Position numbers and translations under genes: made by a program. The notes below the pieces were generated by a model. That model made no database searches and had not been told where the DNA came from. It saw only the letters and a list, made by a program, of their open reading frames with translations. Shown here piece after piece: positions 1 to 64,000 of a stretch of DNA of 64,000 nt (the first letter of the stretch is position 1; each line of letters starts with the position of its first letter). This stretch comes from an uncultured beta proteobacterium. Its GTDB lineage: Bacteria > Pseudomonadota > Gammaproteobacteria > Burkholderiales > Eutrophovitaceae. Location: NCBI GenBank assembly GCA_963792855.1, contig CAWBXZ010000001.1, positions 260,472 to 324,471 on the forward strand, in the 5' to 3' direction.

Positions 1-585
1 TTCGGAGTAGCCGAGCTCGGGGTCTTCAATCTGGGTTTCCCACAGTTTTGCACCGGTCTTGGCATCGAGTGCGACCAGCTTGGCGTCAAGCGTGCCCATG
101 AAGAGCCTGCCGTCGAGAGCGGCAACGCCACGGTTGTTCGGACCGCAGCAGTAAACCGTAATCGGGCCCATCGGGTGAATGTAATGCCAGTACTCTTCGC
201 CCGTTTTTGCGTCAATTGCGTAGACGTGGTTGTAGGAAGTGGTCAGGAACATGACGCCGTCCACGACCAGCGGTGCGGTTTCCATCGACTCCAGCACATC
301 GGTCTGGAAGATGAACGCCGGGCGAAGATTCTTCACGTTCCCGGTGTTGATCTGTTTGCCCGGGAAATAGCGGGTCTGTGAATAACCGCCATTGACTTGC
401 AGCCAGTTGGTTTGCTCCTTGTCGGCACCGTCCAGGCGTTTCTGGGTCACTGAGCCCAGATCGCCCGACATCGGCTTGACCGCCGTCGTGGCGCCGCCGC
501 TGATTTCCTGTGCTGAGGCCAGGTTGACGCTGCCGGCCAGCGCTATCGACGCCGCCAGCATCAGGGATTTACTGATAACTTTCAT
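1..585 (-). CDS. PQQ-dependent quinoprotein alcohol/methanol dehydrogenase family, N-terminal part (gene runs off the window start)
   Basis: Reverse translation from ATG at 585: [27 protein letters not shown] (signal peptide)...[20 protein letters not shown]...[20 protein letters not shown]. The vicinal Cys-Cys and NW..GG....RY motifs are hallmarks of MxaF/XoxF/ExaA-type enzymes. Missing from the ORF track because it is edge-truncated. Confidence 0.8.
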
Positions 586-787
586 GGTATTGAGGTCCCC
601 CGAAGAGATTGTGTTGACTTGTTGGACGAATGCGCGAGTTCGTCTTTACGGACGCCCGCTCGTGCTAGAGCGCAGTTTCGCGACGTTAATCTGTCGCAAT
701 TGCGGGACGGGGCACTATATTAGACAATCCGGGCCGCAGCAAGCGCGTGGCAAGGGCCGGCGGGTTAACGTGTGTATCGGGAGATAG

Positions 788-1462
788 ATGAAAACAGTTT
801 ATTTGACAGTCGTTGCAGCCGGCCTTCATCTGGCTTTGTTGTTGCCGCTGCCGGCGGCAGCCGATCAGGGCAATCCGGAGGTTTACACGCTCAACGCGCA
901 GTTACTCGCAAAAGCGCGCGCCGGCGACGCCGACGGTGTGCGTCGTGTCATCGAGGACGGCGCTTCGATCAATTCGCGGAACCGGGGCGGGAACACGGCA
1001 CTGTTGCTGTTCGCGGAGACCGGCGACGCCGAAATGGTCGGCTACCTGCTGGAAAAAGGTGCCAGCGTCGATCTGGCGAATCTTGAGAAAGTCACGCCGT
1101 TAATGGCGGCTGCGCACAACGGGCATGCGGATGTCGCCCGCCTGCTGATTGGCCGCGGGGCGGACCGCGATGCCGAAGATCAGGTGTTCAAGACGGCCAT
1201 GGTGTACGCGGCCGCGTCCGGCCACGGTGAGATAGTGGGCATGCTGCTCGAAGCCGGTGTTGAGGTAAACCAGCGCTATCGTCACGATCTCACCGCCCTG
1301 ATGTGGGCGGCGGGCTACGGCGAGGCGGATGCCGTGCGCGCGTTGCTGGCGGCTGGCGCCGACCCGCACCTGCGTGATGACCGGGGCAAAACCGCGCTGG
1401 ATATCGCACAGGATGGGGCACACGAGCAGGTCATCGAATTGCTGGAGGCGGCACGGCGCTGA
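788..1462 (+). CDS. secreted ankyrin-repeat protein
   Basis: ATG at 788. Signal peptide MKTVYLTVVAAGLHLALLLPLPAAA, then repeated ~33-aa units (G.TALL/M.AA..G....V..LL..GA). Confidence 0.9.
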   Translation: MKTVYLTVVAAGLHLALLLPLPAAADQGNPEVYTLNAQLLAKARAGDADGVRRVIEDGASINSRNRGGNTALLLFAETGDAEMVGYLLEKGASVDLANLEKVTPLMAAAHNGHADVARLLIGRGADRDAEDQVFKTAMVYAAASGHGEIVGMLLEAGVEVNQRYRHDLTALMWAAGYGEADAVRALLAAGADPHLRDDRGKTALDIAQDGAHEQVIELLEAARR

Positions 1463-1535
1463 CGCCGGGCGTCAGGCCTGAAGTCCTTCCGTTTTCTGCG
1501 CGGGACCGGTTGCGGTTGGCCGGCCGCGAACCGGG

Positions 1536-2435
1536 TCAGGCGTAGCGGGGGAGAATCCACAGCAGGCTTCCCACCGCGCCGAACAATATGGCCAGGTGCA
1601 GCCAGGTCCACATCCGATACCGGCGAGCAAGGCGCGATGGGTCGAGATCGGATATCAGAAACAGGCGTCCGTCGCGTGGCTTGTGCATGACGTTCGTGCC
1701 AGATTGCAGACGCACCTGACGGTGTTCCTTGCGGATGTCGCGCCGCGCCTGCTGTCGCGCCAGCATCCATTCCTGCTCGTTTATTTCACCGTCGCCATCG
1801 AGGTCGAAGCGCTCCAGCAGTTGCGCCTTGTCCTCTTTCCAGTTCGCCAGCAGGGCTGAAACATCGCGCCTTTCGTCCAGGTTGCTGTTGCTGCCGCCGA
1901 CTGTCGAGAACTGCCCGAGCGTGTATATCCTTGCCTGCGGGAGCAGCAGCCATTCGGTATAGCGATAGTCGTCCTTTATCCATTGCTCCTTGCGCTTGGC
2001 GATGACCTCCGCGTGTTCGGGGTCGACCGTGCAACGCCCCGAGCCATCGTCGAGGATGAAGCTTTCCTCGCTACGCCCGCTGTTCACGCGCTGCCATTTG
2101 TTGCCGCCTGCTCTTCTTTCGATGATGAAGCGGTACCAGATACACGGCAGCAATGTGCAGCGAGACAGAATCGGCCCTCCCGGATGATGATTTCCGCGGC
2201 CGATCAGTTCCACGTAGCCTTGCGCCGCCGAGGCGATTTTTGATGTGGGCGTGTCGCCAATGGAGCGGGCGCGCCGGTAACTCATGGCCCAGGCAGCCGC
2301 AGCGAGTATCGCGATGCTTGCCAGCGAGGCGATCCATGCTTCCCGGGTGCGCACCTGAACACCGATGAGAAGCAAAATGAGATAACCGCCGACGGTCAGC
2401 GGTTCGATGATCTTCAGACGAAGCGAATGCAGCAT
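1536..2435 (-). CDS. membrane protein with GIDE-like domain and an EF-hand Ca-binding loop
   Basis: 299 aa with N-terminal TM pair and C-terminal TM. The central region resembles bacterial GIDE-domain proteins that pair with LemA. DLDGDGEINEQE (nt 1770-1805) fits the 12-residue EF-hand loop. Confidence 0.6.
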   Translation of the reverse strand: MLHSLRLKIIEPLTVGGYLILLLIGVQVRTREAWIASLASIAILAAAAWAMSYRRARSIGDTPTSKIASAAQGYVELIGRGNHHPGGPILSRCTLLPCIWYRFIIERRAGGNKWQRVNSGRSEESFILDDGSGRCTVDPEHAEVIAKRKEQWIKDDYRYTEWLLLPQARIYTLGQFSTVGGSNSNLDERRDVSALLANWKEDKAQLLERFDLDGDGEINEQEWMLARQQARRDIRKEHRQVRLQSGTNVMHKPRDGRLFLISDLDPSRLARRYRMWTWLHLAILFGAVGSLLWILPRYA

Positions 2436-2523
2436 CGGTTCTCAGGCCGGCTCGCAAGGTATGAGCTTCCCCGGCCTGGCACCCGTCAGGTGCCGTGCGG
2501 GCCGGGGGCGGGCGGGGACAGAA

Positions 2524-3096
2524 TCAGGCGAACATTTCCTTCATGTCGACATCCTGAATCTGCTCTTTTTCGAATTCGAGCAGATCGAAGGGCCGGAAGT
2601 TGAACAGGCGTGCGACGATGATGTCGGGGAACTGTTCGATACGCACGTTATTGATGTTGACGCTTTCGTTATAGAACTCGCGCCGGTCGGCGATGCCGTT
2701 CTCCAGTCCGGTCACACGGGCCAGCAGATGCTGAAAAGTCTCGACCGCCTTCAGTTCGGGATAGGCTTCAAACGTGGCGAAGATGTTGCCAAGTCCGCCG
2801 CGCAACATGGATTCAGCCTGTCCAAGTGCCGGGATGTCCTGCTTCAGGCGGGCATCCTGAACGCGCGAACGCGCTTCAGTCACACGTTGCAACGTATCCT
2901 GTTCGAACTGTTTGTATTGCTTGCAGGTTTCGACCAGTTTCGGCAGTTCATCGTGACGCTGTTTGAGCAGCACGTCGATGTTTGACCAGGCTTTCGATAC
3001 GGCGTGCTTGATCGTCACCAGGTTGTTGTAGACCATGATGGTCCATATCAGGATAACTCCAACGATGACGAGAATAATGATGATGTTGGCGTCCAT
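2524..3096 (-). CDS. lemA: LemA family protein
   Basis: 190 aa with a single N-terminal TM (IIIILVIVGVILIWTIMVY). YNNLV...AWSNIDVLLKQRHDELPKLVE...FEAYPELKA...LENGIADRREFYNESV..NN are typical LemA motifs. Confidence 0.9.
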   Translation of the reverse strand: MDANIIIILVIVGVILIWTIMVYNNLVTIKHAVSKAWSNIDVLLKQRHDELPKLVETCKQYKQFEQDTLQRVTEARSRVQDARLKQDIPALGQAESMLRGGLGNIFATFEAYPELKAVETFQHLLARVTGLENGIADRREFYNESVNINNVRIEQFPDIIVARLFNFRPFDLLEFEKEQIQDVDMKEMFA

Positions 3097-3358
3097 TTCG
3101 TTCCCCTGAATTTGCGAAATCGGGTTGTAAGATCAGCCGTGTCCGGCAGTTTGTGCTGTGGGCAGGCAATCATCGGATCAGTAGCCAATGCAGCCGCTGC
3201 TGCATCGACGTCAAGGCCGGCCCGGTTGTCTGCGATGCCGATGCCGCCCGGCGCCATTTACGGCCCAAATGCGCGCAATTCCGGCACCTGCGCGCAGGCT
3301 GTGCGAACATAACGGAAATAATGCAGGAATCCTGCCAATACACAGGGGAACGGGGGAG

Positions 3359-4138
3359 ATGGATTACCAAACGATTGTCTTTGAAGAAGACGGCGCCATC
3401 GCGACGATTACGCTGAATCGGCCGGATGACGGCAACATGTTCAACGCGACCATGTGCCACGAGATTCGCGACTGCATCGAGTCGATCCGCCGCGAAACGC
3501 GAACCCGCGTGGTAGTGCTCACCGGTGCGGGGGAGCGGTTTTTCTGCATCGGCGGACGCAAGGAAGGCATGGAGGATACGCTGCTCTATGCCGGCGTGCT
3601 TCCGACGCTTGAAATGTACGAAGCGATTGACCGGCTGCAGAAACCGGTGATTGCCAGTGTCAACGGTTATGCCGTTGGTGGCGGCAATGTCCTGCAGATG
3701 GTGTGCGATCTGACCATCGCGAAGGAAAGCGCGGTGTTTCGCCAGGTCGGTCCGATGATGGGATCGTTCGACGCCGGCTACGGGACGTGGTACCTGGAAG
3801 ACCTCGTCGGTAAGAAGCGCGCCAAGGATATCTGGTACACCAACCCGCGGATCAGCGCTGCACAGGCACTGGAGATGGGTTTGATCAACCGCGTCGTGCC
3901 CGATGGCGAGCTTGCCGAAGCCACACGCAAGTATGCGCTCGAGGTGGCCAGTCGCGGCAGTTTCGCGCTGGCCTCGGTCAAGGCTGCATTCAATGCGCGC
4001 CACGGCGGCGTATCGGGTTTGTCGCGCGTGACGCATGACCTGCTGTTGCGGCCCTACCTGGAAACCGGTGAGTCAAAGGAACTGCGCAGCGCGTTTGCGG
4101 AAAAACGCGCGCCGGATGCCGACAAGTTTGGCAGCTAG
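3359..4138 (+). CDS. BadI/MenB-family crotonase (2-ketocyclohexanecarboxyl-CoA hydrolase / naphthoate-synthase-like)
   Basis: Start moved to ATG 3359 (MDYQTIVFEE), preceded by GGGGGAG. GYAVGGGNVLQMVCDLTI, FRQVGPMMGSFDAGYGTWYL and KKRAKDIWY align with remembered BadI/MenB sequences. Confidence 0.8.
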   Translation: MDYQTIVFEEDGAIATITLNRPDDGNMFNATMCHEIRDCIESIRRETRTRVVVLTGAGERFFCIGGRKEGMEDTLLYAGVLPTLEMYEAIDRLQKPVIASVNGYAVGGGNVLQMVCDLTIAKESAVFRQVGPMMGSFDAGYGTWYLEDLVGKKRAKDIWYTNPRISAAQALEMGLINRVVPDGELAEATRKYALEVASRGSFALASVKAAFNARHGGVSGLSRVTHDLLLRPYLETGESKELRSAFAEKRAPDADKFGS

Positions 4139-4154
4139 TCGCGGGCGTTTCTGA

Positions 4155-5777
4155 ATGCGCGCTTTTCTGACACTGCATGACCCGGCCACGGCCGCGGCGT
4201 ATTACGACGCCGGCGTATGGACGCGGGACACGTTCTATTCGCTGCTGGCAGCGCATGCAAGGCAACGTCCGGATGCGACCGCACTGCGCGATTGCCATCG
4301 CGCCATCGACTGGCAGACACTCAAGGCCTGGACCGACGCGACGGCGGCCGATTTGCGCGCACAGGGACTGGTACAGGGCGACCGGGTGTGTATCTGGATG
4401 TCGAATCGCATCGAAGCGCTCGTTATGTTTCTGGCGTGTTCGCGCGAAGGCTATGCGTGTAACCCGTCCCTGCACCGGACCTACACGTGCAGTGAAATCC
4501 TCGGCCTGCTGCAACGGCTGGATGCAAAAGCCCTCGTCACCGAACCGGACTGGGGTGCCGATCGTGGCAAGGCAGGCATTGAAACGCTGTTGGCCGGGGT
4601 TGGCAGTTTGCGCAAGGTGTACACACCGGAGGATTTTCCGCAACCTGGCATCGAGCCGTCGACGCCGGCCGTCACAAACCCCGACCTGGTCAGCTATCTG
4701 GCCTTCACCTCCGGCACGACCGGCAATCCGAAGTGCGTCATGCACTCCTGCAATACGATCATGGCCAATGCGCGTGATCTGGTGAAGGACTGGCAGGTCG
4801 GCCCGGATACACACTTGCTGACACTGAGCCCGATTTCGCACCACATCGCCTGGGTGGGCGCCAGCCAGTGGCTGTTGAGCGGTTGCAGTTTCTTCCTCGG
4901 GGATCCGCCGCCGGGAGCGACGCAACTGGACTGGATTGTGGAAACCGGGGCGACCTACGTCATGGGCGTTCCGACGCACGCGATGGACGTGCTCGAACAG
5001 TTTCGCGCTTCGGGTGCCGGCGGCCTGGGCAGGGTAAAGATCTTCTACATGGCGGGTGCGGCGATTCCGCCGAGTGTCGCGGAAGCCTTCGTGCGACTGG
5101 GTATCACACCGCAGAACGTCTACGGCATGACCGAGAACTCCTCGCATCAGTACACCCACCGCGACGACGAATTCGATGTCATCGTGAACACCTGCGGGCG
5201 CGGCGGCGGCGCTTACGAGGTTCGCATTTTCGATCAAGGCGACAGTAATCTCGAGGTAGAGCGGGGTGCCGTCGGCCAGATTGGCGGGCGTGGCGGCGCA
5301 CTGATGCTTGGCTACTATGGCAACCAGGAGGCGACGTCTGCCAGTTTTAACGACAGCGGCTGGTTTCTTTCCGGTGACCTCGGTTCGCTGGATGCGCACG
5401 GAAACCTGAAGATCGAAGGACGGCTCAAGGACCTGATCATCCGTGGCGGCCACAACATCTACCCGGCGGAGATCGAGGCGCTGGCGTTGCGGCACACGCG
5501 TGTCGACAAGGCCGCCGCGTTCCCGGTGGCTGACGAGCGCCTTGGCGAGAAGGTCTGTCTGGCGATTGTCGGTTCCGCCGACGCGCAAGAGTTGTTGCAG
5601 CACCTGGCGGCGGAAGGTTTGTCGAAATACGATATGCCGGAATATTTTCTGCGAATGGAAAAGTTTCCGCTTACCGCCAGCGGAAAGATACTCAAACGCG
5701 AACTGGTGACGATGGCAAAGCGCGGCGACATCGACCCGATTGCGATTCGTTTTCAGGCGGCAAGGGAGAGTGCTTGA
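4155..5777 (+). CDS. AMP-forming acyl-CoA synthetase (cyclohexanecarboxylate-CoA-ligase-like)
   Basis: 540 aa with AMP-binding motif LAFTSGTTGNPKCVMHS. YGMTE, GDLG...G.L.I.GR.KD and a C-terminal SGKILKR are also present. Confidence 0.85.
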   Translation: MRAFLTLHDPATAAAYYDAGVWTRDTFYSLLAAHARQRPDATALRDCHRAIDWQTLKAWTDATAADLRAQGLVQGDRVCIWMSNRIEALVMFLACSREGYACNPSLHRTYTCSEILGLLQRLDAKALVTEPDWGADRGKAGIETLLAGVGSLRKVYTPEDFPQPGIEPSTPAVTNPDLVSYLAFTSGTTGNPKCVMHSCNTIMANARDLVKDWQVGPDTHLLTLSPISHHIAWVGASQWLLSGCSFFLGDPPPGATQLDWIVETGATYVMGVPTHAMDVLEQFRASGAGGLGRVKIFYMAGAAIPPSVAEAFVRLGITPQNVYGMTENSSHQYTHRDDEFDVIVNTCGRGGGAYEVRIFDQGDSNLEVERGAVGQIGGRGGALMLGYYGNQEATSASFNDSGWFLSGDLGSLDAHGNLKIEGRLKDLIIRGGHNIYPAEIEALALRHTRVDKAAAFPVADERLGEKVCLAIVGSADAQELLQHLAAEGLSKYDMPEYFLRMEKFPLTASGKILKRELVTMAKRGDIDPIAIRFQAARESA

Positions 5778-6544
5778 TGGTTGTAGAGATTTCGCGCCGC
5801 GACGAGGCGGCGCTGATTACCCTGAACCGGCCCGAAGCGCTCAACGCGCTGTCGTTTTCGATTCTGGACGAACTCGATGCGGCGTTCGAGCAGGCCGTGT
5901 CCTCGGATGCGCGCGTGCTGTTGATCACCGGTGCGGGTGACAAGGCATTTTGCGCCGGGGCCGACATCAAGGAACTGCGTCACCGCGATCTGTTGTCGCA
6001 AAAGCGCGGCGCGGAGAAAGGCCAGCGGGTGTTCTCGAAGCTCGCGACGCTGCCAATGCCGTCGGTTGCGCTCATCAACGGTTACGCGTTCGGCGGCGGT
6101 CTCGAACTGGCAATGGCCTGCACCTTCCGGCTTGCCACACCGAATGCCCGGCTGGGGCTTCCGGAAATCAAACTGGGGCTGATTCCCGGTTATGGCGGCA
6201 CGCAGCGTTTGCCGAGACTGGTCGGCGAAGCGCGCGCACTGGAGATGATCATGACGGGTCGCGCCGTCAAGCCCGATGAAGCCGAGCGGATCGGACTGAT
6301 CAACCGTATCGTCGAGGGCGATCCCATCGAACAGGCGCTGGCATTTTCCCGGGAGTTCACCGGCTACAGCCTGCCGGCGCTGGGCTTTGCACGTTCGGCA
6401 GTGGCGCGGGCAAGGGACGTTTCCCTGGAGGAAGGATTACGGGTCGAATCCGAATTGTCGACGCTGGCGTTTCGCATGAAGGACGCGGAAGAGGGTATGG
6501 CCGCCTTCGAAGAAAAACGAAAGCCGCGCTTTGCCGATGAGTAG
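5777..6544 (+). CDS. enoyl-CoA hydratase (crotonase family)
   Basis: ATG at 5777 overlaps the upstream stop (TGATG). ITLNRPEALNAL, GAGDKAFCAGADI, INGYAFGGGLELAMAC and LGLPE..LG..PG.GGTQRLPRLVG are present. Confidence 0.9.
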   Translation: MVVEISRRDEAALITLNRPEALNALSFSILDELDAAFEQAVSSDARVLLITGAGDKAFCAGADIKELRHRDLLSQKRGAEKGQRVFSKLATLPMPSVALINGYAFGGGLELAMACTFRLATPNARLGLPEIKLGLIPGYGGTQRLPRLVGEARALEMIMTGRAVKPDEAERIGLINRIVEGDPIEQALAFSREFTGYSLPALGFARSAVARARDVSLEEGLRVESELSTLAFRMKDAEEGMAAFEEKRKPRFADE

Positions 6545-6667
6545 TCGCGTTGCAGGGCAGGTGGCGGTTACGCCGGGAGCAAGGCAGGAATGCTTTCGGT
6601 TGTCCTGTTTTGCCCCGTGGATTGAGAAAAACATTCGCGCCGAAGGCGTGCAGGGGATAACAAACTG

Positions 6668-7834
6668 ATGAAGCTTTTCGAACAACTGGCGCGCCGGCGT
6701 AACTGGCCCGAGGAAGAGCGCATCGTGCTCGATCAGGTGCGAAGAATCGCCGACGAGGTGATCGCGCCCAATGCGGCCCGGTTCGACGATACCGGCGAGT
6801 ACCCGCGCGAAAGCATCGATGCGCTGATGGCGCTTGGCCTGAACGGCATCTTTGTTCCGGCAGAGTATGGCGGCACCCCGATGTCGTATGCGCTCTATCT
6901 GGAATGCGTCAAGATCATTGCCGCTGCCTGCGCTTCCACCGGCGTGATCTACGCGACCAATTTCAACGGCGTCAGGCCGCTGGTCGATTTCGGTAACGAA
7001 GAACAGAAGCAGCGCCTGCTGCCTCGCATCACCAGAGGAGGGATCGGAGCCATTGCAATTACCGAGCAATTGGCCGGGTCGGATGCCACTGGCATGCAGA
7101 CGCGCTTTACGCCGGACGGCGACGACATCATCATCAACGGGTCCAAGACCTTCATCAGCAACGGCAGCGTCGCGGAGCTGATTTTTCTGTTCGGAAAGTG
7201 GTCGGAGATCGACGATCGCAAGGCGGCGATTTCGGCGCTGATTGTGGAGAAGGGCGCGCCTGGCTGCACGGTGCTGCGCACCGAGAAGAAAATGGGCCAT
7301 CGTGCCGCGCCGACGGTGGCGCTGTCGTTCGAAAACTGTCGTGTGCCGCGCGCCAACCTGATCGGCGAACCGGGCAGCGGCCTCGCCACACTGCTGGTTG
7401 CACTGAACAAGTCGCGACCGAGCATGGCGGCACACGCACTCGGTATCGCAAGGGCCGCTTTTGATGACATCGTCAGTTACACCAACGAACGCAAGCAGTC
7501 GGGCCGGCATGTCATCGATTTCCAGGGGAATCAGTTTCTGATAGCGGATCTTGCCAGTGAACTGGCGATGACGGAGCTATGGCTCGATTACGTGGGCGGG
7601 CTTGTGGATTCGGGTGAAACCGATTTCGGGCTGGAAGCGTCGATTGCCAAACTGCGTGCCTCGGACCTGGCCATGCGCATGGCGACCGATGCGGTGCAGA
7701 TGCATGGCGGTTACGGTTACTGTTCGGACTATCGTGTCGAGCGGCTGATGCGCGACGCGAAAGTGACGCAGATCTGGGAGGGCACCAACCAGATACACCG
7801 GCAACATATCGGACGCAGTTTCAAGATCAAATGA
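6668..7834 (+). CDS. acyl-CoA dehydrogenase
   Basis: 388 aa with ITEQLAGSDATGMQT, K.FISNG and QMHGGYGY..DY.VERLMRDAKVTQIWEGTNQI. Confidence 0.9.
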   Translation: MKLFEQLARRRNWPEEERIVLDQVRRIADEVIAPNAARFDDTGEYPRESIDALMALGLNGIFVPAEYGGTPMSYALYLECVKIIAAACASTGVIYATNFNGVRPLVDFGNEEQKQRLLPRITRGGIGAIAITEQLAGSDATGMQTRFTPDGDDIIINGSKTFISNGSVAELIFLFGKWSEIDDRKAAISALIVEKGAPGCTVLRTEKKMGHRAAPTVALSFENCRVPRANLIGEPGSGLATLLVALNKSRPSMAAHALGIARAAFDDIVSYTNERKQSGRHVIDFQGNQFLIADLASELAMTELWLDYVGGLVDSGETDFGLEASIAKLRASDLAMRMATDAVQMHGGYGYCSDYRVERLMRDAKVTQIWEGTNQIHRQHIGRSFKIK

Positions 7835-8712
7835 GCGACACGATACGCAAAGTCGGCGTGTGCGGCGCGGCCGGCACCATGGGTGCGGGCATCGCCATTG
7901 TCGCGGCGCGCGCCGGTTATGAAACGGTTTCCTACGACCTGCAGCAGCCTGCGCTCGATGCGGCACGCGAGCAGACCGCCGGATTCTTCGGAAAATCGGT
8001 TGACCGGGGCAAGATGCGCGCAGAGGAGCGCGATGCGGTGCTGGCGCGCATGCAAACCACCACCAGCCTCGATGGCCTGGCCGATTGCGATCTTGTCATC
8101 GAAGCGGTTTTCGAAGACCTGAAGACAAAACAGCAACTGTTTGCTTCGCTCGATCCGGTCTGCGGGGCGCACACCATCTTCGCGTCCAATACGTCGACGT
8201 TGTCGATTACGGAAATCGCTTCCGGGTGCGGCCGCGAAGACCGTGTTGTCGGCATGCATTTCTGCCTGCCCGCACAGCTGATGAAACTCATCGAGATGTC
8301 GCCGGGCATGAACACTTCGCAGCAGACGTTCGATGCCGCCTGGTCCTTCGCCGAGGCGGCGGGGCAGACGCCGGTGAGGACGCAGGACAAGCCGGGTTTC
8401 ATACTCAACGCGTTGCTGGTGCCATTCAACAATGACGTTATCCGCGCGGTCGAGGCCGGGGTGGCAGCGCCGGCCGACATCGACGCCGCGATCAAGACCG
8501 GACTGGGTTATCGCATGGGACCATGCGAACTGCTCGACCTGATCGGCCTGGATACGCAATTGCGACTGTGCGAGGCGTTCTACCCGGTCACGCTGGATGT
8601 GCGTTCATCGGCGCCGCCGCTGTTGCGCCGCATGGTCGCCGCGGGTCACCTGGGACGAAAGACCGGACGCGGCTTCTATACCTATGAGGGCAGCGCCATG
8701 TTTGGCGGCTGA
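7831..8712 (+). CDS. NAD-dependent 3-hydroxyacyl-CoA dehydrogenase (Hbd/PaaH type)
   Basis: ATGA overlap with the upstream gene. VGVCGAAGTMGAGIA is the Rossmann motif. AVFEDLK.K, SNTS.LSITE, GMHF..PA..MKL.E, PGF.LN and a GRKTGRGFY tail are present. Confidence 0.9.
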   Translation: MSDTIRKVGVCGAAGTMGAGIAIVAARAGYETVSYDLQQPALDAAREQTAGFFGKSVDRGKMRAEERDAVLARMQTTTSLDGLADCDLVIEAVFEDLKTKQQLFASLDPVCGAHTIFASNTSTLSITEIASGCGREDRVVGMHFCLPAQLMKLIEMSPGMNTSQQTFDAAWSFAEAAGQTPVRTQDKPGFILNALLVPFNNDVIRAVEAGVAAPADIDAAIKTGLGYRMGPCELLDLIGLDTQLRLCEAFYPVTLDVRSSAPPLLRRMVAAGHLGRKTGRGFYTYEGSAMFGG

Positions 8713-8736
8713 ACACAATGAATCGGAGTGATCGAC

Positions 8737-9402
8737 ATGGATGAATCGGTAACGTATTCGATCGTCAAGGCCGGGGAAAGCCGGTCTTTTCCGGAAGACG
8801 ATGCTTTTGTATCGGGAGCGACCAGCGGCGGTGACGTGACCGTCTGCCTCGGTGCGTTCCATTCGCCGGGCGGCCATCGGTCCGATGACGTGAAAAAAGC
8901 GATCGTGCTCGAATTGGACATCGAATGCCTTGGCGTGCACACGGGAGAACTGGCCGGGGAGGAGGGATCGAACGTAGTGGGTTTTGCGCGCTACCGTAAT
9001 GGCGACGACGCGCCGTCCGGTCTGATCGAGCTGGTGCGCCAGCCGCATACACATGCATCCTCCGTCGAGGCCGCGCGGCGCGTGTTTGAAACAGCCGGGT
9101 TCACCGTCGTTATTTGCAGTGATCAGGCCGGCCGAATCGTCGACCGCCTTGTGCGTCCCAAGTACAACGCAGCGCTGCGCTTTCTCGACGAGGGTCTGGC
9201 GAGCGCCAAGGACATGGACCTGACCTGCCGGCTCGGGCTTGGCTATGCCGACGGGCCGATCGAACGGGTTGAACGCGGCGGTTTGGCGCGCCACCACGAC
9301 ATCACACAGGCATTGTTCGAAACCTATGGCGTGCCGGGGTTCGCACCGGCGCGCCGCGCAGTGGTTGCGCGGCAGCGAAAACGGCAGGAAGAGGGGAAAT
9401 AA
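8737..9402 (+). CDS. 3-hydroxyacyl-CoA dehydrogenase-like protein lacking the NAD-binding glycine motif
   Basis: Only the C-terminal half resembles HADs (GRIVDRLVRPKYNAALRFLDEGLASAKDMDL..RLGLGY..GP). No GxGxxG is present. A GGAG lies 8 nt before ATG 8737 (the ORF track starts at GTG 8728). Confidence 0.6.
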   Translation: MDESVTYSIVKAGESRSFPEDDAFVSGATSGGDVTVCLGAFHSPGGHRSDDVKKAIVLELDIECLGVHTGELAGEEGSNVVGFARYRNGDDAPSGLIELVRQPHTHASSVEAARRVFETAGFTVVICSDQAGRIVDRLVRPKYNAALRFLDEGLASAKDMDLTCRLGLGYADGPIERVERGGLARHHDITQALFETYGVPGFAPARRAVVARQRKRQEEGK

Positions 9403-10523
9403 TGGCTGGGCCACTGGCGGACGTAAAAGTACTCGACTTCTCGACGCTGTTGCCCGGGCCGATGGCCACGTTGTTGCTGGCCGAAGCGGGCGCTGAAGTC
9501 ATCAAGGTCGAACGGCCCGGCAGCGGCGAAGACATGCGCCACTATCCGCCGTTCTGGGGGGGCGAGAGCATCAATTTCGCGATGCTCAACCGCGGCAAGA
9601 AAAGTGTTGCGGTGGATCTGAAGGATCGCGCAGAACGGGAGCGGTTGCGCCCGTTGATCGAATCCGCCGATGTACTGGTCGAACAGTTTCGCCCGGGTGT
9701 GATGCAGCGGCTCGAGCTCGATTACGAATCGGTCGTGCGCATCAATCCGAAGGTGATCTACTGTTCCATTTCCGGTTTCGGCCAGACGGGACCGAAGCGT
9801 GACCGCGCCGGCCACGACCTGAACTACATCGGCGATGCGGGACTGTTGTCACTGAGTATGGGAACGGTCGGCACGCCGGTGATACCGCCGGCGCTGATCG
9901 CCGACATTGCCGGCGGCTCGTACCCGGCCGTGGTGAACATCCTGCTGGCGCTGCGGGAACGCGATCGTACCGGTAAGGGCGTACACCTGGATATCGCCAT
10001 GACCGATGGCGTATTGCCGTTCATGTACTGGGCGATCGGTAACGGAGCGGGCACCGGAACCTGGCCCGCGAATGGCGGGGAACTGGTGACCGGCGGGTCG
10101 CCGCGCTACCGCCTCTACCCGACGGCGGACGGTAAATTCGTCGCCGCCGGCCCGCTCGAAGACAAGTTCTGGGCTGCATTTGCCGAAACCATCGGGCTCG
10201 AACCGAAATTTCGCAACGATCGCGTTGACCCCCAGGCGACTGCCGGGCGGGTTGCGGCGATTATCTCGCAGCACGATGCGGCCCACTGGGAGCCGTTACT
10301 GCTGAAGGCGGATTGCTGTTGCACCATCGTCAAGAGCGTTCAGGAGGCAATGCAGGACGAGCACTTCCGCCAGCGCGGGGTGTTCAATGCGAAACTCGTG
10401 AATGGCAAGGGCGATTCGATTCCGGCGACGCCTGTTCCAATTGCTGCGTCGCTGCGTGCACACGGCGACGACGAACTGGCCGCCCCGGCGCTCGGTTCGC
10501 ACAACCAGCAACTGCTTGAATGA
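9402..10523 (+). CDS. family III CoA-transferase (CaiB/BaiF; racemase/transferase)
   Basis: LADVKVLDFSTLLPGPMATLLLAEAGAEVIKVERP, D..R.GV..RL.LDYE and GHDLNY are typical of the family. Confidence 0.85.
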   Translation: MAGPLADVKVLDFSTLLPGPMATLLLAEAGAEVIKVERPGSGEDMRHYPPFWGGESINFAMLNRGKKSVAVDLKDRAERERLRPLIESADVLVEQFRPGVMQRLELDYESVVRINPKVIYCSISGFGQTGPKRDRAGHDLNYIGDAGLLSLSMGTVGTPVIPPALIADIAGGSYPAVVNILLALRERDRTGKGVHLDIAMTDGVLPFMYWAIGNGAGTGTWPANGGELVTGGSPRYRLYPTADGKFVAAGPLEDKFWAAFAETIGLEPKFRNDRVDPQATAGRVAAIISQHDAAHWEPLLLKADCCCTIVKSVQEAMQDEHFRQRGVFNAKLVNGKGDSIPATPVPIAASLRAHGDDELAAPALGSHNQQLLE

Positions 10524-11542
10524 AGGCAGTCATGGTCGATGCCTTCGGCCCGTTCGAGAACGCACAGCTGCGCTCGGTCCCGGATCCGGTCCCGAAGCGC
10601 GGGGAGGTGTGCCTCTCGGTCCGGGCGGCGGAAACCAATTACCCCGACGTTCTGGTGGTAACGGGCGCCTACCAGGTCAGGCCGCCGTTGCCGTTTTCCC
10701 CGGGCAAGGCCGCTGCGGGTGTCGTTGAAAGCATTGGCGCGGGCGTGAACACTGTCAAACCGGGAGACCGTATTGCGGTCCAGGTGGAATATGGTGCCTA
10801 TGCCGAGAAGGTGATCGCGCCCGCAGTGAATTGTTTTGCCATTCCCGATGACATTCCGTTCGCCACGGCCGCAGCGCTCAGTCTGACGTACCAGACTGCG
10901 CATTTCGCACTGGTTGAGCGCTGCCGCATGCAGGCAGGCGAGAACGTGCTGGTGCTGGGCGCCACCGGAGGCGTTGGACTGGCCGCGGTGCAGCTTGCCA
11001 GGGCGCTGGGCGCCGGCACTGTCATAGCCGGCACGCGTGGTGAAAACGGGATATCAATCCTGCGGCAAGCCGGTGCCGACGCGGTGATCGACCTGTCGAG
11101 AAGCGGTCTTCGTGACGGCCTGCGTGAACAGGTTCGTGATTTCACTAGGGGGCATGGCGTCGACGTCGTGGTCGACCCGGTGGGCGGCGAAGCCAATGCC
11201 GCGGCATTGCGTGCGATGGCGTGGCGCGGGCGGCTGGTGATTGTCGGGTTCGCGGCCGGGACGGTGCCGGTTATCAAGGCCAACTACCTTCTGGTCAAGA
11301 ACATCGAAGTGTCGGGCCTGCAATGGTCGGATTATCGTGACCGCGTGCCTGCGCAGGTTGCCCAGGTGCAGTCCGTCATTTTCGAGCTTTACCGGCAGGG
11401 AAAACTGGAGCCGTACATCAGCCGCACCTTGCCGTTGGCGGAGTTCGCGCAGGCACTTGCCGATCTGCGTGATGCGAGGGCGGATGGCAAGATCATCCTC
11501 ACGGCAGGAGGAGAACCGGCGCGGGATCCGGTGCCCGGATAA
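10520..11542 (+). CDS. MDR-superfamily NAD(P)H:quinone oxidoreductase-type reductase
   Basis: ATGA overlap with the upstream gene. 340 aa with G.D..G.V...G..V...K.GDRV, LVLGATGGVGLAAVQLA and GKIILT at the C-terminus. Confidence 0.85.
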   Translation: MKAVMVDAFGPFENAQLRSVPDPVPKRGEVCLSVRAAETNYPDVLVVTGAYQVRPPLPFSPGKAAAGVVESIGAGVNTVKPGDRIAVQVEYGAYAEKVIAPAVNCFAIPDDIPFATAAALSLTYQTAHFALVERCRMQAGENVLVLGATGGVGLAAVQLARALGAGTVIAGTRGENGISILRQAGADAVIDLSRSGLRDGLREQVRDFTRGHGVDVVVDPVGGEANAAALRAMAWRGRLVIVGFAAGTVPVIKANYLLVKNIEVSGLQWSDYRDRVPAQVAQVQSVIFELYRQGKLEPYISRTLPLAEFAQALADLRDARADGKIILTAGGEPARDPVPG

Positions 11543-11595
11543 AGGGTAAAGGGCAGCACGGCGCCGGAACGGTTCAAGACAAAGGGGCATTGCAC

Positions 11596-12234
11596 ATGAA
11601 CAAGGGCATATTGGCGATCTGGAACGATTGTCTTCCTGAGACCGAGAAAGAGTATGAGGACTGGTACATGGGGCAGCATTTGCCGGAGCGCGTCGGCGTG
11701 CCGGGGTTTCGCATCGGGCGGCGCTATGAAGCGCTCGGTGCGCAGCCGCGTTATTTCACTTTCTACGATACGGATACGCCCGAAGTGCTCTGGTCGAAGG
11801 CCTATCGCGACCGGCTCGCCGATCCGACACCGGAAACCGCCAGAATCATGAAATCGTTCCGCAACATGAGCCGTACCGTCTGTCGCCGCGTTTCTCAAAC
11901 GGGCCACTACGTGGCCGGAAATGTGGTGACCGCCCGCTTCGCGAGTCTGCCGGATGACGCGGCACAAATACGGGACGCCTTGTTGATCGCGACCGGTGTC
12001 ACCGGTGCCGAGATCTGGCAGGCGGTCGAAGTGCCGGGTGCGCCGGTGACGGCGGAATCGAAACTGCGTGACGGGCCGGATGAAACCATCGGTGCGGCAA
12101 TGGTATTTCACGTCATGCGCGAGCAGGACGCCCTGGATGTCAGCGACGTGCTGTCGCGCGCTTTTGGCGACCAGGCACAACTCGGCGCGTACCAGTTACT
12201 GTGTGAACTGCGTAACGAGTCGCTGCAGAAATGA
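11596..12234 (+). CDS. hypothetical protein (conserved-looking, unknown function)
   Basis: ATG 11596 lies 8 nt after AAAGGGG. 212 aa, soluble, with no motif I recognise. Its stop overlaps the next start (ATGA at 12231). Confidence 0.5.
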   Translation: MNKGILAIWNDCLPETEKEYEDWYMGQHLPERVGVPGFRIGRRYEALGAQPRYFTFYDTDTPEVLWSKAYRDRLADPTPETARIMKSFRNMSRTVCRRVSQTGHYVAGNVVTARFASLPDDAAQIRDALLIATGVTGAEIWQAVEVPGAPVTAESKLRDGPDETIGAAMVFHVMREQDALDVSDVLSRAFGDQAQLGAYQLLCELRNESLQK

Positions 12235-12689
12235 AAATCCTCCTGTTGCAGGGCGCCAACATGGTTGCACTCGGAAAAAGACAACCCGAACTGTACGGCA
12301 CCACGACAGCGGCGCAACTCGACGCGATGCTGGCCGGCGAAGCGAAGAATCTTGGCGCCTCGCTCGATATCCGTTACACCAATATCGAGGGTGAAGCCAT
12401 TGACTGGATCTATCAGGCCGAGGAGTCCGGGGTCGATGGCTTGTTGTTCAATCCGGCAGGCTTTGTTTACGCGGGTTATGCGCTGCGCGATTGTCTCAAG
12501 GCGGTAAGCTTGCCGCGGGTCGAAGTGCATATGACCAACCTCGAACGGCGCGGCATGCACTCCGTGACCGCCAGCGAAGCCGACGGCATGATCACGGGGC
12601 TGGGCGTCGATTCCTATGTTTGCGGCCTGCACGCGCTGATGCGGCTGATCCGGGACCGGGCTGGCAACATGAGGAAACAGGTGAAATGA
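12231..12689 (+). CDS. type II 3-dehydroquinate dehydratase (AroQ) family protein, divergent
   Basis: 152 aa. GKRQPELYG, NIEGE.IDWI, NPAG and RVEVHMTN match the AroQ scaffold (R/Y of R.P..YG and E-V-H retained). The canonical N..A.THTS loop reads NPAGFVYAG. Confidence 0.75.
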   Translation: MKILLLQGANMVALGKRQPELYGTTTAAQLDAMLAGEAKNLGASLDIRYTNIEGEAIDWIYQAEESGVDGLLFNPAGFVYAGYALRDCLKAVSLPRVEVHMTNLERRGMHSVTASEADGMITGLGVDSYVCGLHALMRLIRDRAGNMRKQVK

Positions 12690-12800
12690 GTGCAACCAAT
12701 GCCGTGCTGATATCCTGTGACTCCGGCGCCAACCGAATCACGCGTCCCCAGGTCGCTCATATCCTTGCGCGCCGATTGAACGAGGTTGCGAAATGCCCGC

Positions 12801-13946
12801 ATGCATGGACTTCTCCCGCCCGGGACTGATGTACTAGTGTCTACCGCGCAAAGCACGAACGATCAAGCGGATCAGGATTTTGTCCCGACGCAGCCAAGTC
12901 GCGGCAGCGGCCTGGTAAGACGCATGTATTGGCCGCGTATCGTCGGGTTGGGACTGGGTTTCCTGATGGTCGCCGGTGCGCTCCAGCAGGCTGGTGCGCC
13001 GATGTGGGTGTGGCTGGTGCTGGTGGCTAATGGTTTTGTCTGGCCCCACGTTGCTTATCAGTGGGCACTGCGCAGTGCCAGCCCCTATCACGCCGAGCAT
13101 CGCAATCTGTTGATCGATTCCGCAAGCGGCGGATTCTGGTTGGTGGCCATGGGATTCAATCTGCTGCCCTCGGTCCTGATGCTGACGATGCTCAGCATGG
13201 ACAACGTATCCATCGGCGGCGTGCGTTTGCTGCTGCGCGGTCTGGTTGCAACACTGATCGGGGCGTTGTTGGCATGGCCGCTGTTCGATGGGTACATGGG
13301 GCTGGCTTCGAATCTTTACGTCATCATTCTGTGCATTCCCTTCATGGTGACGTATCCGATCTTCGTCGGTGTGATCAGTTACCGTTTGTCGCAACAACTC
13401 AGTCAGCAGAAGCGTGAATTCGAGGCGCTTAGCCGGCGCGACGCACTGTCCGGGTTGGCGACCCGCGGCCACTGGGAGACCAGGCTTGCAGAAGAATACT
13501 GCCGCTCGCAGCGGCATGGCCGAAAGGCGGCACTGCTGCTCGCCGATATTGACCATTTCAAGCTCATCAACGACTCGCATGGTCATCTCGTCGGCGACAT
13601 GGCTATTCAGTTGATCGGACAAGCGCTGAAAGCGCAGGCGCGTGCCGAGGATTGCATCGGCCGCTATGGGGGTGAGGAATTCGCGTTGATCCTGCCCGAG
13701 ACATCGGTCGCGAACGCGGTGACGATCGCGCAGCGGATACAACGCACTCTGGCAACGGTTAAAGTGCCTGACGGACCCGACCTCAGTCTCACGGTGAGTA
13801 TCGGTATCGCCGAATTGTCGGCGCAGGTGTCCGGTCCGCGCGAGTGGATCAGCCGGGCCGACAGCGCGCTCTACCGGGCGAAGAGCAGCGGCCGCGACTG
13901 CATTCGCGTCTTCGGAGTTGACGACACCGCGCCGAAGCCTGCCTGA
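12801..13946 (+). CDS. adrA: diguanylate cyclase, MASE2 membrane domain + GGDEF (AdrA/DgcC-like)
   Basis: The N-terminal membrane region aligns with remembered E. coli AdrA (WVWLVLVANGFVWPHVAYQWA...). The GGDEF domain carries RYGGEEFALIL. Start uncertain (TTG 12786, ATG 12801 or ATG 12924). Confidence 0.85.
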   Translation: MHGLLPPGTDVLVSTAQSTNDQADQDFVPTQPSRGSGLVRRMYWPRIVGLGLGFLMVAGALQQAGAPMWVWLVLVANGFVWPHVAYQWALRSASPYHAEHRNLLIDSASGGFWLVAMGFNLLPSVLMLTMLSMDNVSIGGVRLLLRGLVATLIGALLAWPLFDGYMGLASNLYVIILCIPFMVTYPIFVGVISYRLSQQLSQQKREFEALSRRDALSGLATRGHWETRLAEEYCRSQRHGRKAALLLADIDHFKLINDSHGHLVGDMAIQLIGQALKAQARAEDCIGRYGGEEFALILPETSVANAVTIAQRIQRTLATVKVPDGPDLSLTVSIGIAELSAQVSGPREWISRADSALYRAKSSGRDCIRVFGVDDTAPKPA

Positions 13947-14121
13947 CAAGGAGAATCGGTATTACGGGTGTGCGGCGCACGTACATGGCCTGCTTCGCAC
14001 GCGTCGTCATGCGCTGTGTTCGTGCCGGCTGACACGGCACGGTTACCGGGATGGGTGTGGATGCCTGCATGCGCGGACCACAAGCCCTGATCAGAATCGT
14101 CAATGAAAGGAACAACACGAA

Positions 14122-14814
14122 ATGACTGCAGGAAAAACCATGCTCATCACTGGCGCGTCTACGGGTATCGGCGCAGCCACTGCAAGGATGGCGGCCGATG
14201 CGGGTTACCGCGTCGCACTCGCGGCGCGTTCGCTGGACAAACTGGAATCGATCGTGGCCGAACTCGGTGGCGCGGAAAAGGCGATTGCCATTCAGTGTGA
14301 CGTGACCTCATACGCAGAGCAACAGGCGATGGTCGCGAAAACCCTGAAGGCGTTCGGACGGATCGACGTCGCTTTTGCCAATGCCGGCGTCGGGGCGACC
14401 GCATCGGGCACGTTGAAAGGCGACCCGGACAATTGGCGCGACATGATCATGACGAATCTTTACGGGGTCACGCTGACCGTCAAGGTTTGCATGCCGGAGA
14501 TTCTGAAGAATCGCGGCCACTTGCTGCTGACCGGGTCGCGAGCCGGACGCGGCCCATTGAAGGGCTCCGTTTACGGTGCCACCAAGTGGGCGGTGACAGG
14601 CTACGGCTACAACCTGCGCGAAGAACTCGCGGGCACCGGAGCCCGTGTCACCCTCATCGAGCCCGGCATGGTCGACACACCGTTCTTCGATTCGCCCAAG
14701 CCGGACGTGTTGAAGGGCGAGGACGTGGCGCGAGCCGTGATGTATGCGATCTCGCAGCCTGACCATGTGGACGTGTCCGAGTTGCTGGTACTGCCGGTCA
14801 GCAAGCACGGCTAG
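14122..14814 (+). CDS. short-chain dehydrogenase/reductase (SDR)
   Basis: MLITGASTGIGAATA is the TGxxxGxG motif; NAGV and Y..TK are present. 230 aa. Confidence 0.9.
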   Translation: MTAGKTMLITGASTGIGAATARMAADAGYRVALAARSLDKLESIVAELGGAEKAIAIQCDVTSYAEQQAMVAKTLKAFGRIDVAFANAGVGATASGTLKGDPDNWRDMIMTNLYGVTLTVKVCMPEILKNRGHLLLTGSRAGRGPLKGSVYGATKWAVTGYGYNLREELAGTGARVTLIEPGMVDTPFFDSPKPDVLKGEDVARAVMYAISQPDHVDVSELLVLPVSKHG

Positions 14815-14833
14815 TCCAGGCGTGTCAGTACAC

Positions 14834-16459
14834 ATGACCGGCGGTGAGGCCATCGCACGCTCCCTTCTGGTGCACGGTGTCGACACCGTGTTCGCGATTC
14901 CCGGCGTGCAGACCTACGAGTTGTTTGACGCCTTCGCGAGGCTGGAGGGTCGCATCAACGTTATCGGACCGCGTCACGAGCAGACGACCGCCTACATGGC
15001 ATTTGGTTACGCCAGATCCACCGGCAGGCCGGGCGTCTATTCGGTCGTGCCGGGTCCCGGCGTGCTCAACACGACGGCGGCGCTTTGCTCTGCCTATGGC
15101 GCGAGCACTCCGGTACTGTGCGTCACCGGCGAAGTGCCGTCGGGATTCATTGGTTCCGGAATGGGGCATCTTCACGAGTTGCCCGACCAACTCGCGACCT
15201 TGCGCACGCTCACCAAATGGGCAGCGCGTATCGATCATCCGGAACAGGCACCGGATCTGGTTGCGCAGGCGTTCCGGCAAATGCTGACGGGTCGGCCACG
15301 CCCGGTTGCTCTGGAAATGCCGTGGGACGTGTTCGGCGAGCGGGCTCCGGTGGAATTGATGCCCGCACCAGCGAACACTCCTCAGGTTGAACCGGATACG
15401 GATGTCGTCGAACGGGCGGCGAAACTGATCGCTGATGCGCGCAACCCGATGATCATGGTCGGCAGCGGCGCGGCGCACGCCGCAGCTGAGGTGCGCGCAC
15501 TCGCCGAGCGGTTGCAGGCACCGGTCGTGTCGTTTCGTGGCGGGCGCGGGATCGTCAGCGACGAGCATCATCTCGGGTTTACCTGCGCGGCCGGTTTCAG
15601 GTGCTGGCCCCGGACCGACGTGCTGATCGGGATCGGTTCGCGGCTGGAACTCCAGTGGTTCCGCTGGCCCGACCAACCGGACGGCCTGAAGATCGTCAAC
15701 ATCGACATCGACCCGGAACAAGGCGAGCGGCTGAAGGCTGACATCGCCATTGTCGGGGATGCGCGCGCGTGCGCGGCTGAACTCGACAAGGCACTTGGCC
15801 GTGCCGCTGTGGGGCGTCGTTCCCGCCAGCCTGAATTTCAGACGATCAAGGACGAAACGCTGGCGGCCGCACAGCAGGTGCAGCCGCATATCGACTATCT
15901 GCGAGCGATCAGGGACGTGTTGCCTCGCGATGGATTCCTGGTGGAGGAGATCTGCCAGGCCGGGTTCACTTCATATTTCGGTTTTCCCGTTTATCAACCG
16001 CGCACGTTTGTCAGTTGCGGCCACCAGGGCACGCTCGGGTTCGGTTTTCCGACGGCACTGGGGGTAAAGATCGGTAATCCCGACAAGGCCGTGGTATCGA
16101 TAACGGGTGATGGCGGTTTCATGTTCGGCGTGCAGGATCTGGCAACAGCGGCACAGTACGGCATCAACGTGGTAACGGTGCTGTTCAACAACAACGCGTA
16201 TGGAAACGTACTGCGTGACCAGAAGAACCTGTTCGATGGGCGGCTGATTGGCTCGGAACTGCGTAACCCGGATTTCGTCAGGCTGGCGGAGAGTTTCGGC
16301 GTCAACGCCAGCCGCGTGTCCGCGCCAGGTGGCCTCAAGCGCGAGTTCGAACGCGCACTCGCACTCGATGCGCCGGCGTTGATAGAAGTGTGCATCGAAC
16401 GCGGCTCCGAAGTATCGCCGTGGCCCTTCTTGATGCCGCCGCCAACGGTGCGGCAATGA
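14834..16459 (+). CDS. thiamine-diphosphate-dependent enzyme (acetolactate-synthase-like family)
   Basis: Start moved to ATG 14834 (MTGGEAIARSLLVHGVDTVFAIPG). RHEQ..AYMA.GYAR.TG and the TPP motif GDGGFMF......NNNAYGN are present. Confidence 0.85.
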   Translation: MTGGEAIARSLLVHGVDTVFAIPGVQTYELFDAFARLEGRINVIGPRHEQTTAYMAFGYARSTGRPGVYSVVPGPGVLNTTAALCSAYGASTPVLCVTGEVPSGFIGSGMGHLHELPDQLATLRTLTKWAARIDHPEQAPDLVAQAFRQMLTGRPRPVALEMPWDVFGERAPVELMPAPANTPQVEPDTDVVERAAKLIADARNPMIMVGSGAAHAAAEVRALAERLQAPVVSFRGGRGIVSDEHHLGFTCAAGFRCWPRTDVLIGIGSRLELQWFRWPDQPDGLKIVNIDIDPEQGERLKADIAIVGDARACAAELDKALGRAAVGRRSRQPEFQTIKDETLAAAQQVQPHIDYLRAIRDVLPRDGFLVEEICQAGFTSYFGFPVYQPRTFVSCGHQGTLGFGFPTALGVKIGNPDKAVVSITGDGGFMFGVQDLATAAQYGINVVTVLFNNNAYGNVLRDQKNLFDGRLIGSELRNPDFVRLAESFGVNASRVSAPGGLKREFERALALDAPALIEVCIERGSEVSPWPFLMPPPTVRQ

Positions 16460-16553
16460 GTTCTTCGGCAGTCGCGGGCAGGCCGGTTGACGAAAAAATC
16501 CGGTGCATTTATTCTGCAGGCGAATTAGACGAAGCGACAATTGGAGGAAAACA

Positions 16554-16742
16554 ATGAAGGTTTTTGCACTTGCGGCGGCGCTCCTGATGGCTGTCGGGAC
16601 TCACACCGCCTTTGCCGGCGTCACACCCAATACGGCAGCCTCGGCAGCGGCGCGATCCGGCGCCAAGATTGCACCGGTCAAGAGCGATACCCAAAGCGAG
16701 ACCAACGGTAGTTCCGCGGGCCAGTCGGATACCGCCAAGTGA
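16554..16742 (+). CDS. small secreted protein (62 aa), unknown function
   Basis: GGAGGA lies 6 nt upstream of ATG 16554. Signal peptide MKVFALAAALLMAVGTHTAFA, then a low-complexity Ser/Ala tail, followed by a clean terminator. Confidence 0.55.
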   Translation: MKVFALAAALLMAVGTHTAFAGVTPNTAASAAARSGAKIAPVKSDTQSETNGSSAGQSDTAK

Positions 16743-16802
16743 GCAAACGGGGCAGGTAGACGAGGAGCGAAGTCAGTCAGACTTCGCTGCTTCGGTCCAG
16801 GA

Positions 16803-16831
16803 AAGCAGAGGAGGAATCCTCTGCTTTTTTT
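16803..16831 (+). terminator. rho-independent terminator
   Basis: GCAGAGGA-GGAA-TCCTCTGC hairpin (16805-16824) followed by TTTTTTT (16825-16831). Confidence 0.8.
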
Positions 16832-17146
16832 GTCCGGTGAAATGTTCAAGCGAGATATTTCCCGCCAGGCATTTCATCGACGGCATCATGTGCAAGCCGA
16901 TGGGTACCTCGTTCGGAAAACCGGTGCTGGCCTGTTCTGCCCGGTACAAAGTCCTGAAGACGCTGGCAGCCCGCGTCTGAACAATCCGGGCGGCACCGGG
17001 GGGCAGGATCGTTCGCGCATATACTGGGCGGTAATTCACAGGAATTGGACGAGGAGTTTTTCCGGCACCCTCGCGTCCAGATCCGGATTCACGAACGCGG
17101 CCGCATCAAACCACTTGAGTAGACCCACGCAGAAGGAGCACTGTTG

Positions 17147-18391
17147 ATGAATCAGATCATGGCGACGAGAGCCGTCGGCATTCTTATAGGCATTTGCCTC
17201 GCGAGCGTGTTGCGCGCGGGGCATGTAATGGCCGCAGACACCATACTGCAACCGTTGGCACAGACTCCGGGAACGACGACGGACGGCAGGTACTATGTGC
17301 CGTCGACGACCGACACCGTGCTATGGGGTGTATTGCCGAATCGCGATCGCAAGCCGGTACTGGCCGTGCCATCGGGATCGGTGGTGATATTCGACACCGT
17401 TTCGCACGAAGGCATGCTGGAAGACCAGGGGCGCAATCCCGTGCGTTTTTTCGAGTCGTACGGTGTCGCCATCAGTAACGTGCTCAACGATGCCAGGGCG
17501 ATCGCGGCGTCCGGCATGGCGCACGATTTCAACGCCGATGGCCCGCATGTCGTGACCGGGCCGGTGGCAATCGATGGCGCGCAGCCCGGCGACGTGCTGA
17601 AAGTCGAAGTGCTGTCGCTCGAGCCACGTGTGCCTTACGGCGTGATTTCCAACCGCCACGGCAAAGGTGCGTTGCCGGGCGAGTTTCCCGAAAACGACGG
17701 GCCGCAGCCCGGTGCCAGCGCCGCAAATCCCGAGAAGTATGGAAATGTCTCGGTGTTTACCCGTGTGCGGGAAATCAGCGGCGTACGCTACGGAATCCTT
17801 CACAATAAATCCGGTGTGGAAGTACGGTTTCCGATCGAACCATTCATGGGCATCATGGGTGTCGCGCCCGATACCAGCGATCGCGTTCATTCGGTGCCAC
17901 CGGCGGCCTATGGTGGCAACATCGACATCAAACACCTCGGGGTCGGTTCGACCCTGTATCTGCCGGTGCAGATCCCCGGCGCGAACTTCTACGTAGGCGA
18001 TCCGCATTTCGCACAGGGCAACGGTGAAGTGGCGCTCACCGCACTGGAAGCACCGCTACGCGCGAGTTTCCGCCTGACGGTCATTCGCGCCGGCGATGCG
18101 GCGATACCCGGGGGCAGCCCTTTCGTTCAGCCGTTTGCGGAGACCGAAGCGCACTGGATTCCGATTGGCCTGAACGAGGATCTCGACGAGGCGATGAAGC
18201 AGGCGGTGCGTGAAGCGATCCGTTTTCTTTCTGCCAATCTCGGCATGGACAAGGCGGTCGCTTTGGCATACCTGAGCGCTGCGGGCGACTTTGAGGTTTC
18301 TCAGGTGGTCGACAAGACCAAAGGCGTGCACGGCATGATCCGCAAACGCGATTTTGCGAAGGTAAGGCCGCAAGGCATGCGTGATCGCTGA
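17147..18391 (+). CDS. acetamidase/formamidase family amidohydrolase with N-terminal signal peptide
   Basis: AGGAG lies 8 nt before ATG 17147. MNQIMATRAVGILIGICLASVLRAGHVMAA looks like a signal peptide. GPV.I.GA.PGD.L.V, GGN.D.K.L..GS.LYLPV and GD.H..QG.GEV are family motifs. Confidence 0.8.
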   Translation: MNQIMATRAVGILIGICLASVLRAGHVMAADTILQPLAQTPGTTTDGRYYVPSTTDTVLWGVLPNRDRKPVLAVPSGSVVIFDTVSHEGMLEDQGRNPVRFFESYGVAISNVLNDARAIAASGMAHDFNADGPHVVTGPVAIDGAQPGDVLKVEVLSLEPRVPYGVISNRHGKGALPGEFPENDGPQPGASAANPEKYGNVSVFTRVREISGVRYGILHNKSGVEVRFPIEPFMGIMGVAPDTSDRVHSVPPAAYGGNIDIKHLGVGSTLYLPVQIPGANFYVGDPHFAQGNGEVALTALEAPLRASFRLTVIRAGDAAIPGGSPFVQPFAETEAHWIPIGLNEDLDEAMKQAVREAIRFLSANLGMDKAVALAYLSAAGDFEVSQVVDKTKGVHGMIRKRDFAKVRPQGMRDR

Positions 18392-18401
18392 TCGGCGGAT
18401 C

Positions 18402-18426
18402 AAAAAAAGGGCCCTCATCGGGGCCC
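18402..18426 (-). terminator. rho-independent terminator downstream of the OsmC-family gene
   Basis: GGGCCC-CGATGA-GGGCCC hairpin followed by TTTTTTT when read on the minus strand. Confidence 0.65.
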
Positions 18427-18522
18427 GATTGTCTTGCAGGGGGATGCAGGGAGGTGATTTTTTCCCTTGTTCGTCTCCAGCCGGGGAGCGCTGAAAGCGC
18501 ATGCGGTTCGCTGGACAGCCGT

Positions 18523-19050
18523 CTACGCCGCTGCGGCGGCCCGTGGCTGCGAAATGTGTACGTCCAGTTTGATCGGTACCGGTTTTGCAATGATGTCCAG
18601 TACCGGGCAATGGGCATTGACGATTTCTCGCAGTTGCTGGAGCTGTGCCTCGCTGGCGCTCGATTCCAGATGAACCGTGCCGCGGATCGCCTGATAGCCG
18701 GCGCGAACCGAATCGTCGACTGCGAAGAAGCCACGCAGGTCGATATCGCCTTCCACTGTGACTGAAACATTGTCCAGCGGAATGCCCAGGGCCGTTGCGT
18801 AGGCCCGATAGGTGATTTCCTGGCAGCTTCCGAGTGCTCCGAGAATCAGTTCGACCGGATTGGGACCGCTGTCGGATCCACCAAGGCTTTCGGGCTCATC
18901 GACGGTGAGTTTGTGTTGCCTGATTTGCACTTCGGAGCGCAATCCGTCCTGTAACGCGGAATGTGATTCGAATCTGACTTTGGCTGTGTCCGCGTTCGCC
19001 TTGAATTTTGCCTGGCTGGCCGTGATCAGTTCTTTCAACTGGTTGCTCAT
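18523..19050 (-). CDS. OsmC/Ohr family peroxiredoxin-like protein
   Basis: 175 aa. DEPESLGGSDSGPNPVELILGALGSCQ and AHCPV are the two conserved Cys motifs of the OsmC family. Confidence 0.85.
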   Translation of the reverse strand: MSNQLKELITASQAKFKANADTAKVRFESHSALQDGLRSEVQIRQHKLTVDEPESLGGSDSGPNPVELILGALGSCQEITYRAYATALGIPLDNVSVTVEGDIDLRGFFAVDDSVRAGYQAIRGTVHLESSASEAQLQQLREIVNAHCPVLDIIAKPVPIKLDVHISQPRAAAAA

Positions 19051-19339
19051 TTAATCTTCCTTCTTGTGATCGGTATCGACCGCGTTTACGTGCGAGGGTG
19101 ACAAGCTCAACGTGCTTGTCGAGTGGCGCACCTTATCCGTGCCACGCAAGGAAAGGAACTTCTTTTCAGGAATGAGCATATTCCAATTGCGATATCGCCT
19201 TGTCGCATCGTTGGTTCCGGATTATGGTCCGCGAGGCGTCCCGCCTCTGTCGAAGCAAGCGACGCAGCCATGGGCCAAGACTTGATTGGCCATGGAAATC
19301 CGGTATCCTCTCGCAGCTTTGGTCAAGGTCCCCGGGGTC

Positions 19340-20734
19340 ATGCAACGCCATCAATCAGCTTCCTTCTTCTCTAGCGCGTTGTCAGTGGCACTGCTGGCAA
19401 TTGCGCTGGCGGGCTGCGCCACCGGCACCTACAAGTACCAGCCACTCGCTGTCCCATCAGAACTCAGTGACGTACAGACCAAGTCTCTCGAAGAGGTGTC
19501 CGTCTCGGTGGCCATTCTGACCGACGAACAGGCGCGCGCGCATTTTGGCGCCGATCTTGGCAAGAAAGGCGTACAGGTGATCTGGGTCAGCGTGCGCAAT
19601 GCCTCGCCCTTCACCGTGTGGTTTCTGCGCAATTCCGTTGACCCCGATCTTTATCCGCCTGACGAGGTCGCGATACTCGTCAAGGAGGCATTGTCAGACA
19701 GTGAATTCGAACGCCTGCGGCAACGCTTTCGAGACGAATCCATTCGCCTGAAAATGCTGCCGGGCATGGTTACCGAAGGTTATGTATTCGTCACCCATGC
19801 CGTCGGCGGTCGCTACGTCGATATACGGCTGGTGCGGGACTCGTACGAAATGAGTCAGGAGCGCGCCGGTAGCGATGATGAGGCGGGCGGCTTACGCGAG
19901 CGTGCGTCGCTGCAGCTGCGCTTTGGTTTCGCGTTGCCGCTGCCGGACGGCATTTTCGACTACGAGCGGCTCGATACCGAGCGGACCTACGCGGGCATGG
20001 CGCTTCCGGACCTCGACATTGACGCGCTGCGGGCCGCACTTGAAGAACTTCCCTGTTGTGCAACCGATGACGACCGGGAGAGGAACGGCGATCCACTGAA
20101 CGTCGTTGTCATCGGCGACGGACACGATGTGCTCAACTCGTTGTCGAGAAGCGGCTGGTCGTTCACGCACCGGATTACGCTGGGCAGCGTGCGCCGCGTC
20201 ATTGGTGCCGCACTCTCTGGAGATAGCTACCCCGTCGCGCCGGTCAGCAGCCTCTACCTGTTTGGCCGCAAGCAGGACTTCGCGCTGCAACGGGCGCGTG
20301 CGTCCATCGCCCAGCGCAACCACATGCGATTGTGGCTGGCACCATTTCGCTACGAAGGCCGCCAGGTCTGGGTTGGCCAGATCAGCCGTGACATCGGCAT
20401 CAAGGTCACCCCTGAGTCGCCAACCCTCACGACGCACATTATCGACCCGGAGGTGGACGTAACGCGCGAATACCTGCTCCACAGCTTGCTGGCTGAAGGT
20501 TTTGTCGAGCGCTTCGGCTTTGTGGCCGGTGGACCCGCTGCCTCGCGCGACAAACCGCTGGAGAACCTGACCGGCGATCCGTATTTCAGTGACGGCATGC
20601 GCCTGGTCATCATGCTCTCGCCCGACCCGGTCGTGTATGACAATGTGAGAAATCTGCTATGGGAGCAATCGTCCGCGCCATTGGTCGAGGGACAGACCGG
20701 GGACGCGGAAAGGAACGTCCGTCAGATTGACTAG
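19340..20734 (+). CDS. lipoprotein with LssY-like C-terminal domain
   Basis: MQRHQSASFFSSALSVALLAIALAGC contains a lipobox (LAGC). The C-terminal half has GDPLNVV.IG...L......GW and QRNHMRLW, typical of LssY_C proteins. Confidence 0.65.
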   Translation: MQRHQSASFFSSALSVALLAIALAGCATGTYKYQPLAVPSELSDVQTKSLEEVSVSVAILTDEQARAHFGADLGKKGVQVIWVSVRNASPFTVWFLRNSVDPDLYPPDEVAILVKEALSDSEFERLRQRFRDESIRLKMLPGMVTEGYVFVTHAVGGRYVDIRLVRDSYEMSQERAGSDDEAGGLRERASLQLRFGFALPLPDGIFDYERLDTERTYAGMALPDLDIDALRAALEELPCCATDDDRERNGDPLNVVVIGDGHDVLNSLSRSGWSFTHRITLGSVRRVIGAALSGDSYPVAPVSSLYLFGRKQDFALQRARASIAQRNHMRLWLAPFRYEGRQVWVGQISRDIGIKVTPESPTLTTHIIDPEVDVTREYLLHSLLAEGFVERFGFVAGGPAASRDKPLENLTGDPYFSDGMRLVIMLSPDPVVYDNVRNLLWEQSSAPLVEGQTGDAERNVRQID

Positions 20735-20881
20735 GGTAGGGCCTGTTCGGGGATGCTCGCCTCGATTTGCACACGGGCAGCGGGGCAGTGGTATTGCGAA
20801 ATTTCCTCGTGGCGGGATGATTTGGGGCCGACCAGGCTTTTCGTGTAGCCTTTGCACGTCTTTCCTTACACCAAGGCATTG

Positions 20882-21856
20882 ATGAAAACTGTTGTCACGT
20901 TATTCGCGTTGATGCTGCTGGCCACCCCGGTCAGCGCGCAGAACGAGTCGTACACTGCAGCGCAAACCCTGCTGCCGTGGGCTTATGCGTTGAACGACCC
21001 GGCTGTCGAGCACGCGCCGGACGATGGCAAGCCAAAGCATGTACCCGGCAGTACGCAGTCTTTCACGTTGGCCGAAATCCGGAATCTGTATGGCGTGCCC
21101 GACTGGCATCCGGACGATCATCCCGAGATGCCCGACATCGTTGCCCGCGGTCGCAACCCGGGTGTGTATGCCTGCGCGTACTGCCACCTTCCGAACGGGC
21201 AAGGCCGCCCCGAGAATACGAGTCTGGCTGGTCTCCCGGCCGAATACATCGAGCAGCAAATGGCCGATTACCGGGCGGGGTTACGCCGCAGCGCGGAACC
21301 GGACTCGCTCCCGTTGTCGGTGATGCACGCCATTGGCATGGCAGCGACTGAAAGTGAAGTAGCCGTAGCGGCGGCCTATTTTTCCAGCCTCACGCCGCGA
21401 CAATGGATCAGGGTTATCGAGACCGATACCGTTCCCACAACCCGGGTTGCCGGGTGGATGTTCATAGCGGCTGAGGACGGCGGGGTCGAACCCATAGGGC
21501 AGCGGATCATTGAAATGCCCGAGGATCTTGAGCGCACCGAGCTCCGTGACGCCAGATCCGGGTTTATCGCATACGTTCCGACCGGAAGCATTGAAAAAGG
21601 AAGGAAACTCGTCGAGTCGGGCGGGGGCGGCAGGACGCAGCCGTGCGGAGTCTGCCATGGTGATGATTTACGAGGACTTGGACCGGTGCCACCGCTCGCG
21701 GGACGTTCCCCCAGTTACCTCGTGCGCCAACTCTACGACCTGCAGACCGGCGTTCGCAAAGGCCGTTGGTCGCCGCTGATGCAAGCGGCAGTCGCAAATC
21801 TTTCCGTGGCGGATTTTGTCGCGCTAGCCGCGTATGCCGCATCACTCGAACCATGA
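20882..21856 (+). CDS. dihaem c-type cytochrome
   Basis: Signal peptide MKTVVTLFALMLLATPVSAQ. Two CxxCH motifs (CAYCH and CGVCH). Confidence 0.85.
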   Translation: MKTVVTLFALMLLATPVSAQNESYTAAQTLLPWAYALNDPAVEHAPDDGKPKHVPGSTQSFTLAEIRNLYGVPDWHPDDHPEMPDIVARGRNPGVYACAYCHLPNGQGRPENTSLAGLPAEYIEQQMADYRAGLRRSAEPDSLPLSVMHAIGMAATESEVAVAAAYFSSLTPRQWIRVIETDTVPTTRVAGWMFIAAEDGGVEPIGQRIIEMPEDLERTELRDARSGFIAYVPTGSIEKGRKLVESGGGGRTQPCGVCHGDDLRGLGPVPPLAGRSPSYLVRQLYDLQTGVRKGRWSPLMQAAVANLSVADFVALAAYAASLEP

Positions 21857-22064
21857 CCCGAACCAGGCCGTCAGTCGGCTGGTCGATGAACCGAGGGCCG
21901 GTGATTTGCGCCGGGAGCTTACCCCGTCATGATGCCGCTGTTTCCGAAGCCGACAACGTCTGATTCCCAACTTTTGCGGTGCCTGCAAGGTCAGGGATTC
22001 GGCCTGGTCGACACCATGATGCTTGCAGTGGTTTCATCAGCGCTACTGATGGGCATGATTCTGA

Positions 22065-23114
22065 TTACGAATTGATGGATCTCGCGGCGTTGCGCTTCGC
22101 TCGCCAGACGGCCGGGGGCGTGCCGCTCCAGCGGCGAAACGCTCGCGTAAAGGCACTCGCATCCGAGTAGCCGAGCGACGCTGCGAGTTGGCTCACCGTC
22201 ATTGCGGTATCTGCGAGCATCTGCGTGGCAATCTCGTAGCGGACGGCATCAACGAGCTTCTGGAAGCTGGTGCCGAAGGCGTTCAGGCGGCGATCCAGAG
22301 TGCGGCTGTGCATCGAGAAGAGGGCGGCAACCTGGTTCGACTTGCCGTTTCCCGTCAACAACGCCGTTCGCAGTACGCTCCGCACCTGCTCGGGAAAGTC
22401 CTCGCGATACCTCGCCTCCAGTGCGTCGATCTGTTTCTGCAGCATGCGCCGCAGTTCGGCATCTGCGCCAGCGAGCTCGCGGCGCAAACACGAGGTGGAG
22501 AACACCAGAGCATATTGCTCCGCGTCGAAGTGCAAGGGGGCTTCGAAGAAACGCTTGAACGGGGCGATATCTTCCGGTCTACGATGGGCGAACCGGGCCT
22601 CTACCGGTTTCCATCTCGGTCCGCACAGCCCGCGCATGATGTTCATCATCACCGCCACCGCCCCGTCACCGATCTGGTCGGTGGCCGGGACTTTTGGTTC
22701 ATAGATGTAATAGCTGAGTATTGCGATGCTGCCATCCACTACCAGATTCGGTGCAGCACCACTTACATGAAGATGCAGATAACGTACGAGGTTACGCAGC
22801 GCGGTTTCTACGTCAGGGGAGTGTTGCACGAGGAAGCCGACGAGGCCGAAAGACGAAAGGCGGCCCTGTTGACCGAGCAAGAGTCCGAAGTGCTTGCAGC
22901 CGGTTCGCGCCACGCAATGGCTGAGCAGACGGCCTCGGGCGGCGTACGAGACCCGGTTGTCGGGGTCGGCAAGGACTTCCAGGTTGAATCCCGCCTCGGC
23001 CAGCACCTTTGCCGGCTCTACCCCGAGGTTGGTGAGCACCGCCGGGATAGCTGCCGCGACACCGACGCGCACGGTCCCATTCGCCTGGCTGCGTTCCTTC
23101 TGTACCGGCTGCAT
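22065..23114 (-). CDS. AraC-family transcriptional regulator (AraC-binding-like N-domain + HTH)
   Basis: The C-terminal HTH reads VSQLAASLGYSDASAFTRAFRRWSGTPPAVWR. Close paralogue of the gene at 34026-35144. Confidence 0.9.
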   Translation of the reverse strand: MQPVQKERSQANGTVRVGVAAAIPAVLTNLGVEPAKVLAEAGFNLEVLADPDNRVSYAARGRLLSHCVARTGCKHFGLLLGQQGRLSSFGLVGFLVQHSPDVETALRNLVRYLHLHVSGAAPNLVVDGSIAILSYYIYEPKVPATDQIGDGAVAVMMNIMRGLCGPRWKPVEARFAHRRPEDIAPFKRFFEAPLHFDAEQYALVFSTSCLRRELAGADAELRRMLQKQIDALEARYREDFPEQVRSVLRTALLTGNGKSNQVAALFSMHSRTLDRRLNAFGTSFQKLVDAVRYEIATQMLADTAMTVSQLAASLGYSDASAFTRAFRRWSGTPPAVWRAKRNAARSINS

Positions 23115-23165
23115 TCGTTTAATGGCCCTTCGGTCTGATGCAGGTCAATAAGCATACATGCGCAT

Positions 23166-23200
23166 GTCCGAAATTGTCTATTGGGAGTCCGAAAAGGTTA
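23166..23200. promoter_or_regulatory. candidate AraC operator: two direct repeats with 21-bp phasing
   Basis: TCCGAAATTGTCTA (23166-23179) and TCCGAAAAGGTTAA (23187-23200). A near-identical arrangement lies next to the paralogous regulator at 35185-35219. Confidence 0.45.
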
Positions 23201-23452
23201 AGTCACGCAAAGATCTAACGGGTAAGATCATTAGCGATACCAGCGACGAAAGAATTTAGCAGTTAAGAAACAATAAAGTCTCCGCTGTGTCGCCCCATGT
23301 AAACGGCGTGTGGCATGCGGAAACTGTCACATCAAGGCTCGAATCAGGAACGGCACCCGTTGGTCCCTCGCAGATTGCCGACGATGCAACGGACAAGGGT
23401 GCGGTTCAAGGTTTTGCCGTCCTCGAATTATGACAAGAGTAAGGAGTAAATC

Positions 23453-24619
23453 ATGGCAACTGAAAAAAAAGTGTCCACGACGGTACCGCTGAACTGGAAA
23501 GAAGTGTGGTTCACCAATTGCCCCATGGTATCCGCCAATAACGTCGACCAGGAGCTGGGGTGGTGCCGTGAGGAGTTCAAAAAGATCGGCGTCGAATATG
23601 CCTACTTCCGTCACGCGCCAGAGAACAACTGGTATCCGCACTACGTCCACAACCTGGACAATCTGATCCGCTTCGGTGGACTGTATCCTCCCATTCACGT
23701 TCACGCCGACATCCGCCGCACTGTGCTGCTGGGGGCGACCTGGGTCTACGAAGGCGGGGTGATGCAGGTGCGCGCCCGTGACAAGATCTTTCGCGTGAAG
23801 GACCTGAAAGGCAAGAAGATCGGCATCACCAAGAGCCTGAACACTATCAAGAATGACTGGTGGCGCATCCAGGAGCACATGGGCATCGAAAATATTCTGA
23901 TGCTCAATGACATGACCATGAAGGATATCGAACTCGTGGAGTTCCCCTATCCGGATGACTGGTATGACAAGCCGGAGATGCTGACCCCGCCGATGAACAA
24001 CCCGTCGGAGTTGTGGATGCGCCGTGACCACAAACATGATTATGCTTTCCGTCCGTTGGAAAAAGCACTGCTCGACGGTACCGTCGATGCCATCTACAAC
24101 CAGATGGGACAACTAGGACAGCTTTCCGAGGCCACGGGCAAAATCAAGTCCATCTTCGACTTGTCCAGCCATCCTGACTGGACCGTGCAGGTGGCGAACA
24201 CCCCCGCCGTCATCACCTGCAGCGATGTGATGGCAAAGGAACACCCCGAGCTGGTCATCGCCTACATGAAGGCAATGATCAAGGTCGGGATCTGGGCTAA
24301 CGAGCACAAGCACGCCGCGGCGGTGATCCTCAACCGGCAGACCTTCTATCTGGACGCCGAGCACACGTACGAAGGCATCAAGCATGTCGACATGGTGCCA
24401 AGCCTGAATGCGCAGAACATGGAATGCATCAAGATCGGCAAGGATTTCATGCTGAGTCACGGCTACATGAAGAACGATTTCGATGTAGACAAGTGGGCTG
24501 CACCGGAATTTCTGGAGGAGGCAGCAACGCAAGTGCTCAAGGAGGAGTGGGAGAAAAGGAGCTGGAGCAAACTTCCTCAAGGAGGCGGGCTCGAGGCAGA
24601 AGGCACGCGGCTCGGGTAG
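23453..24619 (+). CDS. DszB-like (2'-hydroxybiphenyl-2-sulfinate desulfinase family) cytoplasmic SsuA/NMT1-fold protein
   Basis: AAGGAG RBS; no signal peptide. WFTNCPMVSANN, IRFGGLYPP and WAAPEFLEEA match remembered DszB motifs (YSNCPVPNAL with the Cys nucleophile, TRFGGEIPP, WAAPEFLNNS). Confidence 0.65.
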   Translation: MATEKKVSTTVPLNWKEVWFTNCPMVSANNVDQELGWCREEFKKIGVEYAYFRHAPENNWYPHYVHNLDNLIRFGGLYPPIHVHADIRRTVLLGATWVYEGGVMQVRARDKIFRVKDLKGKKIGITKSLNTIKNDWWRIQEHMGIENILMLNDMTMKDIELVEFPYPDDWYDKPEMLTPPMNNPSELWMRRDHKHDYAFRPLEKALLDGTVDAIYNQMGQLGQLSEATGKIKSIFDLSSHPDWTVQVANTPAVITCSDVMAKEHPELVIAYMKAMIKVGIWANEHKHAAAVILNRQTFYLDAEHTYEGIKHVDMVPSLNAQNMECIKIGKDFMLSHGYMKNDFDVDKWAAPEFLEEAATQVLKEEWEKRSWSKLPQGGGLEAEGTRLG

Positions 24620-24857
24620 CCGGAAGGCGCTCAATTGGTGGCCACGGAGTAAAAGCAGTTCACGCTGGGTGACGGTTGAAAACGATCAACCGCGGATCAT
24701 CGGTTGCCGATCGAAAGGAAGGGACAAAAAAACTTTCAGAGAGAAGGCCCGTGGAAGAGGCTTCACCGTGGCTGAATCACCTGCTGGCAGGCTTGTCGTG
24801 TTGTTCTCGTGCGCGTTGAATTTTGACCACGCCTTGGTCGCGTGGGAGAGGCAATAA

Positions 24858-25718
24858 ATGGGTATGCCCTACAAGATGAGTATGTCCTACAATTTGGACA
24901 CAATCATCAAGGTTGATGAGGACTTGTGTATCACCTGCGGAAACTGCGTCCGGACCTGCCCGGGCGGGTTGATTGAGAAAGCGGATTTCCCGGTTCCCAC
25001 CGAAAATTCATGGGAGCTTTGCATCGACTGCGGCCATTGTGTGGCCGTTTGCCCGACCGGGGCCATGCACCACCGCGCGATGGGGCCGGAAGATTGTGCG
25101 CCGGTCGATGTTCAATCGATGCCCCGCTGGGAAGAGGCCAGGCAATTCCTGATCTCGCGTCGTTCGACCCGTGTCTACATCAACAAACCCGTCGAGAAGG
25201 AGAAAATCCTGCAGGTGCTGGACGTCGCTCGCTTCGCGCCGAGCGGTGGAAACCGGCAGGGGGGCATCCTGCGCTGGGTCGTGGTCAGTGACCCCGCGCA
25301 AGTTCATAACGTGGCCCAGATGACCATCGACTGGATGAGAAGCGTCCGTGAATCGAATCCGGCGATGCACAAGGAGGCCAAGCTCGGGCTCTTCACGAGC
25401 GCGTGGGATGAGGGTCATGACCAGATAGCCCGTGGGGCGCCGTGTTTCATTCAAGCCTGGGCTCCCAATGACGAACGCACCGCACCCCAGGCGGCCACGA
25501 TCGCCCTGGCCTACGTTCAGCTGGCCGCGCACGCCCTCGGCCTCGGCAGTAGCTGGAGCGGCGGCATCAACACCGCCGCGCAGGCGCACCCTCCCTTGAT
25601 CGAGCTCCTGGGGCTGCCGGAAGGCACCGTGTCCTTCGGAACGATCCTGCTCGGGTACCCCGCCGAAGCGTTCATGCGGATCCCGGACCGCCATCTCCCC
25701 GAGGTGAGCTGGCGTTGA
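24858..25718 (+). CDS. 2x[4Fe-4S] ferredoxin domain fused to a nitroreductase-family flavoenzyme
   Basis: CITCGNCVRTCP and CIDCGHCVAVCP, followed by RRSTR.Y....V......L...RFAPSGGN and LGLGSSW (nitroreductase fold). Confidence 0.85.
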   Translation: MGMPYKMSMSYNLDTIIKVDEDLCITCGNCVRTCPGGLIEKADFPVPTENSWELCIDCGHCVAVCPTGAMHHRAMGPEDCAPVDVQSMPRWEEARQFLISRRSTRVYINKPVEKEKILQVLDVARFAPSGGNRQGGILRWVVVSDPAQVHNVAQMTIDWMRSVRESNPAMHKEAKLGLFTSAWDEGHDQIARGAPCFIQAWAPNDERTAPQAATIALAYVQLAAHALGLGSSWSGGINTAAQAHPPLIELLGLPEGTVSFGTILLGYPAEAFMRIPDRHLPEVSWR

Positions 25719-25734
25719 GCATCAGGGGAACACC

Positions 25735-26595
25735 ATGAGCGAAAACAGGCCCAAGACGCGCATGCAGCGGATGGGTTACCGTGCGCCGACCGATGCAGCG
25801 GAGCCCGATGAGCTCGTACTTGTCGAGTATGTCTCCGACGGGCGCATTGTCATCATCACCCTCAACCGGCCGCATGCCGACAACGCCATCACGACGGAAC
25901 TGGCGGCGCGGCTCATCGAAGTCCTCGAGACCATTGCAGCCCAATCCGCCGTGCGTGTCGCCATCATTACCGGATCCGGTGACCGAGCCTTCTCCGTCGG
26001 TGGCGACCTGTACCAGCGCAAGCAGATGACGAAGGAACAGTGGCTGCGCCAGCGCCAAGTCTTCGATCGCCTGCTCTACACGCTGCGCCAATTGCGCCGG
26101 CCGATTATTGCTGCCGTAAATGGAATGGCATATGGCGGTGGCTGCGAGATCGCCATCAGCACTGACTTCATCATCGCGTCTGATGATGCCGCCTTCGGCC
26201 AGCCCGAGGCGTTGGTCGGCTTGTCTGCCGGCGGCGGCTCGCCGGTCCTGCTTCCCCGGGTACTCCCGCCTGGTAAGGCGCTCCAGATGCTGATGACAGG
26301 AGAACCGATTACTGCGCAAGAGGCGCACCGGCTCGGCATGGTCAATGAAGTCCACCCGAAGGCCGCGCTGATGGAGGCGGTGCTGCGCATTGCGGAGACG
26401 ATCGCGAACAACTCACCGACCGCGGTTCAGGCAGTCAAGCGCGCTGTTCTCATGGGCGGGGGTGAGCCCATAGAGCAGGCCAGCGCGATCATGATGGAAG
26501 CGCATTGGCGCTCGGTGGTTCATCCGGATCGCCTCGAGGGCAGCCGTGCCTTCACCGAAGACCGGGAGCCGACTTTTCAGGACCCCGAGTTCTGA
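25735..26595 (+). CDS. enoyl-CoA hydratase/isomerase family protein
   Basis: ITLNRPHADNA, TGSGDRAFSVGGDL, VNGMAYGGGCEIA and a FTEDREPTF tail. Confidence 0.85.
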   Translation: MSENRPKTRMQRMGYRAPTDAAEPDELVLVEYVSDGRIVIITLNRPHADNAITTELAARLIEVLETIAAQSAVRVAIITGSGDRAFSVGGDLYQRKQMTKEQWLRQRQVFDRLLYTLRQLRRPIIAAVNGMAYGGGCEIAISTDFIIASDDAAFGQPEALVGLSAGGGSPVLLPRVLPPGKALQMLMTGEPITAQEAHRLGMVNEVHPKAALMEAVLRIAETIANNSPTAVQAVKRAVLMGGGEPIEQASAIMMEAHWRSVVHPDRLEGSRAFTEDREPTFQDPEF

Positions 26596-26720
26596 TGCGC
26601 AATCCTCCGTCCGGTCGCAACCAAGACCTCTATCTCCCGGCGCTGCAACGCGCTGAATTCAGCTTTGGTGGCAAAACCGTTGTCCGCCACCACCGTGCCG
26701 GGTGCGCGCAGCGAGGGTGC
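26596..26720 (-). mobile_element. possible DDE-transposase internal fragment (IS scar)
   Basis: Minus-strand translation APSLRAPGTVVADNGFATKAEFSALQRREIEVLVATGRRIA resembles the ..ADaGY.S..N...L...gI...vA.gR region around the second catalytic Asp of IS4/IS5-superfamily transposases. There is no complete ORF. Confidence 0.35.
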
Positions 26721-26919
26721 AATGCCATCAAGATCGGCAAGGATTTCATGCACAGTCATGGGCTACATCAAGAACGATTTCGATGTGGACAACTGGGCGG
26801 CGCCGGAATTCCTGGAGCAGGCAGCAACGGAAGTACTAAAGGAGGAATGGGAAAGAAGGAGCTGGAGCAAGCTCCCTCAGGGAGGCGGGCTCGAGGCCGA
26901 AGGCACGCGGCTCGGGTAG
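26721..26919 (+). pseudogene. 3'-terminal remnant of a second DszB-like gene (duplicate of 24423-24619)
   Basis: Roughly 85-90% nucleotide identity by eye to the last ~200 nt of the 23453-24619 gene, including the stop codon. It encodes ..IKIGKDFM.SHGY.KNDFDVD.WAAPEFLE.AAT.VLKEEWE.RSWSKLPQGGGLEAEGTRLG with an internal 1-nt indel and no 5' part. Confidence 0.8.
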
Positions 26920-27182
26920 TCGGGAAAACGCGCCGTCCAGCGCGGGTAGCGATGCAATGTCGGCTGCTTCTTCGTGGCGAAGGAGAGGCCTGTATGTAAT
27001 TGGCAGTCTTTATCTGGATGGCGTGGTTTGGATACTAGGAGTTCGCGATCCGGCGACGGATGCGTCCATGACAATAGTGAAAAATGGGAAGGCTGTCAGT
27101 CATCGTGATACAACACAAGGTTGCCGGAAACTCGCCATTGAGCGCTGAGTATCTGAGGTTCGGTCAGAACAGGATCTCGATC

Positions 27183-27989
27183 ATGAAGAACTTCAACAGC
27201 CTGGGCCGTATCGCTCTTTTTTGGGCTGCGCTCGCTTGTTTGACCGGTGCCGCGATCGCACAGGAGAACACCACGGCGGGCGACGCAGCTCAGGCGAACA
27301 ATCCACTCGCGAACTTTACCGCGTTCAACGTTCACAACTACTACATCGGCGATGTCACCGACACCGACAAGGATGGCAATCAGTTCTGGGCACGGTTCGC
27401 GAAGCCGTTCTCGATCGGGGAGACGAACTGGATTATGCGGGCGTCGCTGCCGGTCAATACTTTCCCGGTCGGACCAGCGCTCGACGACGAAACTGGGCTT
27501 GGGGATTTGAACATCTTCGCCGCCTATCTGATCGATACCGGGAATCCAACACGCAGTTTTGGCGTCGGGCCCCAGATCACTGCGCCGACCGCCAGCAGCG
27601 ACGCGTTGGGTAGCGAGAAGTGGTCCGCGGGAATTGTGAACACACTTTTCGACTTTGCCTCCCCGTTGTTCCAGTACGGGTACTTGCTGAGCTGGCAAGC
27701 AAGCGTTGCAGGCGATGACGATCGTGACGATGTGAACGTCGGTGCGTTCCAGCCGTTCGCCTTCTATCAGCTCGGTGGTGGGGCCTATCTGCGCTCGACC
27801 GGTGTCATGGTTTACGACTTCGAGCACGATACCTACAGTGTCCCGATCGGATTGGGTATTGGCCAGGTCATTCCGAGCAAAAACTTGATCTTTAACGTAT
27901 TCATCGAACCGCAAGTGTCCATCGCGGATGACGGCGCTGGCTGGCCCGGTTGGCAAATATTCATCGGCTTGAACACGCAGTTCAAGTGA
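27183..27989 (+). CDS. outer-membrane beta-barrel protein (putative transporter)
   Basis: Start moved to ATG 27183. Signal peptide [27 protein letters not shown]. Alternating-hydrophobicity strands and Gly/aromatic-rich turns. Family assignment is uncertain. Confidence 0.6.
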
Positions 27990-28028
27990 TGCAGTGATAT
28001 CGGACTTGACGCGGTTAGGGCGATTGGC

Positions 28029-28544
28029 ATGGCAGACGCAAGCAGCATTCCAGAGGGCAAGCAAACAGTCCCTGGGCTTTATGTGACGGCGAAAGAGGCC
28101 TACGAGAAGTGGAAGGCCGATCCCGGGAAAGTCATGATCCTTGACGTTCGCACGCCCGAGGAGTACCTGTTTGTCGGTCACCCGACCATGGCGTGGAAGA
28201 TTCCAGTTGCCGCCCAGACCTACGAGTGGGACGCCGGCAAAGGGCAATTCCCGATGAAGCCACTGCCCGATTTCGTATCCCGGGTGCAGGAAGCCGCCAG
28301 GCCCGACGACACGATCCTGGTTATGTGCCGGTCCGGTGGCCGCAGTGCGCTGGCGGTCAATGCGCTAGCCAAAGCCGGATTTGCGAATGTCTACAACGTC
28401 ATCGATGGCATGGAAGGCGACAAGGTGGACGACCCTGACAGCGTGTACCACGGCATGCGAATGAAGAACGGCTGGAAGAATTCGGGGTGTCCATGGACGG
28501 ACAGGCTGACGCCCGAGCAGATGCTCCTTCCCAAAGATCGGTAG
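28029..28544 (+). CDS. single-domain rhodanese-like sulfurtransferase
   Basis: ILDVRTPEEY..GH and the active-site loop MCRSGGRS. Confidence 0.85.
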   Translation: MADASSIPEGKQTVPGLYVTAKEAYEKWKADPGKVMILDVRTPEEYLFVGHPTMAWKIPVAAQTYEWDAGKGQFPMKPLPDFVSRVQEAARPDDTILVMCRSGGRSALAVNALAKAGFANVYNVIDGMEGDKVDDPDSVYHGMRMKNGWKNSGCPWTDRLTPEQMLLPKDR

Positions 28545-28564
28545 CCAGGTGGAAGCGACACGAC

Positions 28565-28891
28565 ATGCTCAAGAAACTGGTCCGCAGTTTTTTGGAGGCC
28601 TGGAAGTTGCCCCGGTGGCGCTGGGCCCTGTTGGTTGCAGTGTTGTCCGACGCCGTTGGGTTCGGTGTGATGCTATTGCCGCCGGTGCAGTGGCTGTTGG
28701 ACGGCGTCACCGCCGTGGTGCTGTTCATGGTGCTGGGTTTCCGCTGGTCGCTGTTGTCGGCGTTGGCCATCGAAGTCGTGCCTGGTCTGCAGTTGTTCCC
28801 GGCCTGGACCCTGGTTGTGATAGCCCTTGCGACGACGGAAACACGGGCATCTCCTCACGATACGAAAGCAGTGACCGGGAGGGATAGCTAA
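28565..28891 (+). CDS. small integral membrane protein, unknown function
   Basis: ATG 28565; 108 aa with three predicted TM segments (WALLVAVLSDAVGFGVMLL, VTAVVLFMVLGF, FPAWTLVVIALA). Confidence 0.5.
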   Translation: MLKKLVRSFLEAWKLPRWRWALLVAVLSDAVGFGVMLLPPVQWLLDGVTAVVLFMVLGFRWSLLSALAIEVVPGLQLFPAWTLVVIALATTETRASPHDTKAVTGRDS

Positions 28892-28956
28892 TTCAGATCG
28901 CCGTCGATCCCGCTGTATCGACCACAGTTCGCCATGGTGATCAGTAGCGTGACAAT

Positions 28957-28992
28957 AATGAATTGGCATGCTTGAATGAATTGGCATGCTTG
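28957..28992. repeat. perfect 18-bp tandem duplication AATGAATTGGCATGCTTG x2
   Basis: 28957-28974 and 28975-28992 are identical. Each unit contains the palindrome GCATGC. It lies upstream of the porin gene. Confidence 0.9.
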
Positions 28993-29268
28993 GCCTCGAT
29001 CAGTATGACTGTTGAGTTGCAGCATCAAACAATTAGTGCCGTGCTGTTCGCGTCACGAATAATAATAAGGGCGAAATTGCCCGCTCGATCCGGTGCAGAG
29101 AAGGTCATGACCGTACGGAAGCGATTGAATGACACGGCGGATGCTGCAGAACCAGGGCGATTGTCAACTGATCGTCGCAATTTGTGTTTATTCTCTGAAA
29201 GCATCGAAGCGGCACCCCCGAAGCAGGTTGTGGTGACTGCCAGAGAAAACGCCGACGATGCGTATCGG

Positions 29269-30552
29269 GTGCGCGCCATTTGCTACAAGGGATCGAGGCA
29301 GATACAGGCGTCGTTGATACTCATCCCCGCTCTGCTGCTATCGGCTTTCGCGGCAACGTCTGCGTTCGCGCAAACTTCCGAACAAGCTTCTGCTCCCCCG
29401 GACTGGATGACGCGTCCTACCCTCACCGGAGACTGGGGAGGCGCGCGCTCATCGCTCGCCGACAAGGGCGTGACTTTCGATCTCCGGCACACCTCTTTCT
29501 ATCAAGGACTCGTGGAAGGGACCGGGGACAACGGTTTCAAGTACGGGGGCAAGTTCGATGCCTTCATCAACCTCGACAGCGCCAAGATGGGCCTGTGGGA
29601 AGGCGGCGGATTTCGCTCACATTTCGAGTACAGCCACGGTGACGCACCGGCCAATCTCGGCGGCGCCATCTTTGCGGTCAATACCGCGCTGTATTGGCCG
29701 GTCGACACGCCGGAAGAGGTGGTGGCGACGTCGCTGTACTTCACCCAGAAAGTGGGTGAACGAAGCAGCATTGCGCTCGGCAAGTTCAATCCTGTTGACC
29801 TGCTCGCCGCCGACCCTTTCTACGGCGGGTGGGGCATTGACCGTTTCATGAACCTTATCCTCGCCGCGCCGCCAAGCGGTTTGATTCCGGTGGTGTTCAT
29901 GGGCGCGATCGGCTCCATCAAGACCGAGCCCGTTAACTGGACCATCATGGTCTTCGATCCCAATGACCGCACCAACGACTATTTGCCGGGCGATTTGTTC
30001 GAAGACGGCGTAAATATCTCCGTGAGCGGCGCGCACGTCACGACGCTCGCCGGGCGCAAGACCACCTATGTGGTCACGGGCCTCTACAGCACGGCAGAGG
30101 GGGTTGACTACTCGACATTGCCTCCCGGCTTTACGACGACAACACTGGATGACTCCTACAACGTCTCCTTTGAGTTCAAACATAACCTGCAGGAGAGTCC
30201 GGCGCAGCCGAATGCCAACTGGGGTTTCTACTTCAAGCTCGCCACCGCCGACGGCAACCCCAACTATATTCAGTCGTCGGTCATTGCCGGCATCGGTGGA
30301 AGGGCATTGTTCTTCGGACGGCCGCAAGACAATTTCGGTGTCGGCGCGTACCGCTACAACCTCAGTGATGTGCTTCAGAATTCACTGTCGCCCAATACCA
30401 GGTTCAAGGACGAATCCGCCTTTGAAGCCTATTACAACTACGCAGTGGCGCCATGGCTGTATCTCGGGCCGGACATCCAGTACATCAAACCGGCCTTTGG
30501 CAGTTATGAGAACGCCCTGGTCGCAACACTCAGGACTCAGATCCGTTTCTAG
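29269..30552 (+). CDS. OprB-family carbohydrate-selective porin
   Basis: Signal peptide ..QASLILIPALLLSAFAATSAFAQ, then LTGDWGGARSSLADKGVTFDL..TSFYQG, typical of OprB, and a C-terminal ..LRTQIRF. Start uncertain: GTG 29269 is proposed, because the track's upstream ATGs would add more than 50 aa before the signal peptide. Confidence 0.75.
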   Translation: MRAICYKGSRQIQASLILIPALLLSAFAATSAFAQTSEQASAPPDWMTRPTLTGDWGGARSSLADKGVTFDLRHTSFYQGLVEGTGDNGFKYGGKFDAFINLDSAKMGLWEGGGFRSHFEYSHGDAPANLGGAIFAVNTALYWPVDTPEEVVATSLYFTQKVGERSSIALGKFNPVDLLAADPFYGGWGIDRFMNLILAAPPSGLIPVVFMGAIGSIKTEPVNWTIMVFDPNDRTNDYLPGDLFEDGVNISVSGAHVTTLAGRKTTYVVTGLYSTAEGVDYSTLPPGFTTTTLDDSYNVSFEFKHNLQESPAQPNANWGFYFKLATADGNPNYIQSSVIAGIGGRALFFGRPQDNFGVGAYRYNLSDVLQNSLSPNTRFKDESAFEAYYNYAVAPWLYLGPDIQYIKPAFGSYENALVATLRTQIRF

Positions 30553-30670
30553 ACCATGATCATGATCCAAGCGATTCCCGATGGAAATGCCAAGGAGGTT
30601 CCGAATGTTTCAGATTCGACGAATTTCAAGTGAGCAGGGACAACACCGGTGCCAATGGCACAAACGCCTC

Positions 30671-31375
30671 ATGGCGGTGTTCACCATTGCTGCCGGGTGC
30701 CTGCTCAATGCAGGCATCGTAATGGCTGCGGAAACTGCCGTCAGCCAGGAAGAGATGAGGCGGTTTCCCGCAGCGTATATCTTCACGTTTCTGGTCCTGA
30801 TGCTCGGGCCGTTCAAGATCATCGGCCCGTTCACAAGAATGACGAAAGGCGCGGATGCAGCGCTGATGCGCAAGATCGCTCTTCTGGCGATACTTTTTGC
30901 GAGTATTACGCTTCTGGTCGCGGCCTTCATCGGCGAACTGGTCCTGGCGAACTACGGTATTCCGTTGCCCATGCTGGCGCTTGCCGCGGGCATCATCCTG
31001 TTTCTCGTGGCGCTGCAGAGCACCCTCAATCAATTTGCGCCGCTCACACCCGGCAACGAAGCAGGCACCCTCCCGCCACCGGATCTTAAAATGGCGTTGA
31101 CGCCGCTGGCGTTCCCGACAATCGTCACGCCGTATGGAATTGCCGCGCTGGTGGTGTTTCTCGCACTCAGCCCCGATCTTCAGGGCCGACTTGCCATCGG
31201 TGTCATTGTGTTGGTCATCATGCTGTTAAACTTGGCTGTGATGTTTGCAGCACGGCACGTCGGCCCGGTGCTCGGCATCTCGCTGGCGATTCTCGGGGCG
31301 GTGATCGGAATCATTCAAGTCGCGTTGGGACTCCAGATCATCAATAACTCGCTCCGGGCGCTGGGCATATTGTGA
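30671..31375 (+). CDS. MarC-family (UPF0056/NAAT) integral membrane protein
   Basis: Six TM segments. FTFLVLMLGPFKIIGPF and an ALTPLAFPTIVTPYGIAAL-like motif. Start uncertain (30581, 30671 or later). Confidence 0.7.
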   Translation: MAVFTIAAGCLLNAGIVMAAETAVSQEEMRRFPAAYIFTFLVLMLGPFKIIGPFTRMTKGADAALMRKIALLAILFASITLLVAAFIGELVLANYGIPLPMLALAAGIILFLVALQSTLNQFAPLTPGNEAGTLPPPDLKMALTPLAFPTIVTPYGIAALVVFLALSPDLQGRLAIGVIVLVIMLLNLAVMFAARHVGPVLGISLAILGAVIGIIQVALGLQIINNSLRALGIL

Positions 31376-31418
31376 AGCCGCGGCTTCACTGTTACATGAT
31401 GTGAGGGAGAACAGACCG

Positions 31419-31838
31419 ATGGCCGATCATCCCGCTAGCAGTCCAACACAAGAACTTCCGCTTGGCACCAGACTGTCGATTCAGAACACGCGTCTTGCGA
31501 TCGAACGCACTCTGATGGCCTGGGTCAGGACAGGCACATCGATGATCACGTTCGGCTTCAGCGTCTACAAGTTTTTTCAGATGGAGGTTACGAAGACGGG
31601 GATTACGCCGCACGCGCCCCTCATACAGAAGACACTCCTCGGGCCGCGCGAGTTTGGACTCGTATTGATCGGCATCGGCTTGCTGTCGATCCTGCTCGGC
31701 GCGTTCGAGCAGCGGCGGGACCTGAGAGCGTTACGCCAGGTGTATCCTGACCTGCCACAATCCGGTACGCGTCTGATAGCGCTGGTAGTCGGCGTACTCG
31801 GGATACTCGCGCTGGTAGGGGTGATCTACCGCTTCTAG
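31419..31838 (+). CDS. DUF202 (YidH-like) membrane protein
   Basis: GAGGGAGA lies 8 nt before ATG 31419. NTRLAIERTLMAWVRTGTSMITFG is the DUF202 signature. Confidence 0.75.
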   Translation: MADHPASSPTQELPLGTRLSIQNTRLAIERTLMAWVRTGTSMITFGFSVYKFFQMEVTKTGITPHAPLIQKTLLGPREFGLVLIGIGLLSILLGAFEQRRDLRALRQVYPDLPQSGTRLIALVVGVLGILALVGVIYRF

Positions 31839-31904
31839 TGAAACGGATCGGCCCAACTGCAACTTTCCTCGCCTCTGTGCCCGGAAACCAGACTTCAAAC
31901 TTCC

Positions 31905-33107
31905 ATGCCTGATTCATCGTCGAAAATGCCACGCCGGGAGCCGCCGGGTTTCTCCCTGGTTGGCGGCGGGCCACTTCAACGGTTTCTGCGTTGGGTAAAC
32001 CTCAGCACAGACATATCGGGCGAATCGAAGCGGCGCATGATTGTTATCGCGCTGCTTGCCTGGTTGCCTCTGCTGGTGCTATCAGCGGTGGACGGCAACA
32101 TGCTGGGGGCGGGCATGGGCGTTCCGTTCTTGCTTGACGTCGAGGTTCACGTCCGCTTGCTGGTGGCGTTGCCGCTGTTGATCTTTGCGGAAGTCGAGGT
32201 GCACCGGCGTATCCCGCCACTGCTGCGACAGTTTCGGGAACGGGGGTTGATACCCGAGCGCGCAATTGCGCGTTTCGAAGCCGCGCTTGTGTCGGCAACA
32301 CGGTTACGAAACTCCACGCTTGCTGAGGTGCTGCTGATCGGTACAGTGTATGGATTCGGCATCCTGGTTGTTTGGCGGAATTACGTCGCGCTCGACACGG
32401 ACACCTGGTATACGACAGTTTCACCGGACGGAGTAAAACTGACGCTCGCCGGGTTCTGGTACGCCATTGTGAGCGTGCCGATCTTTCAGTTCCTGTTACT
32501 GCGATGGTACTTTCGATTGTTCATCTGGGCGCGTCTTCTCTGGCAGATATCGCGCATCAGGCTGCAACTGATTCCCGTGCACCCGGATCGCAGCGGCGGT
32601 CTGGGGTTTTTATCGACTGTGGGATATGCATTCGGCATGCTCGCTCTGGCACATGGCGCACTGGCGGCCGGGCATTTTGCGAGTTTGATTTTCTATGACG
32701 AGGCCACTTTGCCGGAATTCTCAGGTGCAATAGCCTTGATAGTCGTTGTCATGCTTTGTCTCGTGCTGGTGCCGCTTCTGGTCTTCTCGCCACAGCTCGC
32801 CGACCTCAGGCAGCAGGGATTGCTCGAGTACGGAGCGCTGGCGGACCGGTACGTGCGTGAATTCGACGCAAAGTGGTTGCGTGACACTGCGGTTTCCAGC
32901 GAGCCGCTCGTGGGCAGTGCTGATATTCAGTCGCTGGCGGATCTGGGCAACAGTTACGAAGTCTTGCGGTCGATGCGCATCGCGCCGATAACAAGCCAGG
33001 CGATCTTTCGCATTGCGATAGTGACACTCCTTCCCATCTTGCCTTTGTCGCTTACCATGATCTCATTCGATGATCTCTTGAAAGGGTTAGTGAGTTTGCT
33101 GTTCTAG
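31905..33107 (+). CDS. polytopic membrane protein, unknown function
   Basis: 400 aa with at least 6 hydrophobic segments and no motif I recognise. Confidence 0.5.
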   Translation: MPDSSSKMPRREPPGFSLVGGGPLQRFLRWVNLSTDISGESKRRMIVIALLAWLPLLVLSAVDGNMLGAGMGVPFLLDVEVHVRLLVALPLLIFAEVEVHRRIPPLLRQFRERGLIPERAIARFEAALVSATRLRNSTLAEVLLIGTVYGFGILVVWRNYVALDTDTWYTTVSPDGVKLTLAGFWYAIVSVPIFQFLLLRWYFRLFIWARLLWQISRIRLQLIPVHPDRSGGLGFLSTVGYAFGMLALAHGALAAGHFASLIFYDEATLPEFSGAIALIVVVMLCLVLVPLLVFSPQLADLRQQGLLEYGALADRYVREFDAKWLRDTAVSSEPLVGSADIQSLADLGNSYEVLRSMRIAPITSQAIFRIAIVTLLPILPLSLTMISFDDLLKGLVSLLF

Positions 33108-33420
33108 GGGGGGCTATTCGGCCCGCGGTGCTGATTGCTGCCAGGTGGCGTCGGCAATCCGCCGGTACCGGTCAAGACGAGTCTGTATCTACGTGGCCCG
33201 ATAGGTGATTTTTTGACGCGCGGCGTTTCCAAATCTGCCCCTGCGCCAAATAGTACGGTAGACGGAAAATACGAATATGATGCAGGTAATGGCCTTGTCA
33301 TAATGCAGGACATCGGCATTCGCTCTCGAACACTGCCAGCCCGCCTGCTTCAAGGGTTTGAGGAGTTGGAGCGGGCAGGTGAAAGCGTAATAGCGATTAA
33401 ACCAACACGGGGGGATTTGC

Positions 33421-33999
33421 ATGCTTTCGAAACTGATGTTGGACTACTGGTGGGTTCTGCTCCTGCGGGGCGTGGTGGCAATCCTGTTCGGAATCGCGGC
33501 CTTTGCGTGGCCGGGCCTGACGCTGGTCACGCTGATATCGCTTTTTGGTGCCTTTGCACTGGTAGACGGGATCTTCAACACGGTTCAGGCGTTCGGTGGA
33601 CGCAAGGAGCACGAGTACTGGTGGGTGGTGCTGCTCGAAGGGCTGCTCGGTATAGTCATTGGGATCATCGCGTTCCTGGCACCCGGAATCACCGCGACCG
33701 TTCTGATTCTTTACATTGGTTTCTGGGCCATGGCCACCGGGGTATTGCGTATTATTCTCGCGGTACGCCTGCGCAAGGAGATCGAAGGCGAGTGGTGGAT
33801 GGTGTTGGCCGGTCTTGCGGGTATCGTCTTTGGCGTGTTCATGGTGGCGCGTCCGGGCGTGGGTGCAATTGGCGCCCTGTGGGTGGTGGCAACCTGGGCG
33901 ATCGTGGCTGGAGTCTTTCTGGTCATCCTCTCCTTCAAAGTGAAAGGGCTCGGCGGGAGGCTGGACGACGTGAAGCGAAGGCTCGCAAATCAGGGATAG
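33421..33999 (+). CDS. HdeD/DUF308 family membrane protein
   Basis: WWVLLLRGVVAILFGIAAFAWPG.TL..L..LFGAFALVDGIF and a repeated 6-TM architecture. Confidence 0.8.
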   Translation: MLSKLMLDYWWVLLLRGVVAILFGIAAFAWPGLTLVTLISLFGAFALVDGIFNTVQAFGGRKEHEYWWVVLLEGLLGIVIGIIAFLAPGITATVLILYIGFWAMATGVLRIILAVRLRKEIEGEWWMVLAGLAGIVFGVFMVARPGVGAIGALWVVATWAIVAGVFLVILSFKVKGLGGRLDDVKRRLANQG

Positions 34000-34025
34000 G
34001 AAGAACGATCAACTCGTGCCGATGG

Positions 34026-35144
34026 TCACGGATTCTCGGTTCTTCTTTTCGCTGCTGGTGTCTTCGATGCAAGTCCGCCCTTATGTGAGAGGTGGCGATT
34101 CGAGTTCTGTTTCGTTCGCCAGAGTGCGGGCGTTATTCCGCTCCATCGCCGGAACGCGCGTGTGAATGCGCTGGCGTCGGCATAGTCGAGCGCTGCGGCG
34201 ATTTCGCGCACCGGCAATTCCGAGGTTTCGAGCATCTGCCGGGCAACTTCGTAGCGGGTCTCGTCCGCGAGTTTCTGGAAGCTGGTGCCGAAATCCATCA
34301 GGCGGCGATTGAGGGTACGACTGTGCATCGAGAAAAGCACCGCGACCTGATCGGCCTTGAGATGCCCGACCTGCACGGTAGTTCGCAGCACGTTACGCAC
34401 CTGTTCGGGGAAATCGCTCTTGTGCCTGGCCGTGAGTCCATCGATCTGCTTCTGCAGCAGACTGCGCAGCACGGGATCGGCCGCGGTAACGGCTTCTTCC
34501 AGCCAATGGGAGGAGAACGCCAGCGCGTTCTCCTCGGCGTCGAAACGCAACGACGTCCGGAAAAACTGGCGCAACGGTTCGGTATCCGCCGGCCTGCGAT
34601 GGGTCAGCAGAACCTCGACCGGCTTCCACTTGGCGCCGCACAGTTGGCGCATCACGTTGAAAGCGGTGGCCATTGCGCCATCGGCTATCTGGTCGGCCGC
34701 ATCGGCCTCTGGCGAGTAACCAGCGTAGCCGAAGAAAGCGATGTCGCGCTCCTCGCGCAGAGTCAGTACCGCGCTTCGGGTGTGCAGATGCATAAAGCGC
34801 ACGAGGTTACGCAGCGCGGTTCCCACGTCGGGCGAGTGTTGCGCGAGGTATCCGACCAGACCCAGCGACGACAGGCCGCCTTGCTGGCCGATGAGCAGCC
34901 CGAAATGGTTGCAACCGGTCCGCTCCACGCACAAGCGAATGAGACGGCTCCGCGCCGCGTACGACATGACGTTGTCGGGATCGTCGAACAACCGCGGGTT
35001 CAACCCTGCCTCGGCAAGCAACTTCGCTGGATCCAAACCGAAGCCCCTGAGTAAAGCCGGAATTGCGAACGTCCCGCCGACCCGGACGGTCTCGCTGCCG
35101 TTCGTGCTCGTTTCGCGCCTTTTCACGTCGATACCTCTTTCCAA
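34026..35144 (-). CDS. AraC-family transcriptional regulator, paralogue of 22065-23114
   Basis: DPDN..SYAARSRLI..CVERTGC.HFGLL.GQQG.LSS.GLVGYL.QHSPDV.TALRNLVR is shared with the other copy. The C-terminal HTH reads LDYADASAFTRAFRRWSGITPALWR. Non-ATG start (TTG 35144 or GTG 35126). Confidence 0.9.
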   Translation of the reverse strand: MERGIDVKRRETSTNGSETVRVGGTFAIPALLRGFGLDPAKLLAEAGLNPRLFDDPDNVMSYAARSRLIRLCVERTGCNHFGLLIGQQGGLSSLGLVGYLAQHSPDVGTALRNLVRFMHLHTRSAVLTLREERDIAFFGYAGYSPEADAADQIADGAMATAFNVMRQLCGAKWKPVEVLLTHRRPADTEPLRQFFRTSLRFDAEENALAFSSHWLEEAVTAADPVLRSLLQKQIDGLTARHKSDFPEQVRNVLRTTVQVGHLKADQVAVLFSMHSRTLNRRLMDFGTSFQKLADETRYEVARQMLETSELPVREIAAALDYADASAFTRAFRRWSGITPALWRTKQNSNRHLSHKGGLASKTPAAKRRTENP

Positions 35145-35184
35145 GCCCCAAGTTGATTTAGCGCAAACAAGATAATGGCATCGG

Positions 35185-35219
35185 TCCGAAAATGTCTAGC
35201 CTATGTCTGAATTTGTCCA
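35185..35219. promoter_or_regulatory. candidate AraC operator: two direct repeats with 21-bp phasing
   Basis: TCCGAAAATGTCTA (35185-35198) and TCTGAATTTGTCCA (35206-35219). The first repeat matches 23166-23179 at 13 of 14 positions. Confidence 0.45.
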
Positions 35220-35315
35220 GTTGAGTTCCAAGCGCAGATATATATTGAGCCACTGACCGACCGTCACTGCGGACGGTGAAGTTAAAACTGAGGATTTCCA
35301 CAAAAGGGCCCGGCA

Positions 35316-36419
35316 ATGGCGAGACGCCAGTTCGATCACGAAATTATGGTTTTGCAAGGTGGCGGCGCGCTAGGCGCTTATCACGCGGGGGTATATGAGG
35401 GCCTGGCGGAAGCCGGCCATACGCCAACCTGGGTAGTGGGCGTTTCCATTGGCGCCATCACGTCGGCGCTGATCGCCGGCAACCCGCCCGAGAAGAGAGT
35501 TGAGCGGCTGCGGGTCTTCTGGGAGCGTGTGTCGGGCTACGCGCCATTCACCTGGCCAACCTGGTTTGATGCGATGCGCCCGGCGCTCAATGCAATGAGC
35601 GCGGGGAGCGTGGCGGCATTCGGAAGCCCGGGGTTCTTCACGCCGCGTGTGCCCGCACCGTTCTTCGCGCCGGATGGCAGCGCTGGTGCAACGAGCTTTT
35701 ACGACACGACGCCGCTCAGGGACACCCTCGAGGAACTGGTCGACTTCGAGCTGCTCAACAACGGAGATATGCGCACCTCGCTCGGCGCGGTTAACGTGCG
35801 CACCGGTGAATCCGTTTATTTCGACAGCCGGAATATGCGCATCGGACCTGAGCACGTGATGGCCAGTGGCTCGCTGCCGCCAGGGTTCCCGGCGGTGGAA
35901 ATCGACGGCGAGTTCTACTGGGATGGCGGCATCGTATCCAACACGCCGCTCAACTACGTAGTTGACCAGAAGCCGCTGACCACCGCACTCATCCTGCAAG
36001 TGGACCTGTTCAAGGCAATCGGTGAGTTGCCTCGCAATCTCGACGAGGTGCTCGAGCGGCACAAGGACATCCAGTACTCCAGCAAGCAGCGCTTCAACAC
36101 CGAGCGCGTCAGGGAAATCGGCGAACTGCGCGTGGCGCTGAAGCATCTGCTCGCCAAACTGCCGGCCAACCTGAAGTCCGGCGCCGAAGCGAAGAAGCTC
36201 GCCACACTGTGCGACGACCGGCAGTGGACGATTGCGCGCCTGGTCAACGAGCGCCTGGAGCACGTCTCGCGTACCAAGGACTACGAGTTCTCGCGCGCCA
36301 CGATGGTGGAGCACTGGGCGGCCGGCCTTGATGATATTCGCCGCTCCGTCGCCGCGCGCGACTGGATCGAGCCGACGCTTGCAGGCGAGGGCGTCGAGTT
36401 CTACGAACTGCCCGCGTGA
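35316..36419 (+). CDS. patatin-like phospholipase family protein
   Basis: [14 protein letters not shown] is the oxyanion G-G-G-x-x-G motif and GVSIGA is the GxSxG nucleophile. The long C-terminal extension is typical of the patatin+DUF3734 architecture. Confidence 0.85.
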
Positions 36420-36450
36420 CCAACTCAGTTTTAACTCGAGAGAAGAAAAC

Positions 36451-37206
36451 ATGACCGAAGACGAAGTCCGGGAACGGGCTTTTGCGATGCCGCTCACCAG
36501 CCCGGCGTACCCGCCCGGGCCGTATCGCTTCTACAACCGCGAGTTCTTCATCATCAACTACCGTACCGATCCGGATGCATTGAGGGCGGTGATCCCCGCG
36601 CCGCTGGAGTTTACCGAACCGGTCGTCAAGTACGAATTCATCCGCATGCCCGACTCGACCGGATTCGGCGACTACACCGAAAGCGGGCAGGTTATCCCGG
36701 TCAGTTTCCGCGGCGAACGCGGCAACTATGTGCACTCGATGTACCTGGACTGCGATCCGCCGATTGCCGGTGGGCGCGAACTATGGGGTTTTCCGAAGAA
36801 GCTGGCTTCGCCGGTCCTCAAAGTCGAGAAAGACACGCTCGGCGGCGTGCTGCGGTTCGGCCCGGTGCCGGTCGCGGTGGCCACGATGGGCTACAAGCAT
36901 CGGGCGCTGGACAACGAAAAGATCCGTGAGTCTCTGGAGGCGCCGGGCTATCTGCTGAAAATTATCCCGCACGTCGATGGCACGCCGCGTATCTGCGAAA
37001 TCGTGCGTTATGTCTGCGGCGACGTAGTTGTCCACGGTGCCTGGAGCGGACCGGCGGCCCTTGAATTGTTCCATCACGCGCTCGCCCCGGTCGCTGCCTT
37101 GCCGGTGCTGGAAGTGCTTTCCGCATCGCACATCGTGTCGGACCTGACGCTCAATCTGGGCACCGTCGTCCATGATTACCTCGCACCTGAAAGGAAGAAG
37201 CAATGA
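36451..37206 (+). CDS. adc: acetoacetate decarboxylase
   Basis: [29 protein letters not shown] (the Lys-Lys pair of the Schiff-base site), ATMGYKH.ALD and [16 protein letters not shown] closely parallel the remembered clostridial Adc. Confidence 0.9.
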
Positions 37207-37985
37207 AGCTCGAGGGCAAGACTGCCATCATCACCGGCGCCGCCAGCGGCATTGGCAAAAGCATTGCGTTGTACTTCGCCCGCGAGGGCGCCAACGTCGC
37301 CATCGCCGACCTCAAGCTTGATGCTGCAGAAGCGGCAGCGAAGGAAATCCGCGCTGCCAAAGGCGTCGCGATGGGCGTGGCGATGGACGTGAGCGACGAG
37401 AAGGCCGTCAACGACGGGGTCGCGGCAGTCGTCAACGAATTCGGCGGTGTCGACATCCTGGTCAGCAATGCCGGCATCCAGATCGTGCATCCGATCGAAG
37501 CGTTTCCGTTCGCCGACTGGAAGAAGATGCTCGCCATCCACCTCGACGGCGCCTTTCTGACGACCAAGGCCTGTCTGCCGCACATGTACAAGTCGGGCCG
37601 TGGCGGCAGCATCATTTACATGGGTTCGGTGCACTCGAAGGAGGCTTCGCTGCTGAAGTCCGCCTATGTCACGGCAAAGCACGGGCTGATCGGGCTCGCC
37701 AAGGTGGTGGCCAAGGAGGGAGCCGAGCACGGCGTGCGCGCCAATGTGATCTGCCCCGGTTTCGTGCGCACGCCGCTCGTCGACAAGCAGATCCCCGAGC
37801 AGGCAAAGGAACTCGGCATTTCCGAACAGGAAGTTATCAAGAATGTCATGCTCAAGGAGACGGTAGACGGTGAATTCACCACGGTCGAGGACGTCGCCGA
37901 GGCGACGCTGTTCTGCGCTGCGTTCCCGTCCAATGCCATGACCGGCCAGTCCTTTGTTGTCAGCCACGGCTGGTTCATGCAGTAG
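37203..37985 (+). CDS. bdhA: 3-hydroxybutyrate dehydrogenase (SDR)
   Basis: ATGA overlap with adc. [28 protein letters not shown]...W, S.HS...S..KSAYV.AKHG and ICPG.V.TPLV are the classic BdhA pattern. Confidence 0.9.
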
Positions 37986-38043
37986 CAGGACGCGGGCGAT
38001 AGTATCCGGGGTTTATTCGAAAAATTTGTCTGGAGAAAGAAAT

Positions 38044-39741
38044 ATGAAAGTCATCATCGTAGGTGGCGTAGCCGGTGGCGCATCGTGCGCGGCGCGCTTG
38101 CGCAGGCTGGACGAGAATGCCGAGATACTGATGGTCGAGCGCGGGCCGTACGTCTCGTACGCGAATTGCGGGCTGCCTTACCATGTCGGCGGTGTGATCG
38201 AACAGGAATCGAGTCTGCTGGTGGCGGACGAAAACACATTCCGTTCGCAATTCGCCATTGATGTAAGGACGAACTGCGAATGCGTCAATATTTCGCCAGA
38301 CAAGAAGACCGTCGACCTGCGCGATGTAAAGACCGGCAAGGTCACGACCGAGTCCTACGACAAGCTGGTGCTCTCGCCCGGTGCGGAATCGATCCGCCCA
38401 CCACTGCCCGGCATTGATCTGCCGGGCATCTTTCCGGTGCGCACTGTGCCCGACGCGAGAACGATTCGGCAGTGGATCGAGAAGGGTTCGGCGTTCCTGT
38501 CGGGCATGCATCGCTACTCGGGTTTCCAGACGGTGCGGCCGAAGACACGTGCCGTCGTCATTGGCGGCGGTTTCATCGGCCTGGAAACAGCGGAGAACCT
38601 CATCCACCGCGGCTTCGACGTGACGCTGGTCGAAATGGGTGATCAGATTCTGGGGCCGATCGACCCCGAGATGGCGCGCATCGCCGAAGGCTATCTTGAA
38701 CGTCACGGTCTACGGCTGGCGCTCAATGACGGTGTATCCGGCTTCGAACAGGGCGAGAACAACACGCTGAAGGTGCTCACGAAATCGGGCAAGGTGCATC
38801 CGGCCGACATCGTAATCCTCGCCATCGGTGTGCGTCCGGATACCGCGCTGGCGAAAAAAGCCGGCCTGGAGATCGGCAAACGCGGCGGCATCCGCGTCGA
38901 TGATCACATGCGCACCAGCAAGCCGGACATCTTCGCGGTCGGTGATGTGGTCGAGGTCAAGGACAGCGTGACCGGCGAATGGGGTCTGGTCGCGTTGGCC
39001 GGCCCGGCCAACCGGCAGGGACGCATCGCAGCGGACGTCATTGCCGGGCGCGACTCGCGCTTCCGCGGCACCCAGGGCACGGCGATCATCGGCTTCTTTG
39101 GCGGTGTCGCGGCCTGGACCGGCGTCAGCGAGAAAGCGCTCAAGCGCAACGGTGACACCGACTACGAAAAAATCTACCTGTACCCGAACTCGCACGCCGG
39201 CTATTACCCGGGCGCGAAGCCGATCGCGATGAAGGTGCTGTTCCGCAAATCGAACGGCAAACTGCTCGGCGCGCAGGCACTGGGTGAGGACATGGTGGAC
39301 AAGCGCGTCAGCGCGCTGGCCATGGCGCTGCAGATGGGCGCGACGATCTATGATCTGGAGGAAGCCGAGCTGTGTTACGCACCGCAATTCGGCAGCGCGA
39401 AGGACCCGGTGAATTTCGCGGGGATGATCGCAGCGGATGTCCTGCGCGGTGATATGCCACTCAGCCACTGGGACAGTGAGGAGCAGGGCTTCCTGCTCGA
39501 TGTGCGCTCGCCGGTGGAACTGGCGGTGGAGAGCGAGCCGAACGCGGTCAATATTCCGCTCGGAGAATTGCGCGCGCGGCTCAGCGAACTGCCGCGCGAC
39601 AAGGAGATTCTGGTCATCTGCCGTTCCGGGCAGCGTGCCTACTACGCGACACGGATGCTGTTGCAAAAAGGCTTCAAGGCCAGGACGCTGTCCGGCGGCA
39701 TGTTGTCGCGCACGCACGCGACGACGTTCTGGACGAGTTGA
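38044..39741 (+). CDS. CoA-disulfide/persulfide-reductase-type FAD oxidoreductase with C-terminal rhodanese domain
   Basis: MKVIIVGGVAGGASCAARLRR is the FAD motif and SYANCGLPY carries the redox Cys. The C-terminal rhodanese has the CRSGQRA loop. 565 aa. Confidence 0.85.
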   Translation: MKVIIVGGVAGGASCAARLRRLDENAEILMVERGPYVSYANCGLPYHVGGVIEQESSLLVADENTFRSQFAIDVRTNCECVNISPDKKTVDLRDVKTGKVTTESYDKLVLSPGAESIRPPLPGIDLPGIFPVRTVPDARTIRQWIEKGSAFLSGMHRYSGFQTVRPKTRAVVIGGGFIGLETAENLIHRGFDVTLVEMGDQILGPIDPEMARIAEGYLERHGLRLALNDGVSGFEQGENNTLKVLTKSGKVHPADIVILAIGVRPDTALAKKAGLEIGKRGGIRVDDHMRTSKPDIFAVGDVVEVKDSVTGEWGLVALAGPANRQGRIAADVIAGRDSRFRGTQGTAIIGFFGGVAAWTGVSEKALKRNGDTDYEKIYLYPNSHAGYYPGAKPIAMKVLFRKSNGKLLGAQALGEDMVDKRVSALAMALQMGATIYDLEEAELCYAPQFGSAKDPVNFAGMIAADVLRGDMPLSHWDSEEQGFLLDVRSPVELAVESEPNAVNIPLGELRARLSELPRDKEILVICRSGQRAYYATRMLLQKGFKARTLSGGMLSRTHATTFWTS

Positions 39742-40095
39742 TCCGGTCCGTGGTCCGATCATGATCAGCGTATTGGAGTCTCATGCGGAGTGCGCCAAGT
39801 TCCGATCGGTTGAACTCCACCGTTGCACCGCACCCGGCCCGAACCGGGTCGGACCGCGGCGTGTCATGCCGACCGCATATACGGAAGGCTTGTCGGTCCA
39901 AGAAGGCTTGAGAGATGCTGATGCGCTGGGTCAGTGCATATGAGCAGGCTATGCAGTGCAGTGCTCGGCCTGGTCGATGTTGGCGACAGTGCGGTGCGCG
40001 AGTTTCTGCACGGCACCTGCTTGTGACGACAGAGGGAAACCTGCCGCGAAGCAGAGGAAGGCCGGTGAGGTTGCTGCGAGGGAGTGGGACGGATC

Positions 40096-40638
40096 ATGGC
40101 GAAGCCTGACGAGAAGAAAAGGACGTGGAAGGAAAAGATTCTTCACGAGATGGTGGAGTACTGGATAGCTGTCATCTATCTGGCACTCGTCTTTGCCGCT
40201 TTCACGCAGTACCGGAGAATCGTTCTGGCTGCCTATGACATCACGTACGAGAATTACTGGGTGGCCCTGATCAAGGCGTTGATTCTTGCAAAGGTCATCT
40301 CACTCGGGATCGTGATCCGCCTCGGCCGACGCCTTGATCACAAGCCCTTGATATTTCCCACCGTTTACAAAGCCGCCGTGTTCACCCTCTTCGTCATCGC
40401 TTTTACCGTTGTCGAGCATTTGGTCATCGGCCTTTGGAGTGGAAAGGGGCTCACGGGCGGCCTCCTTGAACTGTATGGCGAGCAGATCCATGAATTGCTC
40501 GCGGGGACTCTGGTCATCTTCGTCGCTTTGATACCCTTCTTCGGTGTCAAGGAACTGGGGCGGGTGCTGGGGGAGGAAAGAATAAGGGCGCTGTTCTTCC
40601 GCGGCAGATCCGCGGATTCATCGCCGCCGGAGCGCTGA
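40096..40638 (+). CDS. membrane protein, unknown function
   Basis: About 180 aa with four hydrophobic segments; ATG 40096. Confidence 0.45.
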   Translation: MAKPDEKKRTWKEKILHEMVEYWIAVIYLALVFAAFTQYRRIVLAAYDITYENYWVALIKALILAKVISLGIVIRLGRRLDHKPLIFPTVYKAAVFTLFVIAFTVVEHLVIGLWSGKGLTGGLLELYGEQIHELLAGTLVIFVALIPFFGVKELGRVLGEERIRALFFRGRSADSSPPER

Positions 40639-40723
40639 TGCGCCGCGCACACACGTAACAACGTTCTGGACACGCTGATCGATACAACGCGAGTTTCATT
40701 ATTCCCGATTGCAGGAGGTACCC

Positions 40724-41968
40724 ATGCTTGCCGAAAGCCACGTCTATTTTCACAAAGCTGCCGATGTCCTCGGCTTGTCAGACAAGATTCGAACCATCCT
40801 GTTGACGCCGCGACGCACCGTCAAGGTGGGAATCACCATCGAAGGCGAAGATGGCACGCTGCAGTCTTATGAGGGTTACCGCGTTCAGCACAACGCGGCC
40901 CGCGGCCCGATGAAGGGCGGCTTGCGCTATCACCCGGCGATGGATGAGGACCATGCGGGCGCGTTGGCCAACCTCATGACCTGGAAGACTGCGGTGGTCG
41001 ATGTTCCTTACGGCGGCGCCAAGGGCGGCATCAACTGCGACCCGCGTTCCATGTCGGAGAAGGATCTGTTCGCGGTCACCGTGCGCTTTGTCGAGCAAAT
41101 GAAGGAGGTCATCGGGCCGACCACTGACATTCCCGCACCGGACGTCAACACCAATGCCAAGGTCATGGGCTGGATCATGCACGAATATTCGAAGTACGCG
41201 GGTTTCTCGCCCGGTGTCGTTACCGGCAAACCTCTGGACCTGTTCGGCTCTGAAGGAAGAGAGGCGGCAACGGGCCGTGGCGTCATGGACGTTCTGGCCG
41301 AAGCGTTGAGCGAGCAGGGCAAGAGTTTTGGTGACATCACGGTAGCAGTGCAGGGATTTGGCAATGTTGGTAGCAACGCCGCCCGGCTGATCGCAGAACG
41401 CGGGGCCCGGGTCGTCGCGGTCGCCGATCACACGGGTGGGGTTTCCAAAGAAGAAGGGCTAGACATTCCGGCGCTGGTGGCGTGGGCGGCTGAGCGTGGC
41501 GGCGTCAAGGGTTTCCCGGGAGCAGAGGCTTTTGCCAGTTCGGAGATCATCACCTGGAAAGCCGATGTGCTGGTGCCGGCTGCTCTGGAAGACGCAATCA
41601 ACAAGGACAATGCGGCGGACGTCAAAGCCGGCATCATTGTCGAAGGCGCCAACGGCCCGACGACACCGGAGGCCGATCAGATACTCAACGAGCGCGGCAT
41701 CCTGATTATTCCGGACATTCTCGCCAACGCCGGTGGTGTGACCGTGAGCTACTTCGAATGGGCTCAGAACATCCAGCAGTTCAGATGGGATGAAGAGAAG
41801 GTCAATCTCGAACTGGACAAGAAAATGAGTAAGGCCTACCGTGCAGTGCATGAGGAGGCGACTGCGCGCAACATTGACATGCGAACGGCGGCCTTTGTAT
41901 TGGCCATCCGCAGAGTCGGAAAGGCGGCGCTCGCACGACAGCACATCAAGGCCGAGCTTCCGTTCTAA
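40724..41968 (+). CDS. Glu/Leu/Phe/Val dehydrogenase family (glutamate dehydrogenase-like)
   Basis: AGGAGG RBS before ATG 40724. GPMKGGLRYHP, MTWKTAVVDVPYGGAKGG, VQGFGNVG and GANGPTT are present. Confidence 0.9.
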   Translation: MLAESHVYFHKAADVLGLSDKIRTILLTPRRTVKVGITIEGEDGTLQSYEGYRVQHNAARGPMKGGLRYHPAMDEDHAGALANLMTWKTAVVDVPYGGAKGGINCDPRSMSEKDLFAVTVRFVEQMKEVIGPTTDIPAPDVNTNAKVMGWIMHEYSKYAGFSPGVVTGKPLDLFGSEGREAATGRGVMDVLAEALSEQGKSFGDITVAVQGFGNVGSNAARLIAERGARVVAVADHTGGVSKEEGLDIPALVAWAAERGGVKGFPGAEAFASSEIITWKADVLVPAALEDAINKDNAADVKAGIIVEGANGPTTPEADQILNERGILIIPDILANAGGVTVSYFEWAQNIQQFRWDEEKVNLELDKKMSKAYRAVHEEATARNIDMRTAAFVLAIRRVGKAALARQHIKAELPF

Positions 41969-42113
41969 CCTCACGGGTGGCTCTTGAAGGGACGGTGCGG
42001 GCTTGGCAGGAAGCGACAAGGCGCAGGGGATTCACGGGCGGCGCGACGCTACTTGTCAGATCCATCTCGGGGTGATGCGGGAATGCAATCCTGGTGTTCG
42101 GGAAATGCCGAGC

Positions 42114-42135
42114 CACCTTGATCGCGATCAAGGTG
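42114..42135. promoter_or_regulatory. perfect FNR/CRP-family box inside a 22-bp perfect palindrome
   Basis: CACCTTGATCGCGATCAAGGTG. The core TTGAT-CGCG-ATCAA (42118-42131) equals the FNR consensus TTGAT-N4-ATCAA. It lies about 220 bp upstream of the GRE start codon. Confidence 0.7.
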
Positions 42136-42350
42136 ACAGGCGCGAGGAACGCCGATTGTTGGAATCGGTCAATTACGGTTACCGGTGAGCCGGCGTGGAG
42201 ACATCCGCCCCGTTGAGAATGGAATGGCAGCGTGTGCAGCTAAAGAATCCGACACATGGTGGGCGGCACCGCACTCGCTGTCCGATGACGCAGGCAGGGT
42301 TTTGAACGAGCTAACTAACTAATAGCGATGGATTGGATGGGGGACAGTAA

Positions 42351-44823
42351 ATGAAGACCGCAACGAAATCTGCAACAAGAAAAACTGCAACAAAAAAAAC
42401 CGCAAGTGATCTTAGGGGTAGTTCTACAGCACGGGTTACGGCGGATGACGAGCGCATTGATACGCTGAAGGAACTGCTCAGGAGCACTCCGCAGGATCTC
42501 GACTTCGAGCGAGTCAAGATCATGCGCGAGATTTACGAAGAATCCGCAGGCGATAATTCGCTCCTCCAACGAGCCAAGTTCCTGGCCGCCGTCCTGGAGC
42601 GCAAGAAACTGTATATCGACGACAACCTCTTCGTCGGTGCCATGGCAGGCAAACAAAACGCGCTCTACACCTATCCCGAATGGCAGGTGGACTGGATGAT
42701 CGAGGAAAAGACGGTCGAAAACTCGCCGACGCCGGAAGACAAGGCGGCGAACCAGTGGGCGATCGACTACTGGGGCCCGCGTGGGATGAAACTCCGCACC
42801 GAAGCCATCTTTGAGAAGCGCTTTGGATACGACCCCAAAATCAGTTACGACGCCGGACTCATTGCCGCGTTCCATGACTGGCCGGCCGGTGGTGGCAACC
42901 TGAACTACCCGCGGGTGTACCGCGAGGGCCTCGCCAGCATGATCAAGGAGGTGGAGGAGCGACAGATGGCCCTCGAGATGCGGATGCCGAACATGACCAA
43001 GTTCTACTTCTATGAGTCATCCCTCATCGTGATGCGGGCGGCGATTCGCTATGCCCATCGCTATGCCGAGTTGGCTCGGGAGATGGCCGCCAAGGAAAAG
43101 GACAAGACCCGCAAGGCGGAGCTGATCTCCCTCGCGGAAACCTGCGAGTGGGTTCCCGAGAATCCTGCCCGTAACCTGCGGGAAGCCATCCAGAGTCACT
43201 TCTTCTGTCACATCATTGCAGAACTTGAGCAGATCGGCTGCGGGTACTCCGAGGCCTACCTGGGTCAGAACCTCGAGCCTTTTTACCAGGCCGACAAGGC
43301 GGCCGGACTCATTACCTACGAAGACGCAGTCTTCATGTTCAAGAACCTCACCATCAAGTTGAACGAGATCAACTACTACTACGGTGAGAAGATCGCTCTG
43401 CAGAACTCCGCCGACCTGGGACAGAGTATTACCCTTGCGGGATTTTCCGAGGACGGTGGGGATGCCACGGCGGAAATGGACTACGTGATTCTTGATTCCT
43501 CGCTTTATCTCTCACTGCCCCAGCCGCCGCTCTCGGTTGCGCTTACTCCGCAAACTCCGGGCAAGTTCATCGAGAAAGTGCTCGATGTGATTGGGACCGG
43601 CATCGGTCTCCCGCAATTCCTCAACGCGGACGTTATGATGAAGCGGGCTCTGCACCTCTGGGGCCACAACGACCGGGTCGGCGATCTCCCATTGGAGAAA
43701 GCGCGACGCACCTGTGTCGGGGCCTGCGTGGGAAGCTATATCCCGTATGAGACCGGTCACCCGGTGGAGGGGCAGCCCAACCTCGGCAAGATCATCGAGT
43801 TGACCATGAACGATGGCTTCGATCCGCGAACCCAAAAGCAGGTCGGTCCCAAGACCGGCGATCCCGTTAATTTCAAGGACTTCGAGGAACTGTACGCGGC
43901 GTTCGAGAAGCAGCTTCAATTCTGCGAAGACACACTGCGTCACGCGGCCTGGATTTCGAACATCCTGCAGGCGGATTTCCTCCCCTGTAGCTTGGCGCTC
44001 GATCCTGACCGGAGGATGCATCGAGACCGGCACCGAGACCTGGGCCGGCGGAGCCAACTACTACACGGTCGCCCAGATCTCCGTCGGCCAGGTGGATGCC
44101 GCCAACTGCCTAATGGCGGTGAAGGACTTGGTGTTCGACAAGAAGAAGCTGACCATGGCCGAACTGAAGGCGGCTCTGGCGGCCAACTTCGAAGGCAAAT
44201 ACGAGAAGGTCAGGAAGATGTGTTACGAGGACGCGCCGAAGCACGGAAACGACATCCCGGAGGTGAACCAAATACTCCTCAGGGTGAACAACAGTATCCT
44301 GACGGCCTTCAACAACGTCGATGGCGGCGGCAACTACATCACCAAAGACACCAAGACCTCGCTCGACCAATACACCAAGAGTGTTCACAACCTGATGGGC
44401 CTGGTGACCGGCGCGTTACCCAACGGCAAGAAGGCCGGCGTGGCCCTCACCGATGGCAGCCTGTCGGCGATGCCGGGCACGGATGTCAACGGACCGACCG
44501 CGCTGGTGATGTCTGCGGCCAAAGGCCAGGATGCCGTGAAGTGGTGTGCCACGCACATGAACATGAAACTCCCGCCGGACCAACTCAAGTCGCGCAAGGG
44601 TCGGGAAAACGTGATGAACCTGGTCAGGACCTTGTTCACCAACGGGGGCTATCACATCCAGTTCAATGTGCTGGATACCGAGAAGCTGAGAGACGCGCAG
44701 AAGCACCCTGAGAACTACCGTGACCTCGTGGTCCGAGTCGCCGGTTTCAGCGCGTTCTTCACCAAGCTGCATGTGGGTGTTCAGAACGAGATCATCGAGC
44801 GGACCTTGCAGAAATTCGGGTGA
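42351..44823 (+). pseudogene. glycyl-radical enzyme (PFL2/PflD-like family), reading frame broken by one extra base in a C4 run (true pseudogene or assembly error)
   Basis: Frame 0 (42351...) is GRE-like up to ..AAWISNILQADFLP. Frame +1 continues VAWRSILTGGCIETGTETWAGGANYY... and ends with the glycyl-radical motif DLVVRVAGFSAFFTKL. The junction is at CCCC 43982-43985. The 786-aa track ORF ends in out-of-frame Arg/Gly-rich sequence. Confidence 0.9.
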
Positions 44824-44920
44824 CGAACAACGGAGCTGGTACGGCGTGGCGTTTCGTCACGCCGTACCGGAAATTCCTCGAAGAACAGCAAACAACCCCA
44901 GTACAACGGGATATCAGATC

Positions 44921-46078
44921 ATGAGTAAGCACACGAAACGCATCGCAATCAATGTGGGTGCCGGCTACGTCCCGGGCATGAATGCCGTGGTAACGGGAGC
45001 CGCGCTCGCAGCGGTTAAACTGGGGTGGGAAATCGTCGGCATACGCGACGGTTTCGACGGGCTCCTCCATGGAGACCGTTACCCGAACGGCGGCGTGGTA
45101 ACGCTCTCGCCGCAATTCATCGCGGATATGGACCCGGCGGCGAGTGGCGCGCTCGGACAGTCGCCGTGGGTAGATCCTTTTCATGTCCGGCGAGTCGACG
45201 ATGACGAGTATGTCCAGGAAGTCGATGTCTCGGACGAGATCCTGGACAAGCTGAAATCCGAGGGAGTCGATGCACTGATCTCGGTCGTTGGCGGGCGCGG
45301 ACTCAGCATTCTTTACAAACTCCATCGAAAAGGCCTGAATGCCGTGTGCATCCCGCGCTCGCTCGAGAATGACATTGCCAGCACGACGGTGTCATTCGGC
45401 TTCAACAGCGCGTTGACCTTCACGATCGACATGCTGGACCGGAGCCGGCAGGCGGCGCGGGCTTCCCGCCAGATCGCTGTCGTTGAGGTGCTGGGAGCAC
45501 AGTCCGGCTGGCTGGCATTGCAAGCCGGGATCGCGGCCGGCGCCGATGCGATCCTGATTCCTGAAATTCCCAGTGACCTTGATGTGATCGCCGCGCAACT
45601 GAAGGAGAAGATGGACCCCGATCGACCTGCGGCGCTCGTCGTCGTGGCGGAGGGTGTGCGGCTCGTGGGAGGATCGAACAAGGAAGAGAGATCGTCGTCA
45701 TTCAGGGCGTCCTTGTCGCCGCTGGCAACGGGGGGTTCCGGTGAGCACGTCATCGCACGCTCGGGCCGGGCAGCGAATGACGTTGCCAATGGACTGCAGC
45801 GACGGCTTGCCGAGGACACCTATGCGCTCGCGCTGGGGCCATGGGTTCGAGGCGGTACGCCGAGTGCCGTTGACCGGCAGCTCGGCATCGGCTACGGGGC
45901 CGGTGCCGTACAGGCACTCAGTGCCGGCAAAAGCGGTGTGATGGTTGCTTTCCAACCGCCGGACATCGAATCGGTACCGCTTGCGCAGGCGATCAACAAG
46001 GTGCGTACGGTGCCTGCTGATAGCGAGATGATGCAAATCGCCCGATCCATCGGCATCTGCCTGGGAGAAGCGTCATGA
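44921..46078 (+). CDS. phosphofructokinase-fold protein with degenerate catalytic motifs
   Basis: ATG 44921 (MSKHTKRIAINVGAGYVPGMNA). PFK scaffold, but GGDGS reads GGRGL, TIDND reads SLEND and MGR reads LGA. Confidence 0.7.
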   Translation: MSKHTKRIAINVGAGYVPGMNAVVTGAALAAVKLGWEIVGIRDGFDGLLHGDRYPNGGVVTLSPQFIADMDPAASGALGQSPWVDPFHVRRVDDDEYVQEVDVSDEILDKLKSEGVDALISVVGGRGLSILYKLHRKGLNAVCIPRSLENDIASTTVSFGFNSALTFTIDMLDRSRQAARASRQIAVVEVLGAQSGWLALQAGIAAGADAILIPEIPSDLDVIAAQLKEKMDPDRPAALVVVAEGVRLVGGSNKEERSSSFRASLSPLATGGSGEHVIARSGRAANDVANGLQRRLAEDTYALALGPWVRGGTPSAVDRQLGIGYGAGAVQALSAGKSGVMVAFQPPDIESVPLAQAINKVRTVPADSEMMQIARSIGICLGEAS

Positions 46079-47031
46079 GCAGCAATTCAAAAGATGCGAT
46101 CACGGGCACGGTACTGAACATCCAGCGCTACTGCAGCCATGATGGGCCTGGCATTCGCACGACCGTTTTCCTGAAGGGCTGCTCACTGCGTTGCAAGTGG
46201 TGCAGCAATCCGGAAAGCATCTACCCGAAACCTGAGCTTGCCTACGATCGCTCGAAGTGCAGCGGTGCGAAGAAGTGTGGCCTTTGCCTGAAGCCGCCAT
46301 TTCCGGAAGGGGCGTTCTACATCGCCGATGGGGCCGACGACACGATCAACGTCAATTGGGACCTGGCTTCGGAATGCGATAAGGCGCTCACATCCCAATG
46401 CCCGACCGACGCGCTGTACATGTTCGGTGACAGCATGACGGTGGACGAGGTTCTGGAGGAGGTGGAAAAGGACGCCTCTTTCTACAGGAACACCGGAGGC
46501 GGGATGACGCTAAGTGGCGGCGAGTGCCTGTTGCAACCTGATTTCGCCGAGGCACTGCTGAAGGGCGCGCACGAGCGTGGCATCAACACGGCGATCGAAA
46601 CTGCGGGCAACTATCCCTGGCGCTTCATGGAGCAGGTGTTACCCCATGTTGATACCGTGCTTCACGATCTCAAGGTGACTGACCCGGAGCGGCACAAGAA
46701 ATGGACCGCCGTCAAGAACGAAAGGATCATGGCGAACTTCAAGAAAGCCTACGAAACTTTTCCCGATGCGGACTTTATCGCGCGCACGCCGGTGATTCCT
46801 GGCGTTAATGACGACGAGGAACATATCCGGGCGGTGCTTGAGTTCATTCGTCCCCACAAGAATGTGATCGACTATGAGCTGCTGCCGTACATGCGTTTCG
46901 GCATGGGCAAGTACGACCTCTTGGGCGAGCTGTACGAGTTGAAGGACTTTAAACCCCCGACTGAAGAGTCGATGGAGCGGCTGCAGGCGATTATCGATGA
47001 GGCTTTCGGCCGCAATAAGCAAGATAGATGA
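46075..47031 (+). CDS. glycyl-radical enzyme activating protein (radical SAM)
   Basis: ATGA overlap with the upstream gene. GPGIRTTVFLKGCSLRCKWCSNPES is the CxxxCxxC motif. Additional Cys-rich ferredoxin-like insert (CSGAKKCGLC...QCP). Confidence 0.9.
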   Translation: MSSNSKDAITGTVLNIQRYCSHDGPGIRTTVFLKGCSLRCKWCSNPESIYPKPELAYDRSKCSGAKKCGLCLKPPFPEGAFYIADGADDTINVNWDLASECDKALTSQCPTDALYMFGDSMTVDEVLEEVEKDASFYRNTGGGMTLSGGECLLQPDFAEALLKGAHERGINTAIETAGNYPWRFMEQVLPHVDTVLHDLKVTDPERHKKWTAVKNERIMANFKKAYETFPDADFIARTPVIPGVNDDEEHIRAVLEFIRPHKNVIDYELLPYMRFGMGKYDLLGELYELKDFKPPTEESMERLQAIIDEAFGRNKQDR

Positions 47032-47931
47032 CAGAGACCAGCGAACAAGAATCACGCCTCATCGAAACGGGCTGGTTGGCGGAGCATCTGGATAGTCCCA
47101 GTCTCAGGATTCTGGATTGCTCTGTTGTGGTTCGTGATGCGGATGACGGTAGCCGCACCTACCCAGTGGAAGATCTGAATGGGACAGGGCCACATCCCCG
47201 GTAGCGTGTTTGTTGACTTCCTGGCAGATCTTAATGCCAGGCAGCCGATACCGTATAACATGCCACCACTGGATGAATTTGCAGCAACGATGGAATCTAT
47301 CGGAGTCGCTGATGACAACCGGGTTGTGCTCTACGACAATTCGAACCATGCATGGGCGGCCCGTGTCTGGTGGATGTTACGGGTTATCGGTTTCGACAGC
47401 GCGGCCGTGCTAAACGGCGGCTGGCAGAAGTGGAAGGCGGAAGGGCGGCCGGTTTCCGCCGGGGAAACATGTTATCCAGCTGGCAAGCTTACGATCAGGC
47501 ATCGCCCGGGGCTGATGGTAGACAAGCAGTACGTATTGTCATCGCTATCGGACGACAGGATCACGATCATCAATGCTTTGACGGCAGACGAACACAGCGG
47601 CAAGGTGAGCCGGTTTCCGAGAGCCGGCCACATTTCGGGAAGTGTAAACGTTGACTGTGAGACGCTGGTCGACCCGAATCAGCACGTCTTTCTGCCGAAG
47701 GAAGAACTGCGCGCGATTTTCGACTCTGCCAGTGCGCTGAACGGAGACAGTGTCATCACTTATTGCGGCGGAGGCGTTGCTGCGAGCAGCGATGCTTTAG
47801 CGTTAACGTTGCTCGGTATGGATGATGTCGCCGTTTACGATGGCGGATTGATTGAATGGACCGCCGATTCAAGTTTGCCGATGGAAGAGGATCGTCATGG
47901 TCAGAAAACAAGGTCGACCCAGCCTGGTTGA
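47028..47931 (+). pseudogene. tandem-rhodanese sulfurtransferase (SseA/MST-like), frame broken by one extra G (true pseudogene or assembly error)
   Basis: ATG 47028 (ATGA overlap with the activase) gives MTETSEQESRLIETGWLAEHLDSPSLRILDCS...YPVEDLN, then a stop. Frame +1 continues GQGHIPGSVFVDF... to 47931 with the active loop YCGGGVAAS. The junction is at GGG 47181-47183. Confidence 0.8.
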
Positions 47932-48194
47932 GCAAGACCAAGGGACTCAAGTGCCATGTCAATGTGTCCAAAGAGTGTGTTCTTTACATCGGAATCAGTG
48001 ATCGCAAGTCGTCGGGACAAGTTCTGCGATCAGATATCGGACGTAGTGCCCGACGAATGCCTGAGGCAGGATTCGATCGCGCATATCGCCTGATCGCCAA
48101 CTGCCACAGGTTCAGGATTTGCGACGACGTTGGAGAAATTGTGATCGAAGCGCGAGCATGAACGCCATCTGAAACCGGCGGAATCCAGTCCCGC

Positions 48195-49748
48195 TCAATC
48201 CATTACGAGCGATGCGAGATGCTCGATCAGGTCACGTGAGTCAATGATGCCGACGGGCCTTTGCCGATCGTCGACCAGCGGAAGATAGCGCAGATCACTA
48301 ACCACCATCAGGTGGACCGCATGAGCCAGCGGATGGTCCGGGTGAACCGTGTGCGGGTCGGGCGTCATCACCTCGCGCACAATAGTCGCGGCGGGATCGA
48401 GTTGTGCCGCGGCGACGCGCACGAGCGCGTCCGTCTCGGTGAAGATGCCGGTGAGTCTCCCGTCTTCTCCGGTGACGAGCACACTACCGATGCGTCGCTC
48501 ACGCAGAATTCCGAGCGCGACTTCCACGGTAGACGTCTCGGCGAGCGAAATGGGCACAGCCGGATTCAACTTCTCCACAGTGTCGTCACGCAGACTGCGC
48601 TCGATCATACTCTGGGCTTCGCCGGGCGCGACTTCCTCGTGCGTAAGACTGGCGAGGCACAGTTCGCACTCGTCGGCACCGGGCAGATTCGGATGGTCGC
48701 AAACAGGGCAGGGCGTGCCTTCCAGGGCGGCAGCGGGAATCGCCCACGTGTCGCCCTGGCGATAGAGCGCGTTCAGGTCCGGCGCATGCGCTTCCCGGGC
48801 GCTTTGCACCTGCGCCATTAACTGCTGGTCGTAGACAGGCTTCCGGATTGCACGGAATACCCCTACGGGAGTCGGAAAGTCCGGCGGCCCCATGCGGCTC
48901 AAAAAGTAGGCCAAAGTCGGTTGCGTTGCGCATTCGTCGTGTACCAGAAGCTCTTGTTCGTCAACATCGGCGACGTTGACCACTTCGGGCGTGAGTCCGT
49001 TAAGGCGAATGCCTTTTTCCATCGCCTTGCCGAAGCGCATTGGTTGCCCGTGCTCGAGGAAGAGCACATTGTCGGGCTTGGTGTCGGGATCAGTCAGATG
49101 GGCCCAGGCCCCATTGTTGAAGATCATGCAATTCTGCGCGACCTCAATCAACGTGGCGCCCGAATGCTGCGCTGCCCGCCTCAACACACCCGCCATATGC
49201 TCCTGGAAGGTATCTACCGTGCGCGCGATGAAGCTGGCCTCGGCCCCGATGGCCACGCCAATGGGATTGACGGGGTTCTCGATCGAGCCGTCGGGACTTG
49301 ATTTGGTACGCTTGCCGATCTCGGACGTCGGCGAGTACTGTCCTTTGGTAAGGCCGTAGATCCGATTATTGAACAACACAATATTGATGTCGATATTGCG
49401 TCGAAGAGCGTGCAGGAAATGATTGCCGCCAATCGCCAGGGCGTCACCGTCACCGGTCGTGACCCAAATCTGTAACTCGGGACGTGCACACTTGAGACCG
49501 GTCGCCAAGGTCGGCGCCCGACCGTGAATCGAGTGAATCCCGTAAGTGTTCATGTAATACGGGAAGCGGCTTGAGCAGCCGATGCCCGCAATCACCACAA
49601 TGTTCTCGCGCGGAATTCCCAGTTCGGGGAGTGTCTTCTGGACTTGTGCGAGGATCGCATAGTCGCCGCATCCGGGGCACCAGCGGACGGTCTGGTCCGA
49701 AACAAAATCCCGGCGGGTGAGTTTGATCGACTGGATATTCGCGTTCAT
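48195..49748 (-). CDS. korB: 2-oxoacid:ferredoxin oxidoreductase beta subunit fused to a C-terminal Cys4 ribbon + CBS pair
   Basis: VRWCPGCGDY and GIGCSSRFPYY...TTGDGD are the TPP/FeS motifs (aa 1 to ~335). They are followed by CPVCDHPNLPGADECELC and two CBS motifs (aa ~345-517; nt 48195-48731). Confidence 0.85.
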   Translation of the reverse strand: MNANIQSIKLTRRDFVSDQTVRWCPGCGDYAILAQVQKTLPELGIPRENIVVIAGIGCSSRFPYYMNTYGIHSIHGRAPTLATGLKCARPELQIWVTTGDGDALAIGGNHFLHALRRNIDINIVLFNNRIYGLTKGQYSPTSEIGKRTKSSPDGSIENPVNPIGVAIGAEASFIARTVDTFQEHMAGVLRRAAQHSGATLIEVAQNCMIFNNGAWAHLTDPDTKPDNVLFLEHGQPMRFGKAMEKGIRLNGLTPEVVNVADVDEQELLVHDECATQPTLAYFLSRMGPPDFPTPVGVFRAIRKPVYDQQLMAQVQSAREAHAPDLNALYRQGDTWAIPAAALEGTPCPVCDHPNLPGADECELCLASLTHEEVAPGEAQSMIERSLRDDTVEKLNPAVPISLAETSTVEVALGILRERRIGSVLVTGEDGRLTGIFTETDALVRVAAAQLDPAATIVREVMTPDPHTVHPDHPLAHAVHLMVVSDLRYLPLVDDRQRPVGIIDSRDLIEHLASLVMD

Positions 49749-51586
49749 GACAACATCTCCTCGATCTTTCTCTCGATTTCGGCAATGGTGAAAGGCCGAC
49801 CCTGTATCTTTGACAGGGAGACCACGTCGATCATGAAACGCGCGCGCAGTAGCAGCGCCAGTTGACCGGCATTCAACTCGGGGACGAGGACACTGGAGTA
49901 ACGGGCCAGCAGGGAACCGAGGTTGCGTGGAAAAGGGTTCAGGTAACGAAGGTGCGCACAGGCCACCGAGTAACCCCGTTCACGGCAATTGCTGACAGCG
50001 GCCGATGCGACGCCGCGAGTACTGCCCCAACTGAGCACCAGCAGGTCGGCGTCGTCGTCGCCTTCGACCGACTGTTCGGGTACGAACTCCGCGACACGCT
50101 CGACCTTTTGGGCTCGCAATCGAGACATGCGCTCGTGATTGTCGGGGTCATAACTGACATTGCCCGTCTCATGCTCCTTCTCGAGTCCGCCGAGGCGATG
50201 CTCGAGACCCGGAGTGCCGGGCACGGCCCATGGACGTGCCAGCGTCGAGTCGTCGCGGCCGTATGGTCGAAAGCCCTCCGCCTCGCAGGGGTGCGTCACG
50301 CGAATTGGATCCAGCGCCTCGACGACGGGAATGCGCCAGCGCTCCGCGCTGTTGGCCACCTGTGAGTCCGAGAGCACGATGACCGGTGTGGTATGCCGCA
50401 CCGCGATGCGGAACGCATCGATGGCGACGTCATAGCAATCCGCTGGGCCCGAGGCCGCCAGCACCGGTATCGGGCTCTCACCATTGCGGCCGAAAGCGGC
50501 CTGGAGCAGATCCGATTGTTCCGTTTTGGTTGGCAGACCGGTGGAGGGGCCGCCGCGTTGAACGTTGAGAATGACCAGCGGCAACTCAAGCATGATTGCA
50601 AGGCCGATGGCTTCGCTTTTCAGGCAAATTCCGGGACCACTCGTCCCGGTTAGCGAAAATGCACCTCCAAAAGCCGCCCCGATGGCAGACCCCATTGCCG
50701 CGATCTCGTCCTCGGCCTGGAATGTACGCACATCGAGATATTTGAGCCGCGCCAGATGATGCAATACGTCGGAGGCCGGCGTAATTGGATAGCTGCTGTA
50801 GACCAACGGCTTGCCAGCCAGGTGCGCAGCCGTGACGCTTCCCAGGGCGAACGCTTCGTTGCCGTTGATGATCCGATAATCGCCCGGTTCTGCCGGTGCC
50901 GGGGGTACCCGGTATTGCACCAGAAAGTTGTCGCTGTCCTCAGGGTAACGGTATCCCGCCTCGAGCGCATGGCGGTTTCCTTCAGCGATCTGCGGCGCAC
51001 GCGCGAATTTTCTGTCGATCCACGCGCGACTGTGTTCCATAGGCCGATCGTAAAGCCAGTAGAGAAGCCCGAGTGCGAAGAAGTTCTTGCAGCGCCGCTT
51101 CTGGCGAGTCTCGAGACCGGTGCCGTCCAAAGCTGCATCGGTTAGTGAAGTGATCGATACGCGGTGCAGCCGATACCGGGTCGCCAGATCCGGATCCTCC
51201 AGCGGGTTCTCTGCGTAGCCGGCCTTGCGCAGGTTGCCCTTGCTGAAAGCGTCGCTGTCAACCAGCAGCACACCGCCAGGATCCAGTCGCGGCAGGTAGA
51301 CTTTGAGCGCGGCCGGGTTCATCGCAACCAATGCTCCCAGGCGGTCGCCGGGGGCCCGGATCTTGTGGCTGGCGACGCTCAGCTGAAAGGCAGAGACGCC
51401 GGCGACGGAGCCCGCCGGGGCGCGAATTTCAGATGGATAATCGGGCAGTGTACTGATGTCGTTGCCGAACATCGCCGAGGCGGAGGTGAACTGCGTTCCG
51501 ATCAATTGCATGCCGTCCCCGGAATCACCGGAGAATAGAATCGTCACGTTATCGAGTTCACGTTGCTCCCGATTGTTGAGACGCAT
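49745..51586 (-). CDS. korA: 2-oxoacid:ferredoxin oxidoreductase alpha (gamma-alpha fused) subunit
   Basis: Start moved to ATG 51586 (MRLNNREQRELDNVTILFSGDSGDGMQLIG). ATGA overlap with the beta subunit. Confidence 0.85.
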   Translation of the reverse strand: MRLNNREQRELDNVTILFSGDSGDGMQLIGTQFTSASAMFGNDISTLPDYPSEIRAPAGSVAGVSAFQLSVASHKIRAPGDRLGALVAMNPAALKVYLPRLDPGGVLLVDSDAFSKGNLRKAGYAENPLEDPDLATRYRLHRVSITSLTDAALDGTGLETRQKRRCKNFFALGLLYWLYDRPMEHSRAWIDRKFARAPQIAEGNRHALEAGYRYPEDSDNFLVQYRVPPAPAEPGDYRIINGNEAFALGSVTAAHLAGKPLVYSSYPITPASDVLHHLARLKYLDVRTFQAEDEIAAMGSAIGAAFGGAFSLTGTSGPGICLKSEAIGLAIMLELPLVILNVQRGGPSTGLPTKTEQSDLLQAAFGRNGESPIPVLAASGPADCYDVAIDAFRIAVRHTTPVIVLSDSQVANSAERWRIPVVEALDPIRVTHPCEAEGFRPYGRDDSTLARPWAVPGTPGLEHRLGGLEKEHETGNVSYDPDNHERMSRLRAQKVERVAEFVPEQSVEGDDDADLLVLSWGSTRGVASAAVSNCRERGYSVACAHLRYLNPFPRNLGSLLARYSSVLVPELNAGQLALLLRARFMIDVVSLSKIQGRPFTIAEIERKIEEMLS

Positions 51587-51590
51587 CGGT

Positions 51591-52058
51591 TCAGCCTCCT
51601 TCCCGCTCAAGCGCTGTCTGATCAGGATCGGGCGGCAGGTTGAGCACCTGCGCGGAGTGATGCTCGGCGAGGTAGTTGAGAATGTCCTTATGTCTGACAC
51701 AGCCGATCACGCGGTCAACGTTGTCCACGATCGGGACGTTCCGGAATCCGCCGCGCCGCATTAGCCGAACTGCCTTGCGTATAGAGTCAGTTTGAGTGAC
51801 TTTGGCGGGATTGGGTGTCATCCAGTCGGTGGCGGGCTGGTCGAAGGCCTCGGCGTTTCCCAGGACACGCGCAACAAGGTCGCGCTCCGTGAAAATTCCG
51901 GCGAGCCGATCGTCGCACGTCAGCAACGCATAGCCGGAGTTTCTGTCGACCATCTGACGGATCACCTCACGTAGTGGCCTTGCCGCGTCGAGCACCACCG
52001 GCCGCGTTGTCGCCACCGTCATGACCTCGATCATCTTGATGCTTTGTTCAAACCGCAT
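51591..52058 (-). CDS. stand-alone CBS-pair protein
   Basis: 155 aa with two CBS motifs (..ALLTCDDRLAGIFTERDL.. and ..NVPIVDNVDRVIGCVRHKDIL..). Its stop codon ends 5 nt before the korA start. Confidence 0.8.
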   Translation of the reverse strand: MRFEQSIKMIEVMTVATTRPVVLDAARPLREVIRQMVDRNSGYALLTCDDRLAGIFTERDLVARVLGNAEAFDQPATDWMTPNPAKVTQTDSIRKAVRLMRRGGFRNVPIVDNVDRVIGCVRHKDILNYLAEHHSAQVLNLPPDPDQTALEREGG

Positions 52059-52715
52059 GGCGGTTGACCTCCGTGGAATCCGGCAACGAACAACTGCATT
52101 CTGCCGGCTTTGCGTGTCGGTGCGGCATGGGTATTCAAACCGTTAGAGATTGTTACGGGATTCGACCGGCACCCGTTTTCGTCGAGGCGACGTTTCAGAC
52201 AATGAGTTCCTGGTCGAACCGAATCCAGGCAGCGCTCGCGAGTGTACCGGTTCTGCAATGGGTCCGCTTGAAAACGAGGCTGCAATCGCGCCGGGCAGGT
52301 TAACCCCGGTCATGCGGAATTCGTAAGGTGCCCGATCCGTATTGGGAGCGTGGCTCTGCCTGCAATGGGGCTGCGTACCACTTTATGTGGTGACACTTCC
52401 TTCGGTGGCACCGTCTGCTAGAATCAATCGGAAAAGACAAGCGCTGCTCCATTTAACTCGTCATGCTGTCGCGGTGTCCCGTCATAAAGACGGACCGGCG
52501 TTGTCCAAGACCGACGCAAAGAAGGAAGGCACTCGAGATGCGTGACGTGAGTGTCCTGCTGGAGGTGTACAGCCCGTGACGATGCTGGATGTCTATGACG
52601 TGGTTGTGGAGATTATGGCCGTGACTGAACTGGTGCCGTTGGTGACATTGCCGGCGCCTGGAGCGGCAAGCGTTTTTCCCGAGCTTTCCCCCAACATGGC
52701 TGAGACAGGTCCGAC

Positions 52716-54368
52716 ATGAAAGCATCCGATCTACTCGTACGCTGCCTGGAAGAAGAGGGCATTGAATACATCTTCGGCGTGCCCGGTGAGGAAAACGCCG
52801 ACTTCATGATGTCGTTGCAGAAGAGTGAAACAATCCGTTTCATTCTGACTCGCCACGAACAGGGTGCCGCCTTCATGGCGGAGATCTATGGCCGACTTAC
52901 GGGCACGCCGGCGGGTGCGCTCGGTACGCTGGGCCCCGGCGCGACGAACCTGATTACCGGCGTCGCGGACTCGAACATGGATCGTGCGCCGATGCTGGTG
53001 CTGACCGGCCAGGGATCGACCAACCGTTTACACAAGGAATCTCACCAGATCATGGATGTTGTCGCCATGTTCAAGCCGGTGACCAAGTGGGCGACAACGA
53101 TTCACAATCCAGACACGATACCGGAGATCGTCAGAAAGGCGGTTCGACTCGCGCGAACGGAAAAACCGGGGGCAGTTCACATCGAACTTCCGGTCGATGT
53201 GGCCAAAATGGAAGCCGGCACCACGCCGATGACGCCGCATCGATTCCGTCGTCCTGTTCCTGATGACAAGATCATCGATCAGGCATTCGCGATGCTTCGC
53301 GAAGCGAAACGACCGGTGATTCTCGCCGGCAACGGGTGTATTCGACGAAGGGCGAGCAAGCAGTTACGGCTGCTTTGCGAAAAAACGGGCATCGGTGTCA
53401 TCAGCACTTTCATGGCGAAAGGCTGTGTTGATATGGATGCGGACTATTGTCTTTTCACCGTGGGCCTGGGAAGCAAGGATCGCGTCTCGGCGGCTATCGA
53501 TGACGCCGATCTCGTCATTACGCTCGGCTTCGACATGGTCGAGTACCATCCGCATTTGTGGAATCCGCAGATGAACAAGCGCATTTTGCACATGGACTTT
53601 CTGCCGGCGGAAATCGATGCACATTATCATCCTGAAACCGAGGTCGTCGGTGATCTCGCACACGCCTTGTGGATGCTCAATGCGCGCATCGATACGCATG
53701 GCGTGCATGCGTTCGACTTGTCGCTACAGCGTAAATGCCGGACCGAAATGACTGGTGATTTCTCCGAACACCAGGATGACCGGACCGAGGGCTCGATTCG
53801 TCCACAGAAGGCCGTGTGGGATGCTCGGCAGGTGATGGGGCCAGAGGATATTCTGTTATCCGACGTCGGTGCGCACAAGATGTGGGTTGCACGCTATTAC
53901 CAATGCCATGAACCAAATACCTGTCTGATTCCGAACGGGTTCTGTTCGATGGGATTCGCGCTGCCGGGCGCGATCGCGGCAAGCATCGTGTATCCGGATC
54001 GGCGTATTCTGGCGATTGCCGGGGACGCGAGCTTTCTGATGAATGTGCAGGAAATGGAGACCGCGAAGCGCATCGGCAGCAACATCGTGGTCATGGTGTG
54101 GGAAGACAACGCCTATGGCCTCATTGCGTGGAAACAGCAAAAGGAATTTGGTGCTCATACCGATCTCTCGTTTGGCAATCCCAACTGGACCACCTTGGCG
54201 GACGCATTCGGCTGGCATGGCCATTACGTTGAAAAGTCGGTCGATCTCAAGGGCACTTTGGAGGCAGCCTTCGCGGAGAATGGGCCAAGTCTGGTAGTCA
54301 TCCCGATCGATTATCGTGAAAATGCCTTGCTCGCCAGGAAGATGGGCGAGATTACGATGACGATCTGA
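52716..54368 (+). CDS. acetolactate-synthase (AlsS)-like TPP enzyme
   Basis: ASDLLVRCLEEEGIEYIFGVPGEEN, RHEQGAAFMAE.YGR.TG, LGPGATNL..G.A....DR.P and GDASFLMN.QE..TA.R are present. 550 aa. Confidence 0.8.
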   Translation: MKASDLLVRCLEEEGIEYIFGVPGEENADFMMSLQKSETIRFILTRHEQGAAFMAEIYGRLTGTPAGALGTLGPGATNLITGVADSNMDRAPMLVLTGQGSTNRLHKESHQIMDVVAMFKPVTKWATTIHNPDTIPEIVRKAVRLARTEKPGAVHIELPVDVAKMEAGTTPMTPHRFRRPVPDDKIIDQAFAMLREAKRPVILAGNGCIRRRASKQLRLLCEKTGIGVISTFMAKGCVDMDADYCLFTVGLGSKDRVSAAIDDADLVITLGFDMVEYHPHLWNPQMNKRILHMDFLPAEIDAHYHPETEVVGDLAHALWMLNARIDTHGVHAFDLSLQRKCRTEMTGDFSEHQDDRTEGSIRPQKAVWDARQVMGPEDILLSDVGAHKMWVARYYQCHEPNTCLIPNGFCSMGFALPGAIAASIVYPDRRILAIAGDASFLMNVQEMETAKRIGSNIVVMVWEDNAYGLIAWKQQKEFGAHTDLSFGNPNWTTLADAFGWHGHYVEKSVDLKGTLEAAFAENGPSLVVIPIDYRENALLARKMGEITMTI

Positions 54369-54399
54369 CAGCGCGGTGGCCTTGACCAGCGGGCTGTGC

Positions 54400-54840
54400 T
54401 TGCTGGTGTGACTGTCTCGCCTTGTGGCGATCCAGTCATCCCTCCCTGTGGTCGGGACCGCCCTTGGGGCGTCCTGCGCGAGCGGTGCTCGCTGGTGTGT
54501 CCGGGCCGCCGTATGGCGACCGGCCATCCTTCACCGCATGCGGCTCAGGACCGCCGCTGCGCTTGTGGCGCACGGCGTCCAACACGAATGTCCACTGAGA
54601 ATACGGTTGTCGAACCCACGAAGGTTCTCAGCCTCGGCACCGCGCCAAAAATAAAAGGACCGGCTTGTGAACTGTGGTGCAGAGTTCTTTGAGGGAGGGG
54701 CAACATGCCCGCAGGGTTTGTTGTGGCGTAGGCTAATGCTTCGCGAAGCGCAGCGTTTTGCCGGAGGCAATGTGTCCGGATCGTCTTATAGGTGACCGGC
54801 CATGGTGTGACGCGCTCACGCGACTGCTGACCCGCCATCT
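54400..54840. repeat. degenerate copies of the ~175-bp structured repeat family (see 55983-56613)
   Basis: 54406-54494 aligns with the repeat core (..GTCTCGCCTTGTGGCGATCC..GGGACCGCCCTTGGGGCGTCCTGCGCGAGCGGTGCTCGCTGG). A second longer variant spans 54495-54700, and a third partial copy spans 54768-54836. Confidence 0.75.
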
Positions 54841-54890
54841 TGCCAGTCAGACCCTTCAACCGGAACGCCAGCGCGATCACCGGTGGCATT

Positions 54891-55785
54891 TCAGAACGAC
54901 ACTGTCATCACTGCGGTCGGACCCGTGAACACTGTCCGTGCTGCGCCTCGCCAATCCGGATCGTCGACTTGGAGGTCTACCACGAGGTTGCGCATGCCCA
55001 ATGCGAACCCGACATGGCGAAAAGGCTGATAAAGAACGTCGATAGCCATGCTGCGCACGTCACCAGAGTATTCACCATAGGTGAGCGACAGCCAATCCGC
55101 TCGCAGCCGAAGTGCCCACTCGTCTGTAAGCCCAAACGACCCGTAGAAATTCAGCACTGGCAAGGGGGCCAGCACGTCCCCCGCTTCAGCAACGCCACCT
55201 CCCGCCGACTGGATCGACGCTTCGATGCCTGCAACGTGCAGGCCGATGCCGATGCCAAGTTCCTTGTCCGACCGTTTGTAGAACGAATAACCGGCGCTTA
55301 CGCGAGTGTCGTAAAAATTGTATGTCGCATCGATCGAAGTGCCGATATTGAAAGTCTCATCGCCCCAATCGATAGTCGCTGTCAGCGTCTTGGTCGCGCT
55401 GCGGTTCACCCGGAAGTACTCGACATCAAGTCGCCAACGGTTGGTAATACGCCAGACAAAACCCCCGATTCCGGTCGTGTTCTGGTCATCGAGCCCAAGC
55501 ACGTTCTCGAAATCGATGACCACGCCGGTCCCGCCACCGGACCCGGACAGTCCGGCCTGGGTGCTGGTCCTGGCATGGAATCCACCGATTTCAATCAGGA
55601 ATCGATCGGAACGATCGGTGGCGCCGGAGGTCGTATCCGTTGACGCGGTCTCGGCGCGCGCTGCTGCTGCCGTCAATGCGCTAAATCAGGCTGAGCACGA
55701 GTGTCACTGCCGTGAGTGCACATCCTGTCGTGCCCTTCGATCGCCTGGTCGTTGTGGTCACGCTTGGCTTCCTGTCAGTTGTCAT
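54891..55785 (-). pseudogene. outer-membrane beta-barrel protein, signal peptide separated from the barrel by a 1-nt frameshift (true pseudogene or assembly error)
   Basis: ATG 55785 gives MTTDRKPSVTTTTRRSKGTTGCALTAVTLVLSLI, then TAG. The barrel ORF (54891-55676, ending ..TAVMTVSF) starts in the next frame as (S)ALTAAAARAETAS. Removing one T of the TTT run (plus-strand AAA 55683-55685) restores a normal signal peptide. Confidence 0.75.
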
Positions 55786-55982
55786 GTCAGTATTCTCGCC
55801 ATTGGCGCGGGAGCTAAGGCTTCACGACCATGAAGGGGGTAGCTTAAACTGAATTCTCAATGCTGTCGTACCCTTGGACGCCATGGCGAGGCGCAGCCGA
55901 GCGGACCCAAACAGGCGCAGCTGCTGTTTGCTGTCGAATAGAATCGACAAATGTGACGCCAGGCAATCCGAGTCCTAATTCG

Positions 55983-56613
55983 CCCGGCGTCCCAAAACGC
56001 AATGCGTTTTGGTCGAACCCGGGAGGGTGCTCACGCTCGACGCCGCGCCAACCAAAAAAAAGGCTCGTTACGGCGGTGGCAACTTTCTGAGAGAGGGATT
56101 GTGTCCGGATCGCCTTATGGCGACCGGCCATCCCGGGCGTTGCCCGGGACCGCCCTTCGGGCGTCCTGCGCGAGCGGTGCTCGCTGGTCGAACCCAGAGG
56201 GGTCTCACCCTCCGCACTTCGCCAAATAAAAAGGCCTCGCATTACGGGGGTGCAGAGTTATGCGAGAGAGGGATTGTGTCCGGATCGCCTTATGGCGACC
56301 GGCCATCCCTCCCTGCGGTCGGGACCGCCCTCCGGGCGTCCTGCGCGAGACATGCTCGCTGGTCGAACCCACGAGGGTTCTCACCCTCATCGCTCCGCCA
56401 ACTAAAAAGGACCCGAGTTATGAACGGGGGTGCCCATTGTCCGAGAGAGGGATTGTGTCCGGATCGCCTTATGGCGACCGGCCATCCCGGGCGTTGCCCG
56501 GGACCGCCACTCGGTCGGCGTCCTGCGCGAGCGGTGCTCGCTGGTCGAACCCAGAGGGTTCTCACCCTCGTAACTTCACCAAATAAAAAGGCCCCTGATG
56601 GGGCCCTTTTATT
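55983..56613 (-). repeat. tandem array (about 3.5 units of 171-179 bp) directly downstream of tRNA-Ser; each unit carries tRNA-Ser-like segments and a terminator-like hairpin
   Basis: Plus-strand unit starts are at 56089, 56264 and 56443, with a partial unit at 55983-56088. Each begins GAGAGAGGGATT, like the complement of the tRNA 3' end GGAGAGAGAGGGATTCGAACC at 56614. Confidence 0.9.
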
Positions 56614-56706
56614 TGGCGGAGAGAGAGGGATTCGAACCCTCGATACGGGTTGACCCCGTATAACGCCTTAGCAGGGCGCCGCCTTCAGCCACTCGGCCAT
56701 CTCTCC
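56614..56706 (-). tRNA. tRNA-Ser (anticodon GCU), CCA encoded
   Basis: GGAGAGATGGCCGAGTGGCTGAAGGCGGCGCCCTGCTAAGGCGTTATACGGGGTCAACCCGTATCGAGGGTTCGAATCCCTCTCTCTCCGCCA. Class II tRNA with a long variable arm and anticodon loop CUGCUAA. Near-collinear with E. coli tRNA-Ser(GCU). Confidence 0.95.
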
Positions 56707-56776
56707 GGTAAATCTGCTCGCGCCGGGCTGTGCCCGGTCCGATGGCGCACAGGATAGTCTTTGTTGCCGTCCCCGG

Positions 56777-58045
56777 TCAAACCGGCAGCGCCGGCTCGGC
56801 CGGTTCGTCCAGGCCAAAGGCCTTGTGCAGGGTGCGGACGGCGAGTTCCATGTATTTCTCGTCGATGACGACTGTGATCTTGATTTCCGAGGTCGACACC
56901 ATCTGGATGTTGATTCCCTCACCCGACAACGCTTCGAACATCTTGCTCGCCACGCCGACATGAGAGCGCATGCCGACGCCGACCAGTCCAAGCTTGCAGA
57001 TCTTGGAATCGCCGACTACTTCGCGCGCCCCGATTTCCTTTTGTACCTTGGCCAGGAGGTCCAGGGTTCGTTTCAGGTCGTTGCGGTGGACGGTAAACGA
57101 GAAGTCCGTGGCACCCTCGCTGCCGACGTTCTGTACGATCACGTCGACCTCGATATTGGCCTTCGCGATCGGGTCGAGAATCGCGAACGCGATTCCCGGC
57201 TTGTCGGGCACGCCAAGCACGGTGATTTTTGCTTCATCGCGGTTGAACGCGATGCCTGAGACGAGAGCGTGTTCCATCTGTGCGTCTTCCTCGTAAGTAA
57301 TCAGTGTGCCGGAGCCGGCCTCTTCATCGACGGGAATGTCGGGTTCGGTCAGACTCGACAATACGCGCAACCGTACCTTGTATTTGCCGGCAAATTCTAC
57401 CGACCGGATCTGCAGGACCTTCGAGCCCAGGCCGGCCATCTCCAGCATTTCCTCAAACGTGATCCTTTGCAGCCTGCGCGCCCCGGCGACGATTCGCGGG
57501 TCCGTTGTATACACTCCGTCGACGTCGGTGAAGATCTGGCACTCGTCGGCCTGCATTGCAGCGGCAATCGCCACGCCTGAGGTGTCCGACCCTCCGCGGC
57601 CAAGTGTGGTGATGTTGCCGTCGGCATCCACGCCCTGGAATCCCGCCACCACCACCACGCGTCCTGCTTCCAGGTCGGCACGCACATTGTGCTCGTCGAT
57701 GCTGAGGATACGGGCTTTGGTGTGCGCGCTGTCCGTCATTAACCGGATCTGACCGCCGGTATACGAGCGCGCCGGTACGCCCAGTTCCATCAAAGCCATG
57801 GAAAGCAGGCCGATGGTGACTTGCTCGCCGGTCGATGCGACCACGTCGAGCTCGCGCGGGTCCGGTTGCGACTGGATTGCCTTGGCCAGATCGATCAGCC
57901 GGTTGGTCTCGCCGGACATCGCGGAGACCACCACGATCAGGTCATTGCCGGCGCGTTTCCACTTTGCCACGCGCCGGGCGACGTTCTGGATTCGCTCGAT
58001 CGAACCGACCGAAGTGCCGCCGTATTTTTGAACGATCAGAGCCAT
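56777..58045 (-). CDS. lysC: aspartate kinase
   Basis: MALIVQKYGGTSVGS is the KYGGTS motif. VVSAMSGETNRL and two C-terminal ACT domains are present. 422 aa. Confidence 0.95.
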   Translation of the reverse strand: MALIVQKYGGTSVGSIERIQNVARRVAKWKRAGNDLIVVVSAMSGETNRLIDLAKAIQSQPDPRELDVVASTGEQVTIGLLSMALMELGVPARSYTGGQIRLMTDSAHTKARILSIDEHNVRADLEAGRVVVVAGFQGVDADGNITTLGRGGSDTSGVAIAAAMQADECQIFTDVDGVYTTDPRIVAGARRLQRITFEEMLEMAGLGSKVLQIRSVEFAGKYKVRLRVLSSLTEPDIPVDEEAGSGTLITYEEDAQMEHALVSGIAFNRDEAKITVLGVPDKPGIAFAILDPIAKANIEVDVIVQNVGSEGATDFSFTVHRNDLKRTLDLLAKVQKEIGAREVVGDSKICKLGLVGVGMRSHVGVASKMFEALSGEGINIQMVSTSEIKITVVIDEKYMELAVRTLHKAFGLDEPAEPALPV

Positions 58046-58327
58046 GCAGGCGTACCACCCCCGAAAAATCGCAGCATTTTAAAGGAAAAGAGTGGGCGGG
58101 TCGCCCGCGAGGGCCATTTACTATCGGCAAGGTTTGCTATAATTCGCGCCGCTCGCCCTGACGGGGGAGAGCGGGAAGAGCGAAAGCACTGCTTTCGCCC
58201 GCCCGAACGCCACGAGCCTGACGGCGAGTGGCCGGGGCCGAAACTCATTTGAGTTGAGGCGAGTACCGGCAGCGCGAAGCGCTGCCTGGTTGAGATGCCC
58301 AGCGCGTCTCAGGATGTGACAGACAAT

Positions 58328-58404
58328 GCGCCCGTAGCTCAGCTGGATAGAGTACCTGGCTACGAACCAGGGGGTCGGGAGTTCGAATCTCTCCGGGCGT
58401 GCCA
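58328..58404 (+). tRNA. tRNA-Arg (anticodon ACG), CCA encoded
   Basis: GCGCCCGTAGCTCAGCTGGATAGAGTACCTGGCTACGAACCAGGGGGTCGGGAGTTCGAATCTCTCCGGGCGTGCCA. Anticodon loop CUACGAA. Near-identical layout to E. coli tRNA-Arg(ACG). Confidence 0.95.
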
Positions 58405-58407
58405 GCA

Positions 58408-58441
58408 CAAAAAAGGCCTGCAGCAATGCAGGCCTTTTTTT
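58408..58441. terminator. bidirectional rho-independent terminator
   Basis: AAAAAA-GGCCTGCA-GCAA-TGCAGGCC-TTTTTTT. It serves the tRNA-Arg on the plus strand and the convergent minus-strand ORF. Confidence 0.85.
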
Positions 58442-58473
58442 GCTCGCGTGTTTGTGCCCCCGGGAACCAAACG

Positions 58474-58857
58474 CTAACGCGAGAGCAATCGCGATGGGGT
58501 GTAGTAGACGTGACGGAAGTCGAGTCCGTCTTTCTGTCCGTTATAGCGCGTCTTGTTCTGCGCATACTGTTCACAGCGTCTGCCAACCATTCGATCCTCA
58601 TCGTAGCTCATGGTCTTGATCACACTTCCGTCGTCGGCGAGGAATGTGGTATCGAATACGTTTTTCTTGCTGATGACGCCCTTGCGCACCACGACATCGA
58701 CTCTTACGGTATCGTCAGTCAGGTCGTGATAGACGGCGCGGGGAAACCAGGCCGTCAAGATATGCTGGAGATGTTTTGCGCCCGCGCTGGTCAGTTCGTA
58801 ATTTTCGGTCACGCGTGAACTGATGATCAGGAGTCTGTCGGGTTTCTTGTTCAGCAT
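58474..58857 (-). CDS. hypothetical protein (127 aa)
   Basis: ATG 58857 (MLNKKPDRLL...). Visibly lower GC than the surroundings. No recognisable motif. Confidence 0.45.
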   Translation of the reverse strand: MLNKKPDRLLIISSRVTENYELTSAGAKHLQHILTAWFPRAVYHDLTDDTVRVDVVVRKGVISKKNVFDTTFLADDGSVIKTMSYDEDRMVGRRCEQYAQNKTRYNGQKDGLDFRHVYYTPSRLLSR

Positions 58858-59212
58858 TGATCTCGCAGCACACCTAACGATTTGTTTCTGATGGAAGCAA
58901 TTGCGGCGATCGGGCAACGTTCCACAACAATGCGGTACCCTAAGGCGGTAGGCTATCCGTGTCCAGTGCTTTGGCAAGCGACACTGATCCCCAACCGAGC
59001 GGTAGTTTACTGCAATTCCTTCGGCCAACTACCGGTTTCGGGCGGATTCACCCGGCTGTGCCGTGGAGGCGAGGCATGTCCGTTTTTCGGGTGGCCGTGG
59101 TACGAATGGCTCGAAGGGGCGAGGGTACGTTGACGGTGTGCATACGGGACATGATCCGCTGGGCGACCGGCAACGGCGTAATTCCAACGATTGAGAGACA
59201 GGACAAGAAACA

Positions 59213-59917
59213 ATGAACGTAGCGGGAAAGAAGGCAATCATTTTTGGCGGGACCTCGGGCATCGGGCTTGCGGCGGCGAAGCAACTCGCTGCACTCGGTG
59301 CGCAGGTGATCGCGGTCAGCCGTAATCCGGAAAAAGCGGGGGATGTGCCGGCGGGCATCACCTTGAAGAAGTGCGATGTGCTGGACCGGGAAGCTCTTCA
59401 GGCGTTTTTCAACGAGTGCGCCCCGTACGACATACTGGTGAATGCCGCCACGGGCGGAAAGCGCGCACTCGGGCCATTTCTTGAAATGGATATGGACGGT
59501 TACCAGGCATCGTTTGCCAAGCTGTGGGGCTATGCCAATGTTGTCCGGTACGGAGCGGGTCAACTTGCAGACGATGGCTGCATCGTGTTGGTCAGCGGCT
59601 CTCCGGCGCGAAAGACCCGGCCGGGGCAGGTGGCGCTCGGTTCGGTTGGCGGCGCGGTGGAAGCCCTGGTTCGTGGTGTCACGAGAGAGCTTGCGCCCAA
59701 ACGCATCAATGTCGTTTCGCCCGGTGTCATCGATACGCCGATGATTCCCAAACAAGGTCAGGAACGCACCGAGTATTACGCCAAGACGACGGCAGGAAAC
59801 ATCATTCCGCGTGCGGGCACGCCCGATGAGGTTGCGATGGGAATCGTGTTCGTAATCCAGAATGACTTCGTAACCGGCACGACAGTTGATGTCGACGGTG
59901 GCTTGTTGTTGTCCTAG
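59213..59917 (+). CDS. short-chain dehydrogenase/reductase (SDR)
   Basis: GKKAIIFGGTSGIGLAAA and a C-terminal VDGG typical of classical SDRs. 234 aa. Confidence 0.85.
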   Translation: MNVAGKKAIIFGGTSGIGLAAAKQLAALGAQVIAVSRNPEKAGDVPAGITLKKCDVLDREALQAFFNECAPYDILVNAATGGKRALGPFLEMDMDGYQASFAKLWGYANVVRYGAGQLADDGCIVLVSGSPARKTRPGQVALGSVGGAVEALVRGVTRELAPKRINVVSPGVIDTPMIPKQGQERTEYYAKTTAGNIIPRAGTPDEVAMGIVFVIQNDFVTGTTVDVDGGLLLS

Positions 59918-60052
59918 GGGATTGTGGGCCGGGCAGTTCGCCGGTCCGGGCGTCCGGTGCACTGCCATGAAGACTTTCCGGATCAGATCGGTTTGACTTT
60001 GTTTCTCTCATGTGATGTATTGCTGATATATCACAGACAGGGGCGTGCAACC

Positions 60053-60826
60053 ATGATGAACGAACGGCAAAAGGCGTATCGGCAGGAATACCGCTCACGG
60101 TTATCGAATTGGTACAACGGCCCGGTGCATGTTTTCGTGATTTACGCCATCGGGTTCACCGCATTGTGGATCTACGCCCAGCACCTCGAGAACGTGCAGC
60201 CATGGGAATGGCTGGCGGTGCCGGTTGTCTGGCTGGCGTGCAACATTTTCGAGTGGTACCTCCATCTATACGTGATGCACCGGCCGCAGAAATCGAAGGC
60301 GCTGCGTGCCATATACAACCGGCACACCCTGCAGCATCACCAGTTCTTTACCGACCGCGAGATGCGATTCCGTGACCAGAAGGACTGGCGGGTCACTTTC
60401 TTTCCGCCCTATGCGCTGGTGGTTTTTACGCTGATATCCATCCCCGGTGCGGCGTTGCTGCATTTTCTCGTCAGTCCGAACGTCGGCTGGCTGTTCATTT
60501 CCACCACGACCAGCGTCTATCTGGTGTACGAATTCATGCATTTCTGTTGTCACGTCGAGGAAAACTGGTTCGTGCGCAACATGCCATTCGTGAACACGAT
60601 CCGGCGCCACCACACGGCGCATCACAATTCCCGGTTGATGATGGAAAAGAACATGAACCTGACATTTCCGGTGGCAGACTGGATGTTCGGTACCTCGGAC
60701 CTCGACCGCGGACTGCTGGGCCACATATTCAATGGTTACAACGACAAATACCTGAAGACTGACCTGCGCGGGCGGCCTCTCAGACCGGACATGGCTGCCG
60801 CCGAACCTCTCGTTTCGGAAGCTTGA
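60053..60826 (+). CDS. fatty-acid hydroxylase / sterol-desaturase superfamily membrane enzyme
   Basis: His boxes HLYVMH, HTLQHH and HHTAHH, with 3-4 TM segments. Confidence 0.8.
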   Translation: MMNERQKAYRQEYRSRLSNWYNGPVHVFVIYAIGFTALWIYAQHLENVQPWEWLAVPVVWLACNIFEWYLHLYVMHRPQKSKALRAIYNRHTLQHHQFFTDREMRFRDQKDWRVTFFPPYALVVFTLISIPGAALLHFLVSPNVGWLFISTTTSVYLVYEFMHFCCHVEENWFVRNMPFVNTIRRHHTAHHNSRLMMEKNMNLTFPVADWMFGTSDLDRGLLGHIFNGYNDKYLKTDLRGRPLRPDMAAAEPLVSEA

Positions 60827-60853
60827 GCGCAGTTCCGTACAGGTAACGAAATC

Positions 60854-61036
60854 ATGCCTACCCACATCAAGATCGTTGTCTCGGTTCTTACTCTCATCGT
60901 CGGTGCGCTTTTTTACTACTTTGAAGCACAGTACGGTCAGGGGCGGGTCGCAACCGTCGGTGCGTTTCTGAGTGTCTTCATGGTGCTGGCGATGTGGATA
61001 TTTCCGGAAGCGGGGGATCGGGCGAAGAAGAAATAG
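60854..61036 (+). CDS. small two-TM membrane protein (60 aa)
   Basis: IKIVVSVLTLIVGALFYYF and VGAFLSVFMVLAMWIF. It lies 27 nt after the hydroxylase gene. Confidence 0.5.
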   Translation: MPTHIKIVVSVLTLIVGALFYYFEAQYGQGRVATVGAFLSVFMVLAMWIFPEAGDRAKKK

Positions 61037-61221
61037 CGGACAAGCCGGTTGCTCCGGCTTTGTTGCCTCCGCTGTTCGTTCTTCGATCATTTTCCTGTTT
61101 GCCCGCCGCGAATTCGCGTGCAAGCCTCACCCGCGATACGCCATCTGTCGTCGGACGGAAAATTCGGGCGGCACGGTTTGCGGAAGCGGTGCCCGGGAAA
61201 CGAAAGGCGCACAAACAAGTC

Positions 61222-61890
61222 ATGCAACTGAAAATCGCGACTCGCGAAAGTCTCACCGACAAGGCTTACAAGCAACTGGAAGAAATGATCGTCACGCTGC
61301 AACTGAAGCCCGGTTCAGTGCTGGCCGAAGGGGAGTTGGGCGAGCGTCTGCAAATTGGCCGTACGCCAATACGCGAAGCCTTGCATCGCCTGGCACGTGA
61401 GGGGTTGGTTACGGTCCTTCCGCGCAAGGGAATCCTGGTGACCGAGATCAACCCCGGCAAGCAGTTTCTCGTCCTTGAAGTGCGGCGTGAACTGGAACGC
61501 CTGATGGCGAGGACCAGCGCGGCACGCAGCACCGATGCCGAACGCAAGGCGTTCCGCCGGATCGCAAAAGGCATGCAGCAGGCTGCCGGCAAGAACGACG
61601 ACCTGAAGTTCATGCGCCACGACAGCGAGTTGAATAGGCTCGTCGCGCAGGCGTCGCACAACGAATACGCGGCGATGGCAATACAGGCCATACAGGGACT
61701 TTCGCGCAGATTCTGGTACGTGCACTACAAGCAGGCTGCAGACATGCCGCTATGTGCGCGCCTGCACGCCGAGTTGGCGCAAAAGATTGCTGACGGCGAT
61801 GCCCGCGGCGCCGCGGAAGCGAGCGACCGCCTTGTGGATTACGTGGAGGATTTCACCCGGCTTGCATTCAGTCCGGCGATCGCTGCCTAG
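61222..61890 (+). CDS. GntR-family (FadR/FCD subfamily) transcriptional regulator
   Basis: ATG 61222. LKPGSVLAEGELGERLQIGRTPIREALHRLAREGLV is the winged HTH, followed by a helical FCD-like C-terminal domain. Confidence 0.9.
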   Translation: MQLKIATRESLTDKAYKQLEEMIVTLQLKPGSVLAEGELGERLQIGRTPIREALHRLAREGLVTVLPRKGILVTEINPGKQFLVLEVRRELERLMARTSAARSTDAERKAFRRIAKGMQQAAGKNDDLKFMRHDSELNRLVAQASHNEYAAMAIQAIQGLSRRFWYVHYKQAADMPLCARLHAELAQKIADGDARGAAEASDRLVDYVEDFTRLAFSPAIAA

Positions 61891-62101
61891 GGCCTGCGGG
61901 CTCGCGCGGCTTCGGTGTCCGGAGAGGCATGGCTCGACGAAGTGTCATAGCTTGAAGAAGTGGTATCGCTGGAGGAGCGGGTAACGAGGGTCCCGGGGAA
62001 GGAGTTGGGGTTCGCGTTTACAAGGCAATCGCGTATCGGTAGTGCTGCGGCGGATGGCGATGAGACAATGCAATTCCGGTAAAGGATCATGGGTGCGGTG
62101 A

Positions 62102-62386
62102 ATGAAGCAATATGAAGGCAGGCGAACCATCGACGGCATCGTTGTGACGGTTGACAGCGCGCCGCTTGATCAACGATTCGATATCCGTACCTTTGATGAA
62201 AAGGGTTTCGAGTGGAGCTATGAAGGCAGCGCACCGCGCCAACTCGCGCTGGCAATTCTTGCAGATCACTTCGGCGACGCCGATCGGGCACTCGCACAGG
62301 TTGAGCCGTTCATGAAGTCGGTCATCGCGAATCTCGACAACGACTGGACGTTGACCAGCGGCGATATCGACGCAGCACTGGCTTGA
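62102..62386 (+). CDS. hypothetical small protein (94 aa)
   Basis: GFEWSYEGSAPRQLALAILADHFGD looks like a conserved DUF-type motif. No function is known to me. Confidence 0.45.
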   Translation: MKQYEGRRTIDGIVVTVDSAPLDQRFDIRTFDEKGFEWSYEGSAPRQLALAILADHFGDADRALAQVEPFMKSVIANLDNDWTLTSGDIDAALA

Positions 62387-62872
62387 TTCGACTGCCGTGG
62401 CGAGCGTTCGCGCGGCGACAGTTCGACAGGCAGCGCAATAATCCGTGTTTCGTTCGAAACCAGGGTAAATCGCTTCCGGTCGACTGCCGGATCGATGGCC
62501 CTCGCTTCCACTTCGTCCATTAACCGGCTGGCTGGCAGCGTGATGCAGGAGCTCGCAGAGCCGGGTCATGCGTTCTGAGGGCATTCACGAGACCGGATTG
62601 CTTGTGATGAGAGCGCTGTAGCGAAGCCGTAACATCGTAACGTTACACTGGACGGTTGGGAGGTTTCGACGCGAGAATCCAGGCGAGTCGAAGCTGGGCG
62701 CTCTGGTGCGCCAGGGCGTTTCTCAAATGCAGGAAGATTTCTCCGGAATACGTCGGCAACCGGGATTGCCCGATCCGCATTGCCGAGAGGAGGGCGTTGC
62801 CAACGGCCGTTTGGCAAGCGCTCGAAACACGAATTTTGTTCAACCGCTGAAGCGTTTTGGAAAACACAACCG

Positions 62873-63901
62873 ATGGGACTTTTTGAGCGCTATCTTTCCG
62901 TGTGGGTTGGCCTGTGCATTGTCGCGGGTGTCCTGCTTGGCAATCTGATGCCCGGTGCGTTCCAGTTCATCGCAAGACTGGAATACGCGCACGTCAATCT
63001 TGCGGTCGCGCTGCTCATCTGGGTCATGATCTATCCGATGATGGTGCAGATCGACTTCTCTGCCGTCAGGGATGTCGGCAAGAGACCGGGGGGGCTTGTG
63101 TTGACCCTGGTCGTCAACTGGTTGATCAAGCCGTTCACCATGGCGGCCCTCGGCTGGTTGTTTTTCAGAGTGATCTTTGCCGACTGGGTCGATCCGCAAT
63201 CGGCCACCGAGTACATCGCCGGGATGATCCTGCTGGGGGTGGCGCCGTGTACGGCGATGGTTTTCGTGTGGAGCCAGCTCACCAAAGGCGACCCGAACTA
63301 TACGCTCGTGCAGGTATCCGTAAACGACATCATCATGGTGTTCGCCTTTGCGCCAATTGCGGCTTTTCTCCTGGGGGTGAGCGATATCGCCGTGCCGTGG
63401 GAAACCTTGCTGCTCTCCGTCGTTTTGTATGTCGTGTTACCACTCATTGCCGGCGCGGTCACCAGGCATCGACTGGAGCGCAACGGTACCGGCGAGCGGC
63501 TGAATGCCTTCGTTCATGGGCTCAAGCCGTGGTCGGTGGTTGGCCTGCTCGCCACGGTGGTTTTGCTGTTCGGCTTCCAGGCCGAAAAGATCATCGCAAA
63601 TCCATTGGCGATCGTGCTGATCGCCATCCCGCTGTTATTCCAGGCCTACGGCATCTTCGCGATCGCCTATGCGGCGGCCCGGGCAATGAAACTGCCGCAC
63701 AACATCGCCGCACCGGCTTGTTTGATCGGCACCTCGAATTTTTTCGAACTCGCCGTTGCCGTCGCCATTTCGCTCTTTGGGCTGAATTCGGGCGCAGCAC
63801 TGGCCACCGTCGTCGGCGTGCTGGTCGAGGTGCCCGTGATGCTCTCACTGGTTGCCGTCGTCAATCGCACGAGTGGCTGGTTCGGCAACGGCGAGTCATG
63901 A
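62873..63901 (+). CDS. acr3: ACR3-family arsenite efflux permease
   Basis: [53 protein letters not shown] and [19 protein letters not shown] are the classic ACR3 pattern. Confidence 0.9.
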
Positions 63902-64000
63902 GTGCGTGTGTTCCGGTGGTTTCTTGTCGCCCCGGGGCGGTCTGAATCTGCGCCGGGAGGAGCGGGTGGAACGTCGCGTCCGGGCGCGATCAGGATTGAC

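What the first reader, a model, noticed from the sequence alone, without database searches (positions are those of the whole stretch)
48195..52058. 2-oxoacid:ferredoxin oxidoreductase decorated with CBS domains: fused to the beta subunit and as a separate first gene
The beta subunit carries a ~175-aa C-terminal extension (nt 48195-48731). It consists of a Cys4 ribbon (CPVCDHPNLPGADECELC) and a CBS pair. The operon opens with a stand-alone CBS-pair protein whose stop codon ends 5 nt before the korA start. CBS pairs normally sense adenosyl ligands (AMP/ATP/SAM) or ionic strength. I am not aware of a described OFOR with a CBS fusion. It suggests direct allosteric, energy-charge control of a ferredoxin-reducing enzyme, next to a SAM-consuming radical-enzyme operon.
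Basis: partly seen in the sequence, partly recalled or inferred. Interest (0 to 1): 0.6.

Follow-up and report, generated by a model that had tools for sequence, protein, structure and literature searches.

The report
KorAB oxidoreductase with two CBS sensors
This three-gene operon encodes a 2-oxoacid:ferredoxin oxidoreductase with two CBS small-molecule-sensing modules, one free and one fused to the beta subunit after loss of a stop codon; the combination recurs in several phyla and I found no study of it, so it is a lead on how a central low-potential redox enzyme may be switched by a metabolite.

Summary
On the minus strand lie cbsN (155 aa, CBS pair), korA (613 aa) and a 517-aa KorB. KorB carries a short linker, a Cys4 zinc ribbon and a CBS pair. 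Pfam supports all domains, and the genes are translationally coupled.

The fusion is not an artefact. About 50 metagenomic protein clusters share the same 517-aa architecture at 65-82% identity.

The main new point is that the fusion derives from a more widespread four-gene operon: cbsN-korA-korB-(zinc-ribbon-CBS, about 175 aa). In unfused relatives korB ends in a stop codon. In many of them about 7 in-frame codons and "MKCPxCG" follow. Fused KorBs form essentially one clade, so one stop-codon loss explains them. Both CBS partners were present in every locus that could be judged. They also occur as an adjacent pair without korAB.

In the fused clade alone, the operon sits next to an orphan glycyl-radical-enzyme/activase cluster, in at least four gene arrangements.

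Most likely the two CBS proteins form a heteromeric sensor for an adenosine-containing ligand. The sensor would be docked on KorAB and gate its activity. Neither the ligand nor the effect was tested. I found no paper describing this. I rate it a new variant of a known kind, of moderate to high interest.

The parts
51591..52058 (-). cbsN: stand-alone CBS-pair protein, 155 aa, with the conserved C-terminal tail VLNLPPDPDQ...EREGG. First gene of the operon.
   Evidence: Pfam CBS x2, E 8e-22. Homologues in every korAB-linked locus are exactly 155 aa and carry the same tail. The gene is present upstream of korA in 23 of 23 assessable loci.
49745..51586 (-). korA: alpha subunit (fused gamma-alpha type), 613 aa, with the YPITP motif at residue 266. 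Its start lies 4 nt after the cbsN stop.
   Evidence: POR, POR_N and PFOR_II. TIGR03710 634 bits, above the cut-off. Start codon and motif. Homologues are 606-618 aa.
48735..49748 (-). korB core, residues 1-338: TPP-binding beta subunit with four Cys ligands for one [4Fe-4S] cluster (C24, C27, C58, C207) and the GDGD...NN motif. ATGA overlap with korA.
   Evidence: TPP_enzyme_C E 1.6e-30. The alignment to the Sulfolobus tokodaii OFOR beta subunit 5B46_B (E 4.5e-55) places C24/C27/C58/C207 opposite chain positions 12/15/46/197, Cys in the chain. These positions are invariant or nearly so in 65 homologues.
48711..48734 (-). Tether, residues 339-346: a poorly conserved linker that corresponds to the former korB stop codon plus the intergenic spacer.
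   Evidence: Linker is variable among fused proteins. Many unfused relatives show a stop, then about 7 in-frame codons, then MKCPxCG.
48657..48710 (-). Cys4 zinc ribbon, residues 347-364, with spacing C-x2-C-x3-N-x6-C-x2-C.
   Evidence: C, P, C, N, G, C and C are invariant in 24 fused and free family members. Pfam DZR, Zn_Ribbon_1 and RanBP hits are below threshold only. AF2 pLDDT is about 87.
48198..48575 (-). CBS pair (Bateman module), about residues 392-517, with the motifs GIFTETD (CBS1), LRYLP and GIIDSRD (CBS2). The stop codon is at 48195-48197.
   Evidence: Pfam CBS x2. AF2 pLDDT 95-99. Foldseek TM up to 0.9 to CBS pairs solved with AMP, ADP, ATP or SAM.
42351..47931 (+). Associated context: orphan glycyl radical enzyme (frameshifted in this assembly), PFK-fold protein, GRE activase and rhodanese. 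The cluster is convergent with the kor operon.
   Evidence: NCBIfam hits. The same cluster lies next to the fused kor operon in L007, L029, L034, L035, L039, L049 and L056, and near it in L027. It is absent from all unfused loci.
40709..41968 (+). Associated context: glutamate dehydrogenase, the enzyme that makes 2-oxoglutarate.
   Evidence: NF040817 474 bits, below its cut-off of 750. GDH also lies next to or near the fused operon in L027 and L028, and near an unfused one in L044.

Best explanation
The operon encodes a two-subunit, single-cluster 2-oxoacid:ferredoxin oxidoreductase (KorAB). The substrate is most likely 2-oxoglutarate.

The enzyme comes with a dedicated two-part CBS module:
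- CbsN, a free 155-aa CBS pair with a conserved LNLPPDP...EGG tail.
- A Cys4 zinc-ribbon plus CBS-pair protein.

In the ancestral and more common form, the second protein is a separate, translationally coupled gene after korB. In this lineage the korB stop codon was lost, the spacer became a 9-residue tether, and the protein is now covalently attached to KorB.

Inferred mechanism:
1. The zinc ribbon docks the second CBS pair near the KorB C-terminus.
2. The two CBS pairs associate into a four-CBS sensor, like the gamma subunit of AMPK or the four-CBS proteins MJ1225 and SSO3205.
3. Binding of an adenosine-containing ligand changes the sensor's conformation. Candidates are AMP/ADP/ATP first, then SAM, CoA thioesters or dinucleotides.
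4. That change gates OFOR activity, through access of ferredoxin, CoA or substrate.

In the fused clade the enzyme is additionally tied to an orphan glycyl-radical-enzyme system. For that system it probably supplies reduced ferredoxin to the radical-SAM activase, oxidises the pathway's 2-oxoacid, or both.

Shown: gene anatomy, domain identity, conservation, co-occurrence, the origin of the fusion and the gene neighbourhoods.
Inferred: physical complex, heteromer, ligand, direction of regulation and substrate.
For: - **Catalytically competent OFOR.** All domains, the four cluster cysteines, GDGD..NN and YPITP are present.
- **Both CBS partners are obligate companions.** The zinc-ribbon-CBS is downstream of or fused to korB in 41 of 41 loci. 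CbsN is upstream of korA in 23 of 23 assessable loci. This includes four loci picked through KorB alone.
- **Genomes from the Acidobacteriota-phylum sample.** In 5 of the 7 checked, korB lies next to the zinc-ribbon-CBS gene even at 57-64% KorB identity.
- **Translational coupling.** The spacer between cbsN and korA is 4 nt with GGAGG inside cbsN. ATGA/GTGA overlaps or gaps of 6-11 nt are common between the genes.
- **The fusion argues for direct contact with KorB (Rosetta-stone logic).** It arose essentially once: 51 of 52 fused proteins fall in one clade with support 96. It has been kept intact in about 50 clusters.
- **The two CBS genes act as a pair.** They also occur as a directly adjacent or overlapping pair without korAB (L060-L065, L067, L069).
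- **The CBS pair is well folded and canonical.** pLDDT is 92.7. The nearest structures are AMP-, ADP-, ATP-, Ap4A- or SAM-bound CBS pairs. The ribose-binding motif G-h-h-[TS]-x-x-D and conserved Arg residues are retained in both families.
- **Substrate hint.** Glutamate dehydrogenase is adjacent or near in the window, L027, L028 and L044.
- **GRE link.** The GRE cluster is adjacent or near in 9 of about 14 fused loci, in at least four arrangements, and in none of about 12 unfused loci.
Against: - No binding, kinetic, structural or expression data exist.
- No complex prediction was possible. The full-length AF2 model is poor in the KorB part (pLDDT 64.8), so the position of the ribbon and CBS pair relative to the cluster or active site is unknown.
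- CBS pairs bind many ligands, and some bind none.
- The CBS pair occurs without korAB in soil loci, so it may serve more than one target.
- The substrate is inferred from neighbourhood and source annotation only.
- The KorB score for TIGR02177 is just below its cut-off (250.1 against 261.9).
- The KorB C-terminal third (residues 213-338) does not align to solved beta subunits.
- Fused loci may be phylogenetically close, which inflates the GRE association.
Confidence: 0.6

Rival explanations
1. The fusion is an assembly or frameshift artefact: korB and a downstream CBS gene were wrongly joined in this genome.
For: This assembly has a frameshift nearby: the GRE is split at about nt 43984. Unfused relatives differ from the fused form by only one stop codon in the same frame.
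Against: About 50 independent clusters from JGI, ENA, NCBI and Logan have the same 517-aa protein at 65-82% identity. 19 fetched loci read through without a stop. Fused KorBs form a supported clade.
Confidence: 0.02
2. The Cys4 ribbon is a redox-active Fe(Cys)4 centre, rubredoxin-like as in Thermoplasma TA0289. It would extend the electron path from the single KorB cluster to an acceptor, and the CBS pair would be only a scaffold.
For: Two-subunit OFORs lack the ferredoxin domain, and no Fer4 domain is found here. The four Cys are invariant. TA0289, a CBS-rubredoxin-like protein solved with Fe2+, appears among the fold matches (ranks 41 and 50).
Against: The ribbon has only 10 residues between its two Cys pairs. 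Its spacing, C-x2-C-x3-N-x6-C-x2-C, fits the structural RanBP2-type zinc finger pattern as I recall it from PROSITE. The Pfam hits are to zinc-ribbon families, all below threshold. The domain order is the reverse of TA0289. The same ribbon-CBS protein occurs without any OFOR nearby. This reading does not explain the obligate second CBS protein.
Confidence: 0.1
3. The CBS proteins are not ligand-gated allosteric regulators. They would be structural, protective or dormancy factors, for example stabilising or shielding the oxygen-labile enzyme or fixing its oligomeric state, as is suspected for the CBS-only hypoxic response protein Hrp1.
For: Hrp1 (Rv2626c; 1Y5H, 1XKF) is among the closest sequence and fold matches. 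The host genome also has the aerobic 2-oxoglutarate dehydrogenase, so it probably meets oxygen. A desulfoferrodoxin gene lies near one unfused operon.
Against: The ribose-binding motifs and conserved Arg residues of ligand-binding CBS pairs are retained across both families at 35-70% identity. Most close structural neighbours are nucleotide- or SAM-bound.
Confidence: 0.18
4. The CBS pair is a general two-protein regulator that acts on another target or on several. Its position around korAB would then reflect co-regulation, not a physical complex.
For: cbsN and ZnR-CBS occur as an adjacent pair with no korAB within 4.5 kb in soil loci. In three of those loci they lie about 0.9 kb upstream of a homoaconitase. 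In G577 and G601 korB and ZnR-CBS are not adjacent.
Against: The covalent fusion to KorB has been kept in about 50 clusters. The overlapping stop and start codons bracketing korAB point to stoichiometric co-production.
Confidence: 0.08

Closest known systems
Two-subunit (alpha-beta) 2-oxoacid:ferredoxin oxidoreductases: Sulfolobus tokodaii OFOR (PDB 5B46/5B48), Magnetococcus marinus OGOR (6N2N) and the 2-oxoglutarate enzyme 8YS5
   Same: Fused gamma-alpha subunit plus a TPP-binding beta subunit with a single [4Fe-4S] cluster and no ferredoxin domain. E-values to the beta chains are 4.5e-55 to 1.7e-47. Cluster cysteines, GDG..NN and YPITP are conserved.
   Different: Going by their chain lengths of 273-305 aa, none of the solved beta chains carries a CBS domain, and I know of no reported CBS partner subunit. 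The KorB core here is longer (338 aa), and residues 213-338 do not align to them.
The unfused four-gene operon cbsN-korA-korB-(ZnR-CBS) seen in metagenomes and MAGs (Nitrospirae, Acidobacteriota and others). I found no description of it in the literature.
   Same: Same CbsN (155 aa with the LNLPPDP tail), same KorA and KorB (75-80% identity) and a homologous zinc-ribbon-CBS (44-49%).
   Different: In those operons the zinc-ribbon-CBS is a separate 171-181-aa protein. Here it is fused through a 9-residue tether. Only the fused clade is linked to the GRE cluster.
CBS-regulated enzymes and four-CBS sensors: CBS-pyrophosphatase, IMP dehydrogenase, the AMPK gamma subunit, MJ1225 and SSO3205 (3DDJ)
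   Same: Bateman modules that bind adenosine ligands and regulate an attached or partner enzyme. These are top sequence and fold matches. Two CBS pairs per catalytic unit matches the four-CBS layout.
   Different: Here the four CBS motifs would come from two different polypeptides, the regulated enzyme is a TPP/Fe-S oxidoreductase, and ligand binding is unproven.
TA0289 of Thermoplasma acidophilum (PDB 1PVM, 2QH1): a CBS pair fused to a Zn-ribbon or rubredoxin-like domain
   Same: A CBS pair combined with a Cys4 ribbon in one protein. It appears among the fold matches.
   Different: The domain order is reversed: the ribbon is C-terminal in TA0289 and N-terminal here. The match runs through the CBS pair only. 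TA0289 is not known to be attached to an OFOR.
Plant CBSX1/CBSX2: stand-alone CBS-pair proteins that modulate thioredoxins
   Same: Small CBS-only proteins that act in trans on a redox enzyme system. They are fold matches (4GQV, 4GQW, 4GQY with AMP).
   Different: Different target and lineage, no zinc ribbon, no second CBS partner and no operon context.

Membership tests
Two-subunit 2-oxoacid:ferredoxin oxidoreductase (KorAB / OAFO superfamily) | Alpha subunit with the POR (gamma), POR_N (domain I) and PFOR_II domains, scoring above the curated cut-off | tested here: met
   Pfam E 4e-24, 4e-52 and 3e-8. TIGR03710 634 bits against a cut-off of 482.75.
Two-subunit 2-oxoacid:ferredoxin oxidoreductase (KorAB / OAFO superfamily) | YPITP substrate/TPP motif in the alpha subunit | tested here: met
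   SSYPITPASD at KorA residue 266.
Two-subunit 2-oxoacid:ferredoxin oxidoreductase (KorAB / OAFO superfamily) | Beta subunit with the TPP-binding GDG...NN motif and four Cys ligands for one [4Fe-4S] cluster | tested here: met
   TPP_enzyme_C E 1.6e-30. C24, C27, C58 and C207 align to chain positions 12, 15, 46 and 197 of 5B46_B, where the chain also has Cys. These are invariant or nearly invariant in 65 sequences.
Two-subunit 2-oxoacid:ferredoxin oxidoreductase (KorAB / OAFO superfamily) | Beta subunit above the curated NCBIfam cut-off (TIGR02177 PorB_KorB) | tested here: inconclusive
   250.1 bits against a cut-off of 261.9. Only profile positions 2-192 of 286 match, because the C-terminal third is divergent.
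Two-subunit 2-oxoacid:ferredoxin oxidoreductase (KorAB / OAFO superfamily) | 2-oxoglutarate as substrate and ferredoxin as acceptor | not testable with these tools
   Only indirect hints: source annotations and glutamate dehydrogenase neighbours.
CBS pair (Bateman module) | Two tandem CBS motifs forming one beta-alpha-beta-beta-alpha pair module | tested here: met
   Pfam CBS x2 in both KorB-C and CbsN, above the cut-off. AF2 pLDDT 95-99. Foldseek E 1e-11 with TM up to 0.9.
CBS pair (Bateman module) | Ribose-binding motif G-h-h-[TS]-x-x-[DN] in the CBS motifs (motif recalled from reviews of CBS domains) | tested here: met
   GIFTETD and GIIDSRD in KorB-C. GIFTERD and GCVRHKD in CbsN. G, E and D are conserved across both families.
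CBS pair (Bateman module) | Actual binding of an adenosine-containing ligand and a regulatory effect | not testable with these tools
   Needs ITC or thermal shift plus enzyme assays.
Zinc ribbon / RanBP2-type Cys4 finger | Spacing C-x2-C-x3-N-x6-C-x2-C (PROSITE-type pattern, recalled from memory; the leading Trp is absent here) | tested here: met
   C347, C350, N354, C361 and C364. C, P, C, N, G, C and C are invariant in 24 family members.
Zinc ribbon / RanBP2-type Cys4 finger | Significant match to a curated zinc-ribbon model | tested here: inconclusive
   DZR E 0.0016-0.053, Zn_Ribbon_1 E 0.013-2.1 and RanBP E 0.1. All are below the gathering scores but recur across members.
TA0289-type CBS + Zn-ribbon (rubredoxin-like) proteins | CBS pair followed by a C-terminal Fe-binding ribbon | tested here: not met
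   The ribbon is N-terminal to the CBS pair here. The fold match covers the CBS pair only. The metal is unknown.
Heteromeric four-CBS sensor (AMPK-gamma-like) | Two Bateman modules associated in one regulatory unit | not testable with these tools
   Indirect support only: strict co-occurrence and adjacent or overlapping cbsN and ZnR-CBS gene pairs without korAB. No multimer prediction was available.

The most novel reading that the evidence does not exclude
CbsN and the zinc-ribbon-CBS module form an obligate heteromeric four-CBS sensor bolted onto KorAB. The conserved CbsN tail (LNLPPDP...EGG) or the ribbon would plug the ferredoxin or CoA site until an adenosine ligand is bound.

In the fused clade this sensor would read the SAM or 5'-deoxyadenosine state, or energy charge. 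It would then meter low-potential electrons from 2-oxoglutarate oxidation to the activase of the neighbouring orphan glycyl radical enzyme. That would be a dedicated, metabolite-gated electron supply for radical-enzyme activation.
Probability: 0.15. Interest if true: 0.8.

Novelty: new variant of a known kind. Interest (0 to 1): 0.6.

Why it matters
OFORs sit at the junction of central carbon metabolism and low-potential ferredoxin pools: the reverse and oxidative TCA cycle, amino-acid fermentation and activation of radical enzymes. As far as I know they are treated as enzymes without direct allosteric regulation.

A conserved, stoichiometrically co-produced pair of CBS sensor proteins, covalently fused to the enzyme in one clade, would be the first sign of direct metabolite gating of an OFOR. 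It also offers a simple testable system of four or three proteins.

The module is patchy but spans phyla. I found it in the window's own class and in phylum-wide samples around a Gemmatimonadota MAG and an Acidobacteriales MAG; source records also name Nitrospirae and Woeseiaceae MAGs. It also gives a functional handle on two large families of otherwise anonymous "CBS domain-containing proteins". The clade-specific link to an orphan GRE system may help to assign that system's electron donor or pathway.

Tried and rejected
- **Full-length AF2 model of KorB-ZnR-CBS** (65-sequence alignment). The CBS pair is confident but the KorB core is poor (mean pLDDT 64.8). No conclusion could be drawn on where the ribbon and CBS pair sit relative to the cluster.
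- **The search for related loci with the 24-sequence ZnR-CBS alignment** failed because there was no conserved 7-10-column stretch. A 6-sequence alignment worked.
- **FNR-box search.** The only perfect TTGAT-N4-ATCAA is upstream of the GRE (42118-42131). None lies upstream of cbsN.
- **Promoter and terminator scan of 47800-52800.** It found no more sites than shuffled sequence gives.
- **Six literature searches** for CBS with OFOR, KorAB, ferredoxin oxidoreductase or Zn ribbon found nothing relevant. Two papers were checked and neither was relevant.
- **G025, same genus.** Its 168-aa match is an ordinary CBS pair without a ribbon and not next to korB, so it is not a family member.
- **Acidobacteriota-sample open frames of 551-582 aa** around ZnR-CBS looked like further fusions. 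Where checked, korB and ZnR-CBS are in different frames or separated by a stop codon.
- **Frameshift-artefact reading** rejected.

Full report
**1. What is in the window**

Three co-directional genes lie on the minus strand.

- cbsN runs 52058..51591 and encodes 155 aa. Pfam finds two CBS motifs (E 8e-22).
- korA is listed mechanically as a 651-aa GTG ORF. Homologues are 606-618 aa. The ATG at 51586 (MRLNN...) gives 613 aa and sits 4 nt after the cbsN stop, with GGAGG inside the last cbsN codons.
- KorA has POR, POR_N and PFOR_II. It passes the TIGR03710 cut-off with 634 bits against 483 and carries YPITP.
- korB runs 49748..48195, overlaps korA by ATGA, and encodes 517 aa.
- Its residues 56-203 are the TPP-binding domain (E 1.6e-30).
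- C24, C27, C58 and C207 align to chain positions 12, 15, 46 and 197 of the Sulfolobus tokodaii OFOR beta subunit, where the chain also has Cys (5B46_B, E 4.5e-55). They are conserved in 65 homologues.
- After residue 338 come an 8-residue variable linker, the Cys4 motif CPVCDHPNLPGADECELC (residues 347-364), a linker of about 27 residues and a CBS pair (Pfam E 6e-24).

The only detail to correct is that the cbsN/korA spacer is 4 nt, not 5.

**2. The fusion is real**

A search of 5.8 billion proteins returned about 50 clusters of 512-525 aa with TPP_enzyme_C plus CBS, at 65-82% identity. They come from JGI, ENA, NCBI and Logan. The Cys4 motif and CBS motifs are conserved in them and the linker is not.

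In species-representative genomes the fused form turned up in three MAGs: a Gemmatimonadota MAG, a Woeseiaceae MAG and an unclassified one. Among the 29 genomes of the window's own family, only this genome has it. This points to patchy and probably horizontal spread.

The nearby frameshift in this assembly, which splits the GRE, does not touch the kor genes. All three have the lengths of their homologues.

**3. The fusion derives from a four-gene operon**

The closest unfused KorBs are 338-342 aa and 75-82% identical over the core. I picked four of them purely by KorB similarity. All four are followed by a gene for a Cys4-ribbon plus CBS-pair protein, and the three whose upstream flank is available are preceded by a 155-163-aa CBS protein. 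These are L025, L026, L076 and L077.

A profile-independent sweep of JGI metagenomes with the ribbon-CBS protein gave 43 loci. I scored these by tblastn together with the loci fetched earlier:

| Arrangement | Loci |
|---|---|
| Ribbon-CBS fused to korB | 19 |
| Ribbon-CBS as a separate gene right after korB | 22 |
| cbsN upstream of korA, where assessable | 23 of 23 |

In many unfused loci korB ends with a stop codon. About 7 codons in the same frame follow, and then comes "MKCPxCG...". Changing that single stop codon reproduces the fused protein with a tether of the observed length.

A maximum-likelihood tree of 113 KorB cores puts 51 of 52 fused proteins in one clade (SH-aLRT 96). The one "unfused" member is a 363-aa protein on a 2-kb contig, which I read as a truncated fragment. 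The divergent fused protein P0055 lies just outside the clade. One fusion event, or at most two, explains the data.

The free ribbon-CBS proteins form a clear family of 171-181 aa. C3, P4, C6, N10, G13, C17 and C20 are invariant in it.

**4. The two CBS proteins behave as one module**

CbsN homologues in korAB-linked loci are all exactly 155 aa. They share GIFTERD, RxxPVVD and a C-terminal tail hLNLPPDP(D/E)...(E/D)GG, down to 41% identity.

In eight soil-metagenome loci a CbsN homologue is followed directly by the ribbon-CBS gene, in one case with an overlap. No korAB lies within about 4.5 kb. In three of these loci a homoaconitase (TIGR00139, above its cut-off) lies about 0.9 kb downstream.

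Among 7 genomes from a phylum-wide sample around an Acidobacteriales MAG (Acidobacteriota by that label), korB at 57-64% identity lies next to the ribbon-CBS gene in 5 and elsewhere in the genome in 2.

Sampled frequencies of the ribbon-CBS protein:

| Sample | Genomes with it |
|---|---|
| Window's own class | 2 of 300 |
| Phylum sample around the Gemmatimonadota MAG | 1-2 of 151 |
| Phylum sample around the Acidobacteriales MAG | 10 of 151 |

**5. Structure and likely ligand class**

The ribbon-CBS part models with mean pLDDT 92.7. By segment this is about 87 for the ribbon, about 70 for the linker and 95-99 for the CBS pair.

Foldseek finds ordinary CBS pairs, with TM up to 0.9. Many of them were solved with AMP, ADP, ATP, Ap4A or SAM/MTA: PAE2072, MJ0100, AcuB, CBSX2, AMPK gamma, MgtE and IMPDH. 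TA0289 appears only at ranks 41 and 50. Sequence search gives the same neighbours, and the four-CBS proteins SSO3205 and MJ1225 rank high.

The ribose-binding motif G-h-h-[TS]-x-x-D (recalled from CBS reviews) is kept in both CBS motifs of both proteins. Conserved Arg residues are kept too.

The ribbon spacing is C-x2-C-x3-N-x6-C-x2-C. This equals the RanBP2-type zinc-finger pattern as I recall it, minus the leading Trp. Pfam gives only sub-threshold DZR, Zn_Ribbon_1 and RanBP hits, though they recur across members. I read the ribbon as a structural zinc knuckle used for docking. An Fe(Cys)4 redox role is not excluded.

**6. Context and physiological role**

The genome also has 2-oxoglutarate dehydrogenase E1. 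It has a second two-subunit OFOR, 35% identical, with no CBS-pair match within about 275 kb on its contig. The CBS-equipped enzyme is therefore an accessory OFOR, probably anaerobic or conditional.

Glutamate dehydrogenase lies in the window (40709-41968). It also lies next to or near the fused operon in L027 and L028, and near an unfused one in L044. Together with the source annotations, this favours 2-oxoglutarate as the substrate.

The orphan GRE / PFK-fold protein / activase cluster lies next to or near the fused operon in these loci:
- the window, L034, L035, L039 and L049, where it is convergent;
- L007 and L056, where it is downstream and co-directional;
- L029, where it is upstream and co-directional;
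- L027, where it is about 8 kb away.

That makes 9 of about 14 fused loci with enough flank, against 0 of about 12 unfused loci. Proximity kept through at least four rearrangements suggests a functional tie.

The simplest ideas are that the OFOR supplies reduced ferredoxin for the radical-SAM activase, or that it oxidises a 2-oxoacid of the same pathway. Both are inference. Rhodanese, a CoA-disulfide-reductase-rhodanese fusion and sulfate- or sulfonate-type transporters recur around these loci. I did not pursue them.

**7. Mechanism proposed**

Shown:
- a competent KorAB;
- two obligate, translationally coupled CBS partners;
- one partner fused to KorB by loss of a stop codon;
- both partners also found as a self-standing pair.

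Inferred:
- The ribbon docks the second CBS pair near the KorB C-terminus. A tether of 8 residues suffices in the fused form.
- The two Bateman modules associate into a four-CBS sensor.
- An adenosine-containing ligand switches the sensor.
- The switch gates access to the cluster, the CoA site or the substrate site.

My confidence by level:

| Claim | Confidence |
|---|---|
| Conserved CBS-equipped OFOR | about 0.95 |
| Physical regulatory complex | about 0.7 |
| Ligand-gated allostery | about 0.55 |
| Adenylates as the ligand | about 0.35 |

**8. Comparison with what is known, and novelty**

The catalytic core is a member of the two-subunit OFOR family. The CBS pairs are ordinary Bateman modules. 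What is not described is their combination.

Six full-text searches found nothing on CBS with OFOR or KorAB. Going by their chain lengths of 273-305 aa, the solved two-subunit OFOR beta chains have no such domain.

Earlier notes of this scan report the same operon in at least 34 other genomes, with the same reading. I consulted them only after I had reached these conclusions. They are not independent evidence.

This window adds four things:
- the stop-loss origin of the fusion;
- its near-single origin;
- the link to the GRE cluster, specific to the fused clade;
- the CBS pairs that occur without korAB.

Noticed in passing
window 42351-44823 (+), shift near 43984: The glycyl radical enzyme is split into two overlapping ORFs. 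ORF 42351..44711 matches the family profile up to about position 546, and ORF 43813..44823 matches from about position 513 to the glycyl-radical end. The orthologue in L007 is an intact 802-aa gene. This is either a homopolymer assembly error or a very recent inactivation.
   Followed up: partly
window 47179-47931 (+): The 3-mercaptopyruvate-sulfurtransferase-like rhodanese ORF matches its profile only from position 44 onward.
   Followed up: no
L060 788-4683, L062 4032-7846, L069 632-4552: In soil metagenome loci a cbsN homologue is followed directly by the zinc-ribbon-CBS gene with no korAB. About 0.9 kb downstream on the same strand lies a fused homoaconitase (TIGR00139, 733-748 bits, above its cut-off). 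The CBS pair may have a second Fe-S enzyme partner.
   Followed up: partly
proteins P0124-P0152: Giant proteins of 900-3200 aa hold 4-10 matched stretches about 30-37% identical to this CBS pair. They top the representative search. Their nature is unknown.
   Followed up: no
window 42118-42131: The only perfect FNR-type palindrome in the 64-kb window (TTGATCGCGATCAA) lies upstream of the GRE operon. None lies upstream of cbsN, so the two convergent operons may be controlled differently.
   Followed up: partly
G000 C5:253643-255506 and C13:195223-197997: The genome also encodes a second two-subunit OFOR (KorB 35% identical, no CBS-pair match within about 275 kb on its contig) and a 2-oxoglutarate dehydrogenase E1. 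That makes three routes for 2-oxoacid oxidation in one organism.
   Followed up: partly
L007 6168-8004; L025 7101-7675: In these relatives korA (L007) and the zinc-ribbon-CBS gene (L025) are split by apparent frameshifts. These are probably assembly errors in the metagenome contigs.
   Followed up: no
window 54891-55676 (-) and L007 4896-5681: A 261-aa gene lies upstream of the kor operon in both the window and L007. Pfam DUF2490 is on record for the L007 gene. Here a 550-aa acetolactate-synthase-like gene (52716-54368, +) sits between this gene and cbsN.
   Followed up: no

What the first reader, a model, noticed from the sequence alone, without database searches (positions are those of the whole stretch)
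54400..56613. tRNA-Ser-linked array of ~175-bp highly structured tandem repeats, each with tRNA-like segments and its own terminator-like hairpin
Directly downstream of tRNA-Ser(GCU) (minus strand) lie units of 171, 179 and 175 bp plus a partial unit. More degenerate copies lie at 54400-54840, on the other side of an OM-protein gene. Read on the tRNA strand, each unit contains GGGATGGCCGGTCGCCATAAGGCG (17/24 identical to the tRNA D-arm region GAGATGGCCGAGTGGCTGAAGGCG). Each unit ends in AATCCCTCTCTC, the tRNA T-stem/acceptor 3' strand. A hairpin plus T-run then follows, like the real tRNA terminator (GGCCCC-ATCA-GGGGCC-TTTTT). Inside each unit are several GC-rich hairpins (GCGAGC-GGTG-CTCGC, GGGC-GTT-GCCC, and a stem whose loop contains TTCG). 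In the partial unit the GCGAGC hairpin is replaced at the same position by an unrelated perfect hairpin (CCAAAACGC-AAT-GCGTTTTGG). That argues structure is selected rather than sequence. The layout parallels the E. coli tyrT locus, where a ~178-bp unit containing the tRNA 3' end is tandemly repeated and yields the rtT RNA. These may be tRNA-co-transcribed small RNAs or recombination products.
Basis: partly seen in the sequence, partly recalled or inferred. Interest (0 to 1): 0.7.

Follow-up and report, generated by a model that had tools for sequence, protein, structure and literature searches.

The report
tRNA-Ser-linked structured tandem repeats, RtT-like
Just downstream of a serine tRNA gene lies a real array of about 175-bp repeats, each carrying scraps of that tRNA plus a conserved run of hairpins; it is a rare betaproteobacterial counterpart of the poorly understood E. 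coli tyrT/RtT repeats, and its function is unproven.

Summary
Units of 171, 179 and 175 bp plus a truncated unit follow tRNA-Ser(GCU). Decayed copies lie beyond a 261-aa ORF, which sits inside one unit.

The family is rare and lineage-restricted: about 14 protein clusters of spurious ORFs among billions, nothing else in the 64 kb, and no plasmid, phage or viral hits.

In all five other contigs whose DNA I could read, the array follows a serine tRNA: tRNA-Ser(GCU) in two relatives, and tRNA-Ser(CGA) in two contigs, with a third from that same locus ending before the tRNA. Each unit ends at the T-loop with a copy of the local tRNA's 3' end. Each also carries a T-arm-like hairpin whose stem matches the local tRNA.

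A roughly 100-nt core of four hairpins is conserved with compensatory changes and whole-stem swaps (92.7% paired; 0 of 500 shuffles reach it). G·U pairs and a conserved tandem G·A weakly favour the tRNA-sense strand.

Rfam's RtT model does not match. The layout nevertheless equals E. coli tyrT/RtT, and there is weak, orientation-specific sequence similarity.

Best reading: RtT-like repeats made by recombination at the tRNA 3' end, probably yielding tRNA-sense structured RNAs. Main rival: relics of integrase att sites.

The parts
56614..56706 (-). tRNA-Ser(GCU) gene; the array starts at its 3' end
   Evidence: ARAGORN; Rfam tRNA 59.8 bits
56586..56613 (.). The tRNA's own bidirectional intrinsic terminator: GGCCCC-TGAT-GGGGCC flanked by A and T tracts. 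It forms the centre of a 42-nt imperfect palindrome.
   Evidence: Terminator scan; inverted repeat I2
56554..56595 (+). Inverted partial copy of the tRNA 3' half (T-arm-like, acceptor-like, CCA and A-tract), 74% complementary to 56600-56641
   Evidence: the repeat finder I1-I3; blastn E=5.9e-5
56443..56613 (-). Unit U3 (171 bp), proximal to the tRNA
   Evidence: TRF; nhmmer 6.8e-59; covariance-model core hit 56448-56551, 114 bits
56264..56442 (-). Unit U2 (179 bp). P2 is a variant, and GGAGGGATGGCCG matches the tRNA 5' end at 12 of 13 positions.
   Evidence: 110.7 bits
56089..56263 (-). Unit U1 (175 bp)
   Evidence: 123.9 bits
56089..56100 (-). Copy of the tRNA 3' end from the T-loop onward (AATCCCTCTCTC) that closes U1. 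The same 12-mer lies at 56264-56275 and 56443-56454.
   Evidence: Sequence; alignment A1
56105..56127 (-). Hairpin P1 of U1 (CCGGUCGCC-AUAA-GGCGAUCCGG). It shows array-specific compensatory states.
   Evidence: (helix 6, 100% paired, 2 pairs with double changes)
56134..56146 (-). Hairpin P2 of U1. In most other units it carries a tandem G·A/A·G, and its closing pair covaries C-G to U-A.
56147..56166 (-). Hairpin P3 of U1 (GGACGCC-CGAA-GGGCGGUCC). The base is invariant; the tip is extended in other units.
56170..56184 (-). Hairpin P4 of U1, type a (GCGAGC/GCUCGC). Other units carry unrelated stems (types b and c) at this position.
   Evidence: helix 1, 4 pairs with double changes
56187..56212 (-). 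Module B of U1: the invariant GGUUCGAC box (T-arm 5' half) and a T-arm-like hairpin, GAGGG-UGAGAC-CCCUC (loop UGAGAA in U2 and U3)
   Evidence: compared with RtT
55953..56088 (-). Truncated unit U0: terminator relic, module B, P4 type b hairpin (55991-56012) and a P3-like stem (55953-55993). Unique DNA follows.
   Evidence: nhmmer hit 55999-56092; sequence
54891..55676 (-). 261-aa ORF with no Pfam match. It lies between the P3 part and the P2/P1 part of one unit.
   Evidence: ORF list; Pfam scan; sequence
54764..54830 (-). P2-like and P1 remnant, apparently the 3' part of the interrupted unit
   Evidence: nhmmer 54764-54803; weak covariance-model hit 54765-54897
54496..54699 (-). Degenerate full unit with terminator relic, P4 type c, extended P3 and extended P2
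   Evidence: nhmmer 2e-20; alignment A1 row wDeg
54403..54496 (-). Degenerate core-only unit (P4-P3-P2-P1 without module B), abutting the stop codon of the TPP-enzyme gene
   Evidence: nhmmer 4.1e-15; covariance model 57.5 bits

Best explanation
This is an RtT-like repeat family tied to the 3' end of tRNA-Ser genes.

**Anatomy of a unit, read on the tRNA strand.** Each unit consists of:
- a terminator or terminator relic;
- a T-arm-like hairpin whose stem matches the neighbouring tRNA;
- an invariant GGUUCGAC box (the 5' half of a T-arm);
- four hairpins, P4, P3, P2 and P1;
- a copy of the neighbouring tRNA's 3' end, starting in the T-loop.

**How the array arose (inferred).** It arose, and expands and contracts, by illegitimate and unequal recombination between the tRNA 3' end and its downstream copies, as proposed for E. 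coli tyrT. Templating from the adjacent tRNA keeps the tRNA-derived pieces matched to it.

**What it does (inferred).** The hairpin core is under selection as a single-stranded fold of tRNA-sense polarity. The most likely product is therefore a structured RNA of about 130-175 nt per unit. It would be made by read-through from the strong tRNA-Ser promoter and trimmed at the tRNA-like stubs by tRNA-processing nucleases. Its role, like that of RtT, is unknown; a part in tRNA or stress physiology is a guess.

**Shown:** the anatomy, the linkage to two tRNA-Ser isoacceptor genes, the conserved fold with covariation, the copy-number change between strains, and the rarity of the family.

**Inferred:** transcription, processing and function.
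For: **Linkage to serine tRNAs.**
- Related arrays follow tRNA-Ser(GCU) in L016 and L027.
- Related arrays follow tRNA-Ser(CGA) in L033 and L035.
- L034, from the same locus as L033, ends inside the array before the tRNA.
- Position and orientation are always the same.

**Unit ends follow the local tRNA.** They read AATCCC+TCTCTC at the GCU locus and AATCCC+AC at the CGA locus. The T-arm-like stem follows the local tRNA too: GAGGG/CCCTC against GTGG/CCAC.

**Conserved fold.**
- RNAalifold finds 10 of 28 pairs with compensatory changes.
- For my five-helix model, 92.7% of cells are paired, 9 pairs have double changes, 0 of 500 shuffles reach this, and slid controls give 25-48%.
- P4 has three unrelated stem types shared across arrays.

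**Strand.**
- The covariance model hits every unit on the tRNA-sense strand only.
- MFE is lower on the tRNA strand in 12 of 14 units.
- Consensus pairs show G·U 7 against A·C 3, and a tandem G·A/A·G in 10 of 14 units.
- T-runs follow the hairpins only on the tRNA strand.

**Dynamics.**
- L034 has at least 3 full units where L033 has 2, and one unit has swapped P3 and P4.
- P1 states are specific to each array.

**Parallel with RtT.**
- E. coli tyrT has a 178-bp period with 3.1 copies, and its boundary is at T-loop AATCC.
- The RtT consensus holds GGAUGAGAAcCUUCG...AGGUuCGA...AGCG...CCCGaAGggCG in the same order as the units here.
- Chained alignment gives z = 3.1-5.4 in the tRNA-sense orientation only. 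None of 3000 natural windows reach that score.
Against: - A strong intrinsic terminator separates the tRNA from the array in all arrays.
- No sigma-70-like promoter was found inside the units.
- No transcript data were available.
- The helices are almost all Watson-Crick (405 of 443 cells). The strand asymmetry is therefore small, and for the core alone the two strands fold about equally well.
- Rfam RtT does not hit the units even at a permissive threshold, and my model does not hit E. coli.
- The similarity to RtT outside the tRNA-derived pieces is weak (z = 1.3-3.5).
- Covariation events are few. Units within an array are homogenised, so they are not independent.
Confidence: 0.45

Rival explanations
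1. The units are DNA-level relics of site-specific integration. Integrative elements that target the T-loop and 3' end of tRNA-Ser genes integrated repeatedly and decayed. This would leave tandem minimal att-arm modules (CIME-like accretion), each bounded by a copy of the tRNA 3' end. The 261-aa ORF would be leftover cargo.
For: - The boundary lies exactly in the T-loop, and the identity block runs towards the tRNA 3' end. This is typical of class II tRNA-targeting integrases (PMC1762012).
- The same module occurs at two tRNA-Ser isoacceptor genes. Small changes in the attP core let an element switch isoacceptor genes (PMC1762012).
- P0127 is the C-terminal part of a tyrosine integrase (PF00589, E=1.4e-10). 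Its reading frame continues through a tRNA-3'-end-like copy and one unit into antisense tRNA-Ser(CGA).
- P0130 shows a unit flanked by a full 18-nt copy of the tRNA 3' end.
- The ORF at 54891-55676 sits inside one unit between P3 and P2, where cargo would lie between the two arms.
- The tRNA-Ser 3' flank is a synteny breakpoint in relatives.
- Tandem accretion of decayed elements at tRNA genes is known (PMC5704250).
Against: - att arms need protein-binding sites, not four hairpins with compensatory changes, stem swaps, a conserved tandem G·A and a strand bias.
- No integrase was found in the 64-kb window or beside any of the six arrays whose DNA I could read.
- In P0127 only about 60 nt separate the integrase from the tRNA-like copy, so that island does not use the unit as its arm.
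- There are no matches in phages, plasmids or viral contigs, and viral relatives of the integrase lack the unit.
- 175 bp is very small for an integrating circle.
Confidence: 0.25
2. The array is a functionless by-product: tandem duplication of the tRNA 3' flank. The palindromes would be kept perfect by DNA-level template switching (quasipalindrome correction) and unit homogenisation, not by selection on a product.
For: - Helices are almost entirely Watson-Crick, and both strands fold about equally for the core.
- Units within an array are homogenised.
- Internal terminators decay, and the outermost copies are degenerate.
- The array is absent from several close relatives: L017, L025, L028, L030.
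Against: - The core is conserved at 63-89% identity between different organisms, and at 63-88% between the two tRNA-Ser loci.
- Blocks such as GGUUCGAC, GGACGCC, GGCGGUCC and GGAUGGC are invariant in 14 units.
- Three unrelated P4 stems persist across arrays at the same position.
- Template switching cannot produce such stem swaps or the conserved tandem G·A.
Confidence: 0.15
3. The array is a terminator or insulator stack. The repeated hairpin-plus-T-run modules would shield downstream genes from read-through out of the very strong tRNA promoter.
For: - Every unit keeps a T-run on the tRNA strand after a hairpin or hairpin relic.
- Internal terminator-like sites pass the scan in L035.
- The arrays sit between a tRNA gene and protein genes in all loci.
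Against: - In the window the internal terminators fail the scan.
- The best-conserved part is the non-terminator core P4-P1, which has no T-runs.
- This reading does not explain the tRNA-derived pieces or the restriction to tRNA-Ser.
Confidence: 0.08

Closest known systems
RtT RNA and the 178-bp repeats of the E. coli tyrT operon (Rfam RF00391)
   Same: - Tandem units of about 175-178 bp lie directly 3' of a tRNA gene in the tRNA orientation.
- Each unit ends with a copy of the tRNA 3' end that starts at the same T-loop position: AATCC....
- Each unit has a T-arm-like hairpin with a (A)UGAGAA loop whose stem matches the cognate tRNA. A GGUUCGA box and a run of GC-rich hairpins follow.
- There is weak, orientation-specific sequence similarity.
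   Different: - The Rfam model scores about 135 bits on the E. coli units but gives nothing on these units. My model gives nothing on E. coli.
- The tRNA is Ser, at two isoacceptor genes, not Tyr. The host is an uncultured betaproteobacterium, not an enterobacterium.
- A strong terminator sits between the tRNA and the array, which is not so in tyrT as far as I recall.
- The 3' half (P2 and P1) has no counterpart in RtT.
- The tRNA 3' copy is 6-18 nt long rather than 19.
Tandem accretion of decayed integrative elements (CIMEs) at tRNA or tmRNA genes
   Same: - The modules lie at the 3' end of a tRNA gene and are bounded by direct copies of the tRNA 3' end.
- One contig has an integrase fragment next to a unit.
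- The concept is described in PMC5704250.
   Different: - Units are 175 bp rather than kilobases, with no genes.
- No integrase lies beside any array whose DNA I could read.
- The units carry a conserved multi-hairpin fold with covariation.
REP/BIME and MITE-type intergenic palindromic repeats
   Same: GC-rich palindromic modules in intergenic DNA, sometimes in tandem.
   Different: - They are not dispersed. There is no other copy in 64 kb and none in the flanks of the other loci.
- Only about 14 protein clusters of spurious ORFs exist among billions.
- The arrays are always at a tRNA-Ser 3' end wherever the context could be read.
- No terminal inverted repeats or target duplications were seen.
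tRNA 3' external transcribed spacer RNAs (for example 3'ETS-leuZ, from my own knowledge)
   Same: A stable RNA is derived from the region just 3' of a tRNA and released by tRNA processing. This is the route proposed here.
   Different: Those are single short trailers that end at the operon terminator. They are not tandem 175-bp structured units lying beyond a terminator.

Membership tests
RtT RNA (RF00391) | Matches the Rfam covariance model at or above the gathering score (45 bits) | tested here: not met
   There is no RtT hit at gathering or at the permissive E-value threshold on the window or on single units. The positive control, E. coli tyrT, gives 4 hits of 133-138 bits.
RtT RNA (RF00391) | Tandem units of about 178 bp immediately 3' of a tRNA gene, each ending in a copy of the tRNA 3' end | tested here: met
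   Period 175, 2.8 copies. The 12-nt copy AATCCCTCTCTC closes each unit. The E. coli layout was checked.
RtT RNA (RF00391) | Linked to tRNA-Tyr in Enterobacteria | tested here: not met
   Linked to tRNA-Ser(GCU) and tRNA-Ser(CGA). The closest aspartokinase relatives that carry a name are labelled Betaproteobacteria or Burkholderiales MAGs; one is labelled Gammaproteobacteria.
RtT RNA (RF00391) | RNA released by processing of the tRNA operon transcript | not testable with these tools
   No expression data. A terminator lies between the tRNA and the array.
REP/MITE-type dispersed repeat | Many copies at unrelated intergenic sites of the genome | tested here: not met
   The model finds no copy in the window outside 54403-56551, nor elsewhere in 165 kb of related loci. 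The family is rare in protein collections. The whole source genome could not be scanned.
Integrase att-site array / CIME | Direct repeats of the tRNA 3' end bound each module | tested here: met
   Copies of 12 nt (window), 6-8 nt (L033, L035) and about 18 nt (inferred from P0130).
Integrase att-site array / CIME | A cognate tyrosine or serine recombinase gene beside the array or in the element | tested here: inconclusive
   tblastn with two integrase queries finds none in the window, and none lies beside L016, L027 or L033-L035. One unrelated contig has an integrase fragment next to a unit.
Integrase att-site array / CIME | The same att region is present in a free phage, plasmid or ICE | tested here: not met
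   No match in phages, plasmids or IMG/VR.
tRNA gene or pseudogene | Cloverleaf detectable by ARAGORN or the Rfam tRNA model | tested here: not met
   Only the two true tRNAs are found. Units share only fragments with tRNA-Ser(GCU), with p of about 0.001-0.03.
Integron attC array | R''/R' core sites (RYYYAAC ... GTTRRRY) and an intI gene | tested here: not met
   No such core sites are seen by eye in the conserved blocks of alignment A1. No integrase is found in the window.

The most novel reading that the evidence does not exclude
The units could be miniature self-propagating elements built on a tRNA mimic. In this reading a roughly 175-bp module copies itself to the 3' end of serine tRNA genes by crossover in the palindromic T-loop (TTCGAA). 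It re-templates its tRNA-like ends from each new host tRNA, and it can carry cargo between hairpins P3 and P2, as the 261-aa ORF does. RtT of E. coli would then be a distant, domesticated relative, making this an old proteobacterial class of tRNA-operon parasites or partners.
Probability: 0.15. Interest if true: 0.8.

Novelty: new variant of a known kind. Interest (0 to 1): 0.55.

Why it matters
RtT has been known since 1991 and still has no clear function. It has been treated as an enterobacterial oddity of one tRNA-Tyr operon.

A structurally parallel, possibly related repeat family at serine tRNA genes of uncultured Betaproteobacteria would show that such repeats are a recurrent product of tRNA 3' ends. 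It also has a conserved hairpin core, several unit subtypes and copy-number change between strains.

This offers comparative material to define the conserved fold, to test whether the RNAs are made and processed, and to ask whether T-loop recombination (integrase-driven or not) builds them.

A practical point: these arrays break metagenome assemblies and produce spurious ORFs in protein databases.

Tried and rejected
**Searches that led nowhere.**
- The exact-pattern scans of genome contigs (18-mer) and metagenome contigs (20-mer) returned only chance single hits. The patterns were too specific: L016 and L027 differ at those positions.
- Exact-protein look-ups for window genes and for the 100% identical aspartokinase P0001 found no contig. 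The source genome could therefore not be scanned.
- The viral scan for the P1 region gave nothing. Viral relatives of the P0127 integrase carry neither a unit nor a tRNA.
- Plasmid and phage BLAST gave nothing.

**Readings rejected.**
- Protein-coding. The periods of 171, 175 and 179 bp are not multiples of 3, so the long ORF changes frame from unit to unit, and it has no Pfam match.
- tRNA pseudogene or two-piece tmRNA. ARAGORN and Rfam find nothing.
- A plus-strand tRNA-like 3' end (T-arm, acceptor, CCA). This is better explained as the inverted copy that extends the terminator palindrome.
- The T-arm-like hairpin CUGG-GUUCGA-CCAG. Its 3' arm is not conserved.
- The long-range GUUCG/CGGAC helix from RNAalifold. 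It is invariant, so untestable, and it conflicts with P1.
- Integron attC, CRISPR, and a dispersed REP or MITE.

**What did work.** Searching protein databases with the spurious ORFs read across the repeats was the route that found the other arrays.
Full report
**1. The observation**

The window holds tRNA-Ser(GCU) at 56614-56706 on the minus strand. It lies downstream of an aspartokinase gene (56777-58045, minus strand). Tandem Repeats Finder reports a 175-bp period with 2.8 copies at 56089-56594, and the repeat finder gives spacings of 175 and 179.

- I set the unit boundaries at the 12-mer AATCCCTCTCTC read on the tRNA strand. This gives U3 56443-56613, U2 56264-56442 and U1 56089-56263.
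- A truncated unit, U0, spans about 55953-56088.
- nhmmer and a covariance model also find decayed units at 54403-54496 and 54496-54699, and a remnant at 54764-54830. These lie beyond a 261-aa ORF (54891-55676) that has no Pfam match.
- No other copy exists in the 64 kb.

The one overstatement concerns the internal 'terminators'. In the window only the tRNA's own terminator passes a consensus scan. Internal units in L035 do pass it.

**2. Relatives**

Two exact-pattern scans of the public collections gave only chance hits. Two other routes worked.

*Aspartokinase relatives.* The closest named ones are mostly labelled Betaproteobacteria or Burkholderiales MAGs. Through them I obtained two orthologous arrays after tRNA-Ser(GCU):
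- L016 (94% aspartokinase identity) and L027 (90%); both contigs end inside the array.
- Relatives at 88-92% identity (L017, L025, L028, L030-L032) have unrelated DNA after the tRNA.

*Spurious ORFs.* Searching protein databases with the 214-aa ORF that runs across the repeats found three more contigs.
- In L033 and L035 the array abuts tRNA-Ser(CGA), a different isoacceptor, in the same position and orientation.
- L034 is the same locus as L033 and ends inside the array.

*Rarity.*
- phmmer against 1.84 billion representative proteins gave only 9 hits.
- A search with tRNA-sense frames gave 5 more clusters.
- Plasmids, phages and viral contigs gave nothing.

The family is rare, lineage-restricted and tied to serine tRNA genes. 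It is not a dispersed REP or MITE.

**3. Anatomy**

Fourteen units were aligned on the tRNA strand (A1). They share these invariant blocks:
- GGUUCGAC
- GGACGCC
- GGCGGUCC
- GGAUGGC (GGAUGGCCGG in 12 of the 14 units)
- CCGG, then CACA (CCGGACACAAUCCC in most units)

Hairpins separate these blocks.

*tRNA-derived pieces.*
- The unit ends in the T-loop with a copy of the local tRNA's 3' end: AATCCC+TCTCTC at the GCU locus and AATCCC+AC at the CGA locus.
- By inference from the protein P0130, one unit carries about 18 nt of the tRNA 3' end.
- Module B holds a T-arm-like hairpin whose stem also matches the local tRNA: GAGGG...CCCTC against GTGG...CCAC.
- In the unit next to the tRNA, module B forms a long imperfect palindrome with the tRNA 3' half around the terminator (I1-I3; L035).
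- The segment before P1 resembles the 5' end and D-arm of tRNA-Ser(GCU). This holds even at the CGA locus (p about 0.001-0.03), which hints that the family began at the GCU gene.

**4. Structure**

- RNAalifold finds 28 pairs, 10 of them with compensatory changes.
- For a five-helix model (P4, P3 with extension, P2, P0, P1), 92.7% of cells pair, 9 pairs have double changes, and 0 of 500 shuffles reach these values. Slid controls pair at 25-48%.
- P4 exists in three unrelated versions: GCGAGC/GCUCGC, (C)AAAACGC/GCGUUUU(G) and GGGAUGUCC/GGACAUCCC. Each recurs in several arrays.
- L033 and L034 are the same locus in two samples. They differ in unit number, and one unit has different P3 and P4.
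- P1 states are array-specific, which indicates homogenisation within arrays. Mean identity is 85% within arrays and 76% between them.

**5. Which strand**

- The covariance model hits all units in the tRNA-sense orientation only, though this follows from how it was built.
- Whole units fold better on the tRNA strand in 12 of 14 cases (-68.4 against -63.2 kcal/mol). For the core alone the two strands are close.
- In the consensus pairs there are 405 Watson-Crick cells, 7 G·U and 3 A·C. A tandem G·A/A·G in P2 is kept in 10 of 14 units. On the other strand this would be an unfavourable pyrimidine mismatch.
- T-runs follow the hairpins on the tRNA strand only.

Together this favours a tRNA-sense single strand, but not strongly.

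**6. Comparison with RtT**

*Against membership.*
- The Rfam RtT model hits the four E. coli tyrT units at about 135 bits.
- It gives nothing on these units, even when a single unit is searched at a permissive threshold.
- My model R1 finds nothing in E. coli.

Membership of RF00391 is therefore not met.

*For a shared design.*
- The E. coli repeats have a 178-bp period with 3.1 copies, and their boundary is at T-loop AATCC.
- The RtT consensus contains, in order, GGAUGAGAAcCUUCG, AGGUuCGA, AGCG and CCCGaAGggCG.
- The window units contain GGGUGAGAACCCUC, GGGUUCGA, CAGCGAG and GCCCGAAGGGCG in the same order.
- A gap-tolerant local alignment scores z = 3.1-5.4 for four of five units. The reverse complement scores at background, and none of 3000 natural windows reach that score.
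- With the tRNA-derived parts removed, z falls to 1.3-3.5.

I read this as the same design, with possible but unproven distant homology.

**7. The integrase lead**

- P0127 (contig of 1061 bp) is the C-terminal part of a tyrosine integrase (PF00589). Its reading frame runs on through a tRNA-3'-end-like copy and one unit into antisense tRNA-Ser(CGA).
- T-loop crossover and isoacceptor switching are known for tRNA-targeting integrases (PMC1762012). Tandem accretion of decayed elements at tRNA genes is also known (PMC5704250).
- The 261-aa ORF lies inside a unit between P3 and P2, where cargo would lie between the two att arms.

Against this reading:
- No integrase lies in the window or beside any array I could read.
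- Only about 60 nt separate the P0127 integrase from the tRNA-like copy, so that island does not use the unit as its arm.
- att arms would not need covarying hairpins.

**8. Verdict**

The most likely account (about 0.45) is an RtT-like repeat family. It would be built by recombination at the tRNA-Ser 3' end, with a selected tRNA-sense hairpin core that is probably expressed by read-through and processed. Its function is unknown.

| Rival reading | Confidence |
|---|---|
| Relics of integrase att sites | 0.25 |
| Functionless duplication kept palindromic at the DNA level | 0.15 |
| Terminator or insulator stack | 0.08 |

Transcript data and a whole-genome census would decide between them.

Noticed in passing
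It starts at TTG and has no signal peptide. A hydrophobic, signal-like stretch lies just upstream in another frame and ends in a TAG codon, so the gene may be frameshifted.
   Followed up: partly
window 54940-54953 and 55884-55897: A perfect 14-nt inverted repeat (GCTGCGCCTCGCCA / TGGCGAGGCGCAGC) brackets most of the 261-aa ORF. Possible ends of an inserted segment.
   Followed up: no
L016 (ends at 5813), L027 (ends at 2368), L034 (ends at 2638): Three independent metagenome contigs stop inside the repeat array. These repeats break short-read assemblies. Gene callers also turn them into spurious ORFs, such as P0121-P0123 and P0131.
   Followed up: yes
L025 268-531; L030 9533-9667; L031 1843-2700; L032 76-312: Relatives carry an integrase gene or fragment upstream of lysC. 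In L031 and L032 it is a called integrase gene. In L025 and L030 it is a tblastn match. tRNA-Arg(ACG) occupies this position in the window, L016, L017 and L027. The window has no match to those integrase queries.
   Followed up: partly
L035 5144-5236 and 6950-8245: The tRNA-Ser(CGA) that carries an array lies 1.7 kb from the seryl-tRNA synthetase gene serS. This may be coincidental synteny.
   Followed up: no
L033 1992-2152 compared with L034 2262-2383: At the same position of the same locus in two samples, one unit has entirely different P3 and P4 hairpins while its flanks are nearly identical. Unit subtypes are exchanged as cassettes.
   Followed up: partly
protein P0128 (457 aa, contig of 97 kb): An in-frame tandem repeat with a 67-aa period matched the query only weakly. 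It is probably an unrelated repeat, not a member of this family.
   Followed up: no
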